Below, in pieces: positions 1 through 64,000 of a stretch of DNA of 64,000 bases. Source of the DNA: an uncultured Bacteroidota bacterium (GTDB lineage Bacteria > Bacteroidota > Bacteroidia > JABEUT01); assembly GCA_963767125.1 (NCBI GenBank), contig CAVYDB010000047.1, forward strand, positions 2,585 to 66,584, in the 5' to 3' direction. Numbering within the stretch: position 1 is the first letter of the stretch; every line of letters starts with the position of its first letter. Below the pieces are notes generated by a model, which saw nothing but the letters and a program-made list of their open reading frames with translations, made no database searches and had not been told where the DNA came from. Position numbers and translations under genes: made by a program.

Positions 1-234
1 CTATGCTTTCGGGTTTTTCGATGGGCATGGCTGGTGCTTCTTCACCATTTGCAATAGGCTCTGTAGCTTGTTTTATTTCTGCAGAAACCACTGTAGTCGC
101 TGCTTGTTGATCTAAAATTTTATAAACAATATCTTGCTTTTTCAAATGATCCGACCTTAGGGAGCTTCATTTCTTTAGCTATTTCCTTTAGCTGTAGTCA
201 GCGATTTGCCATTAAGTTCAAGAATGTCGTACAT
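1..234 (-). CDS. rho: Transcription termination factor Rho, N-terminal part (runs off window; two apparent +1 indels)
   Basis: Manual translation from ATG at 234, removing two extra bases, gives MYDILELNGKSLTQLKEIAKEMKLPKVDHLKKQDIVYKILDQQA, a typical Bacteroidetes Rho_N sequence. Confidence 0.8.
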
Positions 235-440
235 GTATTAATATTTAATAAAATAGATTGAGTACAAGACAAAGGGGAGAGAGAAAATACTTATATGAAA
301 ATAATATGTGTTTGGAAAAACGAGGGGGAAACGCACTGCAATATTAGTAATTATTTGTGAATTGCAATACAAACGGAAGTATTTTTTTATAAGAAGCACC
401 CGGGTAATACTATTTTTGCACATTCTGACAAAAACATTTA

Positions 441-1126
441 ATGCCCACCATTCTTAATATAGAAACTGCCACTCGGTTTGTTCAGCAGCCCTTTCCAAAG
501 ACGGGAAGATAATTGCGATGCAAGAATCTACCCAGCCCAATTTCATGCCGAAAAACTGGCTGTATTTATCAGGGATATTATGGAAATGGCAGTCCTCCCC
601 TACTCGCAATTAGATGCCATTGCTGTGGGAACCGGGCCTGGTTCATATACCGGGTTGCGTATTGGCACATCTACTGCTAAAGGACTTTGCTATGCCCTTA
701 ATAGGCCGCTATTGGCAATTCCTACCTTGAAAGCAATGGCACTTGCTGCTGCTGCCCAAGCTCAAAAGAAAGAGTATTTATTATTGCCCTATGATTGATG
801 CGCGAAGATTGGAAGTTTATACCGCCATGTATGATTTTGAGGGTAATGAAATAATTCCGGTAGAAGCTAAAGTTTTAGATACATCTTCTTTTTCAGACAT
901 ACTCAATAAAACTGAAATAGCTTTTATGGGAGATGGTATGCCAAAAATGAAGGAGCTATCGCCACTTGATGATAATCGAAGGATTTGGCTGGACGATATT
1001 TATGCTTCTGCACAAAATTTGGCGGAATTATCTGAACAAGCCTTTAAAGAAGGGAGGTTCGCCAATGTAGCCTATTATGAGCCCTTTTATTTAAAAGATT
1101 TTGTGGGAGGAAAGAAAATAACATGA
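441..1126 (+). CDS. tsaB: tRNA threonylcarbamoyladenosine biosynthesis protein TsaB (split by about 3 indels, probably sequence errors)
   Basis: MPTILNIETAT start at 441; HAEKL, GPGSYTGLRIG and CPMIDARRLEVY motifs are spread over ORFs 478-798 and 743-1126; C-terminal YEPFYLKDF. Confidence 0.9.
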
Positions 1127-1203
1127 ACTATTAATAAAGCTCCTGCACGTTTTCTTTTTTACTTTTGTTTTTTATACCCTTTCAAAAACTCAGCTATACT
1201 TAA

Positions 1204-3312
1204 ATGGGAATTCTGACAAATATTAAAAAATGGAAGTTACTCTTTTTGTTGATTTTACCCATCATTTATTTTATACTTGCCGGTACTTTTTTTGTGAACT
1301 GGAGGCCCTTTTACAGAATAGGCCCCGACCCTGTTTATACATATCTTTTTAATGGAATAACCATAGCGAGTGGCAAGATAGAAATTAGCTACGTTGACCA
1401 TCCTGGTATCCCGGTTCAATTCTTTGCAGGAATTGTTATCTATATTAAATACCTCTTTAGCCATAGCAGCGTTGTGCTTTATCAAGATGCATTAATGAAC
1501 CCCGAGAGCTATCTTTATGCCATTTGTGCTACAATAAGTGTTTTGTTTGTACTAATTACATTACTTACGGGGTTCTATGTTTTAAAATATACCGGAAACC
1601 TCGCCTTGGCCTTATTATTTCAACTTACACCATTTATTGGCAAAGACTATATAACGGCAGCATCGCCATCGCCGGAGTCCTTTATGCTCCTTATAGGCGT
1701 TTTTTTTGTAGCCTATATTTATTGCAATTCTATTTTTATAAAAGAACGACCGGGCGCTAAGATAAGTTTGCCGCGCATAGTAATTTATGGGGTTTTTACC
1801 GGTTTTCTTGTCGCATGCAAATACACCTGCTTCCCTTTTTTTATTCTTATTCTGTTCGTTTTACCTTCACTCCGGACAAGAATTCAATATACAGGCGCCT
1901 TTATTTTATTTTTCCTGCTTTTTATTTCCCCTGCTCTCCCGATATGGAGAAATATGATTCAATGGCTTTTCGGGCTTGCATCGCATAAGGGGATATATGG
2001 TTCCGGAGAAAAGGGTTTTATTGATATGAATGAGTTCTTTTTGAACTTGAAAAGTATTTTTACTGAAGATGGTTGGTTTACTTTTCTATATCTTTTATTG
2101 ACTGTTTCTTTAGTCATTGCATATATAAAACGTAAACGAACCTTGCCGGAAAATAAAATTTACCTGGGGCTACTTTCCGGGCTTTGGTTGTCTTCTTCAT
2201 TGCTTATATTCTTGGTTGCAAAACACTATTCATTTCATTATTTGATACCGATAAAATTATGTTTCCCGTTGATACTCGTTGGTTCTTATGGTGTGTGGAA
2301 AGATATTTTAAAAACCCCTCAAAATAATTTCCGTTACCTTATCTTCTTTTATTTCTTTCTTGGGTTTTTTATAATTAAGCATTTAGCCTCCTTTTTTCAA
2401 TATCTCCCCCAACCTGTTTCAGATGAAACACCTAACTTTCTGCACAGGTATTCCGACAAGCCATTAATTATTGCATCTGACTACAGGAGTTCCAGAATTG
2501 AGCCTGCACTTGATTTTGGGACAGCCTACTCCGGCAATTTTCATAACAAGTACTGGGAGTTTTTAAAAAAGATATATCCTAACTCCTACCTGGTTACTCC
2601 GGGACAAGTTGGAATTACTCACTGGGATGATATTTTTTATACCCCTGAATTATTTTCAAAATATCCTGAAATTGCTGTTTACTTTAATGACATGGATTCC
2701 AATTCAAGGAAATCGTTTCTAAATAGTATAATAAAATGGGGTAAGGATACTATTGCCCATTGTCAACTGGTGTATGCTCAGCAAGGGACCAATGAATATG
2801 TCTATAATATAGTAGGGAATCAAAATATTGCTAAATCTATAATGGATAATTATTCTGAGGTTGTTTTTGACTTTGAGAAGTTTACACCTGATAAATCAAA
2901 AATCATTTCTGATGATGGAAAATATACTCTTGATGTAAATAATAGTATAAGCAAAAAAGAACACCATAACCAGGGGAATAATTCAGTATTGTTAACCCCC
3001 AAAAATCAAAGTGGTATCAGTTTTCTCATAAAAGCTTTTCCGGGGAATATACTTGACGTAACCGTATGGAGAAAATCTGATGATGACAGGGGCTGTATTG
3101 TATTTTCCTCAAAAAACAGCAGCGATTTTTATACTTCAGGTGCAGCGGTAATGAAATATGACCCTGCGGGATGGAAACAGATAGAATACAAATGCAGGGT
3201 GCCGTCGACGATAAAGGACAGTGCTATTAAATTTTACTTATGGTATTATGGAACCGGACATGCATATTTTGATGACCTTTCGATAAAAACTTATCCTATA
3301 AAAATAGAGTAA
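1204..3312 (+). CDS. Multi-pass membrane protein, GT-C glycosyltransferase-like, with C-terminal periplasmic carbohydrate-binding-like domain
   Basis: About 11 hydrophobic segments; acidic first-loop motif (GPDP, DHPG); soluble beta-rich C-terminal ~150 aa ending YFDDLSIK. Confidence 0.55.
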   Translation: MGILTNIKKWKLLFLLILPIIYFILAGTFFVNWRPFYRIGPDPVYTYLFNGITIASGKIEISYVDHPGIPVQFFAGIVIYIKYLFSHSSVVLYQDALMNPESYLYAICATISVLFVLITLLTGFYVLKYTGNLALALLFQLTPFIGKDYITAASPSPESFMLLIGVFFVAYIYCNSIFIKERPGAKISLPRIVIYGVFTGFLVACKYTCFPFFILILFVLPSLRTRIQYTGAFILFFLLFISPALPIWRNMIQWLFGLASHKGIYGSGEKGFIDMNEFFLNLKSIFTEDGWFTFLYLLLTVSLVIAYIKRKRTLPENKIYLGLLSGLWLSSSLLIFLVAKHYSFHYLIPIKLCFPLILVGSYGVWKDILKTPQNNFRYLIFFYFFLGFFIIKHLASFFQYLPQPVSDETPNFLHRYSDKPLIIASDYRSSRIEPALDFGTAYSGNFHNKYWEFLKKIYPNSYLVTPGQVGITHWDDIFYTPELFSKYPEIAVYFNDMDSNSRKSFLNSIIKWGKDTIAHCQLVYAQQGTNEYVYNIVGNQNIAKSIMDNYSEVVFDFEKFTPDKSKIISDDGKYTLDVNNSISKKEHHNQGNNSVLLTPKNQSGISFLIKAFPGNILDVTVWRKSDDDRGCIVFSSKNSSDFYTSGAAVMKYDPAGWKQIEYKCRVPSTIKDSAIKFYLWYYGTGHAYFDDLSIKTYPIKIE

Positions 3313-3341
3313 TTACATTGCTCCCCATCCCGTAGCCCTGT

Positions 3342-4973
3342 TTATTTTCTATGAATTATATAAATGTTCCTTTCCTCATAAGGGAAATAGTTAGTATATG
3401 AAAATTTCTTTATTTTTTGGTATCCGGCAATATCCCCGAAAGAGACAATAAATTCATCATCATCCACAAACCACCAGCTTTTATTTTTCCTGTAAGGAAA
3501 AGGGGTGTCTAATACCCATCCGTTAAATTCATAGCCCCCGTCAATCCGGTGTGCAGATATATTACTGTCTTTTGTAAGATAGTTAAGGGCCTGCCACCGG
3601 GCCTTATTCCATGCAAGATAGTCGTGTGTGGCCAATGAACTGAAGGAGGCAAGGAGGAATATATAAAACCCGGAAAAAATTAAAAAAACCGTACCTGTTT
3701 TCCAGCTTCTTTCATGCCATGTTATCACAATGAGAAGAATAAAAATAATGCAGGGAAGAAGGTACCGGTCGAAAAAGAAATCGGGCACAAACATTAATAA
3801 TGCATAGCCGGCTGCACATAACAATATGTACAAGCGTTTTAAAGGTGATGCCGATATATCCTCCATTTTATCCGCTTTCAAAAACCTTACAAAAGTGGTG
3901 GCAATGCTTAATAACAGAAATACGGACCCAATAAGACCAACGGTTGATAAAAAAATCTTTACCCCAACGGAAATACTATCGGCATCATTTTTAAACAAAA
4001 ACGTGGTGTCTTTTAAGGTTTTAGGACCGAGATACCCGGTATTGATAATATTTCCCGAGGGAAACCTGCCCCAGCCATTCAGCAGAAAGGGAGTGCAAAA
4101 CAATATAAAAATCCAGCTTATTAGTTTCTGTCGGGGGAGCAATGTACGGAATGAATTTATTCCTGTAAAAAGTGACAGGGGAAAGAGAAAAATGCCTACG
4201 TAATAAAGCAGGATACCGCCTCTTTCAAAAATTTGTCCCGCTATAATAGTCGGGCTGCTGAAAAAAGAAGTAAGGGGCTTATCCTCGTATGGATGTAATT
4301 CAGAACCTATATGCGTGAGCCAAGCGAGCATTAACTGCACTGCAAGCACTGCAATAATGCCGGGAATACTATATTTCAGCCATTCAAATACGCCCCGTTT
4401 ACCTTTCATAATAAGGGTCAGGGAGTATGCAATTGGAATTACAATTCCAAATTGCCTGATAAATGAAGCTATAACAGAAAAGGCAACGGCCGTAATTACA
4501 TATTTTATCCCTGGAGAATCAAATGACTTTATAAAGAAATAAATAGCTGCCAGTGAAAAAACAAGAAAAGGGACATCCGTCATAAACGTATTTGACAGGG
4601 AGAAAAACAAGGGATTAGCCAGCAACAGCATAGAGCAGATAGTAGCCAATTTCTTATCGCGGGTGATATTAAACGATAGAAGATAAAATAAAATGGTTCC
4701 GGCAATGCCAAGTACAATAACGGAAATTCTAAGTGCATTAAATGAGAACCCAAACGGCAAACAGAATAAAGTACCCCATAAAACCTGCGCTACAAGGATA
4801 GGCGAGTATTGGTCCGGGGTGTAATAGAACCCGTTTTTAATCATTGATAAAACTACCCGGGAATACATCCAGTCATCATTTAGCGGAAAGCTACCAAAAG
4901 GGTTAACAACAAGAACCATAAGCACCCAAACCAAACATATTAAAATTATGGGAAACAAGTGCTCCTTTTTCAT
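3342..4973 (-). CDS. ArnT/PMT-like (GT39/GT83-type) membrane glycosyltransferase
   Basis: LNDDWMY first-loop DD motif, FMTDVPF, IRQFG, DRYLLP; many TM helices. Confidence 0.7.
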   Translation of the reverse strand: MKKEHLFPIILICLVWVLMVLVVNPFGSFPLNDDWMYSRVVLSMIKNGFYYTPDQYSPILVAQVLWGTLFCLPFGFSFNALRISVIVLGIAGTILFYLLSFNITRDKKLATICSMLLLANPLFFSLSNTFMTDVPFLVFSLAAIYFFIKSFDSPGIKYVITAVAFSVIASFIRQFGIVIPIAYSLTLIMKGKRGVFEWLKYSIPGIIAVLAVQLMLAWLTHIGSELHPYEDKPLTSFFSSPTIIAGQIFERGGILLYYVGIFLFPLSLFTGINSFRTLLPRQKLISWIFILFCTPFLLNGWGRFPSGNIINTGYLGPKTLKDTTFLFKNDADSISVGVKIFLSTVGLIGSVFLLLSIATTFVRFLKADKMEDISASPLKRLYILLCAAGYALLMFVPDFFFDRYLLPCIIFILLIVITWHERSWKTGTVFLIFSGFYIFLLASFSSLATHDYLAWNKARWQALNYLTKDSNISAHRIDGGYEFNGWVLDTPFPYRKNKSWWFVDDDEFIVSFGDIAGYQKIKKFSYTNYFPYEERNIYIIHRK

Positions 4974-5058
4974 GGGTACAATATTACTGAATAAAAGTAT
5001 ATTTTTTTGTATATCAATACTTTCGTTAGATTGTTAAAATATTCCCCCTATACATAAT

Positions 5059-6420
5059 TTATTCTTTTTTAGTTATTTTTTTTTCAGATAAATAAGCTGA
5101 CGTAAAGCTCTCTGCCACCAAAATGGCTGCAAATGGAATTAACCATATTATTCTATCCTGAAACCTGGTGTCAACACCTGAAAATGTAGAGCAAATAAGC
5201 GCATTAAGATAGCTACAGACTAATATAATTATAACCAACCATTTCAACCGGGTATCTACTCTTGAAAAAAGAGCAGAAGTAAAAACAATACAGATAAGGA
5301 AGGCAAGGCTTATCAAAACCAAAATGCGCTGTATTTCACTGGTGGCAGAAAAGCTAAAATGATTCCCGCTTTGGCGGGAGGAATCATACGCCCTGATATA
5401 TTCGGGAAAGCAATGAGATACCTGGGTCAGCGGAGCCGATTTATCAACCATGGGGGTATAGTCAAAAATATCGAAGTTGAAATATTGTATAAGTGAATAT
5501 TCAATTGATTGGAGTGCCACATCTTTGGCATATTTAGGGGTAGTAATTATATCAAAAATAATCTTATTATAGTCATCCTTTGTTGCATCCCATCCTCCCA
5601 TTTTTACTAATGGGCTATCGTCCCGCCAAATAAAATCCCATCCTAATTGATCTTTGTACTGACAAAGTTTATAATTCTTTTTGCCACATTCATCATTCAA
5701 ATATTCTTCCAATATCCCGGTTTCCAAAAGATGGTTAATCATAAAAACATGCGAACCCCTTGATAATACAAACTGTTTGCAAAAAGCATAGTTTACGGAA
5801 GGAGCAATAATAAAAACGCTGAGGATGGCAACCGAGGCACCAATCATTCGATTTCTTTTGATTGAAACAGTTTGTTTTTTTAGCTTCTTATAGAGCATGT
5901 AAAAGAGTATAAGAATAGATAATACCACCATTACCATAAGATTGGAAAAATGCACCAATAAACTGAAAATAAAAATACAGAATAGTATAACCCTTTGTAC
6001 CTTGCTTAGCTTATTATTAAATAATAAATTAATGAAACATAAAATAGCTACAGGACTAAATATATCAGGGATTAATATACTAACGTTGTGTGATAACCCG
6101 GTAAATAGAGTCAAAAATACCAGTGAAAAAAGAAAGAGAAAATTTCTTCTTGTTCCTGCGTAAAACATGGTGAAAGTGATGAAGACAACATAGGAGACAA
6201 TGAGCCCCTGGGCAAAAATAACAAGCCAAAGGGAAGTCCATAAGCTTACATGCCGCACAAATAAACCATAAAATATGGGTCGGTCATAGGGAACAAAATA
6301 ATTAAAACCGGAAGCAATGTATGTCCCTGTGTCAGAATACACGAGTGGAAACTTATTTAAAAAAGCTATAAAGCAAACAATTATCGCCCCAAATAAGATT
6401 AATAAGACTCTTTCTTTCAT
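5059..6420 (-). CDS. Multi-pass membrane protein, GT-C-like
   Basis: YSDTGTY, DRPIFYG and PDIF motifs; many hydrophobic segments. Confidence 0.5.
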   Translation of the reverse strand: MKERVLLILFGAIIVCFIAFLNKFPLVYSDTGTYIASGFNYFVPYDRPIFYGLFVRHVSLWTSLWLVIFAQGLIVSYVVFITFTMFYAGTRRNFLFLFSLVFLTLFTGLSHNVSILIPDIFSPVAILCFINLLFNNKLSKVQRVILFCIFIFSLLVHFSNLMVMVVLSILILFYMLYKKLKKQTVSIKRNRMIGASVAILSVFIIAPSVNYAFCKQFVLSRGSHVFMINHLLETGILEEYLNDECGKKNYKLCQYKDQLGWDFIWRDDSPLVKMGGWDATKDDYNKIIFDIITTPKYAKDVALQSIEYSLIQYFNFDIFDYTPMVDKSAPLTQVSHCFPEYIRAYDSSRQSGNHFSFSATSEIQRILVLISLAFLICIVFTSALFSRVDTRLKWLVIIILVCSYLNALICSTFSGVDTRFQDRIIWLIPFAAILVAESFTSAYLSEKKITKKE

Positions 6421-6536
6421 GGAAATTACTAAAGTATATCATTTATAATAATGTGGTAAAAATAGAAATAAAAAGGACCTCGCAAACCTGATTTCTTTCA
6501 AGGCTAAAGGTTGCCTTTAAATAAAATGATATTTTT

Positions 6537-8033
6537 GTGGGTTTCACGTATTTAGTAAGATTAATGATACAGCTAAAATCAGTGCCCGGAAATAAAACTA
6601 TTGCCTGGGTAATTTTGTCAATCCTGTTTATCTATGCTTGTATTATTTTACTTTTATCTTCGGGCACTTATGATGCCGGTGACGGTGTAACTCATTACCT
6701 TATTTCCCGTTATTCATGGCAACACCCTTATCTGTTTATGGATGATTGGGGGAAGCCTTTTTTCACCATTATTTCTTCCCCTTTTGCTCAATTTGGGTTG
6801 AAAGGCATTACTTTTTTTAACATTTTATGCGGGCTTTCAGCATCATATCTGGCATTTCTAATTGCGGAAAAACTTACTATTCCATTCCCTTACCTTGCAA
6901 TAATTTTCACCTTCTCTGCCCCTATTTATTTTTCGGTGGTTAACTCAGGTCTAACGGAGCCCCTGTTCTCATTGATGCTAATGTTATGTATCTGGTTAAT
7001 ATTAAATAAAAGGTATTATCTAAGCGCCATTATTTTTTCATTTCTGCCGTATGTTAGACCCGAGTATGTTTTTTTGCTACCCATATTTATGTTCTATTAT
7101 GTACTGAAAAAAAAATACCTGGCAAATTTTTTGCTTCCGGCAGGAACCATTATAATAAGCGTAACCGGGTTCTTTCACTACAAGAGCTTCTTTTGGTTAA
7201 TCAACCAAAACCCCTATTCCCAGTCTCATTCGCAAACCTATGGCAGTGTACATGGTGATTTGTTAAGTTATATAGGACAATACCACGATATTACGGGCGT
7301 GGCACTTCTAATACTCATTATTTCAGGGATTCTTTGGTTTGCAGGAGCAGAGTATTTCAAAAAAAGTGTTTCTGACGGAGCAGAAACCAATTACTTTTTT
7401 GAAGAAACTTTTTTAATCTTCGGGGGGTTTGTAGCTCTTTTATCAGGTCATACACTGGTTTGGGCCACAGGCATATTTCCTACCCTGGGATTGTCGCGGT
7501 ACATGGCTCCTCTGATACCGCTTGCAGCTATTATAGCTTTGCGCGGGTTACAGGTTATTAACCTGGTTCCCGATTACTTGAAACTAAACCGGTTAAAAAC
7601 TATGATTGCAGCCATTTTTACTCTTCTTATTTTATATTCACCTTATACTTTATGGTACAAAATACCATTTACACTTGGACCTGAAGATGTGGTTATTAAA
7701 AAGGCTGCCGATTGGCTAAAGCAAACTTCTAATGCAGATAAAAAGCTGTTTTATGAAGCTCCTTATGTTACTATATGTCTTGATATTGATCGTTTTAACA
7801 TGGATAAAAGTACCGGATTCGGAGCATTAAATTCAAATCACCCTGACCAAAATATGCCTCGTGGGAGTATTATGATTTGGGATAGCCATTTTGGTCTCAA
7901 TGAGGGCAAAATAGGGCTGGATACTTTAATGAAAGATACTAATTTAACTCTACTCCGAAAATTCGACCCCGATGAAAAATTCACCGTAATTGGCGGGATG
8001 GATTATGGGATATGGATTTTCCAAAAGAAATAG
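6537..8033 (+). CDS. Multi-pass membrane protein, GT-C-like
   Basis: DAGDGVTHY, TEPLF, VRPE and RY motifs; many TM helices; soluble C-terminus. Confidence 0.55.
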   Translation: MGFTYLVRLMIQLKSVPGNKTIAWVILSILFIYACIILLLSSGTYDAGDGVTHYLISRYSWQHPYLFMDDWGKPFFTIISSPFAQFGLKGITFFNILCGLSASYLAFLIAEKLTIPFPYLAIIFTFSAPIYFSVVNSGLTEPLFSLMLMLCIWLILNKRYYLSAIIFSFLPYVRPEYVFLLPIFMFYYVLKKKYLANFLLPAGTIIISVTGFFHYKSFFWLINQNPYSQSHSQTYGSVHGDLLSYIGQYHDITGVALLILIISGILWFAGAEYFKKSVSDGAETNYFFEETFLIFGGFVALLSGHTLVWATGIFPTLGLSRYMAPLIPLAAIIALRGLQVINLVPDYLKLNRLKTMIAAIFTLLILYSPYTLWYKIPFTLGPEDVVIKKAADWLKQTSNADKKLFYEAPYVTICLDIDRFNMDKSTGFGALNSNHPDQNMPRGSIMIWDSHFGLNEGKIGLDTLMKDTNLTLLRKFDPDEKFTVIGGMDYGIWIFQKK

Positions 8034-8042
8034 AAATATTTT

Positions 8043-9854
8043 TTATTTTGGCTTTTCAAAGGTCACGGACATATCATCAATGTAAACAATGCCTTTTGTA
8101 TTGTAAACATATACCTGTAATTGATCAAGTGAATCTTTAAAAGCCGGCAATTCATATACAGTATATGCCTGCTGCCATTCATTTTTGTGAAAGGCAAACC
8201 CCTGCAAATTCCTGGATTTCCAATAGTATGAATCACCGTTTGAAGGTTTTACACTTACCACAAGAGAGGCATCATTATTAAAGTCGGGCATATATACCCA
8301 GAGCTTTACAAAAATAAATAGCGGGTGAATATTCGGAATTTCAGAGGCCTTTAATAAAAAAGTGGGAGAAAATTGAAATTTATCGTTTACAAACGCTGAA
8401 TGGGTTCCACTACGGAAGTATGCGGAAGTAATATTTTGGTCGTGCCCCCAGGTATTCTCTTCAAAGTTATTTAAAGAACCTGGAAAACCGGACGAACTAA
8501 AGCCCACAGTATCAGGGTTATCGAAAATACCAACATAACTCCTGTCATTTTTAAGAAATATTTTCCAGTATTTTTCCTTATTCATATCTTCATAGGGAAG
8601 AATAGCGCCATAATATTGCCAGGTTTGAAAAAGATTAAGCCCAACACATAAAAAACAAAGAAGGATACCGGCTAACTTAAACGATAGCGAACCTAAAGAA
8701 TTGAGACATATAGCTAGTAAAAGGGCAAATGCAGAATAAAAATCAATATAGGCACGTAGGCCAAAAGAACCGCCATACCACCATGACCACCAACTGGAGA
8801 GAATATACGTTACTACGAGGAAAAAAAATAAAGCATTGAAAAAACGGAAACGGTTTTGCCGGAATAATACAATCAACCCGCCGAATGTTGCAATAAACAT
8901 AAGCGGGGTATAAACAAACCACCCTTTTCTATAACTAAATAAAATATTAAAAATGCGGGGCTTTCTGAAATTAAAACTTTCACCCGGATAGCTCCATACA
9001 AAGAAATGCCCGGTCTGTAGGTACCAAAGCGAAAATAAAACAAGCAAAAAACCTGCCGGAATTAACAAAAGTATATAGTTTTTTTTATGTTGAAAAAAAT
9101 CAACTATGAACCTGGAAGCGGCTTTTGAACTTCCTGCTATAAAAGGAATAAAAGCAAGGCTAAGCAGATTGGTAGGACGGATTAAAATCAGCATACTTAA
9201 AAGTATTACCATAAATGCAAGGTTCTTGAACTTATAATCATCCAGGTATTTTTTCGTAAAGAAAAAGAATGCCGCCATCAATGCAAAAGAATAAACATGA
9301 GACATAGAAGGCTCTATAACAGCATAATAGTATAGGTTAGTGCCAAAGACAATGAATAATAACACGAATCCGGTTATTACCTCTGAAATAGCAAATTCTT
9401 TCAGTAACTTACGAAGGTACACCAGGGCTACAGCAAGGTAGAATAATGCCCCTATACTAACAGATGCCTGGAATAGGAATTCATATCCGCCCGTACCATA
9501 TCCTGATAAATAGCTCAATAAGTATGCTATGAGGAAAAATGGCAGAAGCAAAATAGCCACGCCGGGAAAGTATTTATCAACGGTTTTATTATCGAAAACA
9601 ATGGAAGTAGGACTGTATGCAGCCGGGCGAGCCTTTTGTTCTTCCTTTAATACCCTATCGTAGTCGAATTTATGATAGATAAAAATGCAAGGCAAATAGG
9701 CATAATATCCATACCCGTCAGATTGAATAGTATCTTTCCAACGTTGCCCATCATAGCCTTTCCATCGTTGTTTAAAGATATGAAACAGGCATAGTGCCAG
9801 TATTAGAAAAATAATAACAGATGAAAATTTCTTCATATTAATATGGTTTGCCAC
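8043..9854 (-). CDS. GT-C-like membrane glycosyltransferase with C-terminal carbohydrate-binding-like domain
   Basis: SDGYGYY, RPTN and WWYGGSFGLR motifs; soluble C-terminal domain ending YIDDMSV. Confidence 0.6.
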   Translation of the reverse strand: MANHINMKKFSSVIIFLILALCLFHIFKQRWKGYDGQRWKDTIQSDGYGYYAYLPCIFIYHKFDYDRVLKEEQKARPAAYSPTSIVFDNKTVDKYFPGVAILLLPFFLIAYLLSYLSGYGTGGYEFLFQASVSIGALFYLAVALVYLRKLLKEFAISEVITGFVLLFIVFGTNLYYYAVIEPSMSHVYSFALMAAFFFFTKKYLDDYKFKNLAFMVILLSMLILIRPTNLLSLAFIPFIAGSSKAASRFIVDFFQHKKNYILLLIPAGFLLVLFSLWYLQTGHFFVWSYPGESFNFRKPRIFNILFSYRKGWFVYTPLMFIATFGGLIVLFRQNRFRFFNALFFFLVVTYILSSWWSWWYGGSFGLRAYIDFYSAFALLLAICLNSLGSLSFKLAGILLCFLCVGLNLFQTWQYYGAILPYEDMNKEKYWKIFLKNDRSYVGIFDNPDTVGFSSSGFPGSLNNFEENTWGHDQNITSAYFRSGTHSAFVNDKFQFSPTFLLKASEIPNIHPLFIFVKLWVYMPDFNNDASLVVSVKPSNGDSYYWKSRNLQGFAFHKNEWQQAYTVYELPAFKDSLDQLQVYVYNTKGIVYIDDMSVTFEKPK

Positions 9855-10026
9855 TTAAAACAGCGCTTTCCCAAAGGATAAAAATTACTTTATTTTTTTC
9901 TGAAGTTGCGGCAAATATAAGGAACATATAAAATATTGTTTAAAATGAAATGCAATTTCTCCCTATTCATAGCTGCCATATTTTATTACAGTATAAATGT
10001 GTATCATTCTTTTATACAAGAATACT

Positions 10027-10034
10027 TATATTTG
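10027..10034 (+). promoter_or_regulatory. Bacteroidetes housekeeping -7 promoter element TATATTTG
   Basis: Matches TAnnTTTG upstream of the gene at 10123. Confidence 0.6.
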
Positions 10035-10122
10035 CGAACATGGGTTTAAAGTTTTCTATAGTCAATTTTAATATCAAATACTCTCCTGCATAATTAAAAA
10101 ATCAAATTCTTATCATTTAACG

Positions 10123-11130
10123 ATGAAACTTAAAAATAGTATTGCAATCCTGGTAACCTCAATGTTAATTTGTAACTCCTGTAGCAACGATTTAAAAATC
10201 CTGGCTCCCTATAAAAACATTACTGTCGTTTATGGCTTAGTTGACCAAAATGACCCCATCCATTACATAAGAATTAATAAAGCCTTTGAAGGACCGGGGA
10301 ATGCATACACAATGGCCCAGCAATACGATTCTATTTATTACCCGGTAAGTGCTATCACTGCTATATTACAAGATTCAAGCACCACTACCAATACCATTGT
10401 AAATACCTATACGCTTGCCACTACTGATACGATACCTTTAGGTGCGGGTACGTTTTCATATCCCAAGCAATTGCTTTATTACACTAATGCAACTTTAAAT
10501 CCGAATGATTACTATAATTTAATAGTGATAAACAACAAATCAGGTCAAAGACTAACCGGATCTACCGCCCTCCTGCCCGATGCCAGTTTTCTCAACGGTT
10601 TTGGGAGTAACCCGGACCTCTACCTCTCATTTTCCAATGCATTTCCCAGCACCATTAGTTGGACCACAACCCAAAATGCAAGAATTTATCAAATGACTAT
10701 CCGGTTTTATTACGATGAATTATACCAAAGTACACGTACACCTAAATCCCTCGATTGGATATTTGGGGCGCTTACTTCTCCTACCCTATCAGGAGGTACT
10801 GCCTTAGAATATTCTCTTACTGCCCAACAATTATTTTCGTTGATTGCCTATTCCATTAGTCCTGAATCCGGGGTAACGAGAATGCAGGATTCCGTGGGCA
10901 TTATTTTTACCAGTGGTTCAGATGACCTTAATACCTACGTTCAATTAAGTCAGCCTCCCCTGGGAATAAACCAGGACATTCCTTCTTACACCGATTTAAA
11001 AAATGGGGTGGGATTATATACCTGCCGACATATTCAAACTTTAACTAAGCAGCTTAGCCCTAATAACCTTGATTCATTAGAGGTAGGTTCTCAAACCGGA
11101 AACCTTGGCTTTATACCGTACCATCAATAA
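10123..11130 (+). CDS. Outer-membrane lipoprotein, DUF4249-like
   Basis: Lipobox CNSC; VVYGLVDQND...YIRINKAF; C-terminal YTDLKNGVGLY. Confidence 0.65.
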   Translation: MKLKNSIAILVTSMLICNSCSNDLKILAPYKNITVVYGLVDQNDPIHYIRINKAFEGPGNAYTMAQQYDSIYYPVSAITAILQDSSTTTNTIVNTYTLATTDTIPLGAGTFSYPKQLLYYTNATLNPNDYYNLIVINNKSGQRLTGSTALLPDASFLNGFGSNPDLYLSFSNAFPSTISWTTTQNARIYQMTIRFYYDELYQSTRTPKSLDWIFGALTSPTLSGGTALEYSLTAQQLFSLIAYSISPESGVTRMQDSVGIIFTSGSDDLNTYVQLSQPPLGINQDIPSYTDLKNGVGLYTCRHIQTLTKQLSPNNLDSLEVGSQTGNLGFIPYHQ

Positions 11131-11188
11131 TAACCTATTTATAGTTTTTACGTAGAAGTTAAAAAAATCGCAGAAAAACTACCATTAC

Positions 11189-12061
11189 ATGACTGATTTA
11201 AACAAACGAGAAGTAAACGCGCTCATCAACTTGCTTGATGACCCCGATGAAAGGATATTCAGTACTATTAAGGGCAAAATTCTTGACTTAGGTGAGAAAG
11301 CCATCCCTGTGCTGGAAGATGCCTGGGAAAGCTCCATAAACATTTTACTGCAGACCCGTATAGAAAATATAATTCACCGGATACAGTTTGATAAAACCCT
11401 TGATTCCCTGGTAGAATGGAAGCAAAAAGAATCACCCGATCTTTTAGAAGGGGCTATCCTTATTGCAAGGTATCAATACCCGGAACTAAATGAGACTAAA
11501 ATAACAGAGTCGCTGCGGCAACTACACCAGGATGTATGGCTTGAATTGAATGACCAACTTACTGCACTGGAGAAAATAAGAGTAATTAACCATATTTTCT
11601 TCACAGTCCATCGCTTTATAGGCAATACTGAGAACTATACTGCTCCTGAAAATTCCTACATTAACAAGGTATTGGAAGCTAAAAAAGGAAATCCACTTTC
11701 ACTTGCCATTATATATTTAACTCTTTGTCAGAGGCTAAAACTGCCTGTTTATGGGGTTAACCTCCCACAACATTTTGTAATGGTTTATATTGATGAGCCT
11801 GTCTTTCCTTCTGAAAATAAAGAAGATAATATTTTGTTTTATGTCAATCCATTTAGCAAGGGTGCCATTTTTAGTCGTAGAGAAATAGATATTTTCCTTA
11901 ACCAACTTTCCATTGACCCGCAAAAATATTTTTATCTTCCCTGCTCCAATGTAGAAATTGTGAAAAGGCTTATTCGCAATCTTATTACATCCTATACCAA
12001 CCTGGATGACCGTAACAAAATTGCCGACATGAAGGAAATGCTGAAGACCCTTAATTCCTGA
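11189..12061 (+). CDS. Transglutaminase-like SirB1/YchA family protein
   Basis: KGNPLSLAIIY, VNLPQHF and YVNPF motifs. Confidence 0.8.
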   Translation: MTDLNKREVNALINLLDDPDERIFSTIKGKILDLGEKAIPVLEDAWESSINILLQTRIENIIHRIQFDKTLDSLVEWKQKESPDLLEGAILIARYQYPELNETKITESLRQLHQDVWLELNDQLTALEKIRVINHIFFTVHRFIGNTENYTAPENSYINKVLEAKKGNPLSLAIIYLTLCQRLKLPVYGVNLPQHFVMVYIDEPVFPSENKEDNILFYVNPFSKGAIFSRREIDIFLNQLSIDPQKYFYLPCSNVEIVKRLIRNLITSYTNLDDRNKIADMKEMLKTLNS

Positions 12062-12066
12062 TAATG

Positions 12067-12100
12067 AGAAAGGCATCCGTACGGATGCCTTTCTTTTTTA
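12067..12100. terminator. Intrinsic terminator between convergent genes, probably bidirectional
   Basis: Perfect 28-bp palindrome AGAAAGGCATCCGTACGGATGCCTTTCT (12067-12094) followed by a T tract. Confidence 0.8.
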
Positions 12101-12118
12101 CTTAGGTGAATCTAAAAT

Positions 12119-12568
12119 TTAAGCAATCTTAATTTCTTTGGTTGCTTTCTTAGCTTCCACTTCTTTTTTAGGTAAGTCAACAGAAAGAATTCCGTTTTCA
12201 TACTTAGCTGAGATGGCTTCGGTGTTGGTATTTTCAGGAAGAGTAAAACTTCTTGAAAATGAACCGTAACGGAACTCCCTTCGATTGAATTTGAGACTTT
12301 CATCCTTCTTTTCTTCCTCATGTTTAAAGGAGATAGTAAGGGTGCCATCTTCAGCTTCAATTACGAAGTTTTCTTTGTTTAGCCCGGGAGCGGCAACTTC
12401 AACAAGAAAAGCATTGCCTTTCTCTGAAATATTAACTGCCGGAACAAAGCTTGCCCGGCCATTATTAGCAGATGAAACAAAATCATCCATCATTGAAAAG
12501 GGACTCCATGGATACATATCGTTTCCATGTCTAACTAAACCGGGTTTTGACCATTTAATAAGTGTCAT
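12119..12568 (-). CDS. Small heat shock protein, Hsp20/alpha-crystallin family
   Basis: PAVNISE, APGLNKE, REFRYGSFSRSFTLP and AKYENGIL motifs. Confidence 0.95.
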   Translation of the reverse strand: MTLIKWSKPGLVRHGNDMYPWSPFSMMDDFVSSANNGRASFVPAVNISEKGNAFLVEVAAPGLNKENFVIEAEDGTLTISFKHEEEKKDESLKFNRREFRYGSFSRSFTLPENTNTEAISAKYENGILSVDLPKKEVEAKKATKEIKIA

Positions 12569-12639
12569 ATTGTTTTAAATTTATTGGTTAATGAATTAAG
12601 TACATTAGGTTTATATCAAATGCCGTGCCAAAATTTTGG

Positions 12640-12656
12640 ACTGACATTTTGTCAGT
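12640..12656. promoter_or_regulatory. Palindromic candidate operator ACTGACA-TTT-TGTCAGT upstream of hsp20
   Basis: Perfect 7-3-7 inverted repeat in the divergent hsp20/ABC intergenic region. Confidence 0.5.
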
Positions 12657-12694
12657 AATCATTCTTATAATTACCCTATTTTATGGCTTTTCCT

Positions 12695-12702
12695 TACCTT
12701 TG
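12695..12702 (+). promoter_or_regulatory. -7 promoter element TACCTTTG
   Basis: TAnnTTTG 30 bp upstream of the ABC transporter ATG. Confidence 0.6.
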
Positions 12703-12731
12703 CAATAATTATAAAAAGCGGAAAGGGATAA

Positions 12732-14507
12732 ATGAGTGAAGTTAGTGGGAAAGCATTTGATTTTAAGGCATTCCGAAGGGTTTTGGAGTACCTGCGCCCA
12801 TATAAAACTGTTGCCTGGATAACATTAGTTTTAAGTATCCTGATTGCAGGATTTGCTCCCGTCATGCCTATTTATATTAAATACATTCAGGATACTGCAA
12901 ATAAACTGGGCGGAATTACAGGGAAACCATTCTTGCTTCAATCGTGCCTTATACTTTTTGGAATACTTTGTGCAAGGAGCGTTATTCAATTCCTGAATAC
13001 ATACCTTGCAAGTTTACTGGGGCAGCATATAATAAAAGATATGCGCATACAACTCTATAAACATATCCTGGAACTTAAATTGCAATTTTTCGATCGTACC
13101 CCTGTCGGAACATTGGTAACCCGTGTAACGTCTGATATTGAAACAATTGCCGAAGTATTTTCAGATGGATTAGTGGTAATTATAAACCAATTTCTTGTAG
13201 TAGTTGTTATCATAATTTTTATGATTTATATCAACTGGAAATTAGCCCTTTTGAGCCTCAGTGTATTTCCCATACTAATTTTTGCCACCTATCTTTTCCA
13301 ACGGGCTACCCGGTCATCTTTTCAGGATGTAAGGATACAGGTTGCAAGGCTAAATGCATTTGTACAGGAACACATTACCGGGATGAGTATTGTGCAGGTA
13401 TTTAACAGGGAAAAAAGAGAATTGGAAAAATTCAGGCAGATAAATAACAGCCACAAACTGGCAAATATCCGCTCAATTTGGTATTATTCCATTTTTTTCC
13501 CTGTAGTAGATATACTTTCCTCTACTTCCATAGCCTTGATAGTTTGGTGGTGTACAAGGGGAATGCTCCATGGTACCGAAACATCAGGCACTATTACGGA
13601 ATATGTTTTATTCATTAACTATTTATTTGGCCCTATACGCCAACTTTCCGATAAATTCAATACCCTTCAAATGGGTGTAGTAAGCTCGGAGCGCATTTTT
13701 AAGCTTTTTGATACAGAAAGTAAAATTACTGATTCAGGAACCCTATCACCCCATAAATTACAGGGCAAAATCGAATTTCAAGATGTATTTTTTGGATATA
13801 ACAATGATGACTTTGTACTCAAAGGTGTTTCGTTTGGTATTGAACCGGGAAAAACCCTTGCCATTGTGGGGGCAACCGGTGCAGGTAAATCATCCATTAT
13901 TAATATTTTGGGACGCTTTTATGAGTTTCAAAAAGGAACCATTTTTTTAGATGATAAGGAAATAAGGCAATATTCTATAGAAACCCTCCGTAAGAATATT
14001 GCTATCGTTTTGCAGGATGTATTTTTGTTTTCCGACACTATTTCAAATAATATTGCTTTGTACAATAAAAACATCACTCAATCACAAATTAAAGATGCGG
14101 CAGAAGCAATAGGCGCAGGCCAATTTATAGAAAACCTGCCCGGCAAATATGATTATAATGTAATGGAAAGAGGGGCTATGCTTTCAGTAGGACAAAGGCA
14201 ACTCGTTTCATTTATACGTGCTTACGTACAGAACCCCGCCATTTTAATTTTAGATGAAGCCACTTCATCTATTGATACAGAAACAGAAAGATTGATACAA
14301 ACGGCTATTGAAAAACTTACCGAACACCGCACATCTATTATCATTGCACACAGGCTTGCTACTATTCAAAGAGCAGACAAAATTTTGGTACTCGACCATG
14401 GAGAAGTAATGGAATCGGGCACCCACCAGGAGCTTTTACAAAAAGATGGTTTTTATCGGAAACTGTATGAAATTCAGTTCCAAAAGGAAGAAAAACTAAG
14501 GGCATAG
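12732..14507 (+). CDS. ABC exporter, fused permease/ATPase (MsbA/MdlB-like)
   Basis: TM domain; Walker A GATGAGKS; signature LSVGQRQ; Walker B ILILDEATS; H-loop IAHRL. Confidence 0.95.
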   Translation: MSEVSGKAFDFKAFRRVLEYLRPYKTVAWITLVLSILIAGFAPVMPIYIKYIQDTANKLGGITGKPFLLQSCLILFGILCARSVIQFLNTYLASLLGQHIIKDMRIQLYKHILELKLQFFDRTPVGTLVTRVTSDIETIAEVFSDGLVVIINQFLVVVVIIIFMIYINWKLALLSLSVFPILIFATYLFQRATRSSFQDVRIQVARLNAFVQEHITGMSIVQVFNREKRELEKFRQINNSHKLANIRSIWYYSIFFPVVDILSSTSIALIVWWCTRGMLHGTETSGTITEYVLFINYLFGPIRQLSDKFNTLQMGVVSSERIFKLFDTESKITDSGTLSPHKLQGKIEFQDVFFGYNNDDFVLKGVSFGIEPGKTLAIVGATGAGKSSIINILGRFYEFQKGTIFLDDKEIRQYSIETLRKNIAIVLQDVFLFSDTISNNIALYNKNITQSQIKDAAEAIGAGQFIENLPGKYDYNVMERGAMLSVGQRQLVSFIRAYVQNPAILILDEATSSIDTETERLIQTAIEKLTEHRTSIIIAHRLATIQRADKILVLDHGEVMESGTHQELLQKDGFYRKLYEIQFQKEEKLRA

Positions 14508-14708
14508 CTTGTAAAAGTAAGTCTCTTGGTTTATGACAATTTACTGCATGTTTCAATTGCGAGGCTCTGAAATTAATGCCCTGATAATCAGGATAAGTAG
14601 ATATAAATCTATTGACTTGCAAACACATTGTTAACAATTTGTTTCGGTTTTAAACAGCCTATTGTGAAAAAAAATATTATATTTGTAACTACAGCAATTT
14701 AAAGATAT

Positions 14709-15026
14709 ATGTCTATTCATAAAAAGTGGTCAAATTACACCAGAAAAAACGCTTCCGCAGAACCTGAAAATTATGGTGTTTACGAAATTGGCGATATTGA
14801 AACTGGGGCAATTTTATATATTGGAGAAGGTAATATACGTTCAGGTTTATTAGCACATACTCCTGATGGAGGAAAGAATAAACATGTTTCAATATTCGGC
14901 ACTTCTATTGTAGGCTTATATGGTTACCGTTTTGAGGTTACTGATACCCGGGAAAAAGCTAAGCTAAGACAAAAAGAATTATTAAAGGACTTTCAAAAAG
15001 ACCTATCATTCCCTTCCTCGTTTTAA
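14709..15026 (+). CDS. Small divergent GIY-YIG-like protein
   Basis: GVY-x10-YIG motif (YGVYEIGDIETGAILYIGEG); residues at the usual catalytic Arg and Glu positions are not clearly conserved. Confidence 0.55.
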   Translation: MSIHKKWSNYTRKNASAEPENYGVYEIGDIETGAILYIGEGNIRSGLLAHTPDGGKNKHVSIFGTSIVGLYGYRFEVTDTREKAKLRQKELLKDFQKDLSFPSSF

Positions 15027-15179
15027 CCAAAAACAGGAGAAGTCAGCTACCCCGGTGTTTATATAATTGTTGCTGTTATTTTTCACTTTGTATTCTCGCT
15101 TTCTTAATTAAGTGCCATTTTGAGAAATGGCTTTCAACGTTATAGACGTTACCTATCACTTTTAGTTTTCACTGCCTTG

Positions 15180-15307
15180 TGCCCCCGCTAGGAATCCCCG
15201 TCCGAACGGGTCATCCGGGCGGGGAACATAGATCAGAAGTTCCGGAAACTTCCATACTATCCCCGCCCGACTGAATGTCGTTCGGGCAGGCGTTGTACTA
15301 TAAAGCC
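15180..15307 (-). pseudogene. tRNA-Arg(CCG) pseudo-copy with 29-nt D-loop and 27-nt T-loop hairpin insertions; additional T-stem and acceptor mismatches
   Basis: Aligns to tRNA 15940-16011 after removing the two inserts; first 10 nt overlap the end of the GIY-YIG ORF. Confidence 0.85.
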
Positions 15308-15543
15308 TTTAGTTTCTTTTGTAGAAATCTTCTTCCTGCTGCCGATTTAAAATATTTTTCGCGATTAATAGCCTCCTCCCTTGATTCAAATTCTTCTGAA
15401 TAACTTATTTTAAAGGGAATAAAGGGTTTTATTGAGGATGTCTTCCCTGAATTGTGTTCCTTTAATCTTATTTCAAGATTCTCGCAATGTCCTTTGTAAA
15501 AGTATTCATGGTTAAGGCTTTTTAAAACATACGCATAAAACAT
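15298..15543 (-). CDS. Stand-alone GIY-YIG nuclease (YhbQ/UPF0213-like), copy 2
   Basis: Y3-A-Y5, Y16-K-G18, R26 (RLKEHN), E62 (AINREKYFKS). Confidence 0.9.
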   Translation of the reverse strand: MFYAYVLKSLNHEYFYKGHCENLEIRLKEHNSGKTSSIKPFIPFKISYSEEFESREEAINREKYFKSAAGRRFLQKKLKAL

Positions 15544-15559
15544 TTTAAAGGTTTTAATG

Positions 15560-15687
15560 TGGCCCCGCTAGGAATCCCCGTCCGAACGGGTCATCCGGGC
15601 GGGGAACCTAGATCAGAAGTTCCGGAAACTTCCATACTATCCCCGCCCGACTGAATGTCGTTCGGGCAGGCGTTGTACTATAAAACC
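15560..15687 (-). pseudogene. tRNA-Arg(CCG) pseudo-copy with 29-nt D-loop and 27-nt T-loop hairpin insertions
   Basis: Identical to the intact tRNA from position 8 onward apart from the two inserts. Confidence 0.85.
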
Positions 15688-15923
15688 TTTAGTTTCTTTT
15701 GTAGAAATCTTCTTCCTGCTGCCGATTTAAAATATTTTTCGCGATTAATAGCCTCCTCCCTTGATTCAAATTCTTCTGAATAACTTATTTTAAAGGGAAT
15801 AAAGGGTTTTATTGAGGATGTCTTCCCTGAATTGTGTTCCTTTAATCTTATTTCAAGATTCTCGCAATGTCCTTTGTAAAAGTATTCATGGTTAAGGCTT
15901 TTTAAAACATAAGCATAAAACAT
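15678..15923 (-). CDS. Stand-alone GIY-YIG nuclease (YhbQ/UPF0213-like), copy 1
   Basis: 80/81 aa identical to copy 2; ATG lies 16 nt after the tRNA discriminator base. Confidence 0.9.
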   Translation of the reverse strand: MFYAYVLKSLNHEYFYKGHCENLEIRLKEHNSGKTSSIKPFIPFKISYSEEFESREEAINREKYFKSAAGRRFLQKKLKVL

Positions 15924-15939
15924 TCTAAAGATTTTAATG

Positions 15940-16011
15940 TGGCCCCGCTAGGAATCGAACCTAGATCAGAAGTTCCGGAAACTTCCATACTATCCGTTGT
16001 ACTACAGAGCC
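15940..16011 (-). tRNA. tRNA-Arg(CCG), 72 nt, CCA not encoded
   Basis: Cloverleaf folded by hand: acceptor GGCTCTG/CGGGGCC, D arm GTAC/GTAT, anticodon arm GAAGT-TTCCGGA-ACTTC, T arm CTAGG-TTCGATT-CCTAG. Confidence 0.95.
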
Positions 16012-16715
16012 AATTTTTTAAAGGATTGTAAAAATAGAAAGAATTTATAATTTTAATAAAATGACAGTAAAAAGAGTTTCGTAAACTTTCATACTATCCC
16101 CGCCCGACTGAACGTCGTTCGGGCAGGCGTTGTACTACAGAGCCAATTTTTTAAAGGATTGTAAAAATAGAAAGAATTTATAATTTTAATAAAATGACAG
16201 TAAAAAGAGTTTCGTAAACTTTCATACTATCCCCGCCCGACTGAACGTCGTTCGGGCAGGCGTTGTACTACAGAGCCAATTTTTTAAAGGATTGTAAAAA
16301 TAGAAAGAATTTATAATTTTAATAAAATGACAGTAAAAAGAGTTTCGTAAACTTTCATACTATCCCCGCCCGACTGAACGTCGTTCGGGCAGGCGTTGTA
16401 CTACAGAGCCAATTTTTTAAAGGATTGTAAAAATAGAAAGAATTTATAATTTTAATAAAATGACAGTAAAAAGAGTTTCGTAAACTTTCATACTATCCCC
16501 GCCCGACTGAACGTCGTTCGGGCAGGCGTTGTATTACAGAGCCAATTTTTTAAAGGATTGTAAAAATAGAAGGATTTTATAATTTTAATAAAATGACAGT
16601 GAAAAGAGTTTCGCAAACTTTCATACTATCCCCGCCCGACTGAACGTCGTTCGGGCAGGCGTTGTACTACAGAGCCAATTTTTTAAAGGATTGTAAAAAT
16701 AGAAAGAATTTATAA
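16012..16715 (-). repeat. Tandem array of five 133-bp units plus a 39-bp partial unit; each unit is the tRNA upstream region plus a tRNA-Arg 5' half with D-loop insert
   Basis: Unit ends (agagcc) at 16144, 16277, 16410, 16543, 16676; units 1-3 identical, five substitutions confined to 16534-16614. Confidence 0.95.
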
Positions 16716-16725
16716 GTGGATTTTT

Positions 16726-19700
16726 CTATTCTTCATCTTCAACCTCATGTAACGCAACATGCAAGTGATTATCTTTTACAAAATTGCACCATTGGCAATC
16801 TTCCTTACCGCATCCTTTACTAAATTCATGGTTTTGTATTTTTTGCCAGGTATCGGTAATTTGGTCAAGAACTATGGCAATATCTTCCTTACTTATAATT
16901 ATTTTCTCTGCTTTATATTCGTCTTTTACCGGCTCTATAAAATCAAACTCAGCACTAATGGCATCCCAATCATTATATTTCTGATTATCTAATAATATTT
17001 TATAGAATACTGCCTGTCTCCAATAATCGCCCCCAACGGTGTCATCACCAATGGGTCCTTTTAGTTTCTTTCTGGCATTATGCATATCTGCCGGTCTTAT
17101 AATCCACCACGTTTACTTTTTTACCATCAAATTCAAGCTTATCTAACTTACCATTCAGGGGCACTCCTTCAACTTCCACATTACGGATATTCTTCTCCAG
17201 AATTACAATCTTATTCCACTTTTTAATGTAAAAGTTATAATAAGGTGGCAATATTTTATCACCATATTCCAGTCTGCGGTTATATTGTTCTTTAGTAAAT
17301 GATTCTCTATTACGATACATAAACCGCCTGAAATCATCCATCATTTTCTCTTTAGATGGAAATATGTTGCCTTGAGCTTTCATCTTCTCAAACAAAGCCT
17401 GTAACGTAGAGTGTACTGCACTCCCAAATGCCATTGACTCTCCTTTGGCAGCAGGCACTCTAATTAAATTCTGATAGTAAAATTTAATCGGGCAATCCAA
17501 GTAATTATTCAGATGGGTTACACTTAAAGAATAATTTTGAAGTAAACTATCTAAATAGTTTTTATCAACCAATTCTATTTGAGGTACAGCCTTGGCAGTA
17601 TATTGTAATTCGAGGTATTTAATAAGTATGTTTTCCTCCGCCTTTTCTTCTTTTACTTCAATACTTGTTCCTTCCATAATCTCCCCTACAAAGGCAGAAC
17701 GCTCCATCCCCTTATTCTTATTTTCATTATCCTGTACCGAATATGAAATTGTAAGGTGTGTTTTAGCCCTGGTCATAGCAACATAAAAAAGCCTCCTTGC
17801 TTCTTCCAATTCATTTACCTCATATTTTTCAGAGGAGAAATTATCGGGCAATTTAAACTCATACTGGGAAGAAGATTTTTTATCATCCCAGATATTTTTA
17901 TTACAGCCAATTAAAAATACGTATTCATATTCTGTGCCCTTGGAGCCATGAGCAGTAACAAGATTAACCCCATCAGCGGTGGAAGACACTTTTACCAAAT
18001 CGAGCCGGATACGATTGTTCTGCATGGTTTCAATCATGTCGAGTAATCGTTGCAAGCTGATGGATGGGTCTTTATGGGTTTCCCCTTTTATAAAATCAAA
18101 CAGACCAGTAATAACCTGCATCAGCCAGGGCTTTTCGTCAGAATTTAAAACATAGTTCAATATTCCTGCCTCACGCACCACTTCTTCAAATAAGCCCTGT
18201 AAAGTAAGATTCGGCGAGGCTTTAATAAGGCTTTCCAATATATTACTAACTCTTTTTATTTCACTTACTTCCTCCGTACTGAATAAATCGGGCTTGGACG
18301 AACTCCCCTCTTCACTGATAGCACGGCGAATTGATGTTCTCTCATTGCGGTTACCATAGTTTTTCTGGGCGACCTGCAAGCTTAATCTTGCTATATCAAT
18401 GGCCGGAATAGTAAAGAAATCAAAATGCAAAATTTCAAATAGCATTTCATCTCCGCTATATGCCACATCTATTTCTGCGGCAATAAATTCAAGGATTTTA
18501 AGTATTTTATGAACGAATGGCAATTCCAATAAATTCACATTCCGTTTCATATTGTAGCTAATGCTCTTCTTGTCTAAGTAGCCTGATAGCTCGTCCACCT
18601 GCTTATGGTTACGGTATATAACTGCAATTTCAGAAGGGTCTATTTTGTCTTTAACAAGTAATTCTTCTATTTTATGCGCAATACATATTGTTTCATTAGA
18701 AGGATTGGGATACTCGATAATTTGGGGTAGTATTTTTAAATCCTTCACTACAGGATTGGAAGCAACTAAGTTTTTATCCTGAGACACCCTCTCTTTATTA
18801 TGCTCAATAAGGACTTTCGCAGCATCTAATACAGCCTGGGTAGAGCGATAGTTTTCTGTCAATACCACTTTGAAAAGCAGGCTGGAATACTCGTTGGCAA
18901 AACCACGAATATTTTCCACGTTCGCATCCTGAAAAGAAAATATAGATTGGTCATCATCACCCACCACAAACACATTCGGGGCATCCCAATAATGGATAAG
19001 ATGCTCGAGTAATTTCTTTTGCGAGCCGCTTGTATCCTGGAATTCATCTACCAAAAAATATAAAAACCGCTCCTGGTAATTGAGCAGAATATTATTGTTT
19101 TCTTCAAAGGCTTTCAGCACCCACAAAATCATATCATCAAAGGTGTATCGCCCTCTCTCTTGCATCATTTCATCATAGGTAGGGTACAGATTAACTGCTT
19201 CCCGCAGTTTTTCCATTCTTTCTTTTTCCTCTTTTATCCTATCTTCATTCGGCTCTCCTGCCTTATATTCCTTGTAATTTCTTTTATAAAAAAATCCATC
19301 TTTACCAGGGAGTTCTGCCAAATAAGCATCTATTCTCCCATTCAAAAATTCCAATGTCCATGCTTCTTTTTTTATCAGTGAAAAAAGATTCTTCACTTTG
19401 GGTATTTCATAATTTACTTCACCTTTAAATCTCTTTAGCAGGCTATCATTTGGAAGGTTGCTTAATAATTCCTTGAATAATTCTATTTCCTCTAACTCTG
19501 AAATAGCTTCTAAATTTTGCCTGCCGAAATAAGAGAGATTATCTTGAATCACCTCATTACAAAATGAATGAAAAGTGTGAATATTTACCCTATAAGCTGC
19601 CGGTCCTATGAGCTTGAATAGCCTGTTACGCATTTCAACCCTTCCGGTATCGGTATAAGTAAGACAAAGAATGCTATGTGGGGGAGTGTCGGTCTGCTGC

Positions 19701-19864
19701 AATATTTTACCTATCCGCGTAGCCAGAATTTGGGTCTTTCCGGTTCCCGGTCCTGCTATAACAAGCACAGGTCCCTCGATGTGTTCAACAGCCTGGCGTT
19801 GGGCTTCATTAAGCTTTTGAAAAGCCCTTGTGAAAGCTAAATCAACTAATTTATTATTCATCAT
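16726..19864 (-). CDS. UvrD/PcrA-type SF1 helicase fused to PD-(D/E)xK nuclease (AdnAB/AddA-like); one +1 frameshift near 17085
   Basis: AGPGTGKT, VDEFQD, VGDDDQSI, TAHGSKGTE, EARRLFYVAMTRAK; nuclease motifs GKLDKLE and VVDYKTG; continuation ORF 16726-17085 has QAVFY and CGKEDCQWC. Confidence 0.85.
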
Positions 19865-20696
19865 TTAGCTTTTTATATTTTGCAACTTGTATCGCAACAG
19901 TTGATTTATTGTAACCCATTGCAACTATATCCCTGTTCATATAGCCTTTCCTATGCAGGTCAATAATTTCCTTTATCTTAGCACCACGCTTTTGGGTGAT
20001 TTTATTCTTATTTGATAGACTCACGTATCCGATAATTAAGTTATCAATGGTTTTTGGAATAGTTCTATTCCAAGTATTATCTTCAAATTTTAGCAACATA
20101 TCTGTCTTTTCCATAGCAAGTAACCTAAAATCGGAATATATTGAAAAATATAGTCCAAATATTGAACCATCATTTTTATCTTTTGGAATACCTGTATTGT
20201 AAAATTTAAGAGAATACCTTCTATCTATTGGCATACAAAGTTTAGGAAGAAGAAAATGTAGTGTTTTTGAAAAGGTAATCAACTTAGGCTTCCCATATGC
20301 TACTAAATTTAGGTTATTAAATAACTTTTCTAATGTCTCTCTTATATGATTTAATTCGTGATTGCTCAATTTTTCGATTTTATATAATTGAAGTGATTCT
20401 ATCATTTTTCTGTTTTTAATCAAGGAATTTTTGAATTCTTCAAATATTTGAAGTTTAGCACCTCTTTGATTCATATTCCACGCTTTCAATGTCACATAGA
20501 GAAGCTCAAAAAAATCGTCTGTAAATTTTTTATTGAATTGATTGCTATCGTGAAAATCTATGATTCTATTATATAAATAACCTCCTGGGTCATGAGGTCT
20601 ATATTGTGTCTTAGTATATGTTAGACAGTTTTCAATTCTATCATGAGATGAAAAGACATTTATCAAAGACTTTTTTATGACTTTTCTTACTGGCAT
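19854..20696 (-). CDS. Hypothetical protein, possible helix-hairpin-helix glycosylase-like fold with short C-terminal HTH-like tail
   Basis: 280-aa ORF; TLKAWNMNQRGAKL and SKTLHFLLPKLCMPIDRRY segments; tail GYMNRDIVAMGYNKSTVAIQV; overlaps the helicase start by 11 bp. Confidence 0.5.
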   Translation of the reverse strand: MPVRKVIKKSLINVFSSHDRIENCLTYTKTQYRPHDPGGYLYNRIIDFHDSNQFNKKFTDDFFELLYVTLKAWNMNQRGAKLQIFEEFKNSLIKNRKMIESLQLYKIEKLSNHELNHIRETLEKLFNNLNLVAYGKPKLITFSKTLHFLLPKLCMPIDRRYSLKFYNTGIPKDKNDGSIFGLYFSIYSDFRLLAMEKTDMLLKFEDNTWNRTIPKTIDNLIIGYVSLSNKNKITQKRGAKIKEIIDLHRKGYMNRDIVAMGYNKSTVAIQVAKYKKLNDE

Positions 20697-20730
20697 TGTT
20701 TTAAAATCATGACTTACAAGCGCTATACAC

Positions 20731-21453
20731 TTATCTCAATTCAAATTTTTCTCCCAGATACAACTTGCGGGCTTCGGGGTCATTGGCTAATTCTTCTGTT
20801 GTTCCGGCTTTCAATATTCTGCCTTCATAAAGGAGATAGGAGCGGTCGGTGATAGATAAGGTCTCATGAACATTATGGTCGGTAATAAGTATCCCGATAT
20901 TTTTCCTTTTCAGGTCTTTTACAATCTTCTGTATATCCTCCACCGCAATAGGGTCAATACCGGCAAAAGGCTCATCAAGTAATATGAATGAAGGGTCAAC
21001 AGCAAGGCAGCGGGCTATCTCCGTTCTCCGGCGTTCTCCACCAGAAAGCACATCTCCCCTTGCATCACGAATATGTGTTAATCCAAATTCTTCTAATAAA
21101 GATTCTACTTTCTTTCTTTGGTCTTCTTTCGAGAGGGTAGTCATTTCAAGCACTAACTTCAAATTATCCTGAACAGTCAGTTTACGAAACACCGATGGTT
21201 CCTGCGGAAGATAGGATATTCCCATCTTAGCCCGTTTATACATAGGTTCCCCTGTAATGCTCGTATCTTCCAAAAATATTTCTCCTTCATTGGGCTTTAC
21301 CAGCCCGACTATCATGTAGAATGTAGTCGTTTTCCCTGCACCATTAGGTCCCAAAAGCCCTACTATTTCACCCTTGCGAACCTCGACAGAAACATGGTTC
21401 ACAACCGTTCGGCGTTTATATCTTTTTACCAGTTCTGTAGTGCGGAGTATCAT
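20731..21453 (-). CDS. lptB: LPS export ABC transporter ATP-binding protein
   Basis: [62 protein letters not shown]. Confidence 0.97.
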
Positions 21454-21545
21454 TAAGTCTATAAAGTTAGGGAGTTCGTAAAGTTTGTAAAGTTATAAAG
21501 TTTATAAAGTCGAAGATTTTACTTTTCACTTTATAAATTTTCAAC

Positions 21546-22409
21546 TTACATGGTATCCAATGCCATCAGGTAACTCCCGTAACCACTTTTCAATAGTGGT
21601 GTGGCAAGCTTTTTTAGTTGGGTATTATCAATATAGCCCATGCGATAGGCAACCTCTTCAATACAGCCAATTTTCAAGCCCTGACGTTCTTCAATCACCT
21701 GTACAAATTGGCTTGCCTGCATAAGAGACGCAAATGTACCGGTATCAAGCCAGGCAGTTCCCCGGTCCAGGACACTTACTTTCAGTTTTTCCATTTTCAA
21801 GTATTCTTTGTTTACATCCGTAATTTCATACTCACCCCTTGCGCTTGGCTTAAGGTTCTTGGCTATTTCAACTACTGAATTATCGTAAAAATATAGACCT
21901 GGAACAGCATAATTAGATTTGGGCTTTTCAGGCTTTTCCTCAATGGATATTACCTTGTTATTTTTATCAAATTCAGCCACACCATAGCGTTCCGGGTCTG
22001 AAACGTGATAGGCATATATTATCCCACCATCAGGGTCGCGGTTATCTTGCAACAGTCTGCCAAGCCCAACCCCATAAAAAATATTATCACCCAAAATCAG
22101 GGCGACTTTCTCATTGCCTATAAATTTTTCACCAATCACAAAAGCCTGCGCCAGCCCATTGGGAACCTGCTGTTCGGCATATTCAAAAGTACAACCAAGC
22201 GATTTTCCGTCGCCCAACAATCTCTTAAACCCCGGCAAGTCATGGGGTGTAGAAATAATAAGTATTTCATTAATACCCGTCATCATAAGGACAGATAAAG
22301 GATAATATATCATAGGCTTATCATAAATGGGCATCAGCTGCTTGCTAATGCCCAGAGTGAGGGGATGAAGTCGTGTACCAGAGCCCCCTGCGAGAATAAT
22401 TCCTTTCAT
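21546..22409 (-). CDS. rfbA: Glucose-1-phosphate thymidylyltransferase (RmlA)
   Basis: [49 protein letters not shown]. Confidence 0.97.
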
Positions 22410-22504
22410 ACGAGTGTTTTCAAATAGTGCGACTAAACTACGAAGTTTTCAACACTTCTTTGACAATTCATAACTCTTAATTTAACATTCATAATTATTG
22501 GTAC

Positions 22505-22512
22505 TATCTTTG
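22505..22512 (+). promoter_or_regulatory. -7 promoter element TATCTTTG
   Basis: TAnnTTTG 26 bp upstream of ATG 22538. Confidence 0.6.
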
Positions 22513-22537
22513 GCAGCAAATAATCTTATCTCATATC

Positions 22538-23701
22538 ATGAAATTTGCCACCAAAGCCATCCATGCAGGGCAGGAACCTGACCCAACAACAGGAGCTATA
22601 ATGACTCCCATTTACCAAACTTCCACCTACGTGCAGGCTTCCCCCGGCGACCATAAGGGATATGAATATTCCCGTACCCAAAACCCAACACGTACTGCAT
22701 TGGAAGCTAACCTTGCCGCCCTTGAAGAAGGAAAACACGGGCTTTGTTTCAGCAGCGGCATGGCAGCGGAAGATGCGGTAATAAAGTTATTAAACCCCGG
22801 CGATGAAGTTATTTCCACCAATGATTTGTACGGCGGCTCATTCCGAATGTTTACCAAAATATTTGCCAAGTATGGAATAAAGTTTCATTTCATTCCTATG
22901 GCAGATGTTAAAGAAGTGGCGAAGTATATCAATAAAAATACCAAACTTATCTGGATAGAGACCCCTACTAATCCCATGCTTAATATTATAGATATTAAAG
23001 CCATTTCTGCCCTTGCCAAAAAATCCGCCCCTAAAGGTTCGGACAGGAATAAAATATTAGTAGGTGTTGATAATACTTTTGCTACGCCTTATCTCCAGAC
23101 CCCTTTGAAATTGGGTGCCGATATTGTAACCCATTCCGTAACCAAATATTTAGGTGGTCACTCAGATGTTATTATGGGTGCCATTGTTTGCAATGACGAT
23201 GCTTTATGTGAGCAACTTCGTTTTATTCAAAATAGTTGTGGAGCTATTCCTTCCCCTCACGATTGCTTCCTTGTATTAAGAGGAATTAAAACCTTGCACA
23301 TCCGCATGGACAGGCACTGTGAGAATGCAATTAAAGTTTGCAAGTATTTAGTTTCACACCCAAAAGCAGATAAGATTTATTTTCCGGGGTTGCCAACCCA
23401 TAAGAACCATAAAGTTGCTAAGCAGCAAATGAATGGCTTTGGAGGAATGATGTCTTTTACGTTAAAACATGATAATATTAAGGAAGCCCATAAAGTGCTT
23501 TCCCGTTTTAAGGTGTTCTCACTTGCTGAATCACTTGGAGGAGTGGAATCACTCTGTGGGCATCCTGCCACTATGACACATGCTTCTATTCCCAAAGATG
23601 TGCGTGAAAAATCTGGTGTGGTTGATTCGCTTATCCGGCTGAGTGTAGGCATTGAAGATGCCAATGACCTTATTGAAGACTTAAAACAGGCTTTAAAATA
23701 A
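22538..23701 (+). CDS. Cystathionine gamma-synthase/lyase (Cys/Met metabolism PLP enzyme)
   Basis: YSRTQNPT, SGMAA, ETPTNP, DNTFATP, PLP-lysine HSVTKYLGGHSD, AESLGGVESL. Confidence 0.93.
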   Translation: MKFATKAIHAGQEPDPTTGAIMTPIYQTSTYVQASPGDHKGYEYSRTQNPTRTALEANLAALEEGKHGLCFSSGMAAEDAVIKLLNPGDEVISTNDLYGGSFRMFTKIFAKYGIKFHFIPMADVKEVAKYINKNTKLIWIETPTNPMLNIIDIKAISALAKKSAPKGSDRNKILVGVDNTFATPYLQTPLKLGADIVTHSVTKYLGGHSDVIMGAIVCNDDALCEQLRFIQNSCGAIPSPHDCFLVLRGIKTLHIRMDRHCENAIKVCKYLVSHPKADKIYFPGLPTHKNHKVAKQQMNGFGGMMSFTLKHDNIKEAHKVLSRFKVFSLAESLGGVESLCGHPATMTHASIPKDVREKSGVVDSLIRLSVGIEDANDLIEDLKQALK

Positions 23702-23707
23702 CTATCT

Positions 23708-24493
23708 ATGATAGACTTAACAAGCAAAAGAGCCTTAGTATGCGGAAGCACACAGGGCATAGGCAAAGCTTCGGCTATGGTGCTTGCCAAACAGGGAGCA
23801 AGTATAACCTTAGCAGCAAGAAATGAGGAGGCATTAAAACAAACTCTGAATGATCTTCCCGCTTTTTCTTCACAAAAGCATGACTATATAGTTGCCGATT
23901 TTAACCAGCCCGAAATGCTTAAAAAGAGCGTAGAAAGTTATCTTTCCGGAGGAAATGAGTTTCATATTTTATTGAATAACACCGGAGGGCCTCCCGGTGG
24001 GGAAATTGTGAATGCAAAGCCGGAAGATTTTATACAAACATTCCAGCGCCATGTTATTTGTAACCAGATATTAGCCCAGCTTCTTATCCCCGGAATGAAG
24101 AAGAATAAATACGGGCGAATCATAAACATTATTTCTACTTCAGTTAAAGAACCAATTAAAGGCTTAGGTATATCAAATACCATACGTGCAGCAGTTGCCA
24201 ATTGGGCAAAGACTATGTCTATTGAATTAGGTCCTTTTGGAATTACTGTGAATAATATATTACCCGGCTCTACTGAAACCGTCCGTATTTATGAAATAAT
24301 AAATAAGGTAGTTGAAAAGTCAGGTAAAAGCCCAGAAGCAGTAAAAGCGGATATGATTAGCAGGATTCCTGCAGGAAGATTTGCCGCTCCGGATGAGATA
24401 GCATATTCTGTTGCTTTTCTCGCATCTGCGGAAGCAGCTTACATTAATGGCATTAATCTTACTGTGGATGGAGGAAGGATGGGGAGTATGTAG
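23708..24493 (+). CDS. Short-chain dehydrogenase/reductase
   Basis: GSTQGIG, NNTGGP, SNTIR, NNILPG, VDGG. Confidence 0.92.
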   Translation: MIDLTSKRALVCGSTQGIGKASAMVLAKQGASITLAARNEEALKQTLNDLPAFSSQKHDYIVADFNQPEMLKKSVESYLSGGNEFHILLNNTGGPPGGEIVNAKPEDFIQTFQRHVICNQILAQLLIPGMKKNKYGRIINIISTSVKEPIKGLGISNTIRAAVANWAKTMSIELGPFGITVNNILPGSTETVRIYEIINKVVEKSGKSPEAVKADMISRIPAGRFAAPDEIAYSVAFLASAEAAYINGINLTVDGGRMGSM

Positions 24494-24535
24494 TTTGTTT
24501 CTTATAAAAAGGCGTATGCTGTTATATTCTTAAAG

Positions 24536-25459
24536 CTATTTGATTTCCACATCGTTGCGGTTTCTACTCAAATAACCAATCCGTATGCCTAAAGAAATTT
24601 TTAGCATGTTTGTTTGCAGCACATTGGTGAATGATTCATTGGCCGAGGTATAATAGGCAGCCCCATTAATTACTTGTGATTCGTTTTCCGAAAGAGCGCC
24701 GTTATACCGGGTATGCACCCAACTGTATTCTATTCCAAGAACATAAGCTTTAAAATAGAAATTTATTCCGGCTGAAGCATTTATATTAACATGAAAATCA
24801 CTTGAATCCCGAAGACTATAGCGCGTGGTCGTCATATTACCCGATGGATCGGTATATGTATATAAGGCATGTTCCCCGCCGGGGGCGCTTCCAAACGGAT
24901 CAATAGTGCCATAAATACCTATACCTATATCTGGTGCCGGCGTAAAATACAGGGCAGGACCTACCTTAAACCCTAAATATAAAAAAGGCGAAGTTCCCAT
25001 AGCTATATTATAATTGTTCCAGGGTACATTATTCCAATTAAGAGGTATATATCCAAAATCAAGCGCTTCATCTATCCCGAAATTTATCTTTTTAGTTTTA
25101 CGCAGGGATGAGAAACCTTCAAACTCAAGGCCATACCCCGGTTTTGCACCCATACCCCCTACCCCTTTAAAAGGAAGTATTAAGTTACCTAATACCCCAT
25201 TTATATTTGCAGGATTTACAACAGGCGTAGCTATGGACTGTGAAAATAAACCCTGGGGTAAAATAACACCCAGTTTTATAGAAAAGAGAATATCACCATG
25301 AGCATTGTTACTATCTGGTTTTATTGTATCTTTTGTTAATTGCCCTTGCCCTAAATTTGCCTGCGCCTTCAGAGGTGTTCTTTCAAAAAATAAAAATGAA
25401 AATAGAAACACTAAAATGAAATTTGAAACAAAGTCAGAATTTCGCATTCTATTTATCAC
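24536..25459 (-). CDS. Hypothetical secreted or outer-membrane beta-barrel-like protein
   Basis: Signal-peptide-like N-terminus; alternating beta-strand pattern; ends KISLGIRIGY plus short tail. Confidence 0.5.
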   Translation of the reverse strand: MINRMRNSDFVSNFILVFLFSFLFFERTPLKAQANLGQGQLTKDTIKPDSNNAHGDILFSIKLGVILPQGLFSQSIATPVVNPANINGVLGNLILPFKGVGGMGAKPGYGLEFEGFSSLRKTKKINFGIDEALDFGYIPLNWNNVPWNNYNIAMGTSPFLYLGFKVGPALYFTPAPDIGIGIYGTIDPFGSAPGGEHALYTYTDPSGNMTTTRYSLRDSSDFHVNINASAGINFYFKAYVLGIEYSWVHTRYNGALSENESQVINGAAYYTSANESFTNVLQTNMLKISLGIRIGYLSRNRNDVEIK

Positions 25460-25624
25460 GGCGGGGTATTAACTCTTTTGATTTATAGGCACTCCTTCCA
25501 ATATATACTTATATTGGAAGAGCTTGCAAACTTATACAATTGCAATATACATTATTGCGATTATATTCCTTTACCATAAACAATTTTCATAAAGGGATTT
25601 GAGATAGAAAAGCAAATACTAACT

Positions 25625-26278
25625 TTGTATTATTATTACGGCAGCATGGCTCTCACTTTCAAAAAAAAAGTTATTATTCCTCTCCTTTCTAAAGCATTTG
25701 TTTTTGCTGTTCTCCTGTCATCATGCAATAATAGTACCCCCAATAACAATTCTATTCTTCCAAACAGGCCAACTGATGTTACTAAAACAATTCCAACTGA
25801 AATAAGCGTATTAGGCACTTATATTCACTCTTTAGCGCTTCCTTTTAAAGATACTTGCTATGACACTATGACTGTTCAAAAAAGAAAGATTCCTGATAGC
25901 CTTTCCAAATTTAAAACGTACGGTCAATTTATAGGGAAGGTGAGTGAAACCAGGCAATATATAGCTATTCTCTATTCCATTCCTGCTGATGTGCAACTTC
26001 CGGTACTGCATACATTTAATGCGAATGGAGATAAGATTTCATCGTTGAAACTATTTATAGGCAACTGTTGCGGAGAAAACGAAGGCTGTTCAGGCTTATC
26101 CACAGTTCAAATCACCAGGGATTTGCACATCATTTTAAAAGATTCTATGCAGACTTTTGAACGTAATAAAAGAAAGTTTACTAAGAAAAAGGATATACAG
26201 ACGTTTAAGAAATACGAGGAATATAAAATAGACAGTACTGGCAAAATACTAAAAGTAGGCGCCGGTGACCTACCTTAA
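25625..26278 (+). CDS. Hypothetical lipoprotein
   Basis: Lipobox LLSSC; C-terminal YKIDSTGKI. Confidence 0.55.
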   Translation: MYYYYGSMALTFKKKVIIPLLSKAFVFAVLLSSCNNSTPNNNSILPNRPTDVTKTIPTEISVLGTYIHSLALPFKDTCYDTMTVQKRKIPDSLSKFKTYGQFIGKVSETRQYIAILYSIPADVQLPVLHTFNANGDKISSLKLFIGNCCGENEGCSGLSTVQITRDLHIILKDSMQTFERNKRKFTKKKDIQTFKKYEEYKIDSTGKILKVGAGDLP

Positions 26279-26869
26279 CTGTAAAGGTTTTCCAAACCGG
26301 TTCATCGGGTATATATCGGGACGCTTATACAGGCTGTCATTAAAGCGCTTAAGTTCGGGATAGCGTAACCCCACTACCCCACTCTCTTCGAATTCAGCGC
26401 TTCCGCCAATATAGCCGTTTATGTTTACAGAAATAAAAACAGAGTCTTCCCCTCCGTCAAAAAATGCCTCTTCAATATTCAAAAACAATTCTCCTCCGTT
26501 TTTGTCCATTAGCTTAAAGCCATTTTCAGGTATTATGCTTATCATGTTTTTAAGGTCGTTTCCTAGCACTTCAGGCTTAATCGTATCGCAAAAAAAACGT
26601 ATTTCCTTTATCACAAAAATGTATCCTGAATTTATAGTATCCCATACATATTCCACTGTCTTGGTTACATAAGCCCCGCTATCTACAAAAGTTGTATCGG
26701 TATTATATACTACATAGTTTATTTTATCACCAAAGGCATTAAAATATTGTGGAATTGCCGTTTTATTAACATTCCTCCCTTTTTGAGAGGAAGGTTTTTG
26801 TTGAGCTATTAAAGGGTGGGTTTCAGCAAACAGGCAAAAAGCTATTAAAAGAAAATAGAAATGCTTCAT
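26270..26869 (-). CDS. Hypothetical secreted protein
   Basis: Signal peptide MKHFYFLLIAFCLFA. Confidence 0.55.
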   Translation of the reverse strand: MKHFYFLLIAFCLFAETHPLIAQQKPSSQKGRNVNKTAIPQYFNAFGDKINYVVYNTDTTFVDSGAYVTKTVEYVWDTINSGYIFVIKEIRFFCDTIKPEVLGNDLKNMISIIPENGFKLMDKNGGELFLNIEEAFFDGGEDSVFISVNINGYIGGSAEFEESGVVGLRYPELKRFNDSLYKRPDIYPMNRFGKPLQLR

Positions 26870-26926
26870 TCAACCATTTGGTTTTATTGCTATTGAAAAT
26901 TAACTATACCCGAATAATTCCAATAT

Positions 26927-27400
26927 TTACTTGTTACCCTGCTTTATTTCAACGCCTACAAGTTTTTCGCCTATTACAGTAGTATTAGTATAAATTATTA
27001 GTGAGGTAGCTATTTCCACACGGTTAGGGTTACCATCGGTATTTCCTCCCTGGCTTGCAGATTTATTAATATCATTCAGGGTAACAGTATAGTCTTTGCA
27101 ATTATAACTCATACTATTTTCAGCATTTAATCCGCCTGTGAGCCTTAAGCTGGTCCCGTTAATGCTGATATGGGCTATAGTAGCATTGGAATCGGTATAA
27201 AAAACATAAGACCGGGTACTAAAATCTTTCTTATTAAGGGAAAGCAGGTAATTATTATTCCCTGAAAGCTGGGATGGAGGTACTATTTTATCAACCGAGA
27301 AAGAAGGCTTTGCAGTTCCATTTTGGGTAGGATTATGTTGGGCTGAAACTACCTGTGAAATAGAAATGGCTATTAGAAAACTGAGAAAAAAAGGTTTCAT
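26927..27400 (-). CDS. Hypothetical secreted protein
   Basis: Signal peptide MKPFFLSFLIAISISQVVSA. Confidence 0.6.
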   Translation of the reverse strand: MKPFFLSFLIAISISQVVSAQHNPTQNGTAKPSFSVDKIVPPSQLSGNNNYLLSLNKKDFSTRSYVFYTDSNATIAHISINGTSLRLTGGLNAENSMSYNCKDYTVTLNDINKSASQGGNTDGNPNRVEIATSLIIYTNTTVIGEKLVGVEIKQGNK

Positions 27401-27473
27401 ACTTTAAAATTAATAAACAAAGTTAAACATTCTTTTATTACTTCTGCAAAGTACCCAACTAAGCCCGTTAAAT

Positions 27474-29321
27474 TTAATGTGAAGCATTCCTCAGGGCGTT
27501 TTGAGCCCTCGATAAATTATCTTTTGCTGATGTTTGACCGGGGTCTAAACTTAGCGCCTTTTGAGAGTAATAAGCACATGAATCAAACCGGCCGATATTA
27601 TAAAACGCAGCACCAAGGTTAGTATAGATTGCGGCATCATTAGGGTTTTCAGAAACTCCCGCTTCAAAAACGGGGATTGCCCTTGCATAATCTTTCCGGT
27701 TAAAATATATTACCCCCAAATTTTGATACGCAGCTACATACCTCGGGTCGGCATTAATACAGTTCCTAAATGCTACTGCTGCAGAGTCAAAATTCCCCAT
27801 AGAGTAATAATTCCAGCCCATGTTATATAAGGCTTCAGAATAACGGGGCATTATTTTTAATGAAGCATTATATTCTGCAATTGCCTTATTGAAAAAATTA
27901 GCCTTATCCACCGGGTTGTTGGTCTTATTGGCGGTGTCGGTGTAGGTTATTGCCATAGACTGGTGTGCACGGGCACTGTTTGGGGAAGTCAGTACACCCG
28001 ATTCAAACAACGTAAAGTTATTTTCCCAGTCAGTATTCCTGGCAACTGTTTTGACACTAAAGGCAAGGAGAATTATTCCGGCAACCGCATAAAGAGCTGT
28101 AAGGTTAGGCCGGAGAGTATCTATCTTCACTTTTAAAAGCCTGAGAATTAAAAATGCAACAGCTATACAAAACCCCAGGGAGGAAGTATATAAAAACCTT
28201 TCGCCCATAGATGAACCTATTTTTACAAAAAGATTGGATACAAGCATCATGGTTATTATATAATACAATATCCCAAATGAAACGGGATCCTTTCGTTTTA
28301 AACGTAAAAAGGCATAGGTTATTAGCCCGGCATAAAGCAGCAAAGATGCAAGCGCCTGAATACTTGAAAGAGAGACAATAGGTATCTGGTTAAAAGAATA
28401 ATCCCAGCTTAAAGTGATGGGTAGAAATAGGAGCCAAACATATTTTCCTAAAATAAATATTGTGGTTGCCAGTCTGTCAGCGCCTGTTTTGGCTGCCATA
28501 AGGGTATTATTAATCACTTCCATTTGTTCGTTGAAGGTAATAGAATCGAGTACATGCCCCCGGATAAACATGTAAAGAATAACGATAAGGCCATAAGGTA
28601 TTGCAAGCATAATAATTTTCTTCAACTGGAATTCAGTAAAAAAATAGAACACCATAGGTATTATAATGGCATACATAAGCACTGTTTCCTTACTTAGAAT
28701 AGCGAGGAAGAAAAATATCCAGCTCAGAAACTTATAGTAGTTTGGCATATTGAAACAATAATGCTGGAGTGAACAATATAACGCAAGAATACAGAGTAAC
28801 AGGCTCAGTATTTCATCGCGGCTTTTAATATTAGCTACCACTTCGGTATGCACTGGGTGGGCAACAAACAATAATGTAATGAACAGGGGAACGACATAAT
28901 TATACTTCCGGAAAATTTTAGTTAAGGTAAGGAACAGAAAAACAGCGGTAATGGCATACCAAAACACATTAAAAAAGTGGTGTACATGGGGATTATTCCC
29001 GAAAAATTGCTTTTCAATAGCGATACTGGTAAGCGTAACCGGGCGATAAGACTGGTCATTAGCCCTGTTAAAACCATATAAAAAACCTTTGGAAAAAATA
29101 TGCCCTATCCCACTCACACCTTGCTGCACAAATTCATTTCTGCGGGTAATAATATCATCATCCAGCGCATAGTCATGCATTATGGTATTACCGTAAAGTA
29201 TAAAAGTGAAAACTACCAACCCAATTATTACTGCCCACTTTTGTGAATAGGGCAATTCAAATTTCAGGTCAATTTTTTTCTGAGGGGCTTTAGGTGTCTG
29301 CTTTTTCTGAACCGGTTTCAT
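27474..29321 (-). CDS. TMTC-like (GT105-type) membrane glycosyltransferase with TPR tail
   Basis: LDDD, SYRPVT, HPVHTEVVANIKSRDE, LSKET, GERFLY, RNTDW motifs, then TPR repeats. Confidence 0.8.
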   Translation of the reverse strand: MKPVQKKQTPKAPQKKIDLKFELPYSQKWAVIIGLVVFTFILYGNTIMHDYALDDDIITRRNEFVQQGVSGIGHIFSKGFLYGFNRANDQSYRPVTLTSIAIEKQFFGNNPHVHHFFNVFWYAITAVFLFLTLTKIFRKYNYVVPLFITLLFVAHPVHTEVVANIKSRDEILSLLLCILALYCSLQHYCFNMPNYYKFLSWIFFFLAILSKETVLMYAIIIPMVFYFFTEFQLKKIIMLAIPYGLIVILYMFIRGHVLDSITFNEQMEVINNTLMAAKTGADRLATTIFILGKYVWLLFLPITLSWDYSFNQIPIVSLSSIQALASLLLYAGLITYAFLRLKRKDPVSFGILYYIITMMLVSNLFVKIGSSMGERFLYTSSLGFCIAVAFLILRLLKVKIDTLRPNLTALYAVAGIILLAFSVKTVARNTDWENNFTLFESGVLTSPNSARAHQSMAITYTDTANKTNNPVDKANFFNKAIAEYNASLKIMPRYSEALYNMGWNYYSMGNFDSAAVAFRNCINADPRYVAAYQNLGVIYFNRKDYARAIPVFEAGVSENPNDAAIYTNLGAAFYNIGRFDSCAYYSQKALSLDPGQTSAKDNLSRAQNALRNASH

Positions 29322-30856
29322 TTTTTCTTGAACTTCTTAGGGCTTTGCTTTTGCTTTACCGGGACAGGTTCCACTACTACAGGATTCAATTTGGCGTACC
29401 ACCATGATAAAACTACTACGCCTGCCACAAATAAAACAGGCCAAAGGTAAACAGAAAAAGAAGGAGACGTATTAAAAGCAAGGGTAGGCACCGTATTGGC
29501 ATTAAACTTATCCTTCATAAAATCGGGTACAATTAAATCAAATACCGGGTTGCCATAAAAAACCGGACCGCTGCCTTCCGGAATCATATATATTTTAGTA
29601 GATTTATCCATCCACACAAATAATATACCAATACCGGAGGCAATGTAAAAAAAGGCTTTTGAAAAAGGTTTCTTTGAAAGATAAATAACCCCTTCATACA
29701 GCGCAATCAAGGTTACCGGTATCAAATGCCTGGGGCCATAAGTCCATCCTCCCCACCATAACACATTGGCAGAAATTAATAAAACATAAAATGACATAGT
29801 TACCCCGAAATAGCTTTTTATAAATGTCGTAAATAACTTTATTTTAGGGCTATTGGTAAGCGATTTCCAATTTTGTATTATTAGGTACCAGCACATAACT
29901 ATAAGCGCAGGGGCATAAAAAAGCAAGCCCCTGTAAGTACTGAAGAGCAAGCCCCATATTGCCTTTAATTTAGGGTAACTGAACCCGATATTAGATACCT
30001 GTCCCGCATATTGAGAATTTGAAACATAGCTGTATGAAGTTGTAATCCATGAGCCTGTAATGTGATAATTATACCATAGCACAAACAAAATACCGGGTGC
30101 AATACCAGCCATAAAAAACAATGCTTTTTTGAAGCTCTTCTCATTCAAATAGATAAGCACAATCCACACCGGAAATATAATTCCGATAGGATACTCTGTG
30201 GCAAATGCAAGCCCTGTCGCAAGCCCCGAAATTAAATACCATTTTTTCTCTTTTAAAAAAACGTAGCCCAAAAAAAGAAAGAACCCGGCAAGCAGGTGCC
30301 CCGTATAAGTTCCGGCATAAGCAAAAAGGAAAGAGCCATAAAAAGGCAGCACCGACAAACAAACGGGTGATATTTTAGAAGATTGGTTCCGTAGCGCCCA
30401 AAAGGAAATAATAAGGGCCAACACAAACGGAATACAGCCACATAAAATATCACCGATTATAAACACGGGAGATGTTTTCGGGCACTGAAATGACCTCCCG
30501 TCTTTCATACCCACAGTTTCCCAGATATATATGGGATATTGTTTCAACTTCTCTTCGCTTATATCTTTCAATCCGAAAAATTTATATAGTACATAAAAAG
30601 GGTACACTATCATGGTGGAAACCGGCGCTTTATCAGAATAATAATGCCCGTTTATCAGGCTTTTATCCCCTGTAAATTCCTGGTACTTATCTATATTGAT
30701 AGTATGGTATTCGTACCTGGAAATAACCGGCAAAGCCCTTGATGTGGCATTGGGCGTAATCCAGATATCTACATAATAGCAGGAAAGTATAAGGTTTACC
30801 AATACAAATGCAGTATAAAACCATCTCATTTTAGCCTTCTTCTTTGCTTCTTCCAT
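29318..30856 (-). CDS. GT-C-like membrane glycosyltransferase
   Basis: PNATSR, YSDKAP, TEYP, WWGGWTYGPRH; overlaps the TMTC-like gene by 4 bp. Confidence 0.55.
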   Translation of the reverse strand: MEEAKKKAKMRWFYTAFVLVNLILSCYYVDIWITPNATSRALPVISRYEYHTINIDKYQEFTGDKSLINGHYYSDKAPVSTMIVYPFYVLYKFFGLKDISEEKLKQYPIYIWETVGMKDGRSFQCPKTSPVFIIGDILCGCIPFVLALIISFWALRNQSSKISPVCLSVLPFYGSFLFAYAGTYTGHLLAGFFLFLGYVFLKEKKWYLISGLATGLAFATEYPIGIIFPVWIVLIYLNEKSFKKALFFMAGIAPGILFVLWYNYHITGSWITTSYSYVSNSQYAGQVSNIGFSYPKLKAIWGLLFSTYRGLLFYAPALIVMCWYLIIQNWKSLTNSPKIKLFTTFIKSYFGVTMSFYVLLISANVLWWGGWTYGPRHLIPVTLIALYEGVIYLSKKPFSKAFFYIASGIGILFVWMDKSTKIYMIPEGSGPVFYGNPVFDLIVPDFMKDKFNANTVPTLAFNTSPSFSVYLWPVLFVAGVVVLSWWYAKLNPVVVEPVPVKQKQSPKKFKKK

Positions 30857-31014
30857 CTGCTATTTATTTGCCGGCATTTGGGACAAAGATAATGGCAATC
30901 TTATTACTTGGAAATCCCGGCTTTTATTTCTGTAGCTTTAAAAGGGCAATTTAGTTAATCAGCCTGTTTTTTAGTTTATTTTATATACTGATAATCAGCC
31001 ACTAATATTCAAAA

Positions 31015-31443
31015 TTGAAATTTACTGATTTATATCAAAGGTATCACACCCCACCTGTTTTATTTTTGGATAAAATATCAGTTGTAATGGAAATGCTTCC
31101 CGGTTCTTATTATTTTAAGGGAAATAATGAAGAGATAATAAACAGTATCCTCTCTGTATTATTAGGCAAAGAAACCTATGGGGAAGCTTCCGTTTACTCG
31201 CATTTTATTAATGAATCGCTACCCCTTTCATACCGGGAAAAAATGAGGGGCATCCTTGATTTCATGCAAAAGGAAAAATTGATTCTTATCAGGGAACACA
31301 CCCAAGGGGGTATCATTCAACTTGTTAATTCCGGGGCCACAGATAAAAGCATCTTTGATTTCACCCCCGATACGGCACAAGTACATTTGAGGCAGCATGG
31401 CAAAAAGGTTTTGTCGGAAGGAGGAGTAAAAAAAAGCCGCTAA
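31015..31443 (+). CDS. Hypothetical protein
   Basis: 142-aa ORF in otherwise unoccupied space; no family recognised. Confidence 0.4.
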   Translation: MKFTDLYQRYHTPPVLFLDKISVVMEMLPGSYYFKGNNEEIINSILSVLLGKETYGEASVYSHFINESLPLSYREKMRGILDFMQKEKLILIREHTQGGIIQLVNSGATDKSIFDFTPDTAQVHLRQHGKKVLSEGGVKKSR

Positions 31444-31615
31444 CCCTATTTATTTTAATGTATTCGTAGTAATCCATATCCCCGGAATTTATTTCAGGTT
31501 CCTTAACCGGGCAGTTTTCTTTGTTTTTTTTGTTAGTATGAATGTTTTATTTTGTCCTGGCACTATCACCGTCCAATCAAATATTTTATTATAATTTTGT
31601 CTTTTTCTTTCGCCT

Positions 31616-32020
31616 ATGCTTACCGGGAACAAAGGTATTTATCCTAACTGGGTCAATAAGAGTGACATAATAAACCAGGTTCTCAAAGAAATGGTACGTG
31701 AGGGTGGCAGGCTCCCCTACTCCTATGTTATTAATGCTAACCACGAAGATATAATACAGGAAAGGATGAAGAAACTATTGGTGCAGATGGAAGAAGAAAA
31801 ACTCATTCAGCACCCTTTGCCTGGGGGAGAGTTTTTAGAGATTGACCTCGAGGGCAGCCGCGCCGTTATTGTGGGGTATAAAAAATACAAAAGGGTAAAA
31901 AGATGGGATAATATAGTTCAAAAGCTAACCCGTGTTTCCATCATATTTTTCTTTCTTGCAGTATTAGGCTTAATAGTTGGGTTACTCTATTTTATTTTGC
32001 ATTTTTTTAAAGTGCTGTAA
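31616..32020 (+). CDS. Hypothetical protein with C-terminal TM helix
   Basis: Basic patch followed by hydrophobic C-terminus. Confidence 0.5.
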   Translation: MLTGNKGIYPNWVNKSDIINQVLKEMVREGGRLPYSYVINANHEDIIQERMKKLLVQMEEEKLIQHPLPGGEFLEIDLEGSRAVIVGYKKYKRVKRWDNIVQKLTRVSIIFFFLAVLGLIVGLLYFILHFFKVL

Positions 32021-32039
32021 GCTACCTGTTGCTTGCCGC

Positions 32040-32414
32040 TTAGCTCTTAAAAAAAGAATAAATTGCCCTTACTTCCAGTATAGTATATAAAAAGTAAAGC
32101 ATAAAAAAAGTAAGGGCGAAAGTTTTTGCATCTTGCCGGTGAGTAAGCGCATATATAAACACAAAAGCGGCGGAAATCAATAATCTACCCATACTTACCC
32201 CCATAAAGGAATACACAAAAGCCCCCGGTTTTTTCTCCCGGGTATTAGTAATTACTACAAAAGAGAGGCCGTTAACGGCAAATAACAAACCTATCATAAG
32301 GATAAGAGGCAGGTTAGCTATAATATACCGGGTAAAAATAAGGTACAGTATTCCGTAAAAAACTACGGAGACAAGCAATAAGCGGAGGATAAACCGGCGT
32401 TGGAATGACTTCAT
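32040..32414 (-). CDS. ATP synthase protein I-like 4-TM membrane protein
   Basis: Four TM helices, FMGVSMGRLL and FFMLYFLYTILEV; directly follows an AtpZ/AtpI-family ORF. Confidence 0.65.
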   Translation of the reverse strand: MKSFQRRFILRLLLVSVVFYGILYLIFTRYIIANLPLILMIGLLFAVNGLSFVVITNTREKKPGAFVYSFMGVSMGRLLISAAFVFIYALTHRQDAKTFALTFFMLYFLYTILEVRAIYSFFKS

Positions 32415-32635
32415 TTTCGTTTTAATAAATCTTTAATTACGAAATACACACCCAGAAAAACCCCCATGATACTAAGCACGGTGGTAAATACCGGAAACTT
32501 CATTGGAAACCGCTTATCGAGCCATTTCCCTATAAATAGACCTATTATTATAGTAGCCGCTATTTGAAATGCCATTCCCGAATACCGGGCAAGTGTATTA
32601 AGAGACCCTTTGGTCGGCCCGTTGCCTGGTTTCAA
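32411..32635 (-). CDS. AtpZ/AtpI family protein
   Basis: YSGMAFQIAATIIIGLFIGKWLDKRF motif; two TM helices. Confidence 0.85.
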   Translation of the reverse strand: MKPGNGPTKGSLNTLARYSGMAFQIAATIIIGLFIGKWLDKRFPMKFPVFTTVLSIMGVFLGVYFVIKDLLKRK

Positions 32636-33020
32636 GTCTTTCCTTTACTGTTTCCTGTCCGTTATATAAGCCTTTTACCGCATTTCCCATAACGCACGAA
32701 CCGCTGAATTGGGCGCCCGGCTCTATGGTTAACCTCCCTACTACTATGTCGCCCAATAATTTGCAGCTCGATTTCAAAGACAATAATTCGTTCACCGTAA
32801 TTTTTCCGTTCACGTTGCCGTGTATCTCTGCATTCTGGCAGGTAACTTCCCCGTCTATCTGTCCAGAGGTGCCTATTACCAGTTTACCTTCCGTTTGCAA
32901 ACTGCCTTTTAGGGTGCCGTCTATCCGGATATCGCCCGAAGCCTTCACTATACCTTCTATGTATGTGCCCGACTTTATCTGGTTTACTACGTGGGGGTCT
33001 TCTTGCATGGGTTTTGACAT
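32598..33020 (-). CDS. Bactofilin (polymer-forming cytoskeletal protein)
   Basis: IKSGTYIEGIV, IRIDG, LVIGTSGQIDGEV, LTIEPGAQFSGSCVM. Confidence 0.92.
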   Translation of the reverse strand: MSKPMQEDPHVVNQIKSGTYIEGIVKASGDIRIDGTLKGSLQTEGKLVIGTSGQIDGEVTCQNAEIHGNVNGKITVNELLSLKSSCKLLGDIVVGRLTIEPGAQFSGSCVMGNAVKGLYNGQETVKERLETRQRADQRVS

Positions 33021-33311
33021 ATCAATATTAGTTTAAAGTGAACAAAGATAGTTTTTTTATTCAAATTACGAAGTATAGGCTATGAATTTTAGGTTAAGAA
33101 TAATCATTTTTTAATAAAGAGACCTTATGTACCCTTAAGTTTTTCCAAAATTTTCTCCGGAATACTAAACGGCTGAAACAATTATTTTACGTGGTTTTGA
33201 TGCCTGAGGTGTATTTTTGCTTAATATTTATATTCCAATAGTATGGCAATATACAATGAATACTAAAAATAAATAGTATTTACTTCCAGGGGAATATGAG
33301 GACTTTCACAA

Positions 33312-34112
33312 CTAATGAAATTCCCGTTTAAAAGAATTTCTATATGCAGGGCTAAGAGGTATATGCTTAGGGATGTGGCTATTTTCATCCTGCTTTAAAG
33401 TAAGATAGTCTTCAAATATATTTTCAACAATGCTGTATGAAACCAATTCAAGTTTATTAGCCATTGTAAATTCATCGGAAAGGTTTAATATCTCGCTGAA
33501 CTTCCAATTGAAGAAAGTATAGTTAGTATCATGCTTCAATAATACCTTCTTATTTCTCGGATTTTTTGTTTCAGCACTGGCATATAATATGTCCGTTCTG
33601 TCTATGTTCGTTTCTCCCCTCAGCTCTTTAATATGAACCAATATATGTTTTCTTAAATTTATCTCTTTTCCAATAATAAGCCCATACGCATATTCTATAG
33701 ATTCAAGCAGCCTTTGTTCCGTTAATGGTTTAGGCATAACATCCATTGCACCCATCATACGGCAGGCTTCTATAAAAAGCTTATCTACTGCCGAAATAAA
33801 GATAAAGCGCTTGCCTATTTCTTTCAGTTTAAAAGCAACATCAACCCCCATTTTGGTATCATTTGGGAATAAACAGTCAAGAAACACAACATCAAATTCA
33901 TAGTGATACATTTTTTGAAGGAAGTCGGTGCATTTATAAAAAGAAGCTGTAACCACCGCTTTACGGGAATCTTTTAAAAAATTCCTGATTACAGTGTGTG
34001 TATCCGGGTCATCGTCCACTATTATGCAGTGTAGTTTTCCATCCCGTAACATAACATGATTATTAAAAAAATAATAACCGGCAATTCCAAAGATAGAAAT
34101 AAAACGATACAA
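33312..34112 (-). CDS. LytR/AlgR-type response regulator (probable start 34052, MLRDGKLH)
   Basis: Receiver motifs IVDDD, VFLD, ISA, MPKP; C-terminal LytTR-like DILY segment. Confidence 0.75.
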   Translation of the reverse strand: MYRFISIFGIAGYYFFNNHVMLRDGKLHCIIVDDDPDTHTVIRNFLKDSRKAVVTASFYKCTDFLQKMYHYEFDVVFLDCLFPNDTKMGVDVAFKLKEIGKRFIFISAVDKLFIEACRMMGAMDVMPKPLTEQRLLESIEYAYGLIIGKEINLRKHILVHIKELRGETNIDRTDILYASAETKNPRNKKVLLKHDTNYTFFNWKFSEILNLSDEFTMANKLELVSYSIVENIFEDYLTLKQDENSHIPKHIPLSPAYRNSFKREFH

Positions 34113-34273
34113 ACCACAATTTCCATATCATATTATCATAAATATTTTTCACCCTGCAATTTCATTACATGAAAAACCCGTTTCATTACCTCAATTCATA
34201 CGCTTGCTACGTGAACGATACTAAAAGCTAAATCATAGCCTAACATTGTATCCGTATTTGTAACACACACACC

Positions 34274-34549
34274 ATGAAGACTCACCATTACCATTTAAAA
34301 TTTATTCCCCATACTTCCTTAAAATGGCAGGCAAGGAATACTCCGGCTCGGTTTACCTTAACCCATGCCGGAAATGAAAATGACCATACCGGGAAACTGC
34401 GGGAATATTTACATAAGCAGTTTTCGCATTTTTTAACTTCCCCCCCGCTGGTGCAGGGAATTATAATTTTAATGGGATTTATAACACTTTTATCAATGTG
34501 CGATTTATTGATAACTTTTTTCCCAGGAATTTTAACATACCTCATTTAA
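34274..34549 (+). CDS. Small hypothetical protein with C-terminal TM segment
   Basis: 91-aa ORF divergent from the response regulator. Confidence 0.35.
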   Translation: MKTHHYHLKFIPHTSLKWQARNTPARFTLTHAGNENDHTGKLREYLHKQFSHFLTSPPLVQGIIILMGFITLLSMCDLLITFFPGILTYLI

Positions 34550-34639
34550 TAAACCTATAAACTCATTTACTATATCTCAAATTTTTCTTTAATATTGTGG
34601 TAGATTTTAAGTTACTAAAAACATTAAAACTGCCACACC

Positions 34640-35917
34640 ATGAACCACGAAGTGCTCACGAGTTCCTTTAAAAGAACAAAAAAATTTACGAGTAAAATAC
34701 TAATTATGTACTCACTTGCCACTTTTCACTTTTCACTTTTCACTTGCTCCGCTCAAGGTGTTTGGTCTCCACGCTCCCCCTTGCCTGCTTCTACAAGAGG
34801 TTATAGCATTGGCTTCTCTATAGGTAACTATGGCTATATGGGGTTAGGTGGAAACGGACATACATTATATTATCGTGATTTTTGGCAATTTGACCCTTCT
34901 ACCAATACATGGACACAAAAAGCAGATTTCCCGGGGTTGGCAAGAATTTGCCCGGCAACATTTGTTATTGGAAATTATGCGTATATAGTTACAGGGCAGG
35001 ATACCAATGTAAACTACTTAAATCAATGCTGGCAATACGATGCAATAAATGATACATGGACACAAAAAGCAAATTTCCCGGGGGCTGCCCGTGCGTACGG
35101 CGTAGGTTTCACCCTCGCTGGCAAAGGCTATGTTGGGACAGGCAGCGGATATGATGTAGATTATCGTAAGGATTTTTGGGCTTATGACACGGGAACCGAT
35201 ACATGGACAAGGATAGCTGATTTTGGAGGCTCTGCAAGATTTTCTGCTTCAGGATTTTCAATTGGAGATTCAGGCTATGTTTGTTTTGGGCAAGATAGTA
35301 TAATAGGCAAGAATAAAGATATGTGGGAATATGATACGTTAAATAAAATATGGACTCAAAAAAATAATTACCCAGGGTTCCCCATTTATGGTGTAAGTGG
35401 TTTTGTAATTGGTACAAATATTTATGTAGGCACCGGGCAAGACAGTACTGGTGATCTTGATAATAAATTCTGGCAGTACAATACCTCTTCGGGTATTTGG
35501 AAAAGTGAAACACAATTTCCAAATCTGGGTAGGGCTGCTTGTTCCGGATTCAGTATTGAAGATACAGGTTATATGGGATTGGGAATTGATAGCGTTGTCA
35601 GGTGCTTTAATAGCATTTATAAATTTTATCCCGACAGTACAACAGGTATAAATGAAATTTCTCCATACGGCGGGCAAGTGTTTATTTACCCAAACCCCGC
35701 CACTCAATTTATTAATATAGATATTAACAGGCAAATTGCAGGACCTGCCATCCTTTCTATTATGGACATTACCGGGAGAGAAATACTTTTTTATCAAACC
35801 ACCTTACTAAATGGTAGTTGTGAAATAGATGTTTCCAGTCTTGCCTCGGGAATGTATTTTTTGAATTTAAAAACTAAAGGCAACTTATTTATTACACAAA
35901 AATTCATTAAAAACTAA
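34640..35917 (+). CDS. Kelch-repeat beta-propeller protein with T9SS type A sorting domain, paralog 1
   Basis: Repeated W-T-Q-K-A-D/N-F-P-G...R...GF.IG..GYVG.G units; IYPNPA...LASGMYFL...KFIKN. Confidence 0.9.
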   Translation: MNHEVLTSSFKRTKKFTSKILIMYSLATFHFSLFTCSAQGVWSPRSPLPASTRGYSIGFSIGNYGYMGLGGNGHTLYYRDFWQFDPSTNTWTQKADFPGLARICPATFVIGNYAYIVTGQDTNVNYLNQCWQYDAINDTWTQKANFPGAARAYGVGFTLAGKGYVGTGSGYDVDYRKDFWAYDTGTDTWTRIADFGGSARFSASGFSIGDSGYVCFGQDSIIGKNKDMWEYDTLNKIWTQKNNYPGFPIYGVSGFVIGTNIYVGTGQDSTGDLDNKFWQYNTSSGIWKSETQFPNLGRAACSGFSIEDTGYMGLGIDSVVRCFNSIYKFYPDSTTGINEISPYGGQVFIYPNPATQFINIDINRQIAGPAILSIMDITGREILFYQTTLLNGSCEIDVSSLASGMYFLNLKTKGNLFITQKFIKN

Positions 35918-36184
35918 CCTTGCCCTGAAATACTGAAAATTACTATTTCAGGGCGTTAAATTTAAACGTCATGAAAAAAATAATTTTCTTAACAGTTTTC
36001 CCGCAACACAAAGCGTATTTCCCATTTCACATTTATTGCCTTTCACGGCATAAGCGATAGACCTCGCTTTTCCCTGCACAAAGTTGTGGTTGAATAATAA
36101 CCCGACTCATCTCCCTGCCTCCCGAATTATTTATTAATATTGTGGTAGATTTTAATTTACTAAAAACTTTAAAACTACCATGCC

Positions 36185-37477
36185 ATGAACCACGAAGTGC
36201 TCACGAGTTCCTTTAAAAGAACAAAAAAATTTACGAGTAAAAAGCTAATTATGCTCTCAATTGCCACTTTTCACTTTTTTCTAATGAATCCCTTTGGGAC
36301 AGTTTTCACTTGCTCCGCTCAAGGTGCTTGGTCTCCTCGTTCCCCTTTGCCCGCCACTGCAAGAGCCTACGGCATTGGGTTTTCTATTGGAAATTATGGG
36401 TATATGGGCTTAGGTGCGTATGATGGTGGCAATAAATGTTTGCATGATTTTTGGCAATTTGACCCTTCCAATAATACGTGGACACAAAAAGCAGATTTTC
36501 CCGGACTGGCAAGAATTTGCCCGGCAACTTTTGTAATTGGAAATTATGCTTATGTAGTAACCGGTCAAGATACTATAGTAAGATACTTGACAGAATGCTG
36601 GCAATATAATTCTATAACCGATACATGGACACAGAAGGCAAATTTCCCCGGACAGGCTCGTGCATACGATGTGGGTTTTGCTATTGGAGGCAAAGGCTAT
36701 GTTGGAACAGGCAGCCAATATGATGTAGATTATTGTAAGGATTTTTGGGCTTATGATACTGCCACCGATACCTGGACACAGATTGCAGATTTTGGCGCTC
36801 CGGCAAGGTTTGAAGCAAGCGGTTTTGCTGCAGATGGAAAAGGATACGTGTGCTTTGGTGCAGATACTGTAACGGGTAAGCAAAAGGATATTTGGGAATA
36901 TGATACCGACTCAAATAGTTGGACACAAAAAACCAATTATCCGGGACCAGCAATGTTAGGGGCAAATGGCTTCGTAATAAATAATATGATATATGTAGGT
37001 AATGGTACTAACAACGTAGGTGTATGCTACCCCCAATTCTGGAAATATAATACGGTTGCTGATACATGGTTAATTGAAGCAAGTTTTCCGGGACCTTCGA
37101 GATTTTCATGCTCAGCCTTTGCCATTGGAGATACTGGCTATGTAGGTTTGGGTGCCGATAGTCTTGCAGATTGTTATAATAATATGTATAAATTTTATCC
37201 CGACACACTGACGGGAATAAATGAAATACACGAAAATGATTTTATTTCCATTTTTCCTAATCCAACTAACCAAATTCTTACTCTAAATTTCAACGGGCTA
37301 ATTACGGGACCAGCCATCCTTATTATGGACATCACCGGGAGAAAGATAATGTCATCTGTAATAAACGGTTCAAATACCACCATGCAGATTGACGTGTCTT
37401 CATTGGCGACGGGGATGTATTTTATAAATGTCAATATTGATAAAAGAACTGTAACTAACAAATTTATTAAAAATTAA
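36185..37477 (+). CDS. Kelch-repeat beta-propeller protein with T9SS type A sorting domain, paralog 2
   Basis: Collinear with paralog 1; IFPNPT...LATGMYFI...KFIKN. Confidence 0.9.
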   Translation: MNHEVLTSSFKRTKKFTSKKLIMLSIATFHFFLMNPFGTVFTCSAQGAWSPRSPLPATARAYGIGFSIGNYGYMGLGAYDGGNKCLHDFWQFDPSNNTWTQKADFPGLARICPATFVIGNYAYVVTGQDTIVRYLTECWQYNSITDTWTQKANFPGQARAYDVGFAIGGKGYVGTGSQYDVDYCKDFWAYDTATDTWTQIADFGAPARFEASGFAADGKGYVCFGADTVTGKQKDIWEYDTDSNSWTQKTNYPGPAMLGANGFVINNMIYVGNGTNNVGVCYPQFWKYNTVADTWLIEASFPGPSRFSCSAFAIGDTGYVGLGADSLADCYNNMYKFYPDTLTGINEIHENDFISIFPNPTNQILTLNFNGLITGPAILIMDITGRKIMSSVINGSNTTMQIDVSSLATGMYFINVNIDKRTVTNKFIKN

Positions 37478-37497
37478 TTTCTTAAAAACAAAAAGTC

Positions 37498-40179
37498 ATG
37501 AAAACAAAAATTAAAATACTTGCACGTGTATTATTGCTTGCAGGTATGTGCTTTTTCTTTAATAAAGCATCGGCACAAACTACAATTTATCCAACACCAT
37601 TTGGCATCCCTTTGCCTGTCCATGATGTGATTCAATCAGCTAAACATATCCAGACAATCATGGGAGGTCCAAGTGGTACGCCGTCAACTTCCACCACCCT
37701 AAATGCCTGTGGTATAAACACCGAAAGTCCCCAATTTAAGCTTGATGTGATGGGTGATGCGGATACCAATGACATAAACATCGGTTGTGCGCTTTGCACC
37801 CCGGTAAATAGTGGGGGTTACCGCATAGGCGGGAACCAGGTGTTATACACCGATGGCGACCCTACGAGTATATTTGTGGGGGCACAGGCTCCGGTATCTC
37901 CCTCATATATTTTTACCGCGGGTTTAAATTCCTGTCTTGGCTATGGAGTTTGCCCCAATTTAGGTATCGGGCATAGCAACACGCTAATTGGTGGATATGC
38001 TGGTAATCATATAGTTAATGGACGCGATAATACGTATCTTGGTGATTCTGCGGGGTTTAGCGATACTAACGGGCTATATAACGTTATGATCGGCTTTGAA
38101 TGTGGTGCATCAAATACCGGTACAGCATACCCGGAGGGAGATTATAACACCATGTGCGGGTATATATGCGGTTTTAGCAACGTGCATGGCTATGCAAATA
38201 GTTATTATGGAAAGGCGGCGGGCTACTATAACAACGGCTCGGAAAACTGCATGTTTGGCGGGCATGCTGGAAACGGTGAGAGCGGCTCAATGGTTGACAG
38301 CAACGTATTTATGGGGAATTATAGCGCTTCGGCAATCGTAAAAGGCAACAATAATGTTATTGTAGGAAATCATGCCGGAAGCAGAACGGGGTATTATGAT
38401 TCTATCCCCAGTTATTATAACGTATTTGTGGGGGGATACAGTGCACAATTGGGTTATGGCGGGGGATATGACATTACACTCGGTTTTGGCTCAGATGCAT
38501 ATTCAGGTAGTACATATGGACCTGTTAATAATGCTGTGGCTATCGGTGCCAATGCGCTGGTTCTTAACAACAATAAATTTATACTTGGAAATAATGCCCA
38601 AGATGTAGGCATAGGGATGTCGGGCATGTCATCAGGTCCGAGCAATAGGTTAGAGATAAGCTATTTCAGCGATACCAGTGCTTCGCAACCATGTAGCTCA
38701 TTCTCATCTACGTTTAATGATACTCTTTGTAATAAAGCAGGAAATCAGACCGGGGCAAGTGGGTTGCAATTTCGCGACCTTACTAAGGCATCTGTTCCCT
38801 GGGTTTACGATAGTAATAGTGGCTTCCTTACTGTAGATGATTCGGGTAATGTGGTACTAATGTACCCCCCCACAGGGGCAGAAGGCAGAATCGGGACTTG
38901 TGCTTCCCCCAACATAATTTCAGCCGGCGATGGAGGCTTTGACCTTGCAACGAATAATGCAAATTTTTATTTTCTGGGAAATGGTTCTTCCTCAGCCAAT
39001 GTGCAAACAGTGCTTATTGGATACCCCTGCAAAGCAACTCCTACTGCAAAGCTAAATGTAAGGCAGGCATCGGGAGCAAATAATACCGTGGGAGAATACA
39101 TAACCAATACCGACTTGGGAACAGGAGTATATGGCAGCCCAAGACCAATAATCGGGATAGTGAGCCAAATGCCCTTTAATACTTCGTATTATGATGTAGC
39201 GGGCTGGTTTCAGGTTGAACATACATCTCCCAGCTTTCCTCTCAACAACCAGGGATATGCCATATTTGTTCCGGGAATTAGCGATGAGGGTAAATATATT
39301 AGCCAGGGAACAGTGGATATTGGATATCCATTTGCTACAGATATGCCCGATTTTCTGTTGGATGTGAATGGCTATGGACGCACGCTGGCAGGTATGATAC
39401 CATCCGATTCTATACTCAAAACAAATGTATCGCCTTTTTCTTATGGGCTAAAAACTATCCGTAATTTAAATCCGGTATCATACCAGTATAACGGCATAGG
39501 TGGGTTTGAAACAAGCAATAAATACATTGGTTTAATTGCCCAGAATTTGCAACGGAATGAACCTATGGGTGTAATACATTCAACTATAATTAAAGACAGC
39601 ATAAGCCATGACACAGCCTCTATTTTGAATATTTACGAAGAAGCCGTAATGTACACCGCTGTAAATGCTATTAAGCAGTTAGATTCTGCTGTCAGCCCAA
39701 AATTGCCGCTAATTCTGCATGATAGCGTTATTATTCAGCAACAGCAAAGAACGATAGACAGCCTTGTAAATGCCTTGCAAGGCATCCAAACCTGCCTTAC
39801 CACCCTTTGCAGTAATAACCATTCACCTGTTCATCTTAATGGTGGCAATGGAGGCTCCGGCGATAGCAGTAGCGCTATTACCAATGTTCAAAGTATCTTG
39901 CTTTCAGCATCTGTTAATGCGCCTTTGCTGTATCAAAACATCCCTAATCCTTTCAGCGTAGGCACTAAAATAAACTACTACCTGCCCGAAGGCACCATTG
40001 GGGCTACGCTGGTATTTTATGATACCTATGGCAACCAGATGAAAACGGTGGAACTAAGCCAAACAGGTAATGGCACTTTAAACATCACCCCCGACAATCT
40101 TACGGCAGGTATTTATTCCTACAGCCTTATTGTAAACAACACCGTGATAGATACCAAGAGGATGATACTACAGAAATAA
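37498..40179 (+). CDS. Fibre-like secreted protein: Gly-rich GxxAG repeats, peptidase S74 intramolecular chaperone, coiled coil, T9SS sorting domain
   Basis: NT..G..AG repeats; SDSILKTN...LNPVSYQY...GLIAQNL; QQQQRTIDSL; LYQNIPNPF...KRMILQK. Confidence 0.8.
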   Translation: MKTKIKILARVLLLAGMCFFFNKASAQTTIYPTPFGIPLPVHDVIQSAKHIQTIMGGPSGTPSTSTTLNACGINTESPQFKLDVMGDADTNDINIGCALCTPVNSGGYRIGGNQVLYTDGDPTSIFVGAQAPVSPSYIFTAGLNSCLGYGVCPNLGIGHSNTLIGGYAGNHIVNGRDNTYLGDSAGFSDTNGLYNVMIGFECGASNTGTAYPEGDYNTMCGYICGFSNVHGYANSYYGKAAGYYNNGSENCMFGGHAGNGESGSMVDSNVFMGNYSASAIVKGNNNVIVGNHAGSRTGYYDSIPSYYNVFVGGYSAQLGYGGGYDITLGFGSDAYSGSTYGPVNNAVAIGANALVLNNNKFILGNNAQDVGIGMSGMSSGPSNRLEISYFSDTSASQPCSSFSSTFNDTLCNKAGNQTGASGLQFRDLTKASVPWVYDSNSGFLTVDDSGNVVLMYPPTGAEGRIGTCASPNIISAGDGGFDLATNNANFYFLGNGSSSANVQTVLIGYPCKATPTAKLNVRQASGANNTVGEYITNTDLGTGVYGSPRPIIGIVSQMPFNTSYYDVAGWFQVEHTSPSFPLNNQGYAIFVPGISDEGKYISQGTVDIGYPFATDMPDFLLDVNGYGRTLAGMIPSDSILKTNVSPFSYGLKTIRNLNPVSYQYNGIGGFETSNKYIGLIAQNLQRNEPMGVIHSTIIKDSISHDTASILNIYEEAVMYTAVNAIKQLDSAVSPKLPLILHDSVIIQQQQRTIDSLVNALQGIQTCLTTLCSNNHSPVHLNGGNGGSGDSSSAITNVQSILLSASVNAPLLYQNIPNPFSVGTKINYYLPEGTIGATLVFYDTYGNQMKTVELSQTGNGTLNITPDNLTAGIYSYSLIVNNTVIDTKRMILQK

Positions 40180-40213
40180 AGAATAACCTGCAAATGTTTC
40201 CAAATCTACGACA

Positions 40214-40344
40214 CTAACGCTTCCCCCTTCGGGGGGAAGATGGTTAGGGGTAGTACAAACCTAACGCTTCCCCCTTCGGGGGGAAGTTAGTTAGGCCTGC
40301 ACAAATGTAACGCTTCCCCACTTGGGGGGAAGAAGGTTAGGGGT
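40214..40344. repeat. Three tandem 46-47 bp REP-like palindromes (core CTTCCCCC-TTC-GGGGGGAAG)
   Basis: TAACGCTTCCCC starts at 40215, 40262 and 40308; outer CTAAC/GTTAG arms. Confidence 0.85.
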
Positions 40345-40478
40345 TTCCGGTTATTTTGTATTTTGAATAACTTTTACCTATACTTAGCTATACTAAAAAC
40401 ACCCTCTGAAACCCAATAGGGACACAGCATTCGGGGAATTGACTCATAACCATGCACTTAAGTAGTCTGATTTTATGC

Positions 40479-40564
40479 CCCGCCCGAATGTCAGCCCGAA
40501 AGATTCCTGCCCCAAAGGTGAGGTTAGGCGGGCATTCTGGAGGGTACCATCCGGTACGGGCGGG
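40479..40564. repeat. Three nested GC-rich mini-hairpin elements
   Basis: Outer CCCGCCCG...CGGGCGGG perfect 8-bp stem; inner 27-nt CCTGCC...GGCGGG at 40506-40532. Confidence 0.7.
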
Positions 40565-40610
40565 CGTTTTATGCCGTTTATTTGAGTGTGGTCTTTTTGC
40601 CGAAGAGTTT

Positions 40611-41714
40611 CTATTTACCCTGTGCTTTTTTTATAAGCTGAATAAATTCATCAAAAATATAGCGGGCATCTTCCGGTCCGGGCGATGCTTCGGGGTGGTA
40701 TTGCACGGCAAAAACGGGTTTGTGTTTCAACCGTATCCCTTCAATGGTTCCGTCGTTCAGGTTAACGTGGGTCACCTCCACATACTTCGATTTCCTGATG
40801 CCTTCCTCACTTACAGCAAAGCCATGATTCTGTGAAGTTATTTCGCATTTTCCGGTAAGTAAATTTTTAACCGGGTGGTTTATTCCCCTATGACCGCTGT
40901 GCATCTTATACGTTTCAATTCCATTGGCAAGGGCAATAAGCTGGTGCCCCAGGCAAATCCCTAATGTGGGTATGCCCGATTCTATAAGCTGTGCAATAAT
41001 GGCAGTTTCATAAGGCATCGCCCCCGGGTCGCCCGGTCCGTTAGATATTAATATTCCATCGGGTTCCCATTCAGTAATATCTGCCACTGTAGAATCCATA
41101 GGATATACCTTCACCTTGCATTTCCGGTCCACAAGGCACTTTATAATATTTCCTTTCACGCCCATATCAAGTAGCGCTACTTTAAAGGGGGCATCGGGCT
41201 CACCTTCCTCATACGGGCTTTCAGTGGTTACCTTTGAAGATAATTCAAGCCCCTGCATAGAAGGGACTTTTTTCAGCATTTTGCCTAATTCAGCAATATC
41301 GGTTATTTCTGATGAGATAATGCCATTCATGGCTCCTTTACTGCGCAAATACCTGACAAGAGCCCTTGTATCAATATCTGAAATAGCTACAATCTTGTTT
41401 TCCTCAAAAAACTTTCCAAGAGATAACTGTGCCCTTTTGCGGGAAGGTATTTCGTTAAATGTCCTGCATATCAAGCCTGCTATCTTAATTCCTTTCGATT
41501 CGTTTTCATGTTCCTCTATTCCATAATTACCAATATGTACATGGGTAGCAACCAACAGTTGTCCATAGTAAGAGGGGTCGGTAAAAATTTCCTGGTAACC
41601 GGTCATACCAGTATTAAAACAAAGTTCTCCGGTAGAAGTGCCTTTAGCCCCGTAAGCCCGCCCGTAAAAAACCTTTCCATCTTCTAACAAAAGTGTTGCA
41701 GACAGGTTCGGCAT
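40611..41714 (-). CDS. carA: Carbamoyl-phosphate synthase small subunit
   Basis: FNTGMTGYQE, SNGPGDP, GICLGHQL, ITSQNHG, QYHPEASPGP. Confidence 0.97.
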   Translation of the reverse strand: MPNLSATLLLEDGKVFYGRAYGAKGTSTGELCFNTGMTGYQEIFTDPSYYGQLLVATHVHIGNYGIEEHENESKGIKIAGLICRTFNEIPSRKRAQLSLGKFFEENKIVAISDIDTRALVRYLRSKGAMNGIISSEITDIAELGKMLKKVPSMQGLELSSKVTTESPYEEGEPDAPFKVALLDMGVKGNIIKCLVDRKCKVKVYPMDSTVADITEWEPDGILISNGPGDPGAMPYETAIIAQLIESGIPTLGICLGHQLIALANGIETYKMHSGHRGINHPVKNLLTGKCEITSQNHGFAVSEEGIRKSKYVEVTHVNLNDGTIEGIRLKHKPVFAVQYHPEASPGPEDARYIFDEFIQLIKKAQGK

Positions 41715-41842
41715 TGTGCTAATCAGGAATTAGAGATTAATAAACAAAGCAAATCTATACTTTCTACCTCGAACTGTAGCAAAACAATTTTTCAGAATTT
41801 ATTAACGATACACCAATACTGCAGAGACACGTTTTACAATAT

Positions 41843-43189
41843 TTAAAAGGTAGGAAACAATTCTCCCCTATAGTTTGACACACTTACGGGAGGAATAGTA
41901 GATCCATAATTCGCATTAATACTTGCAATAAACTGATTTGCTATAAGGGCGTATCCAATAGCGGTAGGGTGAACCCCATCAAGTCCGAATGCACCGCCTT
42001 GAATAAACTGCCTTGTAAGGGTAATTCCATCAATAGTGAAACTGCTTTGTAAGGAGGTAAGGAACTGGTGCATATCCACAACCGGATAGCCAAACGATGC
42101 AGCCGTACTTTTAATAGAAGCATTGTAGGCATTGGTGGCAGTTTCTACAGAATCAACCTCAGAAGCATCTAAAACCTGGTTATTGGGAACAGGATTAGAC
42201 GCATACACCCCCTGCCCCGCTACCACGCTGGTATATTCCGTAAGGAGTATATAATCGCCATCGGTAGCTTGTCTTACTCCTGTTGCTGTAGTTATATACA
42301 GATACTGTCTTGCCCCGTTTACTATAACATAAGAAGGGACAGTATTAAAAAACGGAATAGAAATAACATCGGGGATAGTGGCGCAAATGCCTTTTGCACC
42401 CATTTTGTGGAATGCTGTAAGAATAGAATCATATTTTGCCTGAAATACATCGGGAGGGGTTATTGCATTTAAGTAAATAGTACCAAAGGGGCTCACATCC
42501 GATTCCACTACACCGCCGCTGGTAGCATATCCTAATACATCGTTATTGCCAAGCCAACAGGTGAAAAAAGTTGCCTTGCTTGCCCTTACAAAGTTTATAT
42601 AATTAACAGGACTGGTGACAAAAGCGCTTCCGAAAGCGAGGTATCTGCCATAGGGGTTTCCAATGGTACCACCTAACAGAGAGTTGGTTTGATAACCCGT
42701 AATTACATTGTTGATTAATGCTTCAGTTGAATTAAAAGACACACAATTGGTAAGTAAAATACCTGCAATTCCTAAATTATTATAGGAGTTTGCCTGGAGA
42801 CTTGCGCCCCAGTCAGCCCAAGAGGCATCAGGGTCACAGGGATTAGGTCCAGCGGTGGAATCATCGCCAGGTTGAACAGGTGTAAGTTGTCCATTTAGAT
42901 AAACAAGGTGAATATAACCCGAACCATTACCTGTTACCATCGGTTGATTAAATACCATTGAGGGGTCAGCTAACTTCGCCTGTTGTGCAATAATGGATGG
43001 ATAAGAGTGACTTTGACCGTACGCATAAAGTCCTCCGTCCATATACCCTTGTGTGAGAGAATTCCCTACAGAGATAAAGGTGGTGAAGTCTGCACTCCCT
43101 GTGGAATATTTCGGGGTGTTGAATTGAGATTTAGTACAAGAGGCTAACGCTATAGTAACAACCGATATATATATGAGTGTTTTTTTCAT
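41843..43189 (-). CDS. SGNH/GDSL hydrolase lipoprotein
   Basis: Lipobox LASC; blocks GNSLTQG, WLGNND and DGVHP. Confidence 0.85.
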   Translation of the reverse strand: MKKTLIYISVVTIALASCTKSQFNTPKYSTGSADFTTFISVGNSLTQGYMDGGLYAYGQSHSYPSIIAQQAKLADPSMVFNQPMVTGNGSGYIHLVYLNGQLTPVQPGDDSTAGPNPCDPDASWADWGASLQANSYNNLGIAGILLTNCVSFNSTEALINNVITGYQTNSLLGGTIGNPYGRYLAFGSAFVTSPVNYINFVRASKATFFTCWLGNNDVLGYATSGGVVESDVSPFGTIYLNAITPPDVFQAKYDSILTAFHKMGAKGICATIPDVISIPFFNTVPSYVIVNGARQYLYITTATGVRQATDGDYILLTEYTSVVAGQGVYASNPVPNNQVLDASEVDSVETATNAYNASIKSTAASFGYPVVDMHQFLTSLQSSFTIDGITLTRQFIQGGAFGLDGVHPTAIGYALIANQFIASINANYGSTIPPVSVSNYRGELFPTF

Positions 43190-43207
43190 GGTAGTTATTC
43201 TTTAAAA

Positions 43208-44521
43208 TTAAAATTGGTAATTTACACCTAAGCCGAAAATATTTATTATCCGGTGATAGGAAGCAGTAAAGCTTGGTCCGGCAATAGATTCTGGAGCCCC
43301 GCTTGGGTTATTCCAGGTGGTATTATTCCAGGTAAAGTCAGAACGCAGGTAAGCTATATCTACCGAGTAGTGCCTGCAAAATTTAATCCCTGCCCCTATA
43401 CACACTCCGCTCGAATTTCCATCTACTATTTCCGGGCTTACATAGCCATCTTGAACGGGCGTTTGGTCAATATAATAGCCAACCCGCAGGGTGTATTTCT
43501 TCATAAAGGTAGCTTCTGCCCCCATGCGGTGAGCCATGGTATTTTTCCAATTATACACAAAACCCTGTGAGGGCGTGTTCGGGTTTGTAAAAGCGATATG
43601 AAGAGAATCGTAGCTACTCCAAAAGGTATATTCAAAATCGTAGGTAACCATAAAATCCCAGTTTTTGCAACAGGAAAACTTATACGCTATTCCGGCGGTA
43701 AATACTGCGGGCATATTTACACTGGTCGAAAAATTTTCGGTTGCCGGGAAATCCGTTGCTAATGATGCCGGAATTTGGGTGAAACTTACATCACCATTAG
43801 GTACTGTCATAGGTAAGCCCGAACGGTAGCTTACCCCAAGTTGCAGGCATTGGTGGGAACCGGAATCAGTTCCATGTTGCCATATTTTGGAGAATAGCCC
43901 GAAGTTATATCCAAAAGCATGGCCCGTACCATTGATAGAAACCTCGCCGTTTTGTGTTACATCTCCATTAGGGTTAGTGCTGCTTGCAGTCGGGATAGCC
44001 TTCATATCGGAAAAAGTGCCCAGGGTATAAACAAATCCACCGCCTACGCTAAGCGCCTTGCAAAGCTGGTAGGATATGGTTGGTTGAAACATATAGGTTT
44101 TTAGCTTTATAGTTTGAACAATATATTCACCTTCCCAAGTAGTGGGGTAAGATGCAGCAGAGCCAAACTGGTTATTCACCTCCAACCCCACTCTCAACTT
44201 ATTGCAGAAACTACCTACATAGTAAAAATCAACAGGTGTATATACTTTAGAAGTTTGGTCAACATTGGGAGTAGATGGTGTCTGTAAGGATACATAAGGA
44301 AACAGTCCTAAAACCCCCGCAGTAAAATTTTGCCCCGTTAAATTATTCATTCCCGCCGGATTATAAAATACCGTGGAAGCATCTCCGCAAAAACCTGTAA
44401 AAGCCCCGCCAAATGCCATTGATTTAACAGATTGCTGTGGTATCTGAAACCCTCCGGCAGTAAGTGTGAAGAGCGGTGAACTGAGAGGTATGAGCGACAA
44501 TAATGCACATATTTTTTTCAT
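43208..44521 (-). CDS. OmpP1/FadL/TodX family outer-membrane transporter
   Basis: AGGFQ...DASTVFYNPAG start; terminal YQF; adjacent to the GDSL lipase. Confidence 0.85.
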   Translation of the reverse strand: MKKICALLSLIPLSSPLFTLTAGGFQIPQQSVKSMAFGGAFTGFCGDASTVFYNPAGMNNLTGQNFTAGVLGLFPYVSLQTPSTPNVDQTSKVYTPVDFYYVGSFCNKLRVGLEVNNQFGSAASYPTTWEGEYIVQTIKLKTYMFQPTISYQLCKALSVGGGFVYTLGTFSDMKAIPTASSTNPNGDVTQNGEVSINGTGHAFGYNFGLFSKIWQHGTDSGSHQCLQLGVSYRSGLPMTVPNGDVSFTQIPASLATDFPATENFSTSVNMPAVFTAGIAYKFSCCKNWDFMVTYDFEYTFWSSYDSLHIAFTNPNTPSQGFVYNWKNTMAHRMGAEATFMKKYTLRVGYYIDQTPVQDGYVSPEIVDGNSSGVCIGAGIKFCRHYSVDIAYLRSDFTWNNTTWNNPSGAPESIAGPSFTASYHRIINIFGLGVNYQF

Positions 44522-44614
44522 AGTGTGGTAGTGTTTTGGTTCACAAATGTACTATTTTGGTATTTCCAATCACTCAATCTCATTTATTATATTTGAATGC
44601 TTAATTGATACAGC

Positions 44615-45547
44615 ATGAGATACCACCTATTCCTTATTGTATCATTCCTTCCATTTTGTAATTGTTTTGGACAAACTGATATTGAGAAAACTATTACTGT
44701 TGATGGAAGAGAAAGAGAATATATTATCCATTTGCCACCCGGCTATCAAAACCAAAATAAACTACCTATTCTCTTCGGTTTGCATGGCGGTGGTGGAACT
44801 AATAAAAACACCATACCATTTTATAACCTGAATTGCTTAGCCGATAAAAATAACTTTATAGTCGTATATCCTAATGCCATAGCCAAAAGCTGGACGATAC
44901 CAGGCTTTTCAACACGGGAAAAAGGGGCCGACTCAACAGTGGATGATGTTCATTTTATTTCAGTTTTGCTTGATACCATTATCAGGCATTATAAAGGCGA
45001 CAGCACAAAGGTTTTCACCACCGGTATTTCTCGTGGAGGAGAGTTTTCGCTTTATCTCGCCTATAAACTTTCCAAAAGAATTACTGCCATAGCACCGGTG
45101 TGTGCCAGCGTACCTAAAAGTGTTTTATCATATTACTCTTTCAACCATTCCACACCCGTTTTAGTAATAAACGGAACTGACGACCCGCTTATTAAATATG
45201 ACGGAGGCTATGGAAAATATTTAAGAACTGATGAACCCGGAGAAGGCTTTGATATGGCCTCGACAAACGATTTAATAAAAAAAATTGTGTCTATTGATTC
45301 CTGCAATGTCAATGGCACACTAACCGGCATGCCTGACAATGACCCCGATGACGGTTGTATAGCTCAAAAAATAGAATACCGTTGTGGAAACACAAACGTT
45401 ACCTTAATTAAAATAATAAACGGAGGTCATACCTGGGCAGGTGGAAAGCAATATTTACCCAAATTTATAATTGGCAGAGTATGCAGGGATTTCAATGCAG
45501 AAGATGAAATATTTAATTTCTTTCTTGAAGTGATTAACAAACAATAA
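44615..45547 (+). CDS. Alpha/beta hydrolase, LpqC/PHB depolymerase-like esterase
   Basis: LHGGGG, nucleophile TGISRGG, NGTDDP, GGHTW. Confidence 0.85.
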   Translation: MRYHLFLIVSFLPFCNCFGQTDIEKTITVDGREREYIIHLPPGYQNQNKLPILFGLHGGGGTNKNTIPFYNLNCLADKNNFIVVYPNAIAKSWTIPGFSTREKGADSTVDDVHFISVLLDTIIRHYKGDSTKVFTTGISRGGEFSLYLAYKLSKRITAIAPVCASVPKSVLSYYSFNHSTPVLVINGTDDPLIKYDGGYGKYLRTDEPGEGFDMASTNDLIKKIVSIDSCNVNGTLTGMPDNDPDDGCIAQKIEYRCGNTNVTLIKIINGGHTWAGGKQYLPKFIIGRVCRDFNAEDEIFNFFLEVINKQ

Positions 45548-45602
45548 AATATTAAAAAGTAGATATAGAATTTCTGAATAGAATTACGTGTAAAGGAATA
45601 TT

Positions 45603-45610
45603 TATCTTTG
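45603..45610 (+). promoter_or_regulatory. -7 promoter element TATCTTTG
   Basis: TAnnTTTG upstream of ATG 45638. Confidence 0.55.
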
Positions 45611-45637
45611 TATCTACAATTCATTTTAAAATGAACT

Positions 45638-46345
45638 ATGGAAACAAATAATGATTTTTCGGAAGTAGCAGGTTTGATTGGTGAACCTGCAAGGGCAACT
45701 ATGTTATGGAGTCTTTTAGACGGAAGAGCCTATACTGCAAGTGAGTTAGCCGTAGTGTCGAATATTTCAGCCCAGTCAGCCAGTAACCATTTAAACAAGT
45801 TAGTAGAGGCTGATTTTCTAAAAGTAGAAAAGCAGGGTAAACACAGGTACTACAGGGTTTCAAGACAGGAAGTTGCCAGCACTGTAGAAGCTATCGCAAG
45901 CTTGCTACCTGATAAAAAACTAACGAGGAAAAAGCAAGAATATAAAAATGGAGATATTCAGTTTTGTCGCACTTGTTATGACCACCTCTCCGGAAAAATT
46001 GCCGTGGACCTTACACAAGCATTGGTAAAACAAAAAATGCTTATTCTGAAAGATGAAGAATTCTTGGTAAGTACCAAGGGTGAAACATGGTTTAAAAATA
46101 TTGGGCTTGATATAACTAAAATTGAAAAAGGTAAACGGCATTTCGCCAAACCATGCCTTGACTGGACAGAGCGAAAATATCACCTTGCAGGTGCATTGGG
46201 AGCTGCATTGCTAAAACATATTAAGAAAAATAACTGGGTAAAATTAAAGGCCAATTCGCGTACTGTAATATTGACAGCTAAAGGGATAAGTGAATTAAGG
46301 GAACTTGGAATAAATTTATTGTTTCCCGTAGATTTTGCAAATTGA
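45638..46345 (+). CDS. ArsR/SmtB family transcriptional regulator with Cys-containing C-terminal domain
   Basis: PARATML, ASNHLNKL, GKHRYY, RTCYDHL, CLDWTER. Confidence 0.9.
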   Translation: METNNDFSEVAGLIGEPARATMLWSLLDGRAYTASELAVVSNISAQSASNHLNKLVEADFLKVEKQGKHRYYRVSRQEVASTVEAIASLLPDKKLTRKKQEYKNGDIQFCRTCYDHLSGKIAVDLTQALVKQKMLILKDEEFLVSTKGETWFKNIGLDITKIEKGKRHFAKPCLDWTERKYHLAGALGAALLKHIKKNNWVKLKANSRTVILTAKGISELRELGINLLFPVDFAN

Positions 46346-46377
46346 AACATCAACGAAAATCTGGGGAATCTGAAAAT

Positions 46378-46819
46378 GGTAATGTGGTCAAAAATAGTTG
46401 GTGATTAATTGATTTTTATTGTTTATTATTCACGCGTCAATCTGAAGCGAGCTCTGCTGGAGAGCAACTCGTTAGCAATAGGGTTGATGCGTTAACGGTA
46501 ATAAGGCAGTCTTTATAAGGGCTGCCTTATATGTTGATTACCGGAACGCTTTATGGCTCGGAAAACTCACTTGTCGTCAGACAAGTACAGATACCATTTA
46601 ATAAAATCCATTCTGTGCTTTACGCTTAATCCACGGTGTAAATCCAGGTGATTTTTAAGATGCCCGAAGAACCCCTCGATACCATTGCCAACAACGCTTT
46701 TTTAAATGTTTTTCATATACAAGAAAAGTTTACTGAAACGAATTTCAGTAAACTTTTATCAATCCCCTATCCAGTATATACTTTACGGCTTTCTACCAAC
46801 TATTTTTGACCATTATACC
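46378..46819. mobile_element. Internally deleted IS / MITE-like element with 26-bp terminal inverted repeats
   Basis: GGTAATGTGGTCAAAAATAGTTGGTG (46378-46403) vs reverse complement of 46794-46819, 22/26 identical; transposase remnant inside. Confidence 0.75.
46567..46701 (-). pseudogene. Transposase C-terminal remnant (DDE type, IS256-like or IS1595-like)
   Basis: Manual translation KSVVGNGIEGFFGHLKNHLDLHRGLSVKHRMDFIKWYLYLSDDK*, preceded by an in-frame stop. Confidence 0.6.
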
Positions 46820-46830
46820 TAAAAAATGGA

Positions 46831-47607
46831 TTACCCCTCAAAACTAACCAGTACATTATCCCCTTCCTTCAATCCCAATAACTCCGACACATTTCCCCTG
46901 TTTATAGCAATTTCAAGCAAGCCTGATCCGGTGAAAAGTGCTACTAATTCTCCTCCGCTCACATCATTGTAAGAAGTAGAAATAGTTTCTATGGGGTTTC
47001 GTTTTACTTCAATAGAGAATTTTCTGCCCTTACCTACATGCTCAAACAGGGCTTTCTCCGTATTAAAAATGCAGTTTCCATATTCGTCAACATATACTAC
47101 AGAGGTGCGTATGGAATTATCGTTATAAATAGGTTGCCATGCAGTAAGCTGTACGTAATTTTTATAAGGGCTTCCTATTTCAGTTATACTGCCACCTTTC
47201 GCAATATGAACCGCCGCTTTTGCCATTGTATCTTTAGCATTAAATGCAAGGGAATCAGGATTGGGGAGAATAGTTATTTCAACAACATCGGCAGGTGTAG
47301 TATTAAATACAAGACTGAATAACCCATTATCAGGTCCTATAAAATATTGCCCCTCTGTTTTAATTGCTAAAACTCTTGAATCGGGGCTATTCAGCGCATC
47401 AACTGCTACAATATGGATAGTTCCTTCGGGAAATTGTTTGTAAACATTCTTGATGATAAATGCTGCTGAACTGACATGAAAAGGGCGGATAGAATGTGTA
47501 ATATCTACAATGGTTGCATCTGATAAACCGGAAAGAATAGCTGCTTTTACGCTGGCTACGTAAAAACCCGAATTCCCTAAATCAGTTGTCAAGGTTATTA
47601 CTCGCAT
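46831..47607 (-). CDS. SAM hydrolase/halogenase family protein (DUF62)
   Basis: ITLTTDLG, VDITH, IGPDNGLFS, YVDEYGN, LEIAINRG. Confidence 0.92.
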   Translation of the reverse strand: MRVITLTTDLGNSGFYVASVKAAILSGLSDATIVDITHSIRPFHVSSAAFIIKNVYKQFPEGTIHIVAVDALNSPDSRVLAIKTEGQYFIGPDNGLFSLVFNTTPADVVEITILPNPDSLAFNAKDTMAKAAVHIAKGGSITEIGSPYKNYVQLTAWQPIYNDNSIRTSVVYVDEYGNCIFNTEKALFEHVGKGRKFSIEVKRNPIETISTSYNDVSGGELVALFTGSGLLEIAINRGNVSELLGLKEGDNVLVSFEG

Positions 47608-47675
47608 ATTAACTCAGCATTAAAAAGTATGTTTTTCAAAAAAAGTTATACTGCGGAAATTGTTAAAATCTTTTC

Positions 47676-48698
<1,023 letters not shown>

Positions 48699-48921
48699 AA
48701 TAGTAAAAACTTCATTCATAATAGGTACTTAAAGGTTGTGTGAAGTAGTATCAAATATATTGTAGTGTGCGTCTGGATGAACTATCCGGGACAGCGGTAC
48801 TTAGGCCTCTATTACGATGTGTTCCTCTTAATCCGCACTAAAAAATAATCTCAAACATGACGGAAAAGGGTCTGGCGCATAAGCCAGGAAGGTCAGCGTT
48901 GGTGCCCCGAAGAAATAGTTC

Positions 48922-48955
48922 ACAACAAAAATCCCCTGACCTTGCGACCAGGGGA
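48922..48955 (-). terminator. Intrinsic terminator of the yceI-like gene
   Basis: Minus strand TCCCCTGGTC-GCAA-GGTCAGGGGA-TTTTTGTTGT: 10-bp stem, GNRA loop, U tract. Confidence 0.85.
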
Positions 48956-48978
48956 CCAAAAACTCACTTCTTATCAAA

Positions 48979-49518
48979 TTATTCAGCTGTAAACTCCACG
49001 TTCACATTTATCTTTACTTCTTCACCAAGAACTACGGTAGGAACATTTGGCGCCAACATAAAATCAGCACGTTTTAGTTCACCTCTCACCTTAAACCCGG
49101 CAATAGGGTGACCTTTAAAAGGATGTTTAACAGCATTACCCGTAACATCCAAGTTGATGTTTTTAGTAACTCCGTTAAAGGTCAGGTCACCATTCAGTTT
49201 GTACAATTTATCGGCAGCTTTTACAAAAGATTTACTTTTGAAAAGTATTTGAGGATTCTTCTCGGCATGAAAAAAATCTTCATTTTTTAAGTGTCCGTCC
49301 CTCATTTCATTGGCGGTATCAATGCTATTTACATCCGCAGTAACTTCAATTTCTGCACCCGAAAAATCTTCCCCCGGGTTGGTAAGTTTAATATCAAAGG
49401 TTTTAAAAGAACCTTCAATTTCCGATATAAGCATATGGTTTATACTAAAACCGATTTTTGCATGAGCTTTATCTAAATTCCAGGCACTGGGCTTTGTTTC
49501 CTTTTCTGTTGTTTCCAT
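48979..49518 (-). CDS. YceI family protein (no signal peptide)
   Basis: WNLDKAH, RDGHLKNEDFF, GDLTFNGVTK. Confidence 0.93.
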   Translation of the reverse strand: METTEKETKPSAWNLDKAHAKIGFSINHMLISEIEGSFKTFDIKLTNPGEDFSGAEIEVTADVNSIDTANEMRDGHLKNEDFFHAEKNPQILFKSKSFVKAADKLYKLNGDLTFNGVTKNINLDVTGNAVKHPFKGHPIAGFKVRGELKRADFMLAPNVPTVVLGEEVKINVNVEFTAE

Positions 49519-49681
49519 TTTTTGTTTTTTATTTGATTATTTATTTTGATGACGCAAAGATAAACTATAGTGAGTATATAAAAGTTACCACTATACAAAA
49601 AGATACCGGTATCCTATAGTATATCACCTATCATATTGGCAAATGACCTATCTTTGCAATGCGAATATCATACTCCATAAA

Positions 49682-50077
49682 ATGCCCACCGTTTTAGAAA
49701 AAGAAATAAAGAAAAAGAACAATGCCTTGCTCCCTGCTGCTCAGCATAGCGAATGTAAGAAAAACCTTTTACCGGTGAAGGATGCCTTGGATATCCTAAG
49801 CGGTAAATGGAAAATTCCTATTATCATTGCCCTTACATTTGACAAAAAACGTTTTAAAGAAATGCAGAGGGAAATAGAGGGCATTACTCCCAAGATGCTG
49901 TCAAAAGAATTAAAAGAACTGGAGTTAAATCAATTAGTAAAACGCACCGTTTACGATACCGTGCCTGTTACCGTGGAGTATGCCCTTACCACTTATGGCA
50001 AATCCCTCCATAGGGTGATTGTAGAATTGCGGACATGGGGGCTGCAGCACCGTAAACGAGTATTGTCTAAAAGCTAA
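49682..50077 (+). CDS. HxlR-family winged-helix regulator (start moved from 49643 to 49682)
   Basis: LSGKWKIPII, ITPKMLSKELKELE, VEYALT; TATCTTTG promoter motif at 49649-49656 precedes ATG 49682. Confidence 0.9.
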   Translation: MPTVLEKEIKKKNNALLPAAQHSECKKNLLPVKDALDILSGKWKIPIIIALTFDKKRFKEMQREIEGITPKMLSKELKELELNQLVKRTVYDTVPVTVEYALTTYGKSLHRVIVELRTWGLQHRKRVLSKS

Positions 50078-50088
50078 ATCTTTTCAAT

Positions 50089-50466
50089 ATGAAATCTATT
50101 TATACTAAAAATGTACCTGAGCCAATTGGTCCATATAGCCAGGCAGTGCAGGCGGGCAATTTCGTTTTTGTTTCCGGTCAAGTAGGTAAAGATCCTGCAA
50201 GCGGGTCTATGAGAACCGAAAGCATAAAAGCCGAAGCTACGCAGGTAATGGCGAATATAAAAAACATACTTGAAACCGCAGGGCTTACTATGGCAAATAT
50301 TGCTAAGACTACTATCTTTCTCAGTAATATGGATGACTTCGCTCAAGTGAACGAAATTTATAGCTCCTTCTTTACCGGGAATTATCCTGCCCGCGAAACG
50401 GTGCAGGTATCCCGTTTACCACTGAACGCCAATATTGAGATTTCAGTTATTGCTTTTTCAGAATAG
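50089..50466 (+). CDS. ridA: RidA/YjgF reactive-intermediate deaminase
   Basis: PIGPYSQA, FVSGQ, YPARETVQVSRLP, IEISVIA. Confidence 0.9.
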   Translation: MKSIYTKNVPEPIGPYSQAVQAGNFVFVSGQVGKDPASGSMRTESIKAEATQVMANIKNILETAGLTMANIAKTTIFLSNMDDFAQVNEIYSSFFTGNYPARETVQVSRLPLNANIEISVIAFSE

Positions 50467-50467
50467 A

Positions 50468-52216
50468 TTAAAATTTATGCCTGCCCCAGGCGCTGTAAGC
50501 CTCTTTTTGTGCAGGTGTAACATTCTGCATTTTTACAACAAAGTACGATGGAAAAAATTCGGTATCGTCTTCTGTTTTTACGGTAACATATCTCCTGAAA
50601 TTCTGCGACACCAAAGCTAATTTCACTTCTTCTTTTCCATAATAAGCGCACCAGTCATGAAAATTATTTTTCAATGAATGTTCGTGTACTAAAACTATTT
50701 CATCATTCATACAAATACCTGCCTCTTCAGCCGGAGAGCCCGGTGCCACAGCCGTTACTTTATATTTATCGTCTTCTTCGGCAACCTTCATACCCCAGTA
50801 ACGTTCACAGTGTTTTTTTGATGGCGATGTTTGCATCTTCAGACCAATATATTCCAATGCCTCGTCCAATGGCTGGTCAAGGTCAGCGGCTTTATTTACA
50901 TAATTGTCAAAAATATATTTGCACGATTGTCCCGCTACCTGCTTAATAACATCCCAATAGTCAGTTTCGCTGTAGGGCTTGCCCTTCATAGCGAAATCGT
51001 GGTACAGGCTTCTCATCACATTGTCGAGAGATTTACTATTAGATGTATGGTTCCTGATAAAAACATCAACAATAAACGCAAGCAAAGCCCCTTCAGTATA
51101 GATAGAGACCCTACGATATGGTGCGCCCTGGTTATATCCATCCAGCCAGGTATCAAAAGAAGAATCGGCAACACCGAGGTTATATCGTCCATAGTTGTCA
51201 AAATGCTTTTGTATTTGCTGCTGGACTTCTTTCACATAATCAAACTCAGAAAATATTCCGGAACGGAATAAGAGATAATCTCCATAATAATCAGTCACAC
51301 CCTCATAAACATACCCGAGCCTTGAATAATTTTCCTTCGTATAATCGTAAGGAAACATTTCTACCGGGCGAATAGCTTTAATATTCCAGGAGTGGAAAAA
51401 TTCGTGGCATGAAATCCCCAGGAAACTATTATACTGTTCATACTTCATCAGGTTATATGATGGGCCAACAGCTATTACGGTAGATGCAAGATGCTCAACC
51501 CCATGGCGAAATTTATAGGGCAGGGCATGGAATAAAAAATGGTATTCATCTACCGGGCTGCCATCCATCATTTGAATTTGCTCGTTGATGAAAACGAAAA
51601 AATCATGTTTTATTTTTTCCCAATTAGGTTTCACTTCCCCCTGAAACCAGATGTGTACCTTTAATTTATCTACCTGTATAGTTTCAAGTTGTAGGGTAAG
51701 GCTGGCTATCAGGGGGCTGTCTGCAAACTCATCATAGTTGGCCGCTGAAAGAGAGTAGCAGCTATGGGTCTCTATATTTTCAGCTTCACTCATTTGCATA
51801 GAGGTGGCAATTCTGTATGCCGTTGGAAGCATTATCTCCATTGACACGGGCTCATTTCGCAGTTCCGGTACATACATACAGCAGTTTACCGGGTTCATAT
51901 AAAGCTGGCGGTCATCAAGATAAGTGGAGCCGGCATTCAGCAGGGCTGAATAGTAACTATAGTGGACATGTAATTCGTTGCAATTTACTGTTTCTACCAC
52001 CCATAAATCTTTGGTTAGTTTATGGAATATCAAGGGTTTTTCATTTTCGTCAGATGCCCTCCAGTTACGTACATTGCCCGAAAAGTTTCCTATCTCATAC
52101 CGTCCCGGTCTCCATGCGGGGCATTGCACATTGGTTTTCTCCCCTGAAACCTTGATTATTATTTCAATATCTATAAAATGCTGGTGGTGGCGTGAATAGG
52201 AAACTAAATACTTCAT
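50468..52216 (-). CDS. M61 family metallopeptidase with C-terminal PDZ domain
   Basis: WRPGRY, GVEH, HEFFHSWN, YEGVTDYY, PGSPAEEAG. Confidence 0.92.
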   Translation of the reverse strand: MKYLVSYSRHHQHFIDIEIIIKVSGEKTNVQCPAWRPGRYEIGNFSGNVRNWRASDENEKPLIFHKLTKDLWVVETVNCNELHVHYSYYSALLNAGSTYLDDRQLYMNPVNCCMYVPELRNEPVSMEIMLPTAYRIATSMQMSEAENIETHSCYSLSAANYDEFADSPLIASLTLQLETIQVDKLKVHIWFQGEVKPNWEKIKHDFFVFINEQIQMMDGSPVDEYHFLFHALPYKFRHGVEHLASTVIAVGPSYNLMKYEQYNSFLGISCHEFFHSWNIKAIRPVEMFPYDYTKENYSRLGYVYEGVTDYYGDYLLFRSGIFSEFDYVKEVQQQIQKHFDNYGRYNLGVADSSFDTWLDGYNQGAPYRRVSIYTEGALLAFIVDVFIRNHTSNSKSLDNVMRSLYHDFAMKGKPYSETDYWDVIKQVAGQSCKYIFDNYVNKAADLDQPLDEALEYIGLKMQTSPSKKHCERYWGMKVAEEDDKYKVTAVAPGSPAEEAGICMNDEIVLVHEHSLKNNFHDWCAYYGKEEVKLALVSQNFRRYVTVKTEDDTEFFPSYFVVKMQNVTPAQKEAYSAWGRHKF

Positions 52217-52396
52217 GGGTTCTTTTTGAAGGTCGCAAAGGTAAAAAATCAGGTGGAGGATAAATGAGTAGTTGTGAATGAAGAATGAAAAGTTAATAAC
52301 TATACGGAGGGAATATTAACCACAGTGAAATATAGCGTATCAATAAACCAGAGAGTAAATGGGCGGTTTAGGGGAATAGTTTAAAGTTCTCATTTA

Positions 52397-54451
52397 TCAC
52401 CTTCTGCCGAGACTGTCTTTTAACAGCTTAATATATTCTATCGAAACCGGGTATTGAGCATTAATAGCCATTTCAGCATATTTTAAAGCATTATCAAAGT
52501 CACGGATTCTTCGGTATGTTATAGATAAGTAATACATAGATTCGGAGTCATGCGGGGCTATTTGCAATGTGTGCATAAAATCGTTCATGGCAGGATTCAA
52601 ATCTCCTTTATAAAATTCAGATATACCCCTGAAATGGAAATAACCATACAGATTGGGATTGTTTTGTATAAGCCGGGTATAATAAGATATTGCACTGTCA
52701 TATTGTCCCGCTTTAAGGTACGTGAATGCCATATTCTGTAAAAGAGAAGTTGAGTTGGTGTCAAGGCGTAGCGCGCGTTTATAATCTTGCATCGCAAAGT
52801 CATACCTACCCATTTTTGAATAAACAATTCCTCTATCCATATAGGCAAGCTCATAGTTGTTGTCATCTTTTATAGCTTCAGTATAGCAATATAGTGCCGA
52901 ATCAAGTTTATTATTATTGCTCATTATGAGGCCTAAATTGCGGTATGGCTCGGCATAATGTACGGCTAACTTAATGGATTCCCTGAAATCGCTGCAAGCT
53001 TCATCCATATCACCATGATATAAATGGTAAACACCCAAATTATCATAAGCCACACTTATTCTACGTGGATATTTATTAATGACATCTGTCCATAGTGTTT
53101 CAGAATTATGCCATACATAAGTCCTCTGATAACAAAGAACAGCAAGAAATATGATATAAATTGAACCCATTGTTACAACTACTTTTCTTATCCAATCCCC
53201 CTTTTGTATCACATTATTGATAAAATAAGTGACGGGGAAAAATATCCCGAAATAACACATATATGTATATCTGTCCGCCAGAAAATAAGAGCCGGAACTT
53301 ATTATTTTGGAGAACATGACCATATTAAAAAAGTAAAATCCAAGTCCAAAAAGCGTTATTCTAAAATTATTATCTGCCGTTTCCCTTTCCAAGGTTTTAC
53401 CATGAAAGAAAGTACGACAGGAAAGATACAAGGGCGCAAAAACGACCAACAAAGCGATAAAGGGTGATACATAATAAATAAATGGTAAGTTTCCCAAGGC
53501 CCCGTCAAGTTCAGGATATGGATAGTATGCACTTTGGGGTGTTGGGATAAAAGCTTTCCATACATATATATCGAAACTATAAGTAGCGAATAAAAACCGT
53601 TGAAAAAAACTATATATATGGTTCTTTTCCATAGAACCCGACAGCTTTTCAGAATGGTACGTTGTAATGATACAAAGTACAGAAACCAATATAAATGGTA
53701 GTTTTTCAAGAAAAATATTTTTTAATGATATTATCCTGTCCCGTTTTAAAAGAATATCGAGGGCCAGTAATGAAAATGGGAACACAATGGCAACAGGTTT
53801 GGAAAGTTGCGATAGCAGGAAGCAAACAAAAACAAAACCCAACCACGAATACTTTTTTGTATTAGCACCGGTAAAACGAATATACGCCATCATCCCTGCG
53901 AAATAGAAGAATGTGTATAACTCATCTTTTCGCTCAGCAACCCAGGAAACAGATTCCACATGCATTGGGTGTACCGCAAAGGCAAGTGTGCAAAAAAATG
54001 CCATCCATTCCTTCCGTTTTATAATGCCGAACCCGTTTCTCTTCATCGCTTCCAACATCATAAGCGCAAGAAAGAACATAAGACACGAATTGAGTATATG
54101 GATTATGATATCGGTAAGATAATAGGACTGGGGCGCCACCCCCGAGAAATGATAATTAATAGCATAAGAAATGATGGTAATCGGGTTATAATAATCCCCC
54201 GTAACATCATGAAATAACATCATCTTCAGGTTAGCTGCAGAAAATGATTTAATAAAAGTATTTTGGGGTATAAACCTTTCATCATCCCAACTTACAAATT
54301 CATTGCCAAGGGAGTAGTGATAGCACCAAAAAGTAATAATAATTATACTCGCTAATAGAAAATACTTAAACCCGGGGAGATTATCCGGCTTTCTTGACGG
54401 AATGGCTTCCCCATTGAAAGGCTTATTATGTTTCAGATTTTTATCACCCAT
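52397..54451 (-). CDS. TMTC-like membrane glycosyltransferase with TPR tail
   Basis: WDD, YYNPIT, HPMHVESVSWVAERKD, LSKP, ADRYTY, W.NSETLW, multiple TPRs. Confidence 0.8.
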   Translation of the reverse strand: MGDKNLKHNKPFNGEAIPSRKPDNLPGFKYFLLASIIIITFWCYHYSLGNEFVSWDDERFIPQNTFIKSFSAANLKMMLFHDVTGDYYNPITIISYAINYHFSGVAPQSYYLTDIIIHILNSCLMFFLALMMLEAMKRNGFGIIKRKEWMAFFCTLAFAVHPMHVESVSWVAERKDELYTFFYFAGMMAYIRFTGANTKKYSWLGFVFVCFLLSQLSKPVAIVFPFSLLALDILLKRDRIISLKNIFLEKLPFILVSVLCIITTYHSEKLSGSMEKNHIYSFFQRFLFATYSFDIYVWKAFIPTPQSAYYPYPELDGALGNLPFIYYVSPFIALLVVFAPLYLSCRTFFHGKTLERETADNNFRITLFGLGFYFFNMVMFSKIISSGSYFLADRYTYMCYFGIFFPVTYFINNVIQKGDWIRKVVVTMGSIYIIFLAVLCYQRTYVWHNSETLWTDVINKYPRRISVAYDNLGVYHLYHGDMDEACSDFRESIKLAVHYAEPYRNLGLIMSNNNKLDSALYCYTEAIKDDNNYELAYMDRGIVYSKMGRYDFAMQDYKRALRLDTNSTSLLQNMAFTYLKAGQYDSAISYYTRLIQNNPNLYGYFHFRGISEFYKGDLNPAMNDFMHTLQIAPHDSESMYYLSITYRRIRDFDNALKYAEMAINAQYPVSIEYIKLLKDSLGRR

Positions 54452-54568
54452 TAAAAAACAAAATTACACGTTTTCGTAAAAGATTTATTAATTCACAGCC
54501 TTTCCCTGATTCCCTGCCAACATGCAAATGCAGAGCCTCCTGAGCAAAGAATATTGTGTCTTTATTTT

Positions 54569-54576
54569 TACCTTTG
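54569..54576 (+). promoter_or_regulatory. -7 promoter element TACCTTTG
   Basis: TAnnTTTG upstream of 54613. Confidence 0.55.
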
Positions 54577-54612
54577 CGATCCATTTATAAATTTCTACAT
54601 TCATTATCTTAA

Positions 54613-56517
54613 TTGGTGGTAAAGAAAACTATTAAACCTGTCAATCTTGTTTCGGCTAAAGTAAGACTATTATTTAATTTTCCTTTACGTACCAAATATA
54701 TATTCCTTGCCTCAATTGGATTTGTTTTCTATGCCAACAGCATACTAAATAAATATGCATTTGATGATGTGATGGCGATTGAGAAAAATGGGTACGTGCA
54801 AATGGGGTTCCGGGGCATACCTAAAATTCTGACTCATGATTCTTATGCTTCATTTTATAACTACTTGGGTGGAGGTCAGTCTGGGCAATTAAAAGGCGGC
54901 AGATTCCGTCCGTTGTCAGAAATTATATTTGCCATAGAACAGCAATTTTTTGGCAATTCCGAATTATTACCTTATTTCCGCCACCTTATAAATGTGCTGG
55001 CTTATATGGCTTGCATAATAGCAATATTTTACTTTCTCGAAAATTTCCTGCTAAAGGAAACAAAGCATGGAAGCGATATGGCATTTATGGCGTCACTATT
55101 GTTCGCTATTCACCCTTTGCATACCGAGGTTGTTGCTAATATTAAAAGCCTTGATGAGCTTTTATCTCTATTCTTTATTATGCTCACCTTAATATACAGC
55201 CTTAAATACTTGCAAAACAAACGAACCAAATATTTGATAATAGGGTTAGGCTCTTTCCTTTTTGCCCTACTCGCAAAGGAATATGCTTTGACATTAGTAT
55301 TCCTTATCCCGCTTTTATTTTATTTGCAGGGTGGTAAAAGGTCCGTTTTAACTATTGTTGATTCTCTGCCTTATTTTGCAGTAACTGTCGTTTATCTCCT
55401 TCTGCGTTATAATGCTATAGGTATCCATACCAACATTCAAAGTAATATTCTTTTAATTAACCCTTACCTACATGCTACCTCTGCACAAAAAATTGCAACG
55501 GAATGGTTTGTACTCGGAAAATATTTGAGATTACTGATATTTCCTTATCCGCTTTCATACGATTACTCTTATAACCAGATACCTTATCATACTTTTTCAG
55601 ATATAACAGTATTCCTTTCCATCGCAATTTATGCAACTATTTTTATTTGCGGAATTATTTTAGCGCGAAAAAAACACATACTTTCTTTTGCTGTTTTTTT
55701 CTTCTTGCTTCCAATTTTTCTTGTCTCCAATTTTGCAATAGATATTGGCGCTACTATGGGTGAACGCCTGGCTTTTCATTCATCATTGGGTTTAATAATT
55801 ATTCTTTCCTGGTATTGTGTTAAAGTAATTACAAATAATTCAGAAATATCGCTACAAACCAAAAAGCGAGTTGCAGCAGGTATTTTGTCAGTAATAGGGA
55901 TAGGGTGTTTTGGAGAAACCGTAATACGCAATATTCAATGGAAAGATGATACTTCACTTTTCATTCATGATGTGAATGTGGTACCTAATAGTTTTTTGGC
56001 AAATAACGATGCCGGATTCAGGTATATGTTGCTTTCTCAAAGAAAAGAAAATAGCGAAGAAACAACCAAATCCTACTTGGATTCAACAAGTAAATATTCG
56101 AGATGTGCTTTGTACTTTAACCCTCAATACGAAGCTTCCTATCTTATATTGGGTTATGTTTACTTTAAGCAAGGCTTAGCTGACAGTCTTAAATATTGTC
56201 TGGATATGGCTAAAAAACAAAATCCTAATTATCCTGGATTAGATTCAAATTATTTAGTACTTAGTCAACTATATTTGAATAAGGGTATTGATTTTGGTAA
56301 TAGCGGCAACCTCCATGAAAGCATCGTTTATATGAAGAAAGCCCTGTCAATTGATTCTACCAATCCGGAAATATGGTACAATGCAGGGGTAGCTTATTTT
56401 CGTACTCAACAATATGATTCTGCAAGGTATGCATTATACAGGACCTTACAATATAATCCCGGTAATATAGCCGCTCAAAAAGGCTTGCAGGCATTATCGC
56501 AAATGAAAACACAGTAG
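54613..56517 (+). CDS. TMTC-like membrane glycosyltransferase with TPR tail
   Basis: FDD, RFRPLS, HPLHTEVVANIKSLDE, LAKE, GERLAF, RNIQW, TPRs. Confidence 0.8.
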   Translation: MVVKKTIKPVNLVSAKVRLLFNFPLRTKYIFLASIGFVFYANSILNKYAFDDVMAIEKNGYVQMGFRGIPKILTHDSYASFYNYLGGGQSGQLKGGRFRPLSEIIFAIEQQFFGNSELLPYFRHLINVLAYMACIIAIFYFLENFLLKETKHGSDMAFMASLLFAIHPLHTEVVANIKSLDELLSLFFIMLTLIYSLKYLQNKRTKYLIIGLGSFLFALLAKEYALTLVFLIPLLFYLQGGKRSVLTIVDSLPYFAVTVVYLLLRYNAIGIHTNIQSNILLINPYLHATSAQKIATEWFVLGKYLRLLIFPYPLSYDYSYNQIPYHTFSDITVFLSIAIYATIFICGIILARKKHILSFAVFFFLLPIFLVSNFAIDIGATMGERLAFHSSLGLIIILSWYCVKVITNNSEISLQTKKRVAAGILSVIGIGCFGETVIRNIQWKDDTSLFIHDVNVVPNSFLANNDAGFRYMLLSQRKENSEETTKSYLDSTSKYSRCALYFNPQYEASYLILGYVYFKQGLADSLKYCLDMAKKQNPNYPGLDSNYLVLSQLYLNKGIDFGNSGNLHESIVYMKKALSIDSTNPEIWYNAGVAYFRTQQYDSARYALYRTLQYNPGNIAAQKGLQALSQMKTQ

Positions 56518-56805
56518 CCTAAAGGGATAAGGTCACCAGTACTGCAACCCTGCCCTAAGTATTTATCTTTTCTGATACTAAACTGCACAGTGATTGGCAC
56601 CAAGAAGGTAGAATTGAAAAAATAAAGAGTACGAGATAGTTTACCTTGCTGTAAATATCAACCCTGCTTATATCTACATCATGTTTCCATTTTATTATTT
56701 ATTCAAAATGTATTTGAATACCTCGTGGTGAAAATATTGAGACGCGAGAATGGCCTTCTTTTCATCAATGCAAATTTTGGTAATTTTGTACCAAATAATA
56801 TAACT

Positions 56806-58977
56806 ATGAAAAAGAATTTTATTCTCTTATTTGTATTGGTTTGTTTAGGAAGTATAGAAACTACGGCACAATATAGATATACCGTTCTGCATTATTTCAA
56901 TGATTCTGCAGGAGGCAACCCTAAAGGTGCATTAACTCTATCTAATGGAGTTTTATATGGAATGACAAGAGCCGGCGGTGCAAATCATGACGGAATAATA
57001 TTCTCTATGGATACTGCCGGTACCATCTATACCGACTTGATGGATTTCAATGGAATAAATGGCTCAAGTGCGGAAGGCTCATTAACTTTCTCCCGGAGCA
57101 CCATGTTTGGAATGACCTCTCTGGGAGGAGCCAGTGGTAAAGGTTGTATTTTCAAAATATTAACCAATGGCAGCGGATATGCTGACTTGCTTGATTTTGA
57201 TTCTGCCAATGGCGCTAACCCACAGGATAATGTTACCTTATCAGGTAATAAAATGTATGGAATGACTTTAAATGGAGGGGCACATAACTGCGGGCTTATT
57301 TTTTCGATTGATACCAATGGGGCTAATTATGTTGACCTGCTTGATTTCGACACAGCCAACGGAGCATACCCCTATGGTTCTCTAACCCTTGCAGGTAATG
57401 TATTATATGGTACGGCATCCTTAGGAGGAGACTCTGTTAACGGTTGCGTATTTTCAGTTCATATTGATGGTTCAAACTATAAAATTATGCATAGTTTTAG
57501 TGGAATACGGGGCAGCAGACCTTACGACCCTGTGGGCTCTTTACTGCTTGCCAAAAATATGTTATATGGCATGACCAGGCGAAATTATGCCCTTAATCCC
57601 TGGGGTAACAATGGTGCCATTTTTAAAATAGATACCAATGGAAATACATTTACTGAAATGGCAGATCCAAATGCACTGCCGCAGGGTTCATTCATACTGA
57701 AAGATAGCGTACTTTACAGCATGACACCAACGAATGCCGGGAGTAACTTATATCCGCACTTTGAGGCGGGAGATGTTTTCTCAATAGATACTGGTGGAGG
57801 TGGTTACGAGAGCATTCATGGTTTTATAAGACATGGATACCTGGGCGATGGAGGATGCAAGTCGCTGACACTGGCAACGAATGGATTTTATGGTATGACT
57901 ATGAATGGCGCTGACAGTACCAGTAGAATTTACACTGGTAGCGGAGTCATTTTTAAATTGGTAGATACCGGTGTTTATTATCCACAGGTAACTATGAGCA
58001 TCCACAATGTTTCATGCAACGGAGGCAGTAATGGAACAGCAATTGCCAGTGTAAGCGGTGGATTTTCTCCTTATACTTACTTCTGGCAGCCAAGTGGAAA
58101 TTCTACCGATAGTATAGGCGGGCTGAGTGCCGGAACTTATACTCTTTCTGTAACTGGAAATAATGATTCAACTACCAATGTTTATGTTACCATAACACAA
58201 CCGGCAATATTGAATCCACTAGGCTATATTATTGCCAATGTATCTTGCAATGGTGGAAATAATGGTATTGATTCTGTTTCAGGGAATGGCGGTGCATCTC
58301 CCTTTACCTATCTCTGGAACGATGCCAATAGCCAAACTACAGCCACGGCTATCGGGCTAAGTGCAGGAACTTATACAGTTAGTGTTTCTGATTCTTGCGG
58401 TAATTCTGCCACAACATCTGTTATAATAACACAACCAATAGCCCTGACTATGATGGCAGATTCATCTGACGCCACATCCGGAAATTGTGATGGTTCCGCA
58501 TGGGTTATAGTCAATGGAGGCACAACCCCCTATACCTATTCATGGACGGGAGGACTTACTACCGATACCATATTAAACCAGTGTACCGGAGATTATTGCT
58601 GCACAATTGCTGACGTTAACGGATGCATAGATAGTATTTGTGTAAATATTGATGTTTCGACCGGAACCAATCAGTTAGAAGGGGAAAGTGAAAAGGTAAA
58701 AGTTTATCCAAACCCGAATGATGGTCTTTTTACAATTACGCTCGGTCATGCCGAACTTGCCCGCCCGGATGAATCGGTCGGACGGGTTTCGGCATCCCAA
58801 CCTATTGTAAGGATATTTAATGTATTGGGGCAGCAGGTATATTTTGCGACCCTGAAACAAGTTCTGGGTGACAATTTCATTGATATTTCGTCTCAGCCTG
58901 ACGGGGTTTATTTTTATAGAGTATTAAGTGAAACTGGAGGATTAATAGGAGAAGGAAAGCTGGTGATAGTGAAATAA
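56806..58977 (+). CDS. T9SS-secreted protein with tandem G..P.G.L...LYGMT..GG beta-propeller repeats (TIGR03803/GloVer-like) and SprB-like repeats (start moved from 56725)
   Basis: Signal MKKNFILLF preceded by TAATTTTG (56781-56788); VSCNGG..G...GG..PYTY.W repeats; VYPNPN...GVYFYRV...GKLVIVK. Confidence 0.85.
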   Translation: MKKNFILLFVLVCLGSIETTAQYRYTVLHYFNDSAGGNPKGALTLSNGVLYGMTRAGGANHDGIIFSMDTAGTIYTDLMDFNGINGSSAEGSLTFSRSTMFGMTSLGGASGKGCIFKILTNGSGYADLLDFDSANGANPQDNVTLSGNKMYGMTLNGGAHNCGLIFSIDTNGANYVDLLDFDTANGAYPYGSLTLAGNVLYGTASLGGDSVNGCVFSVHIDGSNYKIMHSFSGIRGSRPYDPVGSLLLAKNMLYGMTRRNYALNPWGNNGAIFKIDTNGNTFTEMADPNALPQGSFILKDSVLYSMTPTNAGSNLYPHFEAGDVFSIDTGGGGYESIHGFIRHGYLGDGGCKSLTLATNGFYGMTMNGADSTSRIYTGSGVIFKLVDTGVYYPQVTMSIHNVSCNGGSNGTAIASVSGGFSPYTYFWQPSGNSTDSIGGLSAGTYTLSVTGNNDSTTNVYVTITQPAILNPLGYIIANVSCNGGNNGIDSVSGNGGASPFTYLWNDANSQTTATAIGLSAGTYTVSVSDSCGNSATTSVIITQPIALTMMADSSDATSGNCDGSAWVIVNGGTTPYTYSWTGGLTTDTILNQCTGDYCCTIADVNGCIDSICVNIDVSTGTNQLEGESEKVKVYPNPNDGLFTITLGHAELARPDESVGRVSASQPIVRIFNVLGQQVYFATLKQVLGDNFIDISSQPDGVYFYRVLSETGGLIGEGKLVIVK
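58745..58796 (+). repeat. REP-like palindrome GTCATGCCGAACTTG|TTTCGGCATC carrying a 27-nt hairpin insert (58760-58786), translated in frame
   Basis: Insert is 24/27 identical to the tRNA T-loop insert. Confidence 0.8.
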
Positions 58978-59101
58978 ATATCGATAGCATTCTCTTTGGC
59001 GTTGGTAAGAAAAACCTACGGGTTATTAAACCACGAAGTGCAACTTAACAGGGGCGGAGTAAATCTGATAAAAGATTCAACTTTGAATAAAACAAGAATG
59101 T

Positions 59102-60190
59102 CTAATCTTTTATAAACTTTTTTATTATTTGAGAGTTTTGCGTTTTTATTTCAATGAAATACATCCCTTTAGCCAGTGATGATATATCAATATCCCTTGG
59201 TTGTTGAGTGGCTTTAAAAAATTGTGTATAAATTTCTCTTCCGGTAATGTCTGAGATAGTTAGGCAAAAGGAATTGGTAAGAGGATTTATTAATTGTATA
59301 GAAAGGTTGGAGGTAGCGGGGTTAGGGTGTATCTCCATTCCCAATTGATTTGTTATGCTTCTAACTCCTGTAATACATGAGCTATAAACTGTAAATGTCC
59401 CTGTACTTTCACAAGACGTTGATCCAGATTCAATAATACACGAATAGGTAGTAGTAGTGGAAGGTGATACAATAATTTCGTTTGTTGTACTACCATTGTT
59501 CCAACTATAGGTGGTGTTAGCTCCGGAATTTGAAGCTCCTCCTGAGGCAATAAGTGTATCCGATTCACCGGGGCAAATACTATCCTTACCATGAATAGTT
59601 GCGATAATATTACCTACTGTTATGGTGTCTGTTGCGGTTGAAATGCAACCTGAGGCGCTTGTGGCGGTTACGGTGTACACTGTAGTTACGGCAGGAAATG
59701 CAATAGGATTGGAGCAGTGGGTGCATGACAATCCTGTTGGAGGAGACCAGGAAAAAGTTGGATTTCCACTTGCAGTTACGGTAAAATAAACAGTATCAAA
59801 AGAGTTTCCTCCCGATGTATCACATATACCACCTGACGGAGGAAATATTTTAATAACTGGTAAGGAATCAACAGTTAACGTATTTGATACACTATCCATG
59901 CCGGAACCATTACTTACAATTAAACTTATGCTATATTCCCCCGGATTGCAATAAGTAACAGCCGGGGGATAGCCCGGGGCTATTGAAGTAGTATAGGTTG
60001 CAGGCACTCCTCCGGGGAAATACCATTTCCATAGGGTTACGCCATTGGTTGTCGAATCAACAAAATTAACCGGTGTACATGTACATACCGGATTTGGTAC
60101 AGCCGTAAAAGTTGCGGTAGGCAGTTGTCCTTTTGTACAAATTGAAATAAGCAGCAATAACCCTGAAATTGTTACAGTAATGTTTTTCAT
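59102..60190 (-). CDS. PKD/Ig-like domain protein with T9SS type A sorting domain
   Basis: WKWYFPGG.P, TTVYTVTA repeats; IHPNPA...LAKGMYFI...KKFIKD. Confidence 0.85.
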   Translation of the reverse strand: MKNITVTISGLLLLISICTKGQLPTATFTAVPNPVCTCTPVNFVDSTTNGVTLWKWYFPGGVPATYTTSIAPGYPPAVTYCNPGEYSISLIVSNGSGMDSVSNTLTVDSLPVIKIFPPSGGICDTSGGNSFDTVYFTVTASGNPTFSWSPPTGLSCTHCSNPIAFPAVTTVYTVTATSASGCISTATDTITVGNIIATIHGKDSICPGESDTLIASGGASNSGANTTYSWNNGSTTNEIIVSPSTTTTYSCIIESGSTSCESTGTFTVYSSCITGVRSITNQLGMEIHPNPATSNLSIQLINPLTNSFCLTISDITGREIYTQFFKATQQPRDIDISSLAKGMYFIEIKTQNSQIIKKFIKD

Positions 60191-60268
60191 TTTAATAAAA
60201 TTGATAGGATTCGTTTTGAGGATATAACGAAGCTGAAAATTAATACGTTGGGTGTAATTTAAAAAGAA

Positions 60269-61444
60269 TCAGTCTTTCCCCATAGGAATAGACCTCTTAG
60301 GTTTTACTGAAGAAGCCCTCACTATAGCTCTTTCTCCATATCGTTTACGTATTCTGTCCATAGCCTGGTAAAGGTTGAGCATTTCTTCAGTGTCGTCAAA
60401 TAAGTCTATTTGGTTAAGCCCTGAAACAAGGTCGCTGAAACGCACACCAATCAGACGGATAAGTGGTTTTCCTGCATAATTCTTTCTAAATAATTCCATA
60501 ACTTTTCTAAGGAAAATATGGTCAGCGGCGGTATAGGGTATATGGGTTTGGAAGGTATGGGTGTCAAAGTCAGAGTAGCGGAGTTTAAGGGTAACACAAG
60601 CTGATACTTTTTTCATTTTACGGAGAGTGAAGGCTAATTCATCCACCATGCCTGTTAATACATTTTTCAGTTTTTCTGTATTATCCGTATCCTTATTAAA
60701 CGTAGTTTCCACGCTTATGCTCTTTTGTTCGTGAAACGGTATAACAAGAGAGTTATTAATGCCATTAGCCTTTCTCCAGATAGACTCCCCGTTTTCGCCA
60801 AGGATACCACGCATAGCCTCCTTCGTCATCTTTTGTATAGCTTCAATTTTTTCTATACCCATGTTACTCAATACCACATAAGTCTTGGCTCCCAGTCCGG
60901 GTATTTTGCGAATAGAAAGAGGAGCTAAAAAAACTTTTTCAGTTCCGGGTTCAATGTATTTCTCCCCGTTAGGCTTGGCTTCATTGGTAGCCATTTTAGA
61001 AACTGTTTTATTTACTGACAAGCCAAATGAAATGGGTAAACCAGTTTCTTTTATAATAGTTTGACGTAATTCTTGCGTCCATAACAAGGTATTTTTGATA
61101 AACCTGTCCATGCCTGTTACATCAATATAATGCTCGTCAATAGAGGCTTTCTCCACCACCGGGGCACGGTCTTCAATAATGCGGGTTACCATGCGGGAGT
61201 ATTCGGAATAGGAGTCCATATCGCCTTTAATAAATATTGCCTGTGGGCAAAGCCTCGCGGCTTGCTTACCCGGCATTGCAGAATGCACTCCAAATTTCCT
61301 AGCTTCATAACTACACGAAGCCACCACGCCCCTGTCTGATGAGCCACCAATAATGACAGGCTTTCCCAATAAGGATTTATCTTTCAGGCATTCTACCGAA
61401 ACAAAAAAGGAATCTAAATCAAAGTGGGCTATGCGGCGGTCCAA
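60269..61444 (-). CDS. dinB: DNA polymerase IV (Y family)
   Basis: HFDLDSFFVSVE, ASCSYEARKFGVHSAM, ASIDEHY, PNG, IPGLG. Confidence 0.95.
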   Translation of the reverse strand: MDRRIAHFDLDSFFVSVECLKDKSLLGKPVIIGGSSDRGVVASCSYEARKFGVHSAMPGKQAARLCPQAIFIKGDMDSYSEYSRMVTRIIEDRAPVVEKASIDEHYIDVTGMDRFIKNTLLWTQELRQTIIKETGLPISFGLSVNKTVSKMATNEAKPNGEKYIEPGTEKVFLAPLSIRKIPGLGAKTYVVLSNMGIEKIEAIQKMTKEAMRGILGENGESIWRKANGINNSLVIPFHEQKSISVETTFNKDTDNTEKLKNVLTGMVDELAFTLRKMKKVSACVTLKLRYSDFDTHTFQTHIPYTAADHIFLRKVMELFRKNYAGKPLIRLIGVRFSDLVSGLNQIDLFDDTEEMLNLYQAMDRIRKRYGERAIVRASSVKPKRSIPMGKD

Positions 61445-61445
61445 G

Positions 61446-61527
61446 AATAGTTATAAGTTATGAGTTATATGTAATGTTTTCACGATGCAATTTACTCATA
61501 ATTTATAACTCATAACTTATAACTATT
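61446..61527. repeat. 24-bp perfect inverted repeat built from 7-mer units, 34-bp spacer
   Basis: AATAGTTATAAGTTATGAGTTATA (61446-61469) and TATAACTCATAACTTATAACTATT (61504-61527). Confidence 0.8.
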
Positions 61528-61529
61528 TG

Positions 61530-62759
61530 TTAGTCTATGGCCAGCACATTTTTCCTGAAAAAGCGGAAGGCAAGCAGGGTAAGGGCTACACCGATGCCAC
61601 ACAATATACCTACTTTGGTAAGGAATATGACTCCAATAGGGAGGTCTCTCCAAAGTATGTCATAAAATCCCTGTATAGACCAATAGTTTATGGAGATAAC
61701 ACTGATATTTTGCATCCATTGAGGCATCAGGAAAGACGGAACCATACTACCGCCAATTACTGACATAGAGAGAATAATCAGCGTACTCATACCTTGTAAC
61801 TGGGATCTCGTTTTTGCCAGTGTTGCGAGAAACACTCCAAACCCGGAACAGGCGATGGCAGTGGATAGTATCATCATAGCAAGAGGAACAATTTTATCGG
61901 TAATATGTAAATGAAATATTACGGAAGCAAAAACGAACATAAAAGTAAGTTGGAAAGTAGCGACAATAATGGCGCCTGCCATTTTACCCAATAAAATTTG
62001 TGCCGGATGAATAGGAGAATATAAAAGCCTTTTTAAAGTGCCTTGTTCTTTTTCATCCAACAATCCTCCGCCCATACCCGAAAGTGAGAAGAGAAGCATC
62101 ATTACGGCAGTACCGGCTACAGCCTGCACCAGTCCTACATTACCAACCTTCGCGCTTATTACCGAAGTGGTATTCAGTTTCATAACGCTTTGTACGGAAT
62201 TATTCCCTCCCGAATTATCTGATTCAAAATTTTTAGTGACCTGTGTAAATACCCTCGCCCTTGTAGTGCTATCCATGAATGGGAATTGAGCCGAAATATT
62301 TCTTTCAATCGAGTTTTTGGTCATTATTTTACCCACACTTCCATATAGCGCCCTTGATAGAAGAGATTGGAGTATCCCGGTCTCTTGAGCACGGGCTGCA
62401 TCATATTGCAATTCCCAGGGTAAATGTTTAAAGGCTTTTACCGAATCGGCAAAGCCTTTTCTGAAAATAAGCACTGCTGTTCTTTTTCCCCGCTTTATTA
62501 AATCTATTGCACTATCATAGTTACTTGGAATAATATAAAGCATGGTAACGGAATCAAGGTCTTTAATGGTTTTTATGGTGAGGTCTGTCTTATCCTGGTC
62601 GCAAACCAACAGAGGAATATCCCGTATGCCATTGCCATTGTCTCCTCCAAAAGCAAGGGCAAATACAGTAATGAGTATAGTAGGCAGAAGAAAAGTAAGC
62701 ATCACTGCTCTTTTATCTTTTAAAAATGCCTTGAGTTCCTTGCTTAATATTTTTAACAT
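61530..62759 (-). CDS. ABC-2 type exporter permease
   Basis: KELKAFLKDK, EKEQGTLKRLL.SP, GGSMVP; six TM helices. Confidence 0.9.
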   Translation of the reverse strand: MLKILSKELKAFLKDKRAVMLTFLLPTILITVFALAFGGDNGNGIRDIPLLVCDQDKTDLTIKTIKDLDSVTMLYIIPSNYDSAIDLIKRGKRTAVLIFRKGFADSVKAFKHLPWELQYDAARAQETGILQSLLSRALYGSVGKIMTKNSIERNISAQFPFMDSTTRARVFTQVTKNFESDNSGGNNSVQSVMKLNTTSVISAKVGNVGLVQAVAGTAVMMLLFSLSGMGGGLLDEKEQGTLKRLLYSPIHPAQILLGKMAGAIIVATFQLTFMFVFASVIFHLHITDKIVPLAMMILSTAIACSGFGVFLATLAKTRSQLQGMSTLIILSMSVIGGSMVPSFLMPQWMQNISVISINYWSIQGFYDILWRDLPIGVIFLTKVGILCGIGVALTLLAFRFFRKNVLAID

Positions 62760-62805
62760 GAAATAGTTATATTTTTTAAATCTTGATTCTCAATTCTTGA
62801 ATTGC

Positions 62806-63726
62806 TTAGTCTCTTAGTTGTTTTCCGGTCAGTTTAAGAAATACGTTTTCCAGGTTAGCTTTTTGAATATCTATGTGATGAATTTCATACCCGGCATCAG
62901 AACAGCCAATAACGCAGCGGGTAAGGTCTTTTTTAGAATCATCAGTCTCTATATAAACCGTATGGTCAGTAACTTTTACATTCAAGTTTAATTTCTTCGA
63001 CAAAAATGATTCATCCGGTGTTTGGCTGCACTCCACCACTATCACATCTTTTATTTCACTCTTTTGTTTCAATTCATCTAAGGTACCTTGTGCTACAATT
63101 ACCCCACTATCAATAATGCCGATCCGGTCGCAAAGCCTTTCAGCTTCTTCCATATAATGGGTGGTATAAATGATGGTCATCCCCTCTTTATTGAGCTGTT
63201 CAATCAATTCAAAAATCATATTGCGGCTTTGGGGGTCAACGCCAACAGTGGGTTCATCAAGCAATAATATTTTGGGAGAATGGAGCAAAGAACAAGCAAG
63301 GTTAATGCGGCGTTTCATCCCGCCTGAATAGCTCTTTTACTTTTTCATCTTTCCGGTCTGAAAGCCCAACGAATTTTAAAAGTTCTTCTGCTTTTTTATG
63401 CAAGTCAGTTGTTGTGATGGAATGCAAGCCTCCCCAAAACATCATATTTTCCCATGCGGTAAAATTTGCATAAAGGCTATTTCCTGCGGAACTACACCCA
63501 ATATTTTTTTTACTTCTTCCGATGATTTTTTAATATCCAGCCCGTTAATGGTTATTTCCCCTGAATCAGGAGGAAACAAAGTGCTTAAAATATTTATGGT
63601 GGTGCTTTTCCCGGCTCCGTTTGGACCCAATAGTCCATAGCATTCTCCATCTTTAATCGAAAAACTAATGCCTTTCACGGCATGGGTGTTCCCATAGCTT
63701 TTGCGTATATCATTTACTTCTATCAT
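62806..63726 (-). CDS. ABC-2 exporter ATP-binding subunit (split by indels near 63320-63480)
   Basis: GPNGAGKST in ORF 63442-63735; YSGGMKRRINL, LLDEPTVGVDPQSR and THYMEEAE in ORF 62806-63318. Confidence 0.85.
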
Positions 63727-64000
63727 ATATATCAAAAATTACATTTTCCTCATTAATAGTAGTATCGCCTTTTATGCGAAGAAATACATTAGTTAGTGTG
63801 ATAACATCATTGCAGCAATATCGCACTATTTTTTCTAATTCCTTTTTTTCCCAATAGTATGTGCCTACCATGCTGCCATCCATATCCTGCTTAGGGCTTG
63901 GAAGACCCAAGATATATGCCATCAGGTTAAGGGATGTAAAGGCTTTATAATCTCCAAACTTCCATAATTCTAACGTATCAATTAAATTAACCTCCCAGGG
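63710..64000 (-). CDS. PolB-type 3'-5' exonuclease domain protein, C-terminal part
   Basis: PWEVNLIDTLELWKFGDYK...SPKQDMDGS...RYCCNDV, read from the window edge. Confidence 0.8.
   Translation of the reverse strand, partial: PWEVNLIDTLELWKFGDYKAFTSLNLMAYILGLPSPKQDMDGSMVGTYYWEKKELEKIVRYCCNDVITLTNVFLRIKGDTTINEENVIFDIYDRSK

Follow-up and report, generated by a model that had tools for sequence, protein, structure and literature searches.

A single-domain GIY-YIG nuclease gene and a GC hairpin nested in a tRNA-Arg locus form a layout that recurs at tRNA genes across Bacteroidota and looks like a selfish element

We analyzed a 64,000-nt stretch of DNA from an uncultured Bacteroidota bacterium (assembly GCA_963767125.1, contig CAVYDB010000047.1), referred to below as the window. 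The source genome is a MAG of 49 contigs that is 79% complete and has 38 tRNA genes in 3.55 Mb. The locus under study contains the following features, all on the minus strand.

16726..19864, minus strand: UvrD-type helicase gene with a PD-(D/E)XK nuclease domain, the conserved upstream neighbor, split by a frameshift at 17078/17085
16014..16715, minus strand: array of 5.4 units of 133 bp (sequence reading and Tandem Repeats Finder)
16631..16659, minus strand: hairpin h1, CCTGCCCGAACGACGTTCAGTCGGGCGGG, 29 nt, inserted between tRNA nt 17/18
16498-16526, 16365-16393, 16232-16260, 16099-16127, 15642-15670 and 15262-15290, minus strand: six further copies of h1
15939..16011, minus strand: intact tRNA-Arg(CCG) (ARAGORN; Rfam RF00005, 58.6 bits), with its own promoter copy upstream
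15678..15923, minus strand: GIY-YIG ORF copy 1, 81 aa (Pfam PF01541, E 4e-13)
15560..15680, minus strand: pseudo-tRNA 1, tRNA-Arg nt 8-73 interrupted by h1 (D-loop, 15642-15670) and h2 (T-loop, 15576-15603)
15576..15603, minus strand: hairpin h2 (CCCGCCCGGATGACCCGTTCGGACGGG; CCCGCCCGGATGACCCGTTCGGACGGGG), between tRNA nt 56/57; second copy at 15196-15223
15298..15543, minus strand: GIY-YIG ORF copy 2, 81 aa (Pfam PF01541, E 4e-13), with A80 where copy 1 has V80
15180..15300, minus strand: pseudo-tRNA 2, built like pseudo-tRNA 1 (h1 at 15262-15290, h2 at 15196-15223), with two substitutions

As assembled, the minus strand reads in order 5.4 units of 133 bp, the intact tRNA-Arg(CCG) and two units of 380 bp. 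Tandem Repeats Finder reports both repeats with 98% matches, the first at 15995-16715 (period 133, 5.4 copies) and the second at 15178-15956 (period 380, 2.0 copies). Eight tRNA-derived pieces and two nuclease ORFs are packed into 1.5 kb; the initial annotation had counted them correctly, and Tandem Repeats Finder, ARAGORN and Pfam put them where it had placed them. Its five repeats of an upstream region plus a tRNA 5' half stand as repeats and are refined here to 5.4 units with tRNA nt 1-17, a hairpin and a diverged nt 18-~43. The flanking genes encode an ABC transporter, a DUF7508 protein and the UvrD/PD-(D/E)XK helicase, and the absence of an integrase, transposase or reverse transcriptase noted earlier holds for them. 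Near 46.4 kb of the window, there is likewise no transposase ORF of 110 aa or longer. NCBIfam yielded a family neither for the nuclease nor for the DUF7508 protein. The latter shows a GIY..YIG-like pattern by eye and was rejected as a GIY-YIG relative by an insignificant profile comparison (probability 3.6%).

Each 133-bp unit consists of the tRNA promoter region (with a TAnnTTTAC box), tRNA-Arg nt 1-17, the 29-nt hairpin h1, the diverged nt 18-~43, which carries substitutions and the anticodon ACG rather than CCG, and a T-rich tail that includes ATTAAAAT, the spacer 3' of the intact tRNA. All five array units have their own promoter copy; the three inner ones are identical, and the outer pair shows 1 and 4 differences. 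The 380-bp units combine the 81-aa GIY-YIG ORF with a tRNA copy that lacks nt 1-7 and has hairpins in its D-loop and T-loop, and 6 of the 380 positions distinguish one cassette from the other. Both pseudo-tRNAs begin at tRNA nt 8 and carry h1 between nt 17/18 and h2 between nt 56/57. Pseudo-tRNA 1 has the sequence of the intact tRNA apart from these two inserts, its 5' acceptor strand being absent, and the predicted pseudo-tRNA fold keeps the D-arm, anticodon arm and T-arm alongside two extra hairpins. ARAGORN and Rfam each call a single tRNA at the locus, the one at 15939-16011(-), which is the only functional-looking copy there. Because Rfam matches the intact tRNA alone, the pseudo-tRNAs and half-units belong to no described RNA family.

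The ORFs sit tightly between these tRNA sequences. The ATG of ORF 1 lies 15 nt past the end of the tRNA as called by ARAGORN, and in both cassettes the stop codon TAG is U8-A9-G10 of the next tRNA copy. Lying on the tRNA's strand, 9-15 nt behind a tRNA and with no space for a promoter, the ORF should be transcribed from the tRNA promoter.

Both ORFs score 49.9 bits against PF01541 (cut-off, 22.6), with the domain covering residues 1-70. The protein is a bare 81-aa domain without an extra DNA-binding domain, and the median ORF length in its clade is 80 aa. Y5 of the GIY motif, Y16 and G18 of YIG, R26, H30 and the metal-binding E62 are invariant among 20 homologues (32-71% identity), and dN/dS of the ORF is ~0.12, with dS saturated. 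The ORF is intact, has its catalytic residues and is under purifying selection. An AlphaFold model of the 81-aa protein (pLDDT 95.4; elements E2-9, E15-20, H23-31, E44-52, H55-66 and H68-78) matches the beta-beta-alpha-beta-alpha GIY-YIG fold. Its top Foldseek matches are the UPF0213 protein BH0048 (1ZG2), Slx1 (TM 0.66-0.70) and I-TevI (TM 0.53), and the nearest solved relatives by sequence are the UPF0213 proteins 1ZG2 and 1YWL (E 5e-16 and 4e-14). The nuclease is a single-domain GIY-YIG protein of the Slx1/UPF0213-like kind. An I-TevI/Seg-type homing endonuclease with a separate DNA-binding domain was considered and rejected, given the bare 81-aa domain and the weak I-TevI match (E 6e-3, TM 0.53).

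Hairpin h2 belongs to a dispersed family of the form CCCGYCCG..CGGRCGGG, and h1 is the same family in reverse orientation. The source genome contains 20 strict copies of the family, versus 0 for a reversed-pattern control. Dispersed hairpins occur in both orientations inside protein genes, in frame in long ORFs, and in the RNase P RNA gene. At tRNA genes, a hairpin of 26-29 nt usually interrupts the spare copy at nt 17 (51 cases), its orientation being fixed in 29 of 30 classifiable cases, and h2-family hairpins split the spare tRNA at nt 17 in ~50 loci of other genomes. Insert positions nevertheless vary among loci (nt 17, 40, 44, 50 or 55; elsewhere the entire anticodon or D arm is replaced), and nested and tandem hairpins also occur. 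A 27-nt hairpin is identical in nine loci, the ORF DNA of which is 59-75% identical, and hairpin variants are separated by compensatory stem changes. The hairpins thus make up a family whose sequence is conserved better than that of the ORF.

Hairpin and nuclease are linked in position, in occurrence and in descent. Within 500 bp of ORF 1, h1 lies upstream (16099-16127) and both h1 and h2 lie downstream; a family hairpin is found at this distance (≤500 bp) in 63 of 80 loci and on both sides in 19, with 21 loci cut by contig ends. The family is present in all five sampled relatives with an Arg-clade nuclease and in 14 of 15 further carriers, at 1-116 copies, with 116 in Segetibacter sp. 3557_3; of the remaining 56 relatives, only 6 have at least two copies, and reversed-pattern controls gave 0-1. 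Two genomes depart from this link: G046 has two hairpins and no nuclease hit, and G075, a carrier, lacks a strict hairpin. The hairpins fall into four types, and different cassettes of one genome bear different types. With the 26 of 50 loci that could be typed by regular expression, hairpin type requires 4 changes on the nuclease tree, compared with 13.9 (minimum, 9) in 1,000 shuffles; tRNA type requires 19, compared with 27.1 in shuffles. Hairpin type follows the nuclease lineage, and tRNA identity changes more often, with at least 13 switches of the anticodon label between CCG and CCT across the clade.

The association with tRNA genes extends well beyond the window. Close homologues were found by a search with a 4-sequence alignment, and in 70 of the best 80 of these 287 a tRNA-Arg(CCG/CCT) on the same strand adjoins the ORF. 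For the best hits in 61 related genomes, for which 1.5 kb was fetched on each side, a same-strand tRNA is present in 24 of 30, mostly within 100 nt, and it accompanies 13 of 20 further copies; these distant homologues together (37/50) lie at other tRNAs. The chance expectation is ~1%, as estimated from the 38 tRNA genes in 3.55 Mb. The initial annotation had named tRNA enrichment near homologues and copy-number variation among close strains among its checks; the former is borne out by these counts and the latter by the site states described below. In most loci, partial tRNA duplicates flank the ORF. The stop codon coincides with tRNA nt 8-10 in 37 of 71 loci, and about 14 loci have an ORF that ends in an intact tRNA. 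A hairpin disables the spare tRNA copy, and one intact copy is always kept.

Within the genus, the orthologous site, whose identity is fixed by the upstream helicase gene (16726..19864), occurs in empty, relic and filled states. It is empty in nine same-genus genomes, where the helicase 3' end is followed by a single tRNA-Arg(CCG). The intact tRNA-Arg(CCG) of the window is 95-100% identical to the single tRNA at the orthologous site (11 same-genus genomes). Single units of the half-tRNA type are present at this site in genomes G002 and G016, and the full part order recurs in a second species of the genus. Both kinds of amplification are found elsewhere: other genomes also have arrays of half-tRNA units, including a 9.4-copy array in G063 on a 681-kb long-read contig, whose hairpin is identical in sequence to h1, and tandem cassettes occur in G014 and G030. 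Divergent copies lie at different tRNAs, several per genome, and decayed and fragmentary copies were seen as well. Since tblastn searches of phage and plasmid collections returned no copy of the nuclease, no vector for its spread was identified, and no recent transfer event was caught.

The closest parallel is the Ssn family. SsnA of Neisseria meningitidis (NMV_0044/NMB0047) is a 94-aa protein with a single GIY-YIG domain and catalytic residues Y6, Y17 and E64, the gene of which is flanked by NTS/SRM hairpin repeats (Chenal et al., Nat Commun 2025, PMC11893778). In ssDNA, it binds a hairpin repeat of 28 nt and makes its cut a few nucleotides upstream, a site-specific cleavage beside the hairpin with no activity on dsDNA or RNA, and it does not bind RNA in vitro (PMC11893778). 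The repeats lie within 500 bp of the gene, on both sides in many members (PMC11893778). Both systems have one GIY-YIG domain of 80-95 aa without a DNA-binding domain, a near-equal catalytic spacing (Y6/Y17/E64 versus Y5/Y16/E62 here), a gene flanked by 20-50-nt hairpin repeats that are also dispersed in the genome, and a directional hairpin whose sequence covaries with the nuclease. The resemblance to Ssn (cd10448) is one of features; the nearest solved relatives of the present protein are UPF0213 proteins. In contrast to Ssn, the present module is nested in a tRNA gene and involves partial tRNA duplication, the report on Ssn (PMC11893778) never using the word tRNA, and hairpin copies mostly number tens instead of hundreds. 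The SRM motif HGTCWYN(0-2)YYVSBRHN(0-5)WNVSBRGN(0-2)RNCYNB matches neither h1, h2 nor the common nt-17 hairpin on either strand, and it occurs nowhere in the window and twice in the genome as a whole.

Other known systems share single aspects of the locus. Phage T4 carries SegB, a free-standing GIY-YIG homing endonuclease, among its clustered tRNA genes, where it promotes its own inheritance and that of flanking tRNA sequence via cleavage and recombinational repair (PMC2330249). Both are intron-less GIY-YIG genes among tRNA genes; however, SegB is larger, phage borne and a double-strand cutter, and it lies between distinct tRNA genes, not inside a duplicated one, without a hairpin partner or pseudo-tRNA. 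Slx1 and the UPF0213 proteins (YhbQ type; BH0048 1ZG2, EF2693 1YWL) are nearest by sequence and fold. Slx1 is a structure-specific nuclease that, unlike the present protein, needs Slx4 and has a RING domain, and UPF0213 proteins differ in having no assigned function and, in the literature consulted, no reported tRNA-gene nesting or hairpin partner. An Slx1-like domain has been found fused to the tRNA Gm18 methyltransferase TrmH (PMC1564403).

REP/REPIN-RAYT systems (IS200/IS605-type Y1) likewise consist of dispersed short palindromic repeats, recognized as single-stranded DNA hairpins, and one dedicated single-copy enzyme gene, and Rickettsia palindromic elements share the in-frame insertions in protein genes. 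The present enzyme differs in being a hydrolytic GIY-YIG nuclease and not a DNA-rejoining HUH transposase, and the module differs in being tRNA anchored. Membership in the REP/RAYT class was rejected: Y1 (RAYT-like) transposase genes (Y1_Tnp) occur in 17 of 18 genus genomes whatever their hairpin count, and none lies at the locus.

In fungal mitochondria, free-standing GIY-YIG ORFs supply the host gene with a replacement end (Allomyces atp6), and double-hairpin elements, which are GC-rich mini-hairpins, are mobile in genomes with such ORFs. Here, too, a duplicated part of the target gene keeps function and a displaced pseudo-copy remains; the Allomyces atp6-type ORFs differ in being organellar and in having protein-coding targets. 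We know of no fixed nuclease-hairpin pairing among these fungal ORFs and double-hairpin elements. Literature searches found no description of tRNA-nested GIY-YIG cassettes. The initial annotation's statement that it knew of no description holds, given the Ssn precedent (PMC11893778), for the tRNA-nested architecture alone and not for the GIY-YIG/hairpin pairing.

The module layout recurs at tRNA genes across Bacteroidota, and it looks like a selfish element. On balance we lean towards a selfish module in the tRNA-Arg(CCG) gene, in which an Ssn-like single-domain GIY-YIG nuclease would be paired with a cognate 27-29-nt GC hairpin and would amplify by recombination. The tRNA association and the site states support the earlier suggestion of a minimal selfish unit that amplifies by recombination at tRNA genes, a suggestion that missed the GC hairpins, its central partner. 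The module would ride the tRNA promoter. By analogy to Ssn, the protein would bind its own hairpin in single-stranded DNA and nick nearby; we infer cleavage by the predicted nuclease, with its strand and site, from this analogy. Such nicks may provoke recombination and template switching among the tRNA-derived repeats, from which both the half-tRNA array of 5.4 copies and the doubled cassette would result. Conserved tRNA sequence borders the ORF on either side and could serve as portable homology, through which the cassette would enter the empty tRNA gene of another cell while sparing tRNA function. Rejoining DNA is beyond a hydrolytic nuclease, so that any spread has to depend on recombination by the host.

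More tentatively, the 80-aa nuclease and the 27-nt hairpin could together amount to a mobile element, complete and autonomous at ~0.3 kb, in which a GIY-YIG enzyme takes the part that RAYT has in the RAYT/REPIN partnership, although we hold this to be doubtful. The tRNA-nested ORF with its hairpin-marked tRNA copy would then be the master copy, and its nonautonomous offspring would be the hairpins that stand alone in protein genes, in spare tRNA copies and in the gene for RNase P RNA. Local amplification and entry into new tRNA genes would both follow from ssDNA nicking at tRNA genes, which are highly transcribed, and from subsequent repair by the host.

These readings have to be weighed against explanations in which hairpin, tRNA pieces or nuclease play other parts. 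The hairpins might be independent REP-like mini-elements, for instance moved by RAYT-like Y1 transposases, that pile up in dispensable sequence such as a redundant tRNA copy, with the GIY-YIG gene as an unrelated free-standing homing-type gene. The Y1_Tnp genes in 17 of 18 genus genomes, the hairpins at cassette-unrelated places (in frame in long ORFs and in the RNase P RNA gene) and the nested or tandem hairpins, which suggest mobility of their own, fit this idea. It is nonetheless unlikely, as Y1_Tnp presence does not track hairpin count, hairpin type follows the nuclease clade and differs between cassettes of one genome, the hairpin has the same tRNA position and orientation in dozens of loci, and its family is nearly always present in Arg-clade nuclease carriers and rarely in noncarriers. 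Alternatively, the partial tRNAs might act as RNA, either as an inhibitor, decoy or guide of the nuclease, comparable to an RNA-antitoxin-like array, or through elbow hairpins that block the RNase P cut 7 nt before the stop codon and give the mRNA a stable 3' end. RNase P recognizes the tRNA elbow, formed by the D-loop and T-loop, and the inserts here lie in precisely these two parts. Further points in its favor are the ORF, co-oriented with and abutting the tRNAs so that the pieces should be cotranscribed, the promoter copy in each of the five array units, the three arms that the pseudo-tRNA is predicted to retain and the stop codon inside the next tRNA copy in 37 of 71 loci. We give an RNA role little credence, however: protein genes and other places contain the hairpins in either orientation, the insert position varies among loci (nt 17, 40, 44, 50, 55 or whole-arm replacement), the ORF ends in an intact tRNA in about 14 loci, and SsnA, the sole characterized relative, does not bind RNA (PMC11893778).

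Purifying selection on the ORF, the repair-type structure-specific nucleases Slx1 and UPF0213 among its relatives, and the lack of copies in phages and plasmids (tblastn) would also suit a domesticated host gene, for example one for repair or recombination, expressed from tRNA operons, with the tRNA fragments and arrays as passive by-products of slippage. That is improbable for a gene that is patchy within one genus with empty orthologous sites, has divergent copies at different tRNAs of one genome as well as decayed and fragmentary ones, and changes its tRNA partner frequently while the hairpin stays with the nuclease lineage. Lastly, the architecture, or at least its copy numbers, might stem from short-read metagenome assembly: the genome is a 49-contig MAG that is 79% complete, many homologous loci lie at contig ends, and short reads cannot count three identical 133-bp units. 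Yet the part order is repeated in another species of this genus, in the genomes of the isolates Segetibacter sp. 3557_3, Pedobacter segetis SD-b, Agriterribacter humi YJ03 and Algoriphagus locisalis DSM 23445, and on long-read contigs (0.6-1 Mb), one of which has an array of nine copies, and the outer units and the two cassettes bear distinguishing substitutions. An artefact is thus very improbable, and only copy number is really at stake.

The window is a good specimen of the proposed selfish module, as it combines both kinds of amplification with hairpins at both elbow loops and a site that is empty, relic or filled within the genus. If this reading is true, many Bacteroidota genes annotated as "GIY-YIG nuclease family protein" beside tRNAs would be minimal selfish modules instead of repair genes, each with a defined DNA partner. 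Many pseudo-tRNAs would find an explanation, as would odd tRNA calls (the source genome has a "tRNA-Stop"), contig breaks at tRNA loci and in-gene mini-hairpins. The Ssn principle, a bare nuclease domain that reads an ssDNA hairpin, would be extended to a new clade and genomic niche, and the four hairpin types would supply natural nuclease/target pairs. Should the autonomous-element reading apply, these modules would be among the smallest self-encoded mobile elements and a source of sequence-specific ssDNA nucleases with known cognate sites. The selfish module would also offer a testable case of how an essential conserved gene can be occupied safely by carrying a replacement copy.

Direct reading of the sequence bore out the layout that the initial annotation had proposed for window positions 15180-16715, minus strand: a half-tRNA array, an intact tRNA-Arg(CCG) and two cassettes, each a GIY-YIG ORF followed by a pseudo-tRNA.

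Repeats and tRNA gene of the locus (window coordinates)
15995-16715: 133-bp repeat, 5.4 copies, 98% matched (Tandem Repeats Finder)
15178-15956: 380-bp repeat, 2.0 copies, 98% matched (Tandem Repeats Finder)
15939-16011, minus strand: tRNA-Arg(CCG), the sole tRNA called by ARAGORN and Rfam

Each 133-bp unit opens with the tRNA upstream region, which includes a conserved TAnnTTTAC box, and continues with tRNA nt 1-17, hairpin h1 (29 nt, CCTGCCCGAACGACGTTCAGTCGGGCGGG), nt 18-~43 and a T-rich tail. Substitutions in nt 18-~43 give these units the anticodon ACG, and the three inner units show no differences. The 380-bp unit runs from a 15-nt spacer through the ORF into a tRNA copy with two hairpins, h1 between nt 17 and 18 and h2 (CCCGCCCGGATGACCCGTTCGGACGGG) between nt 56 and 57. 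Because this copy begins at nt 8, the TAG stop codon of the ORF is U8-A9-G10 of the tRNA. In its predicted fold, the pseudo-tRNA has no acceptor stem but retains the D-arm, anticodon arm and T-arm.

Upstream of the tRNA, a UvrD-type helicase/PD-(D/E)XK nuclease gene contains a +1 shift at window positions 17078-17085. The resulting frames of 928 aa and 119 aa break inside the PD-(D/E)XK domain (profile positions 1-147 and 160-242), marking either a pseudogene or a MAG sequencing error. The convergent neighbor encodes a 105-aa DUF7508 protein (window 14709-15026, plus strand; PF24348, E 7e-12) with a GIY..YIG-like pattern (YGVYEI..ILYIGEG..H..R.KE). Its profile comparison with the nuclease family was, however, not significant (probability 3.6%).

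Both 81-aa ORFs of the locus contain a GIY-YIG domain (PF01541, E 4e-13). The ORF is under selection, with a dN/dS of about 0.12 and invariant catalytic residues. The structure model is confident (pLDDT 95); among solved proteins, the nuclease is closest to BH0048 and EF2693 of the UPF0213 group, then to Slx1, with I-TevI distant. No nuclease copies were found in the phage and plasmid collections searched. The source genome holds a third, distant GIY-YIG domain (33% identical) at C31:45408-45599, on another contig, 3.4 kb before a tRNA-Ile/Ala cluster; it opens a 210-aa open frame whose tail is made of repeats (GVSTSSTPVTATDNPVAELVEATPN...).

The nuclease gene is associated with tRNA genes. 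Homologues are present in 34 of the 61 related genomes searched and, with 1.5 kb examined per side, 24 of the 30 best loci have a tRNA gene near the ORF; it shares the ORF's strand in every case and in most lies within 100 nt. Given 38 tRNA genes in the 3.55-Mb source genome, the chance expectation of a nearby tRNA is an estimated ~1%. A same-strand tRNA likewise accompanies 13 of 20 additional copies from multi-copy genomes. The tRNA identities near ORFs comprise Arg, Pro, Ala, Asp, Ser, Leu, Asn, Glu, Met, Val and Gly. A scan of one genome per species yielded 287 close relatives of the window's protein; at 70 of the best 80 of these, a same-strand tRNA-Arg (CCG or CCT only) is present, usually 9-15 nt upstream of the ATG. 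These loci span Chitinophagales, Sphingobacteriales, Cytophagales, Bacteroidales and Flavobacteriales and include isolate genomes and long-read contigs.

At most loci, BLAST of the intact tRNA against its own locus revealed a partial or interrupted second tRNA copy on the ORF's far side. In 51 cases, a 26-29-nt insert interrupts this spare copy at nt 17; other split points are nt 50 (9 cases), nt 55 (6) and nt 40 (4). In 37/71 loci, the ORF's stop codon coincides precisely with nt 8-10 of the downstream tRNA copy. Two layouts occur: an intact tRNA, the ORF and the spare copy, or a truncated 5' tRNA part with hairpin, the ORF and the intact tRNA. Non-Arg loci follow the same arrangement rules with different hairpins; at some, a hairpin stands in place of the anticodon arm (tRNA-Ala) or of the D-arm (tRNA-Pro). 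In other genomes, tRNA copies hold nested hairpins of 54 nt and tandem ones of 63-121 nt.

ARAGORN also called a "tRNA-Stop(tta)" in the source genome at C31:49064-49141 (L164:365-441 in the extracted locus), after tRNA-Ile and tRNA-Ala in a 16S-23S spacer. It was rejected as a suppressor tRNA, being a pseudo-copy of tRNA-Ala(TGC) that is almost unchanged in its 3' part. Its anticodon arm is swapped for a hairpin (CCTGACATTTAGAGTCAGG), and it looks like the ORF-less footprint of another cassette.

The hairpin behaves as a partner of the nuclease rather than as debris. An identical 27-nt insert (CCCGCCCGGCTGACGCCAGTCGGACGG) occurs in nine loci whose ORFs are just 59-75% identical in DNA, synonymous sites are saturated (median dS 1.7), and stem differences between hairpin variants are compensatory. 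At nt 17, all but one of 30 classifiable cases share one orientation; h1 of the window is among the rare reversed hairpins. Four hairpin types occur near ORFs, and different cassettes of one genome can bear different types. Mapped onto a 50-nuclease tree, hairpin type requires 4 changes where 1000 shuffles gave 13.9 (minimum 9), and tRNA identity requires 19 where shuffles gave 27.1. Thus, the hairpin stays with its nuclease lineage, whereas the tRNA partner switches more freely. Within the Arg clade, the close relatives at tRNA-Arg, the CCG/CCT anticodon label changes at least 13 times.

Copies of the hairpin family are also dispersed. The strict pattern CCCGYCCG..CGGRCGGG has 20 copies in the source genome, against 0 for a reversed-pattern control. 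It is present in 5/5 sampled relatives with an Arg-clade nuclease and in 14/15 further carriers (1 to 116 copies); at least two copies occur in only 6/56 of the remaining relatives. Roughly eleven of the 20 fall within long ORFs (571-591 aa) that belong to two paralogue families, a figure that counts independent insertions and gene duplication together. The C-termini of both families resemble T9SS sorting domains. With a hairpin length of 27 nt, the reading frame of the host ORFs is preserved; Rickettsia palindromic elements likewise insert in frame.

Strict hairpin copies tied to long ORFs, and the RNase P RNA gene (C, contigs of the source genome)
window 58760-58786: hairpin copy
C7:188320: hairpin copy
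C7:191928: hairpin copy
C7:207183: hairpin copy
C14:39558: hairpin copy
C31:79097: hairpin copy
C31:95418: hairpin copy
C35:4405: hairpin copy
C49:230289: hairpin copy
C7:332005-332427 (L162:406-828 in the extracted locus), minus strand: single RNase P RNA gene (Rfam RF00010, 204.9 bits)

Within this RNA gene, at C7:332139-332166, a family hairpin (CCCGTCCGAACCGGTTCATCCGGGCGGG, RNA sense) caps a peripheral helix around model positions 247-260. Hairpins therefore also enter a presumably functional stable-RNA gene.

Within the genus, the site is filled in some genomes and empty in others. Nine genomes have a single tRNA-Arg(CCG) without ORF, hairpin or duplicate, sharing the upstream helicase gene and promoter box with the filled site. 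The layout is complete in genome G009, and in G017 the tRNA and the ORF start are present at a contig end. Two genomes hold an ORF-less relic, one unit (promoter, nt 1-17, hairpin, nt 18-32) ahead of the intact tRNA. Despite a conserved helicase gene upstream, 11 same-genus genomes (L112-L123) each differ in the sequence downstream of tRNA-Arg(CCG), so this 3' side is generally variable in the genus.

Amplification is recurrent. Cassettes stand in tandem in two related genomes (G014 and G030), and several loci have half-tRNA arrays. A long-read contig of 681 kb from a Sphingobacteriales MAG (G063:C1) carries tRNA-Arg(CCG) and, after it, 9.4 tandem copies of an 88-bp unit (L161:655-1470) comprising the post-tRNA spacer, the ORF's ATG, tRNA-Arg nt ~33-56, a hairpin and nt 57-73. 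This hairpin, in the T-loop, has the exact h1 sequence, and at least four nuclease copies or fragments, whole and broken, follow the array. The array is a 3'-half counterpart of the window's 5'-half array. The source genome is a MAG (3.55 Mb, 49 contigs, 79% complete), and an assembly artefact is very improbable, given that arrays and tandem cassettes recur elsewhere, one on the long-read contig. Because of this recurrence, the arrays are real biology, although copy number in the source MAG is uncertain.

We lean toward reading the locus as a tRNA-promoter-driven, hairpin-nicking module that amplifies by recombination among tRNA-derived repeats. The ORF would be transcribed from the tRNA promoter, and the nuclease would nick a single strand beside the hairpin. 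Such nicks may provoke recombination among the tRNA-derived repeats, generating arrays, and the conserved tRNA sequence could provide homology for entering empty tRNA genes. It is unlikely that the hairpins are independent, REP-like elements: their type follows the nuclease tree. Similarly doubtful is an action of the tRNA-like pieces at the RNA level, including shielding of the stop codon from RNase P, although the three arms predicted for the pseudo-tRNA and the many stop codons at nt 8-10 would fit it. The nuclease has still less chance of being a domesticated host gene; selection on the ORF would fit this, but same-genus sites occur without it.

The favored module has a published parallel in the Ssn family, 94-aa single-domain GIY-YIG proteins (Chenal et al. 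2025, PMC11893778). Ssn proteins bind a 28-nt hairpin repeat solely in its single-stranded DNA form, cleaving a few nucleotides upstream of it; their genes are flanked by such repeats, which are also genome-dispersed, and the authors liken Ssn to an insertion sequence and REP/RAYT (PMC11893778). The tRNA-nested module is similar in every testable feature, the resemblance in activity being one of analogy, but its hairpins do not fit the published repeat motif. The nearest homing-type analogue is SegB of T4 (PMC2330249), and an old note of an Slx1-like domain fused to a Gm18 tRNA methyltransferase (PMC1564403) offers a curious parallel. The Ssn paper (PMC11893778) makes no mention of tRNA, and literature searches returned no account of GIY-YIG genes lodged within duplicated tRNA genes of bacteria. 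The tRNA-nested arrangement appears to be new, and the nuclease-hairpin module itself is of a recently recognized kind.

Follow-up and report, generated by a model that had tools for sequence, protein, structure and literature searches.

The window analysed here is a 64,000-nt stretch of DNA from an uncultured Bacteroidota bacterium. In the window, an intact tRNA-Arg gene is surrounded by defective copies that are interrupted by short hairpins at the two sides of the tRNA elbow. The locus raises the question of why the hairpins lie exactly at these bonds. An earlier sequence-only reading proposed that the inserts silence extra tRNA copies or reflect a mobile hairpin that targets the loops of folded single-stranded nucleic acid, and it regarded intron-like removal as less likely.

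Organization of the tRNA-Arg(CCG) locus

All features of the locus lie on the minus strand of the window (Table 1). ARAGORN recognizes only one tRNA at the locus, tRNA-Arg(CCG), which contains neither hairpin A nor hairpin B, and Rfam finds no other tRNA in positions 15100–16800, even at E <= 1. Each unit of the upstream array contains, in order, ∼39 nt of promoter-like sequence, tRNA nt 1–17, hairpin A, decayed nt 18–45 and a 23-nt junction. In letters, tRNA nt 1–17 are followed by CCTGCCCGAACGACGTTCAGTCGGGCGGG and then by GATAGTATGAAAGTTT(A/G)CGAAACTC. The anticodon of the decayed pieces is ACG or GCG, and both look like decay of CCG. An origin of the array halves from tRNA-Arg(ACG) was rejected because the real ACG tRNA (C49:358946–359020) is unrelated in sequence.

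The downstream array consists of 2.0 units of 380 nt with 98% identity, each of which comprises an 81-residue ORF, tRNA nt 8–17, hairpin A′, nt 18–55, CCCGCCCGGATGACCCGTTCGGACGGG and nt 56–72. In the proximal split copy, nt 1–7 are changed to GGTTTTA and are followed by nt 8–17, A′, nt 18–55, B and nt 56–72. Neither ARAGORN nor Rfam calls this copy as a tRNA. The distal split copy has decayed further, by G-to-T in the T stem and C-to-G in the 3′ strand of the acceptor stem. None of the split copies is a functional tRNA. Unequal crossing-over alone can produce the tandem arrays, and the arrays are therefore no proof of repeated insertion.

Table 1. Positions of the tRNA copies, hairpins, nuclease ORFs and a dispersed hairpin in the window.
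Feature	Position	Strand	Basis or remark
Intact tRNA-Arg(CCG), without insert, sole functional copy	15939–16011	-	ARAGORN; Rfam RF00005, 58.6 bits
Upstream array, 5.4 units of 133 nt, 98% identity	16012–16715	-	TRF
Hairpin A, 29 nt, array unit 5, G18^G19	16099–16127	-	Pattern match
Hairpin A, identical array copies	16232–16260, 16365–16393, 16498–16526, 16631–16659	-	Pattern match
GIY-YIG nuclease ORF, proximal, 81 aa	15678–15923	-	ORF list; Pfam PF01541, E = 4.2e-13
Proximal hairpin-split tRNA copy	15560–15687	-	Sequence reading
Hairpin A′, D-loop, proximal copy	15642–15670	-	Twin in distal copy, 15262–15290
Hairpin B, 27 nt, C56^G57, proximal copy	15577–15603	-	Twin in distal copy, 15197–15223
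GIY-YIG ORF, distal, 81 aa	15298–15543	-	One residue different from proximal copy
Distal hairpin-split tRNA copy	15180–15307	-	Sequence reading
Dispersed B-family copy, in frame (ARPDESVGR), T9SS sorting domain	58760–58786	+	In palindrome loop CCGAACTTG^TTTCGG

The hairpin positions given by the sequence-only reading were reproduced. The 29-nt hairpin A separates G18 from G19 in each of the seven defective copies, and the 27-nt hairpin B separates C56 from G57 in both full-length defective copies. Both hairpins lack a target duplication and are followed by GAT on the 3′ side, as had also been described. Relative to the intact gene, A is inserted at AACG^GATA, where the boundary may slide by one G, and B is inserted at GTTC^GATT, where the boundary is unambiguous. 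A′ differs from A by a single G-to-A change. The RNAfold energies of A and B are −16.8 and −14.4 kcal/mol, respectively. B folds into 11 pairs with one C·A mismatch and a three-base loop, and its stem is thus longer than the one initially assigned to it.

A and B are complementary to each other. A copy with a single D-loop insert is predicted to fold into a cloverleaf with one extra hairpin, consistent with the initial statement that the inserts keep the cloverleaf. For the double-insert copies, that statement fails in about half of the predicted ensemble: a cloverleaf bearing both hairpins and an A:B duplex, in which the D and T arms are lost, are predicted at ∼50:50.

The proximal ORF starts 15 nt past the intact tRNA gene, and its stop codon (TAG) coincides with nt 8–10 of the next tRNA copy. 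The GIY-YIG domain (PF01541) spans residues 1–70 of the 81-residue protein, and no other domain is present. Among solved structures, the protein is closest in sequence to the UPF0213 proteins 1ywl and 1zg2, both with weak scores (E = 7e-5 and 1e-3, respectively). The ORF has more than 1000 homologues but matched no entry in PADLOC and NCBIfam searches. On these similarities, the protein appears to be a bare catalytic domain of the Slx1/UPF0213 lineage. The ORF of this genome (G000) shares 78–79% identity with proteins from unrelated metagenomes and only 71% with the copy of a genus relative, G009. Hairpins flank the ORFs on both sides, with five copies of A upstream and one hairpin per ORF downstream, and a similar arrangement is found in most of the 80 loci surveyed below.

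Related loci across the phylum and within the genus

To place the locus in a wider context, 80 species-level loci of ORF homologues were surveyed. An intact tRNA-Arg gene on the same strand is present in 72 of them (anticodon CCT in 42, CCG in 20, TCG in 9 and ACG in 1). A second copy is split by a hairpin in 53 of the 80 loci, and the split is in the D-loop in 49; these counts are lower bounds because the scoring rule demands two BLAST fragments. The D-loop holds 69 of 87 junctions (42 at 17|18, 16 at 21|22 and 11 at 22|23), some of which are tandem duplicates within one locus. An intact tRNA-Arg gene is present in every locus with a scored split copy. ARAGORN identifies a second tRNA beside the ORF in one locus only, and this tRNA is the hairpin-bearing copy; hence, two intact copies are found in no locus. 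Nine additional contexts, retrieved by exact protein look-up, give the same picture. Cultured carriers in the survey include Pedobacter sp. KLB.chiD, Algoriphagus locisalis DSM 23445 and Agriterribacter humi YJ03.

The cassette-like arrangement occurs in both orders, intact tRNA–ORF–split copy and split copy–ORF–intact tRNA, and the ORF always extends into nt 1–10 of a tRNA-Arg copy, with its stop codon within nt 8–10 in each locus read. The hairpin of the split copy is GC-rich, is 20–36 nt long and in most lineages is located exactly at AAYG^GATA (G18^G19). Secondary insertion sites in other lineages are found in the T loop, T stem, anticodon stem and variable loop. An identical 28-nt hairpin is shared by six loci and an identical 29-nt hairpin by eight, with a median ORF DNA identity of only ∼69%. 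Moreover, truncated copies (nt 1–17, hairpin, nt 18–30) retain the hairpin at the same bond in 31 loci of an ‘upstream only’ type. Across the phylum, the D-loop hairpin is conserved as a companion of the GIY-YIG gene beside it.

Hairpin A was not found in the rest of the 3.55-Mb genome or in 17 genus genomes. It matches the commonest cassette hairpin, CCCGCCCGGCTGAACGCCGTTCGGACGGG, at 25 of 29 positions in reverse complement (18 of 29 in direct orientation), and at 27 of 29 positions it matches a D-loop hairpin from an unrelated Chitinophaga genome. A is the usual cassette hairpin in an inverted form. This assignment replaces the idea that A is a locally diverged or inverted copy of B, given the matches in other genera.

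Within the genus, 13 relatives carry an intact tRNA-Arg(CCG) gene directly after the same helicase gene. The cassette is present at tRNA-Arg(CCG) in G000, G009 and G017 and is absent from eight genus members with the same flanking helicase gene; its distribution on the genus tree is patchy, as is that of homing endonucleases. Spare copies with a hairpin at the G18^G19 bond are found in G009, G016, G017 and G002, and a single clean tRNA is found in eight other genomes. The 29-nt form of G016 and G017 is confined to the tRNA. G002 and G016 yielded no close ORF, although these genomes contain numerous B copies and a half copy with a hairpin; either loss of the ORF or its dispensability would account for this. 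The genus also has more distant paralogues, which adjoin copies of tRNA-Ala, Glu, Asn and Asp that small palindromes likewise disrupt. Beside a paralogue next to tRNA-Ser, no broken copy was found in the stretch read. Split tRNA copies and tandem arrays break assemblies at the locus, and contig ends fall inside it in several relatives.

Dispersed copies of hairpin B and their insertion sites

Hairpin B belongs to a dispersed family with ∼41 copies in this genome. The ornithine aminotransferase gene at C11:128908 has gained exactly 27 nt relative to 12 relatives without the insert, with no target duplication. Dispersed copies with such empty sites show that the hairpin moves as DNA, and they bear out the initial view of the inserts as mobile hairpin DNA. 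The genomes of the cassette-holding clade contain 35, 18, 16, 11, 10, 3 and 2 copies, and other genomes contain 0–1. A reversed control pattern for B gave no match in 61 genomes. At 27 nt, members of the B family are 2 nt shorter than the 29-nt form from which they derive, and they have reached ∼40 sites in this clade. Several families of GC-rich hairpins are abundant in the genome, and some of them are nested in one another.

Approximately 20 or more B copies are located in frame within long ORFs, including those of an aminotransferase, a thiolase, a peptidase and T9SS domains. An in-frame B comprises nine codons that encode ARPDESFGR or ARPNGSSGR. Every such copy adds one CGG codon, which is read by tRNA-Arg(CCG). 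A link between B and the tRNA through CGG codon demand was considered and rejected because the ∼20–25 added codons seem too few.

The insertion sites share sequence features. A G directly precedes the insert in 50 of the 53 independent site classes, and the T-loop site is the only class with C directly before the insert. Agreement of the B flanks with AAT^GATA extends to 3.04 of 7 positions, compared with 2.10 for controls (z = 5.7), and none of 2000 resamples reached the observed value. By this measure, the sites of dispersed B resemble the D-loop site AATG^GATA.

A proposed nuclease–hairpin–tRNA cassette and alternative explanations

The positions of the hairpins, their family membership, the empty sites, the phylum-wide conservation and the target-site resemblance are best explained together if the 81-residue nuclease has these hairpins as its cognate palindromic repeats. 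We consider it probable that the gene, the hairpins and the tRNA pieces constitute a cassette that resides on Bacteroidota tRNA-Arg genes. The layout suggests a unit of [hairpin][tRNA 18–73 or part][ORF][tRNA 1–17] that would be placed at G18^G19, which would rebuild one whole tRNA and leave one split copy. Repeated placement or unequal crossing-over would then generate the tandem arrays, here five ORF-less 133-nt units upstream and two ORF units downstream. By analogy with the nuclease SsnA described below, the nuclease would bind the hairpin as single-stranded DNA and cut a few bases 5′ of it. Repair of the break, templated on a hairpin-bearing copy, would deliver the hairpin or the cassette to ATG^GAT-like sites. 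The T-loop B would be a secondary hit, adjoining GAT, in an already dead copy. In terms of the cassette, the loss of the elbow is a consequence of the joining point and not its purpose.

Several observations are at odds with this model. One is the failure to find a close ORF in G002 and G016, which are nevertheless rich in B. The T-loop B site is preceded by C instead of G, and the secondary sites in other lineages are varied. In addition, an intact and presumably still targetable tRNA remains beside the nuclease gene, which a simple homing model fails to explain.

The closest described system is that of the Ssn nucleases and their hairpin repeats. SsnA of Neisseria meningitidis is a 94-residue single-domain GIY-YIG protein whose repeat is termed NTS (Nat Commun 2025, PMC11893778). 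SsnA cleaves single-stranded DNA immediately upstream of its 28-nt hairpin repeat, copies of which flank the nuclease gene and are scattered through the genome, and the Ssn family of site-specific single-stranded DNA nucleases was described as abundant in Pseudomonadati (PMC11893778). The authors likened the repeat–gene–repeat layout to an insertion sequence, and the word ‘tRNA’ is absent from the text of that paper (PMC11893778). The locus described here shares the single-domain GIY-YIG protein (80–95 residues in both systems and 81 residues here, below a limit of ∼150 residues) and the 20–50-nt hairpin-forming repeat on both sides of the gene. In both systems, the repeat has an orientation, the few bases upstream of the palindrome matter, and dispersed copies have multiplied strongly in some lineages. 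Unlike the Ssn repeats, the flanking hairpins here are embedded at an exact tRNA-Arg bond with one intact tRNA kept, and the dispersed copies, all exactly 27 nt long, often keep the reading frame of protein genes. The hosts also belong to another phylum (Bacteroidota). The features compared are size, domain and repeat layout; the protein may belong to the SsnA clade (CDD cd10448) and may cleave single-stranded DNA.

Other known systems resemble the cassette in part. Short palindromes of the REP/REPIN-RAYT and IS200/IS605 systems are likewise moved as single-stranded hairpins without target duplication, insert beside a short specific sequence and, as non-autonomous hairpins, outnumber the enzyme gene. 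Their enzyme, however, is a Y1 HUH transposase. The three Y1 genes (PF01797) of G000 are flanked by CTCCGTAGGAG-, CCCACGATTTAAATCGTGGG- and ACCCTGCGC-type palindromes and not by A or B, and Y1 genes are found in 17 of 18 genus genomes with or without B; a RAYT/Y1 transposase was therefore rejected as the mobilizing enzyme. The in-frame location of many B copies also departs from the extragenic nature of REP/RAYT repeats. Rickettsia palindromic elements (RPEs) are palindromic selfish DNA found in frame in protein genes, a property shared by B. Like B, RPEs also occur in RNA genes and add a hydrophilic peptide without destroying the host gene. They differ from B in size (∼100–150 bp versus 27 nt), sequence family and phylum and have no known associated nuclease gene, whereas B is tied to a nuclease cassette. 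In tRNA-targeting integrative elements, as in the cassette, the target tRNA is rebuilt from an element-borne piece and a partial or disabled copy is left at the other junction. Such elements rely on tyrosine or serine recombinases, span kilobases and in most cases have their crossover point towards the 3′ end of the tRNA; the cassette is ∼130–380 nt long, lacks a recombinase and carries a hairpin at its D-loop junction.

SegB of phages T4 and T6 is a free-standing GIY-YIG homing endonuclease in a tRNA gene cluster (PMC2330249), and tandem amplification of the tRNA region is linked to this nuclease (PMC13096335). The cassette likewise combines a GIY-YIG gene among tRNA genes with patchiness among relatives and tandem amplification of the tRNA region. 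SegB is larger, has an additional DNA-binding part and cuts the double-stranded DNA of cassette-free phage genomes. The nuclease of the cassette lacks a DNA-binding region beyond its 70-residue catalytic domain, in contrast to homing endonucleases, and SegB is not known to have a hairpin repeat, a split tRNA copy or a rebuilt tRNA.

A more far-reaching form of the cassette model is tentative, and we hold it to be somewhat doubtful. The nuclease and the hairpin may form a self-mobilizing element that recognizes its own hairpin as single-stranded DNA, homes to AATG^GATA and rebuilds the tRNA, and the bare hairpin would be a non-autonomous derivative that seeds in-frame 27-nt insertions at D-loop-like sites of protein genes. 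Because the tRNA would be rebuilt, the target would never be lost, which would explain the tandem arrays.

Selection to disable a spare copy, in which any elbow-breaking hairpin would be kept after duplication, is an unlikely alternative. Possible benefits would be that use by RNase P or the ribosome is blocked, that the homology which could delete the ORF is shortened or that a distal nuclease site is destroyed. In keeping with such selection, the functional copy is never struck and no locus retains two intact copies. Moreover, the 72-nt homology is cut to 17, 38 and 17 nt in the full-length spare copies here, further inserts are found at the secondary sites of other lineages, and the predicted effect of a single insert is a cloverleaf plus an elbow hairpin. 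However, random inactivation would yield point mutations and deletions, whereas the D-loop is split in 49 of the 53 loci with a detectable second copy. The hairpin, including its loop, is identical between loci whose ORFs are only ∼69% identical, and disruption alone requires no such identity. Copies already dead by truncation also keep the hairpin at the same bond. The proposal that the inserts silence extra copies agrees with the failure of ARAGORN and Rfam to recognize hairpin-bearing copies, but silencing alone is no explanation. The RNase P version of the selection fails at distance-0 loci, where the ORF stop codon is inside an intact, processed tRNA. Because this is the case in many loci, the idea that the hairpin shields the ORF stop from RNase P cleavage of the overlapping tRNA copy was also rejected.

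It is very unlikely that the split copy works as RNA, either through intron-like removal of the hairpin or as a decoy or antitoxin for a nuclease acting on G18/G19 of tRNA-Arg. As a decoy, the upstream array would resemble the repeat arrays of type III toxin–antitoxin systems. In many loci, the full-length downstream copies retain 98–100% identity with the intact tRNA apart from the insert. Together with the strong conservation of the hairpin and the recurrence of hairpin-bearing half arrays upstream of the ORF, this would suit an RNA role. Nevertheless, an intact tRNA-Arg accompanies every scored split copy, and many split copies are truncated or have a mispaired acceptor stem, such as GGTTTTA here; intron-like removal is thus as unlikely as the sequence-only reading held it to be. 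The insert is a plain 27–29-nt hairpin without a self-splicing core, an uninterrupted tRNA gene is present and no Rfam intron family was detected. We are aware of no enzyme in bacteria able to splice tRNA introns of the archaeal type. Furthermore, the hairpin moves as DNA, and SsnA is inactive on RNA (PMC11893778).

Structure-directed insertion, in which the element recognizes the loops of folded single-stranded DNA or RNA and the D and T loops are merely good loops, is scarcely credible. In its favour, B is located inside the loop of the palindrome CTGAACTTG^TTTCAG in 11 copies in G000, where 27 copies of the palindrome are empty, and nested hairpins are found at 40479–40564 and C31:68048. 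All 11 loop-embedded copies are of one B subtype and may therefore be a single composite that spread. The insertions in the aminotransferase, thiolase, hydratase and peptidase genes lack a flanking stem. In reconstructed empty sites folded by minimum free energy, predicted hairpin loops (stem >=4 bp) hold 5 of 53 site classes compared with 15.2% of 3000 control sites following G, so loop targeting as a general rule is contradicted by the absence of loop enrichment, an outcome that the sequence-only reading had named among those refuting its proposal. Counts of flanking stems were discarded as a loop test because of their high background, as stems of >=4 bp also occur at 42% of random sites. 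Sequence, not loop structure, is the common property of the insertion sites.

Chance landing of generic REP-like hairpins in unselected dead tRNA copies, with the elbow as a post-hoc coincidence, could draw on the nested GC-hairpin families of the genome and the many unrelated locations of B but is extremely improbable, since A is confined to this locus, ∼41 B copies in 3.55 Mb give odds of ∼1 in 1000 for a given 73-nt stretch, different hairpin sequences in other genera occupy the same G18^G19 bond (L118, L124, L125 and many more) or the same C56^G57 bond (L115, L120, L123 and L170), and the 80-locus survey contradicts it.

In the preferred cassette model, an 80-residue nuclease gene, a 28-nt hairpin and tRNA-Arg pieces travel together throughout the phylum. 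If the nuclease is Ssn-like, the locus would place the Ssn family in a second natural context, define a precise genomic target for it and provide evidence of hairpin movement. The self-mobilizing element, if true, would be of a kind not yet described. The ARPDESFGR and ARPNGSSGR inserts in enzymes could pass for lineage-specific loops, and they are, on a small bacterial scale, comparable to palindromic elements that reside within genes and leave them functional.

Organization of the tRNA-Arg locus

Along the minus strand, a UvrD-like helicase gene ends ahead of a 133-nt tandem array, which is followed by an intact tRNA-Arg(CCG) gene and a 380-nt tandem array. No second tRNA was detected by an Rfam search of 15100–16800, even at E ≤ 1. 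Each 133-nt unit contains ∼39 nt identical to the stretch directly upstream of the intact tRNA and continues with tRNA nucleotides 1–17, hairpin A (29 nt), decayed nucleotides 18–45 and a 23-nt junction. Each 380-nt unit contains an 81-residue ORF whose TAG stop codon consists of tRNA nucleotides 8–10, and continues with nucleotides 11–17, hairpin A′ (a single base different from A), nucleotides 18–55, hairpin B (27 nt) and nucleotides 56–72. Relative to the intact gene, A is inserted at AACG^GATA (G18^G19), where the boundary may slide by one G, and B is inserted at GTTC^GATT (C56^G57), where the boundary is unambiguous; neither insertion point exhibits a target duplication in this comparison. 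The alignment bears out in full the sequence-only reading, which had placed hairpins without target duplication at these two elbow positions.

Features of the window near the tRNA-Arg locus and at two palindromic sites
Feature	Position	Strand	Remarks
UvrD-like helicase gene, end	before the 133-nt array	minus	PD-(D/E)XK-type nuclease C-terminus
Break in the helicase/nuclease gene	17074–17104	minus	+1 frameshift
Upstream tandem array		minus	5.4 units of 133 nt
Intact tRNA-Arg(CCG)	16011–15939	minus	only tRNA called by ARAGORN; Rfam 58.6 bits
Downstream tandem array		minus	two units of 380 nt
105-residue ORF	14709–15026	plus	Pfam DUF7508, E = 6.6e-12
Nested GC-hairpin composite	40479–40564
Palindrome (GT)CATGCTGAACTTGTTTCAGCAT(CC)	58751–58795

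The hairpin-split copies of the window are pseudogenes. Their acceptor stem is mispaired or wobble-rich (GGTTTTA), and the distal copy carries further substitutions. When the D-loop carries the only insert, the cloverleaf with one additional hairpin is the predicted minimum-energy fold. In the double-insert copies, A and B are mutually complementary, and about half of the predicted ensemble is a cloverleaf bearing two hairpins; the other half forms an A:B duplex, which abolishes the D and T arms.

The helicase/nuclease gene upstream of the array is broken into 928- and 119-residue ORFs by one extra C (TATGCATAATGCC in the window versus TATGATAATGCC in relatives); either genuine pseudogenization or misassembly next to the repeat could account for this. 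The 105-residue ORF converges on the distal tRNA copy, and visual inspection suggests a GIY-YIG-like N-terminus (YGVYEIGD...ILYIGEG); if so, the ORF would be a second small nuclease-like gene adjoining the locus. Elsewhere in the genome, the ARAGORN output includes a 'tRNA-Stop (tta)' immediately following tRNA-Ile and tRNA-Ala (contig 31, 49064–49141); this could be a suppressor-like tRNA, or else a spurious call within the spacer of an rRNA operon.

The GIY-YIG gene and its tRNA-Arg partners

The nuclease gene is the key to the locus. The 81-residue ORF encodes a bare GIY-YIG domain (PF01541, E = 4.2e-13). Among solved structures, the UPF0213 proteins 1ywl and 1zg2 are closest to it, which assigns it to the standalone Slx1-like lineage (PMC1564403). 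More than 1000 close homologues occur, chiefly in Chitinophagaceae and Sphingobacteriales. In all 10 contexts retrieved by looking up the exact protein, the ORF lies beside a tRNA-Arg gene (7 CCG, 2 CCT and 1 further CCG located further upstream), and where a second tRNA copy follows the ORF, it is broken by GC hairpins. Among 80 species-level loci, 72 contain an intact same-strand tRNA-Arg (CCT 42, CCG 20, TCG 9, ACG 1), and 53 contain a second copy split by an insert, which lies in the D-loop in 49; two intact copies flank the ORF in none of the 80. The 87 junctions include 42 at 17|18 (G18^G19) and, at the D-loop end in the Pedobacter and Flavobacterium types, 16 at 21|22 and 11 at 22|23. 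The others fall at the variable-loop/T-stem border (10), C56^G57 (3), the anticodon stem (3), beside the anticodon loop (1) and in the variable loop (1).

The loci adopt two arrangements: intact tRNA – ORF – [1–17][hairpin][18–73], and [1–17][hairpin][18–about 30 to 55] – ORF – intact tRNA. The ORF extends into tRNA nucleotides 1–10 in every locus read. Two survey loci, L122 (ENA scaffold_18; 906–921 and 1375–1482) and L201 (1075–1186), have another type of tRNA-fragment array next to this nuclease gene, in which only the last 16 tRNA nucleotides (58–73) recur at a spacing of ∼46–48 nt.

One 28-nt hairpin is common to 6 loci and one 29-nt hairpin to 8, while the ORF DNA is only ∼69% identical (median). 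Hairpin A matches the common 29-nt cassette hairpin at 25 of 29 positions in reverse complement and 18 of 29 directly, and is identical at 27 of 29 to a D-loop hairpin from an unrelated Chitinophaga genome. The arm pattern is found in 19 of 301 genomes of the class, usually once or twice, and is expanded in only a few lineages. As judged from these alignments, the hairpin is constrained and moves with the cassette.

Within the genus, this tRNA follows the same helicase gene in 13 members and is a single clean copy in eight. Genome G009 contains a partial upstream copy and a full downstream copy after an ORF 71% identical to that of the window; both copies carry the consensus 27-nt hairpin exactly at AACG^GATA and lack a T-loop insert. 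In G017, the intact tRNA is followed by the ORF and then by a copy that bears a 29-nt hairpin at G18^G19; G016 and G002 contain an upstream half copy with a hairpin at G18^G19 but no ORF. The 29-nt hairpin is identical in G016 and G017, despite a helicase gene divergence of ∼1.1 substitutions per site, and is absent elsewhere in the genus. More distant ORF paralogues in the genus adjoin tRNA-Ala, Glu, Asn and Asp copies that are also broken by small palindromes; a paralogue beside tRNA-Ser has no broken copy within the stretch read.

Dispersal and insertion sites of hairpin B

Hairpins A and B are two different things. All seven copies of A reside at the tRNA-Arg locus, and a search of 17 further genomes from the genus found none. 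B is part of a family of 41 dispersed copies (nhmmer, E < 0.3; 3.55-Mb draft genome, 39.9% G+C), and its consensus, CCCGCCCGGATGAAYCGKTCGGACGGG, forms 11 base pairs with one C·A mismatch and a three-base loop. The family is restricted to a single clade within the genus (35, 18, 16, 11, 10, 3 and 2 copies versus 0–1 in the remaining genomes); a reversed control pattern gave no matches in the searched genomes. B corresponds to the 29-nt hairpin form less two loop bases, and it may have spread into coding regions because its length is divisible by three.

About 20 or more copies lie inside long ORFs, mostly in a single frame (ARPDESFGR or, inverted, ARPNGSSGR). The hosts encode ornithine aminotransferase, thiolase, a 553-residue peptidase-like protein, many T9SS sorting domains, enoyl-CoA hydratase (identified by eye) and others; examples (contig:position) are C11:128908 (ornithine aminotransferase), C7:173382, C17:72985, C9:10639, C44:80631 and C38:36640. 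In housekeeping-type genes, the in-frame copy is a 9-residue insert, usually within or beside a Gly codon, and each in-frame insert brings one CGG codon, which is read by the tRNA-Arg(CCG) of the window. The ornithine aminotransferase gene has gained exactly 27 nt at AAT^GGG, with at most a G run shared, relative to 12 relatives without the insert, some of them B-bearing. The dispersed family and this exact gain uphold the earlier proposal that the inserts are mobile hairpin DNA.

The accompanying proposal that folded loops are targeted fails as a general rule. Empty sites were rebuilt for 98 B copies from this genome and five relatives and collapsed by flank similarity into 53 classes, of which 5 lie in a predicted hairpin loop (stem ≥ 4 bp), versus 15.2% of 3000 control sites following a G. 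The feature common to B sites is, on flank comparison, sequence. The preceding base is G in 50 of the 53 classes, and positions −2 and −3 favor T and A. Compared with AAT^GATA, the D-loop site of the tRNA, B flanks agree at 3.04 of 7 positions versus 2.10 in controls (z = 5.7; 0 of 2000 resamples), and the T-loop site is the sole class with a preceding C. B does occupy the loop of the palindrome CTGAACTTG^TTTCAG in 11 copies, with 27 copies empty. For the corresponding family of palindromes, (GT)CATGCTGAACTTGTTTCAGCAT(CC), distinct from B, at least 27 empty copies are scattered across the genome (C3:45915, C14:126223 and C32:14520, for example), many within T9SS C-terminal sorting domains; in 11 members B is inserted at CTTG^TTTC. 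The 11 loop-embedded copies all belong to one B subtype and so may represent a single composite that spread.

A nested GC-hairpin composite (outer CCCGCCCGAATG...TACGGGCGGG with inner units) is present in the window and in several more copies, including C7:150025, C7:156289, C8:16417, C20:114422 and C29:24141; either the composite spreads or the nesting recurs.

A probable tRNA-Arg-resident cassette and related systems

A GIY-YIG cassette probably resides on tRNA-Arg genes, with the hairpins as its cognate repeats and as marks of its junctions. Its enzymatic steps are inferred. Both observed arrangements would result if a unit, [hairpin][tRNA 18–...][ORF][tRNA 1–17], opened at either side of the hairpin, were placed in a clean tRNA at bond 17|18. 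Repeated placement on the rebuilt tRNA would generate arrays as in the window and in survey loci L125 (3 ORFs) and L188. The T-loop hairpin would be a secondary hit by the dispersed derivative B. Of the first interpretation, the mobile hairpin is retained and loop targeting is abandoned, and silencing of extra copies is insufficient alone.

REP/RAYT and RPE elements share some traits with the cassette but differ from it in defining features. Three IS200/RAYT-like Y1 transposase genes in the genome (C3:26948–27292, C13:53648–53992 and C1:32779–33117), each flanked by its own, distinct palindromes, are separate REP-like systems. SegB of phage T4 offers a looser parallel, being a GIY-YIG gene in a tRNA cluster tied to segmental amplification.

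The literature searched contained no description of this cassette; of the systems described, the Ssn family (PMC11893778) comes closest. SsnA, a single-domain GIY-YIG protein of 94 residues, binds a 28-nt hairpin repeat solely when the DNA is single-stranded; it cleaves just upstream of the repeat, and the three bases preceding the palindrome govern this cleavage (PMC11893778). The Ssn repeat flanks its gene and is expanded in some genomes, and its likeness to an insertion sequence was noted by the authors (PMC11893778). The word tRNA is absent from the text of that paper, whereas the cassette hairpins sit in tRNA-Arg. Three features go beyond Ssn: the hairpins are embedded in tRNA-Arg at an exact position, the target is rebuilt, and 27-nt derivatives occur in frame at sites resembling the D-loop target.

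Follow-up and report, generated by a model that had tools for sequence, protein, structure and literature searches.

Why should a gene for a minimal nuclease lie twice between copies of one tRNA gene, its stop codon inside the next copy, at a locus that holds no recombinase? We addressed this question in a window of 64,000 nucleotides (the whole stretch of DNA that was analysed) from contig CAVYDB010000047.1 of an uncultured Bacteroidota bacterium, here G000. The source is a metagenome-assembled genome of 49 contigs that is 79% complete, and tandem copy numbers are given as assembled and are uncertain. A single tRNA was detected over the window by ARAGORN, a tRNA-Arg(CCG) on the minus strand, and all features of the locus (intact tRNA, nuclease ORFs, pseudo-tRNAs, leaders and hairpins) lie on that strand:

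16677..16713, minus: native tRNA promoter/leader ATAAATTCTTTCTATTTTTACAATCCTTTAAAAAATT, copied in each 133-bp unit
16012..16676, minus: five tandem 133-bp units (Tandem Repeats Finder: period 133, 5.4 copies, 98% matches)
15940..16011, minus: intact tRNA-Arg(CCG) (ARAGORN: 15939-16011), hairpin-free, the sole CCG isoacceptor gene found in the assembly
15924..15939, minus: first 16-nt AU-rich leader CATTAAAATCTTTAGA, from the tRNA discriminator to the ATG
15678..15923, minus: GIY-YIG ORF copy a, 81 aa, its last 10 nt being tRNA positions 1-10
15560..15687, minus: pseudo-tRNA-Arg copy 2, full length, acceptor 5' strand GGTTTTA, both hairpins present
15642..15670, minus: D-loop hairpin of copy 2, CCTGCCCGAACGACATTCAGTCGGGCGGG, between AACG and GATA, with no target duplication
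15577..15603, minus: T-loop hairpin of copy 2, CCCGCCCGGATGACCCGTTCGGACGGG, between TTC and GATT, in the orientation opposite to the D-loop hairpin
15544..15559, minus: second 16-nt leader, read from the sequence
15298..15543, minus: GIY-YIG ORF copy b, 81 aa, differing from copy a by V80A and one synonymous change
15180..15307, minus: pseudo-tRNA-Arg copy 3, with two extra mismatches, a D-loop hairpin (15262-15290) and a T-loop hairpin (15197-15223)

No recombinase ORF was found between the ABC transporter gene (ending at 14507) and the helicase gene (16726 onward), and the coding content of the 380-bp unit is the 81-aa ORF only. A neighbouring ORF matched no NCBIfam family. The DUF7508 neighbour (14709-15026) was considered as a divergent GIY-YIG protein and rejected (profile comparison probability 1%, not significant).

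The first-pass annotation of this DNA had described two direct 380-bp units, and this was borne out by Tandem Repeats Finder (period 380, 2.0 copies, 98% matches, 15178-15956). The units are 98.4% identical, differing at 6 of 381 positions. The gene boundaries that it gave were also exact: the ATG of each ORF lies 16 nt past the discriminator A (15940 and 15560), and the ORFs end in AAG-GTT-TTA-TAG (copy a) and AAG-GCT-TTA-TAG (copy b), with TAG aligned to T8-A9-G10 of the tRNA. The heptamer GG(T/C)TTTA had been taken to replace the acceptor strand GGCTCTG; it is rather a diverged copy of it, identical at 5/7 and 4/7 positions in the two units and, with G-U pairs allowed, able to pair with CGGGGCC at 6/7. 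In G009, a sister genome, the heptamer at the end of the ORF is an unaltered GGCTCTG. Since the diverged strand still pairs and its counterpart in G009 is intact, the duplicate is a whole tRNA. Indeed, positions 17-55 and 56-73 of pseudo-tRNA copy 2 are identical to those of the intact tRNA, inserts aside. Copy 3 passes straight into the native downstream flank (AGGCA...), which is similar to the flank at the empty G003 site. The extra mismatches reported for this distal copy are present (T-stem 15228, G to T; acceptor 15182, C to G), but they give no basis for the polar decay read from them, as the proximal copy has a derived change of its own (C3 to T at 15685) against the two of the distal copy. 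The proposed iterative addition beside the intact tRNA, which would rest on three substitutions without common direction, was not retained either.

Upstream of the intact tRNA, each 133-bp unit consists of a tRNA stump (tRNA-Arg positions 1-17) and a 29-nt D-loop hairpin, after which come a decayed D/anticodon arm (its loop ACG-like), an unrelated stretch of 24 nt and the promoter/leader again. Four of these units are 100% identical and one has 5 differences. Because they hold the chromosomal promoter, they must stem from local duplication. Orthologous single stumps were found in G002 and G009. The initial description had left out these five units, the hairpins in the D- and T-loops and the whole-tRNA extent of the duplicate.

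Both ORFs match the Pfam GIY-YIG family PF01541 (E 4e-13, 49.9 bits against a cut-off of 22.6, residues 1-70); NCBIfam holds no family for them. The protein is a single catalytic domain of 81 aa without a DNA-binding extension. An AlphaFold2 model (pLDDT 93.3, pTM 0.79) has the GIY-YIG fold, a three-stranded sheet with flanking helices, and Foldseek retrieved as best matches 1zg2 (UPF0213), Slx1 (7cq2/4xm5/7cq3, TM about 0.7) and the I-TevI catalytic domain; the closest solved sequences are UPF0213 proteins. Residues Y5, Y16, G18, R26, H30 and E62 are invariant among 14 tRNA-associated homologues. Y5, Y16 and E62 are equivalent to Y6, Y17 and E64 of SsnA, mutation of which abolishes cleavage (Chenal et al. 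2025, PMC11893778). Frequent pseudogenisation of the ORF, which had been named in advance as evidence against a mobile cassette, was not observed: dN is 0.2-0.35 with dS saturated, pseudogenised ORF copies are few, and decayed copies do exist. Comparison of the sequences indicates that the protein is under purifying selection and that its catalytic core is intact.

Each pseudo-tRNA carries two GC-rich hairpins, of 29 nt in the D-loop and 27 nt in the T-loop. The junctions AACG/GATA and TTC/GATT are unbroken in the intact tRNA, and the copies hold clean 29-nt and 27-nt inserts. The matching tRNA copy of G009 is without the T-loop hairpin, which provides a filled/empty comparison for this insert. 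ORF copy b lies between a T-loop hairpin on its upstream side and a D-loop hairpin on its downstream side; upstream of copy a, the adjoining intact tRNA is hairpin-free, and the nearest hairpin is the D-loop hairpin of a stump (16099-16127). The five stumps share a variant, CGACGTTCAG, that departs from the copy 2 D-loop hairpin by one base; the related locus L095 has exactly this sequence at the corresponding D-loop site, and the hairpins at L078 have it as their core. Hairpins of 28 and 29 nt are identical in Chitinophagaceae and Algoriphagus, despite saturated synonymous sites in the ORF, and are by this comparison conserved far beyond neutral expectation. No other part of the system is as conserved or as diagnostic as the GC hairpins. 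Their sequence varies with the lineage: CCCGCCCGG...CGGACGGG in Chitinophagales, CCCGCCTGAACG...CGGGCAGG in Pedobacter and CCTGCCTGCCGGCAGGCAGG in Flavobacterium. A fixed insertion motif was considered and rejected, as GAT lies 3' of the insert in D-, T- and variable-loop cases and is absent at L005 and at solo sites.

The first-pass annotation had proposed a comparison of orthologous loci. The site, defined by the order helicase, promoter, tRNA, is empty in six congeners (G003, G005, G006, G008, G010 and G011), holds only a stump in G002 and carries a full cassette in G009; of the empty sites, those of G003, G005, G006, G008 and G011 also have the TTCTTTCTAYTTTTAC box 5' of their lone tRNA. 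The protein lineage is present in 3/18 genomes of the genus. Empty G005 falls within the same helicase clade as G000 and G009. Independent acquisition by G000 and G009 is not claimed: the tree separates their proteins, yet an AU test does not reject their monophyly (p = 0.31), so that one old insertion and a loss in G005 suffice within this clade.

We then considered the 80 closest relatives of a single query protein, from six or more orders and comprising 96 ORF copies. A tRNA-Arg lies on the same strand within 260 nt at 73/80 loci, the sole other tRNA being one tRNA-Glu, and the intact tRNA-Arg, when upstream, mostly ends 9-16 nt before the ATG. The hairpin family occurs within 260 nt at 64/80 loci, versus 5 matches in 170 kb of outer flank. 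Tandem arrays were found at 11/80 loci, including two on contigs whose names suggest long-read assemblies (L108 with 5 copies and L078 with 4-5), and 14/80 loci lie at contig ends. Within this protein clade, the refuting condition set by the first-pass annotation, junctions with no fixed relation to tRNA position 8, does not hold: the stop codon lies at positions 8-10 in 41/96 ORF copies from several orders, and at 12 of these loci the tRNA so overlapped is the intact one; other junction types also occur. Other GIY-YIG lineages lie in other tRNA genes with hairpins of their own (16/19 loci). The intact tRNA may stand before or after the ORF, and these two polarities fit recombination via tRNA homology better than fixed attL/attR insertion at position 8. 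Of the attL/attR-like duplication of almost a whole tRNA first suggested for this locus, what stands is a nuclease cassette, without recombinase, between direct tRNA repeats; the duplicate begins at tRNA position 1 and not 8. On well-supported branches of the protein tree, the isoacceptor labels CCG and CCT require at least 3 and 7 switches. The tree otherwise largely follows taxonomy, and vertical descent combined with frequent loss could therefore account for much of the distribution. Searches of 50,697 phage records, 72,556 plasmids and IMG/VR contigs returned no relative of the protein, which leaves no known vehicle for horizontal transfer.

The hairpin also occurs apart from the nuclease gene. 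The pattern has 32 sites in G000, compared with 0 for a reversed control pattern; at about 20 further sites the hairpin stands alone, in some cases in frame in regions coding for secretion tags. One example lies in the window:

58760..58786, plus: solo hairpin, in frame (ARPDESVGR), in the T9SS C-terminal sorting domain of ORF 56725-58977

This 27-nt form equals 9 codons, and 12 or more long ORFs carry it in frame, for the most part within T9SS sorting domains. The copy at 58760..58786 sits at the apex of an outer palindrome, which was found empty 8 times and with the 27-mer exactly at its apex 5 times. The three congeners with the protein lineage have 32 (G000), 8 (G009) and 7 (G006) hairpins, and eight congeners have 0. 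G002 and G016 carry 20 and 13 hairpins without this protein lineage; hairpins thus persist, and perhaps spread, independently of it.

A pairing of nuclease and hairpin has a precedent in the Ssn family, site-specific single-stranded-DNA nucleases with NTS/SRM hairpin repeats, represented by SsnA of Neisseria meningitidis (Chenal et al. 2025, PMC11893778). Ssn proteins are single-domain GIY-YIG enzymes of 80-95 aa (the family criterion being about 80-100 aa, with no DNA-binding extension) that cut single-stranded DNA only, next to the hairpin, and have a role in transformation; 20-50-nt hairpin copies, which have an orientation, lie on both sides of their genes and are dispersed genome-wide, a layout that the authors compare to an insertion sequence, and the text of that paper mentions tRNA 0 times (PMC11893778). 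The locus studied here similarly has an 81-aa single-domain GIY-YIG protein and a gene with flanking oriented hairpins that are also dispersed. It differs in that copies of a single tRNA enclose the gene, which overlaps the tRNA sequence, that hairpin copies number tens and not hundreds, and that, among solved structures, the nuclease is closest to UPF0213 proteins and Slx1. The published SRM motif, HGTCWYN(0-2)YYVSBRHN(0-5)WNVSBRGN(0-2)RNCYNB, had no match on either strand of 15100-16760, and genome-wide 2 matches were found versus 6-11 in shuffled genomes.

We consider it probable that the locus is a small selfish cassette without recombinase that resides in Bacteroidota tRNA-Arg genes, an Ssn-like pair of nuclease and hairpin that persists, amplifies and moves via tRNA homology, by a mechanism that we infer as follows. 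Each unit of about 380 bp comprises a tRNA-Arg copy disabled by a cognate GC-rich hairpin (here by two), the 16-nt leader and the minimal 81-aa nuclease gene, with the last 10 nt of the ORF doubling as positions 1-10 of the tRNA copy that follows. Lacking a promoter of its own, the ORF would be transcribed from the tRNA promoter and released, with a short AU-rich leader, when the 3' end of the tRNA is processed; such cotranscription is plausible from the layout, since there is no room for a separate promoter. Like Ssn or Slx1 enzymes, the nuclease would recognize a hairpin or folded single-stranded DNA and nick beside it. The nick would stimulate recombination between the tRNA repeats that flank the ORF, excising or reinserting the 380-bp unit, amplifying units in tandem and moving the cassette among similar tRNA-Arg isoacceptor genes. 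A crossover 3' of the D-loop hairpin would leave the intact tRNA first, as here, and one 5' of the hairpin would leave it last, as in many relatives. Selection would retain exactly one hairpin-free tRNA, since this is the only tRNA-Arg(CCG) gene found. The hairpin would also spread alone, as a nonautonomous passenger with a preference for the loops of other hairpins.

The pair could instead be a domesticated host system that serves the cell, for instance by acting on single-stranded DNA as it enters, to restrict or shape it in the way of SsnA in Neisseria, with the tRNA site as a borrowed strong promoter and the tRNA duplicates as by-products. Such a system would suit the purifying selection on the protein, a distribution that is largely congruent with taxonomy and the lack of relatives among the phages and plasmids searched; it also has a precedent in the Ssn family, whose single-domain enzymes have hairpins both beside the gene and dispersed and are involved in transformation. 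We nevertheless regard it as unlikely, given the patchy occurrence in the genus with its six empty orthologous sites, the presence of decayed copies and a hairpin number of only about 30 per genome, compared with hundreds for NTS. Moreover, a host function leaves unexplained the disabled copy of the same tRNA that always flanks the gene, the two polarities and the arrays.

Two further explanations dispense with a dedicated element. Passive tandem duplication of an ordinary small gene beside a tRNA, by unequal crossing-over or slippage, would draw on the facts that repeats recombine without a dedicated enzyme, that the 133-bp units are of local origin and that the hairpins, which would be unrelated REP-like elements gathering in dead DNA, occupy many unrelated sites too. 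It is nonetheless improbable, as protein lineage, tRNA-Arg and hairpin family recur together across orders (64-73 of 80 loci), other GIY-YIG lineages repeat the arrangement in other tRNA genes, and the hairpins occupy defined places in the loops of the tRNA copies and are conserved as described above. The fragmented, incomplete assembly, the identity of four 133-bp units and the contig breaks at related loci could also point to strain mixture or misresolved repeats, the true locus having one cassette and one stump. We judge this very improbable, because the 380-bp units differ at scattered sites, one 133-bp unit is distinct, and similar arrays were assembled at L108 and L078, on the contigs named as if from long reads; such an artefact would in any case alter the copy number and not the cassette itself.

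The selfish cassette proposed here was also compared with other known systems. SegB is a free-standing GIY-YIG homing endonuclease of T-even phages, encoded in the T4 tRNA gene cluster; it has about 220 aa, including a DNA-binding domain, and is presumed to spread via nuclease-stimulated recombination using flanking homology, enzymes of this type cutting the allele that lacks the cassette, which repair then fills with a copy. It shares with our locus a GIY-YIG gene between tRNA genes, a presence/absence polymorphism and the presumed spread via flanking homology. In contrast to SegB, the protein described here is a bare 81-aa catalytic domain without a DNA-binding domain for a long target, its gene is flanked by copies of a single tRNA, of which one is disabled by a hairpin, and the element resides on Bacteroidota chromosomes, with none found in the phages searched. 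As with REP/RAYT and IS200/IS605 elements, short GC-rich hairpins flank a gene and are dispersed, their orientation is inverted on the two sides of the gene, and insertion occurs without target-site duplication. Unlike those elements, the locus has no HUH/Y1 transposase, the sole ORF between the hairpins being the GIY-YIG gene, and we know of no GIY-YIG nuclease that rejoins DNA. Islands inserted by integrases at tRNA genes (attL/attR) resemble the locus in their site, in the duplicated tRNA sequence and in keeping one functional copy, and differ from it, as here there is no integrase, the duplicate is a whole tRNA including the 5' end, the unit has 380 bp and both polarities occur. Rickettsia palindromic elements are in-frame palindromic inserts in genes, as is the 27-nt solo hairpin in its long ORFs, but the latter is much shorter, belongs to another phylum and is linked to a nuclease gene and tRNA loops. 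If the proposed reading is correct, hairpins that have spread in frame into regions coding for secretion tags would represent the Bacteroidota equivalent of these elements.

A bolder proposal, which we advance only tentatively, is that an 81-aa nuclease and a hairpin of about 28 nt constitute a new class of minimal mobile element. The loops of hairpins or cloverleaves in folded single-stranded DNA would be the sites at which its nuclease cuts. The autonomous form would be equivalent to a 380-bp circle, a hairpin-marked tRNA copy plus the ORF, with near-universal tRNA sequence as portable homology arms, and solo hairpins in tRNA loops, in palindrome loops and in frame in genes would be its nonautonomous derivatives. 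Our literature search found no paper joining GIY-YIG genes, bacterial tRNA genes and pseudo-tRNAs or hairpins. Should the cassette reading hold, many small Bacteroidota genes annotated as "GIY-YIG nuclease family" would be selfish passengers of tRNA genes and not repair enzymes, and pseudo-tRNAs, arrays of tRNA stumps and assembly breaks at tRNA loci would be accounted for. The Ssn principle of nuclease and hairpin would gain a tRNA-nested form with specificity of lineage to tRNA, and the protein-hairpin pairs are candidate site-specific cutters of single-stranded DNA with new specificities. In addition to the locus described here, this genome carries a decayed second cassette at tRNA-Ser(TGA).

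The finding is real: the locus is a well-preserved copy of a widespread tRNA-nested nuclease-hairpin cassette of a tRNA-Arg lineage. In the window, every feature of the locus is on the minus strand; the list below runs from 5' to 3'.

16726, minus: end of the helicase/PD-(D/E)XK gene
16713-16677, minus: promoter/leader, 37 nt
16676-16012, minus: five 133-bp units (stumps)
16011-15940, minus: intact tRNA-Arg(CCG), the sole tRNA called in the window by ARAGORN
between intact tRNA and copy a, minus: first leader, 16 nt
15923-15678, minus: ORF copy a, 81 codons, Pfam GIY-YIG, E value 4e-13
15687-15560, minus: second tRNA-like copy
between second tRNA-like copy and copy b, minus: second leader, 16 nt
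15543-15298, minus: ORF copy b, Pfam GIY-YIG, E value 4e-13
15307-15180, minus: third tRNA-like copy, then unique sequence

Tandem Repeats Finder reported a 380-bp period in 2.0 copies and a 133-bp period in 5.4 copies, each at 98% identity. Between the two 380-bp units, 6 of 381 positions differed. Two of these are in the leader; the ORF has one synonymous change and one V80A substitution; the others fall in the T-stem (15228) and the acceptor 3' strand (15182). By alignment, the ORF stop codon TAG corresponds to T8-A9-G10 of the tRNA, and the distance from discriminator to ATG was exactly 16 nt for both ORFs. Repeats, Pfam match, stop codon and spacing thus agreed with the first-pass annotation, whose view of a recombinase-less element duplicating a tRNA also stands, the GIY-YIG gene being the only ORF in the unit; the polar decay that it proposed does not hold. 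With copy numbers taken as assembled, the cassette appears to have been amplified recently.

The tRNA duplicate spans the entire tRNA and does not begin at a position 8 junction, as had been suggested. The final ORF codons, GGTTTTA and GGCTTTA, do not replace acceptor strand GGCTCTG, as had been read, but are diverged versions of it, still able to pair with CGGGGCC at 6/7 positions via G-U; the strand is intact in the sister genome G009, where the ORF ends TTG-GCT-CTG-TAA. The key element missing from that account is the hairpins. Both pseudo-tRNAs have clean, GC-rich inserts at two sites, one of 29 nt in the D-loop (CCTGCCCGAACGACATTCAGTCGGGCGGG, between AACG and GATA) and one of 27 nt in the T-loop (CCCGCCCGGATGACCCGTTCGGACGGG, between TTC and GATT), neither with a target-site duplication. 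Both were predicted to form 8-9-bp hairpins as single-stranded DNA. The D-loop insert approximates the reverse complement of the T-loop insert, and copy b is therefore flanked by one element in inverted orientation. For copy a, the adjacent stump, past the intact tRNA, supplies the upstream partner with its D-loop hairpin.

The AlphaFold2 model of the nuclease was confident (pLDDT 93.3), and its closest structures were a UPF0213 protein, the Slx1 nuclease domain (TM about 0.7) and the I-TevI catalytic domain; a DNA-binding extension is absent. Residues Y5, Y16, G18, R26, H30 and E62 were invariant in 14 tRNA-associated homologues, a set that takes in positions whose mutation kills SsnA. Comparison of orthologues gave dN of 0.2-0.35 with saturated dS, which points to purifying selection on the protein; stops or truncations occurred in a minority of relatives. 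Outside the window, a decayed, truncated GIY-YIG ORF (MPFYVYILKN...; contig C2 of the source genome, 112249-112461, minus strand) lies between a tRNA-Ser 3' fragment (pseudo-tRNA-Ser) and an intact tRNA-Ser(TGA), and represents a further cassette, now dead, from a different lineage. Convergent with the cassette end in the window is a 105-aa DUF7508 ORF (14709-15026, plus strand; PF24348, E value 7e-12), missing at the orthologous loci of congeners. By eye its motifs YGVYEI and ILYIGEG are GIY-YIG-like; comparison of the DUF7508 and GIY-YIG profiles gave no significance.

Of 19 loci with small GIY-YIG ORFs sampled from 31 genomes of the class, 16 had a co-oriented tRNA gene (Arg, Pro, Ala, Ser, Asn, Asp, Glu, Gly or Met) next to the ORF; the typical layout places the intact tRNA to one side of the ORF and a duplicate disrupted by hairpins to the other. 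For the lineage of the window, a scan of named genomes yielded 226 relatives; we analyzed the top 80, which have 52-75% identity and belong to Chitinophagales, Sphingobacteriales, Cytophagales, Flavobacteriales, Bacteroidales/Marinilabiliales and Ignavibacteriota. A same-strand tRNA-Arg (CCG, CCT or TCG) lay within 260 nt at 73 of these 80 loci and another tRNA (tRNA-Glu) at one. The hairpin family of the window occurred within 260 nt at 64/80 loci, versus 5 matches over the 170 kb of outer flank. Where the intact tRNA was 5' of the ORF, the ATG was mostly 9-16 nt downstream; where it was 3', the overlap was exactly 10 nt (12 loci). The fixed overlap of ORF and tRNA was borne out, the stop codon coinciding with tRNA positions 8-10 in 41/96 ORF copies. 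Two to five tandem ORF copies were present at 11/80 loci, and a contig end lay within 300 nt at 14/80. The array in Pedobacter terrae (L108) has five copies with a 310-bp period; its contig name, like that of the array at locus L078, suggests a long-read assembly.

Letter-identical hairpins of 28-29 nt were shared by Chitinophagaceae and Algoriphagus. The stump variant of the window was identical at locus L095 and formed the core of the L078 hairpins, and the pseudo-tRNA copies were one base off it. Pedobacter and Flavobacterium sublineages had their own variants at a neighboring D-loop position. In the protein tree, Algoriphagus was nested within Chitinophagales, and isoacceptor labels switched across well-supported branches at least three times for CCG and at least seven times for CCT. 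Hanamia sp. SMAG_U1050 has two cassettes of the lineage (L072 and L080), one with tRNA-Arg(CCT) and the other with tRNA-Arg(CCG), whose proteins fall in different parts of the tree. A search of phage records, plasmids and IMG/VR contigs gave no vehicle for horizontal transfer.

Recognizing the locus in congeners by its helicase gene, we found only promoter, tRNA and unrelated DNA in G003, G005, G006, G008, G010 and G011, with no ORF, extra tRNA copy or hairpin at the site. G002 had one 133-bp-type stump without ORF, and G009 had the cassette with one or more stumps. In the helicase tree, the source genome (G000), G005 and G009 formed one clade, sister to G002, G006 and G013; this distribution therefore requires a minimum of two gains or losses. 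In the protein tree, the proteins of G000 and G009 were unpaired, but their pairing was not rejected by the AU test (p = 0.31), and a single old insertion followed by loss is possible. In the window, two minus-strand ORFs of 928 aa (17078-19864) and 119 aa (16726-17085), overlapping by 8 nt at 17078-17085, make up the helicase/PD-(D/E)XK (AddB-like) gene, with a split point directly adjoining the stump array; all congeners have a single open frame of ~1050 aa. The split reflects a frameshift or else an assembly error.

Readings of the locus as an integrase island or an IS200/IS605 element fail because the 380-bp unit encodes neither recombinase nor transposase. Free-standing homing endonucleases of the SegB type also sit in tRNA clusters, but they have a DNA-binding domain, which the cassette protein does not. 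The closest described system is the Ssn family (PMC11893778). Its GIY-YIG enzymes have a single domain and cleave single-stranded DNA next to hairpin repeats; these repeats lie on either side of the enzyme's gene and are also scattered through the genome. In that paper tRNA is not mentioned, whereas the cassette is tRNA-nested, and the Ssn SRM motif (PMC11893778) did not fit the hairpins of the window; we therefore propose a likeness, in which the cassette would work like an Ssn-hairpin pair, without membership in the family. In the literature searched, we saw no account of bacterial GIY-YIG cassettes nested in tRNA genes, and the nuclease-hairpin cassette is apparently undescribed.

Alongside the observed anatomy, conserved protein-tRNA-hairpin association, site polymorphism, recurrent arrays and clean hairpin insertions, we infer the following mechanism. 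The ORF would be cotranscribed with the tRNA from the tRNA promoter, since a promoter of its own has no space, and be released by tRNA 3' processing with a 16-nt AU-rich leader. By analogy with SsnA and Slx1, the nuclease may target its hairpin or folded single-stranded DNA, and its nicks would lead to recombination between the flanking tRNA repeats. A 380-bp circle-equivalent (hairpin-marked tRNA copy, leader and ORF) recombining with a chromosomal tRNA could yield either polarity. With the crossover on the 3' side of the D-loop hairpin, the intact tRNA would come first, as in the window; with the crossover on the 5' side, it would come last. Tandem arrays and precise loss would be accounted for as well. 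The 133-bp stumps combine the native promoter/leader with tRNA positions 1-17, and also hold the D-loop hairpin, a D/anticodon arm that has decayed and an unrelated stretch of 24 nt; as they bear the promoter, they are ruled out as products of the circle and so are local duplications. Selection would retain one hairpin-free tRNA copy, because ARAGORN found no second tRNA-Arg(CCG) gene in the assembly. Speculatively, hairpins at both elbow loops should prevent RNase P recognition of the copy, so that the stop codon would stay on the mRNA.

The hairpin also occurs on its own. The pattern CCYGYCCG-N8-16-CGGRCRGG had 32 sites in the source genome, 20 in G002, 13 in G016, 8 in G009 and 7 in G006; eight congeners had none. 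Counts for the reversed control pattern were 0-2. At least seven copies were present in each of the three congeners with this protein lineage. G002 and G016 have many copies without it, so hairpin and protein are not exclusively linked. Of the solo copies, at least 12 are in frame within long ORFs of the genome, encoding ARPDESVGR, mostly within T9SS C-terminal sorting domains; one such 27-nt copy is in the window (58760-58786, plus strand, in ORF 56725-58977). An outer palindrome (...GAACTTG|TTTCAG...) was empty eight times and filled five times, with the 27-mer exactly at its apex, and inserts in tRNA copies occupied D-, T- and variable-loop positions. Together, these sites suggest that the hairpin lands in loops of DNA that is itself able to fold.

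At 40479-40564 of the window, the loop of a 32-nt CCCGCCCGAATG...GGTACGGGCGGG-type hairpin element is apparently split by ~50 nt holding a further hairpin (CCTGCCCC...GGCGGG), which would be a nested insertion; an uninterrupted relative lies on contig C1 of the source genome (83873-83904). Outside the window, on contig C31 (49064-49141), ARAGORN called a 'tRNA-Stop (TTA)' 47 nt past a tRNA-Ala(TGC) preceded by tRNA-Ile(GAT), the two of which we take for the pair usual in 16S-23S spacers. The called 'tRNA-Stop' has a T-arm that matches tRNA-Ala and an anticodon arm with a 7-bp stem (TCCTGAC/GTCAGGA); a suppressor tRNA is the less likely reading, and a hairpin-substituted copy of tRNA-Ala the more likely one.

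Follow-up and report, generated by a model that had tools for sequence, protein, structure and literature searches.

In the locus analyzed here, five tandem units, each carrying an upstream block and a hairpin-split 5' part of a tRNA gene, precede an intact tRNA-Arg(CCG) gene. We assume, with a probability of roughly 60%, that this array is a tandemly amplified tRNA-Arg(CCG) stump that arose as a by-product of a selfish nuclease and hairpin system resident in the locus. As part of this reading, the system itself would consist of a minimal GIY-YIG gene, which encodes a catalytic domain only and lies between tRNA-Arg copies, and of a GC-rich hairpin of roughly 28 nt. The window under study is a stretch of 64,000 nt from an uncultured Bacteroidota bacterium (contig CAVYDB010000047.1, assembly GCA_963767125.1), and both array and tRNA are read on its minus strand.

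The anatomy of the array is directly visible. Tandem Repeats Finder placed it at 15995-16715 with a period of 133 bp, 5.4 copies, 98% matches and a score of 1407. When cut at the start of the upstream block, it falls into five full 133-bp units (16715-16051, minus strand), the first of which starts ten bases after the end of a helicase gene (16726, minus strand). A sixth upstream block of 39 nt (16012..16050) adjoins the 5' end of the intact tRNA-Arg(CCG); it is the same as the block in units U1 and U3-U5 and holds TATTTTTA. In the 5' to 3' direction, each unit is composed of the 39-nt upstream block, tRNA nucleotides 1-17 (GGCTCTGTAGTACAACG), a 29-nt hairpin, a decayed copy of nucleotides 18-43 (GATAGTATGAAAGTTTACGAAACTC, with anticodon ACG) and a 23-nt junction (TTTTTACTGTCATTTTATTAAAA). 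The tRNA-like part thus measures 71 nt (17 + 29-nt insert + 25), and cutting of the units recovered exactly the make-up of 39 + 71 + 23 nt and the coordinates given in the initial annotation. The hairpin of U5, CCTGCCCGAACGACGTTCAGTCGGGCGGG (16099..16127, minus strand), sits between gene nucleotides 17 and 18, i.e., in the GG of the D-loop. The same insert is found on the minus strand at 16232-16260, 16365-16393, 16498-16526 and 16631-16659; it has seven occurrences in the window, with zero expected. Around the anticodon arm, the unit forms a near-palindrome, GATAGTATGAAAGTTT-ACG-AAACTCTTTTTACTGTC.

The units are of at least two types, as had been proposed before from five substitutions at 16534-16614. 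Two of these are private to the distal unit U1 (16715-16583; positions 16614 and 16601), which adjoins the helicase gene and reads GCG at the anticodon position, and three are private to U2 (16582-16450; positions 16575, 16572 and 16534). Private substitutions are absent from U3 (16449-16317), U4 (16316-16184) and U5 (16183-16051), all on the minus strand like the former two, and these three units are identical to one another. Every unit shares 56 bp with the intact gene, namely the promoter and nucleotides 1-17. The two sides of the hairpin compare differently with the working gene: the 5' side shows no differences in 56 nt vs four in 26 nt on the 3' side (p = 0.009).

The source genome is a metagenome-assembled genome (MAG) of 49 contigs with 79% completeness, and the possibility that the array is an assembly artefact, or the product of neutral slippage unrelated to nuclease and hairpin, must hence be weighed. 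An assembler loop, strain variants placed in series or a microsatellite-like expansion could account for such a structure, in agreement with the MAG source, the three identical units and the many related loci that stop at contig breaks. However, the private variants fix the order of U1 and U2, and the joins to the flanks are unique. Together they anchor a path from the flank through U1, U2 and at least one U3-type unit to the intact gene, which supports at least three units; five are present as assembled. Since the U3-type units are identical, their number, three as assembled, is not countable from sequence alone. When metagenome contigs were scanned for exact matches to the unit junction, or to the tRNA with this hairpin subtype, no second assembly was recovered. 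The cultured isolates Niabella hibiscisoli, Agriterribacter humi and Niastella yeongjuensis have the single-stump architecture, from which it follows that the architecture as such is not a MAG artefact. As several families furthermore carry arrays at the same gene and the link to the nuclease is a strong one, we regard an artefact or neutral slippage as very unlikely.

The intact tRNA-Arg(CCG) at 15939..16011 (minus strand) was identified with ARAGORN and scored 58.6 bits against the Rfam tRNA model; in the Rfam search, no other feature reached the threshold. It is the only tRNA with a CCG anticodon in the assembly, and CGG occurs at 4.5 per 1000 codons. The working copy must therefore stay uninterrupted, because CGG is in regular use and no other tRNA of the assembly reads it. 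Sixteen nucleotides after the tRNA follows the ATG of an ORF of 81 amino acids (15678..15923, minus strand), whose TAG stop codon is formed by nucleotides 8-10 of the next tRNA copy. This copy, pseudo-tRNA 1 (15559..15687, minus strand), has a mutated acceptor 5' strand (GGTTTTA) and is split by a D-loop hairpin (15642-15670) and a T-loop hairpin (15577-15603). The former equals the hairpin of the array units with one nucleotide different, and the latter has 27 nt and lies between TTC and GATTCC. ORF and pseudo-tRNA are then duplicated downstream as a second unit of 380 bp with 98% identity. It contains ORF copy 2 (15298..15543, minus strand), which differs in one amino acid from copy 1, and pseudo-tRNA 2 (15179..15307, minus strand; hairpins at 15262-15290 and 15197-15223), which closes the repeat.

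The 81-residue ORF product matches the GIY-YIG family in Pfam (PF01541, E = 4e-13). Tyr, Arg, His and Glu columns of the domain are invariant in 24 homologues, and close homologues of the nuclease number more than 1000, with lengths of 77-104 amino acids. As the Pfam domain spans residues 1-70, no separate DNA-binding domain is found in the 81-aa protein. The nearest solved structures by sequence are the UPF0213 entries 1ywl (E = 8.7e-8) and 1zg2 (E = 1.6e-5).

The hairpins at the locus belong to two groups. The T-loop hairpin is a member of a family dispersed in this genome with about 32-35 copies and the consensus CCCGCCCGGATGAAyCGkTCGGACGGG. The D-loop subtype has no copy elsewhere in this genome and is common to the upstream units and the downstream cassettes. 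We hence conclude that the hairpin of the stump came from the cassette and not from the resident family of dispersed 27-mers. A version of the D-loop subtype with a single-base change (CCC in place of CCT at its start) also occurs in cassettes of other orders, in the D loop at locus L088 and in the T loop at locus L104. When the hairpins are taken out, what is left is exactly the intact D-loop and T-loop sequence, and no duplicated bases are found at the tRNA insertion sites. At all three tRNA sites seen, the D loop, the T loop and, in congener G006, the variable loop, the 3' flank is GAT. Solo copies have a 5' flanking G in 35 of 35 cases, extended to TG in 25 of 35, with variable 3' flanks. 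A single target rule for the hairpins was thus rejected, as the tRNA sites share a 3' GAT and the solo copies a 5' G or TG. Nor, for the present, does a RAYT-like Y1 transposase qualify as the mobilizing enzyme: each of the three PF01797 (Y1_Tnp) genes is flanked by a different, unrelated hairpin family. Two hairpins (C1:83.9 kb and C7:331.9 kb) were considered as tRNA or GIY-YIG relics for their tRNA-like or GIY-like edges, but they are part of another dispersed repeat.

Within the genus, the locus varies. The order of helicase, promoter and tRNA is kept in 14 congeners, with tRNAs 95-100% identical; the helicase in the window (16726..19864, minus strand) is of UvrD type with a PD-(D/E)XK nuclease domain, reads as two overlapping ORFs and keeps its synteny with the tRNA in every congener examined. 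The tRNA gene is plain in most of them. In G002 and G016, a single stump lies upstream, with a hairpin inserted at the same point of the D-loop and an end near nucleotide 33. In G009, an upstream copy that extends to nucleotide 61 precedes the intact gene, behind which lie a GIY-YIG gene and then a pseudo-tRNA split by a hairpin. The cassette is thus present at the tRNA-Arg(CCG) locus of our genome (G000) and of G009, and G017 shows the start of a GIY-YIG gene at a contig end; in G006, a cassette is found at a tRNA-Arg(CCT) on another contig, and the remaining congeners have none. The D-loop sequence of the intact gene is the same as in relatives free of the cassette.

Hairpin copies per congener number 32, 20, 13, 8, 7, 4 and down to 0. 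All stump-bearing loci (G000, G002, G016, G009 and G017) are in hairpin-rich genomes, and plain loci occur where hairpins are few or absent. The hairpin-split stumps of G002 and G016 have no close GIY-YIG gene nearby, an observation that counts against our explanation; both assemblies are fragmented.

The arrangement is not confined to this genus. We collected 80 loci from named genomes of Chitinophagaceae, Sphingobacteriales, Cytophagales and others, with 96 GIY-YIG copies in total. Of the 96, 58 have the 3' end of an intact tRNA-Arg(CCG or CCT) 1-37 nt ahead of their ATG, and for several of the others this tRNA begins at or just past the stop codon. The 73 loci with an intact tRNA-Arg contained 70 extra tRNA-Arg copies in which a GC hairpin separates gene nucleotide 17 precisely from nucleotide 18, 38 of them upstream (32 loci) and 32 downstream (31 loci). 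Unsplit extra copies were found only twice in these 73 loci, and the working gene was split in none. T-loop insertions at TTC/GATTC also occur at L104 and in the genomes G280 and G359. An even sample of 401 genomes from the class confirmed the association between nuclease and hairpin: the signature of tRNA nucleotides 8-17 followed by the hairpin start was present in nine of 14 genomes with a close GIY-YIG homolog vs two of 387 without (Fisher p = 1.6e-13). Nuclease lineages cluster by the anticodon of the adjacent tRNA only weakly. A GIY-YIG tree labelled by anticodon needed 16 changes vs 18-26 in ten shuffles, and the alignment of 80 amino acids is too short for more.

Arrays as such recur as well. 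The initial annotation had named a lack of comparable arrays elsewhere among the signs against its reading, but arrays of promoter, 5' stump and hairpin do exist in other families and orders. Five nuclease loci of the set of 73 have two or three upstream stumps: L067 (112 bp x 2), L081 (79 bp x 4), L107 (97 bp x 2), and L111 and L113 with two upstream copies each. Two more arrays came from the class survey (G219, 110 bp x 2; G373, 151 bp x 2). Their upstream extent ranges from 21 to 47 nt and their stump end from nucleotide 26 to 43, with all boundaries different, and they thus arose independently. The array of the window is the largest among those found; elsewhere in the class sample, the maximum was three copies. 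In L081, the distal unit is by far the most diverged, and the gene-proximal unit also has two substitutions. Tandem repeats of 333-406 bp downstream of the gene were found here and in seven of the 80 genome loci searched.

From these observations we infer a break site and an order of events for the amplified stump. In nearly all spare copies, the hairpin occupies the center of the D-loop, between the two conserved G's, and often that of the T-loop too. As a first step, a partial copy consisting of promoter, nucleotides 1-43 and hairpin may have been formed, probably through faulty repair or a template switch at the D-loop site. The stump would be derived from the pseudo-tRNA of the cassette by recombination or template switching, and the extended palindrome around the anticodon arm hints at a fold-back at its 3' boundary. 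In a second step, the 56 bp shared with the intact gene would allow out-of-register sister-strand repair or unequal crossing-over, by which units are added. A D-loop break at the working gene would add them at the gene-proximal end; such breaks probably drive the amplification, and the predicted nuclease may make them. Identical proximal units and diverged distal ones (U1, U2), as well as the strongly diverged distal unit of L081, fit expansion from the gene-proximal side. Third, the heterology of the hairpin would halt conversion tracts, which would explain why the 5' side of the units stays identical and the 3' side decays. Every spare copy would either acquire or inherit the hairpin. If the 81-aa nuclease cut the intact D loop, the host itself would be cut as well, and this reading must take such damage to be tolerable. 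That stumps with promoters are found repeatedly may, alternatively, be a result of selection and not of mutational bias.

Alternatively, the array may be the record of serial site-specific insertion. Each unit would then be a non-autonomous cassette of hairpin, nucleotides 18-43, junction, promoter and nucleotides 1-17, inserted between nucleotides 17 and 18 of the working gene. Such a 5'-replacement cassette would supply a new promoter and 5' end and leave the old ones behind as a stump. The phase of the units fits the hairpin site, and the newest, identical units adjoin the intact gene. A mirror-image GIY-YIG cassette, composed of nucleotides 18-73, nuclease gene, nucleotides 1-17 and hairpin, would explain the 333-406-bp downstream repeats, and in G002 and G016 a perfect -7 box is part of the junction itself. 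However, no donor of the 133-bp unit is present elsewhere in the genome, and the units of other lineages are made of local sequence and not of a shared element. By sequence, serial insertion is indistinguishable from break-induced out-of-register repair, and we consider it unlikely.

A bolder synthesis may be offered tentatively, as a possibility that we rate well below the amplified stump. A minimal selfish element of an undescribed class may inhabit tRNA-Arg(CCG/CCT) genes of Bacteroidota. In it, the 81-aa Slx1/UPF0213-like nuclease and the GC hairpin of roughly 28 nt would act together: the gene would be broken at the D-loop apex, as well as at that of the T-loop, part of it would be exchanged for a copy carried by the cassette, and a hairpin-capped stump would be left. 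The array would then represent five successive replacements of the promoter and the first 17 nt, and the 380-bp cassettes would be mirror-image replacements of the 3' side.

The upstream blocks raise the question of whether the units are functional, either as working mini transcription units or as six tandem promoters that raise expression of tRNA-Arg(CCG) and of the GIY-YIG genes transcribed together with it. Upstream of the tRNA, the 14 congeners have a single conserved intergenic block, AAATTCTTnCTAyTTTTrC (about -35 to -13); it is found in every unit and speaks for such a role. TAnnTTTG is the consensus of the Bacteroidota -7 element. The conserved block holds a candidate box of this type, with TATTTTTA one mismatch away and perfect matches in some congeners. 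Furthermore, the junctions before the working gene in G002 and G016 are not homologous to the ancestral promoter block, yet each contains a perfect TAnnTTTG, for which the chance expectation is about 0.03 per 45 nt. This suggests that a working gene behind a stump needs its own promoter directly upstream. We also infer that each unit probably fires, yielding either short junk RNAs or read-through that raises expression of tRNA and nuclease. However, duplications that include at least 20 upstream nucleotides bring the -7 box along automatically, and one promoter suffices in most congeners.

For the half-tRNAs themselves, the case is weaker. The initial annotation had proposed that each unit may be an independent promoter-hairpin-U-tract transcription unit, and this does not match the array. 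A scan for intrinsic terminators yielded no terminator-like site in it. After the GC hairpin comes GAUAGUAUG and no U tract, and the TTTTT run lies within the 3' arm of a weak, AT-rich extended anticodon-arm stem (-8.3 kcal/mol), followed by AUUUUAUU. Predicted unit RNAs fold better than shuffles (z = -3.8), but the score comes mostly from the GC hairpin. The insert, which had been taken as part of the half-tRNA, is a GC hairpin of mobile type, by which nearly all non-functional tRNA-Arg copies in such loci are marked.

Similar arrays in other lineages would again be in agreement with a function. However, congeners already differ in stump ends and junctions: the stump ends at about nucleotide 33 in G002 and G016, at 61 in G009 and at 43 here. 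Nucleotides 18-43, furthermore, decay freely. The reading as half-tRNA genes is weak for these reasons. Moreover, we found no 3' half gene that would match and bring a complementary joining sequence; apart from the stumps, the only fragments are the pseudo-tRNAs downstream, which are hairpin-split and have no 5' acceptor strand. Judged by their predicted structure, half-tRNAs without T arm and 3' acceptor strand cannot act as tRNAs, and a functional half-tRNA product is unlikely. From the initial proposal, multiplication of promoters is hence plausible, as the conserved block is in every unit, and half-tRNA genes are unlikely, as ends and junctions vary. Taken together, we find a functional role of the units improbable. 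Readings as half-tRNA, group I intron or bulge-helix-bulge (BHB) intron were ruled out on anatomy.

One of the nearest known counterparts of the system is SegB, a free-standing GIY-YIG homing endonuclease in the tRNA gene cluster of phage T4 (PMC2330249). In both cases, a GIY-YIG gene lies among tRNA genes and outside of introns, and its presence varies between related genomes. The motif in PMC2330249 is, moreover, one of the two places where hairpins interrupt spare tRNA copies here. SegB, however, is encoded by a phage and has an additional DNA-binding region, whereas the 81-aa predicted nuclease is a chromosomal, catalytic-domain-only protein of Bacteroidota, and the Seg system has neither hairpin element nor pseudo-tRNA. 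Of the Seg-type features, we thus find the GIY-YIG catalytic domain with its residues and the presence/absence polymorphism, but no separate DNA-binding domain. In size and single-domain structure, the protein resembles the UPF0213/Slx1-type GIY-YIG proteins (PDB 1ywl, 1zg2). These have no described tie to tRNA genes or hairpin repeats. The Slx1 family is characterized by structure-specific activity.

The hairpins have their analogs in REP/REPIN elements, which are associated with RAYT transposases of the IS200/IS605-type Y1 class. Like these, they are short, imperfect, GC-rich palindromes in tens of copies, with numbers that vary between congeners, no target duplication and a fixed 5' flanking base. 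In contrast, the hairpins here are found in loops of tRNA arms and of larger palindromes and track the GIY-YIG gene, not Y1 genes. A strict REP/RAYT system was rejected, as the hairpin family does not flank the Y1 genes of the genome. Assignment to MITEs fails as well, for these are defined by terminal inverted repeats and target-site duplication, and no duplicated bases are seen.

At the level of the locus, integrase-type islands are similar in that an intact tRNA marks one end and a partial copy the other, and in that they accrete in tandem at one tRNA locus. Here, however, units measure 133-380 bp and not kilobases, both 5' and 3' partial copies occur and are hairpin-split, and no integrase is present, so an integrase island was dismissed. 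Split tRNA genes of the Nanoarchaeum type share a separately promoted 5' tRNA half. They differ in their matching 3' half with joining sequence, which is missing here, where the halves are hairpin-split, decayed and located beside an intact gene. A split tRNA was rejected on the lack of this cognate 3' half and joining sequence.

In the literature on GIY-YIG proteins in connection with tRNA genes of Bacteroidetes, with tRNA-Arg and with UPF0213, and on palindromic elements in tRNA D-loops, we found no account of this system. The tRNA-Arg nuclease cassette across Bacteroidota is thus apparently undescribed, and our interest lies mainly in this system, which the array exposes. Half-tRNA genes with a function would be the weightier finding, but the evidence is not on their side. 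Harmless carriers are in culture and open to experiments, namely Niastella yeongjuensis DSM 17621, Agriterribacter humi YJ03 and Niabella hibiscisoli THG-DN5.5.

If our reading is true, an essential single-copy tRNA gene would be the long-term battlefield for a very small nuclease and a hairpin element that repeatedly breaks, rebuilds and pads it. This would explain a frequent puzzle in genomes of Bacteroidota, namely the tiny genes annotated as 'GIY-YIG nuclease family protein' beside tRNA-Arg, as well as the tRNA fragments and contig breaks at these loci. The locus would then also provide a natural setting for break-induced tandem amplification and hairpin-targeted insertion.

Beside the cassettes, a 105-aa ORF (window 14709-15026, + strand) matched DUF7508 (E = 7e-12) and is oriented convergently to the last pseudo-tRNA. 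It contains a GVY-x10-YIG motif, and from this sequence signature its product therefore looks like a second GIY-YIG-like protein, different from the cassette nuclease. The UvrD / PD-(D/E)XK helicase-nuclease reads as a 928-aa ORF overlapping a 119-aa ORF (window 17078-17085, reverse strand), and the two divide the nuclease domain between them; the gene is frameshifted or the sequence was misassembled at this point.

In the source genome, we found three RAYT-like Y1 transposase genes (C3:26948-27292, C13:53648-53992 and C1:32779-33117). Each is bordered by its own REP-like hairpin family, and these hairpins are unrelated to the inserts that split spare tRNA-Arg copies. ARAGORN also called a 'tRNA-Stop (tta)' outside the window (C31:49064-49141), shortly after tRNA-Ile and tRNA-Ala; the call may be spurious, or the gene may specify a suppressor-like tRNA.

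Hairpins also occur in other repeats of the window. Every unit of a 47-bp tandem repeat (2.8 copies, 40214-40344) holds the hairpin CTTCCCCCTTCGGGGGGAAG, and a copy of a further dispersed repeat at 40400-40590, CTCTGAAACCC..AGGGACACAG ... CGTTTTATGCCGTTT, encloses nested hairpins of the CCCGCCCG type; its sister copies lie at C1:83.8 kb and C7:331.8 kb. A larger palindrome at window 58740-58800, ATGCCGAACTTG[..]TTTCGGCAT, holds in its loop a 27-nt hairpin from the family dispersed through this genome, and about eight such composite copies exist genome-wide. It seems that the hairpins favour the tips of other stem-loops, just as in the D and T loops of tRNAs. In the congener G006, the GIY-YIG cassette at tRNA-Arg(CCT) (L158, C76, about 1290-1400, reverse strand) carries its hairpin in the variable loop, at CTTTT/GATGTG. 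The variable loop is a third tRNA site for a hairpin, once more with GAT on the 3' side.
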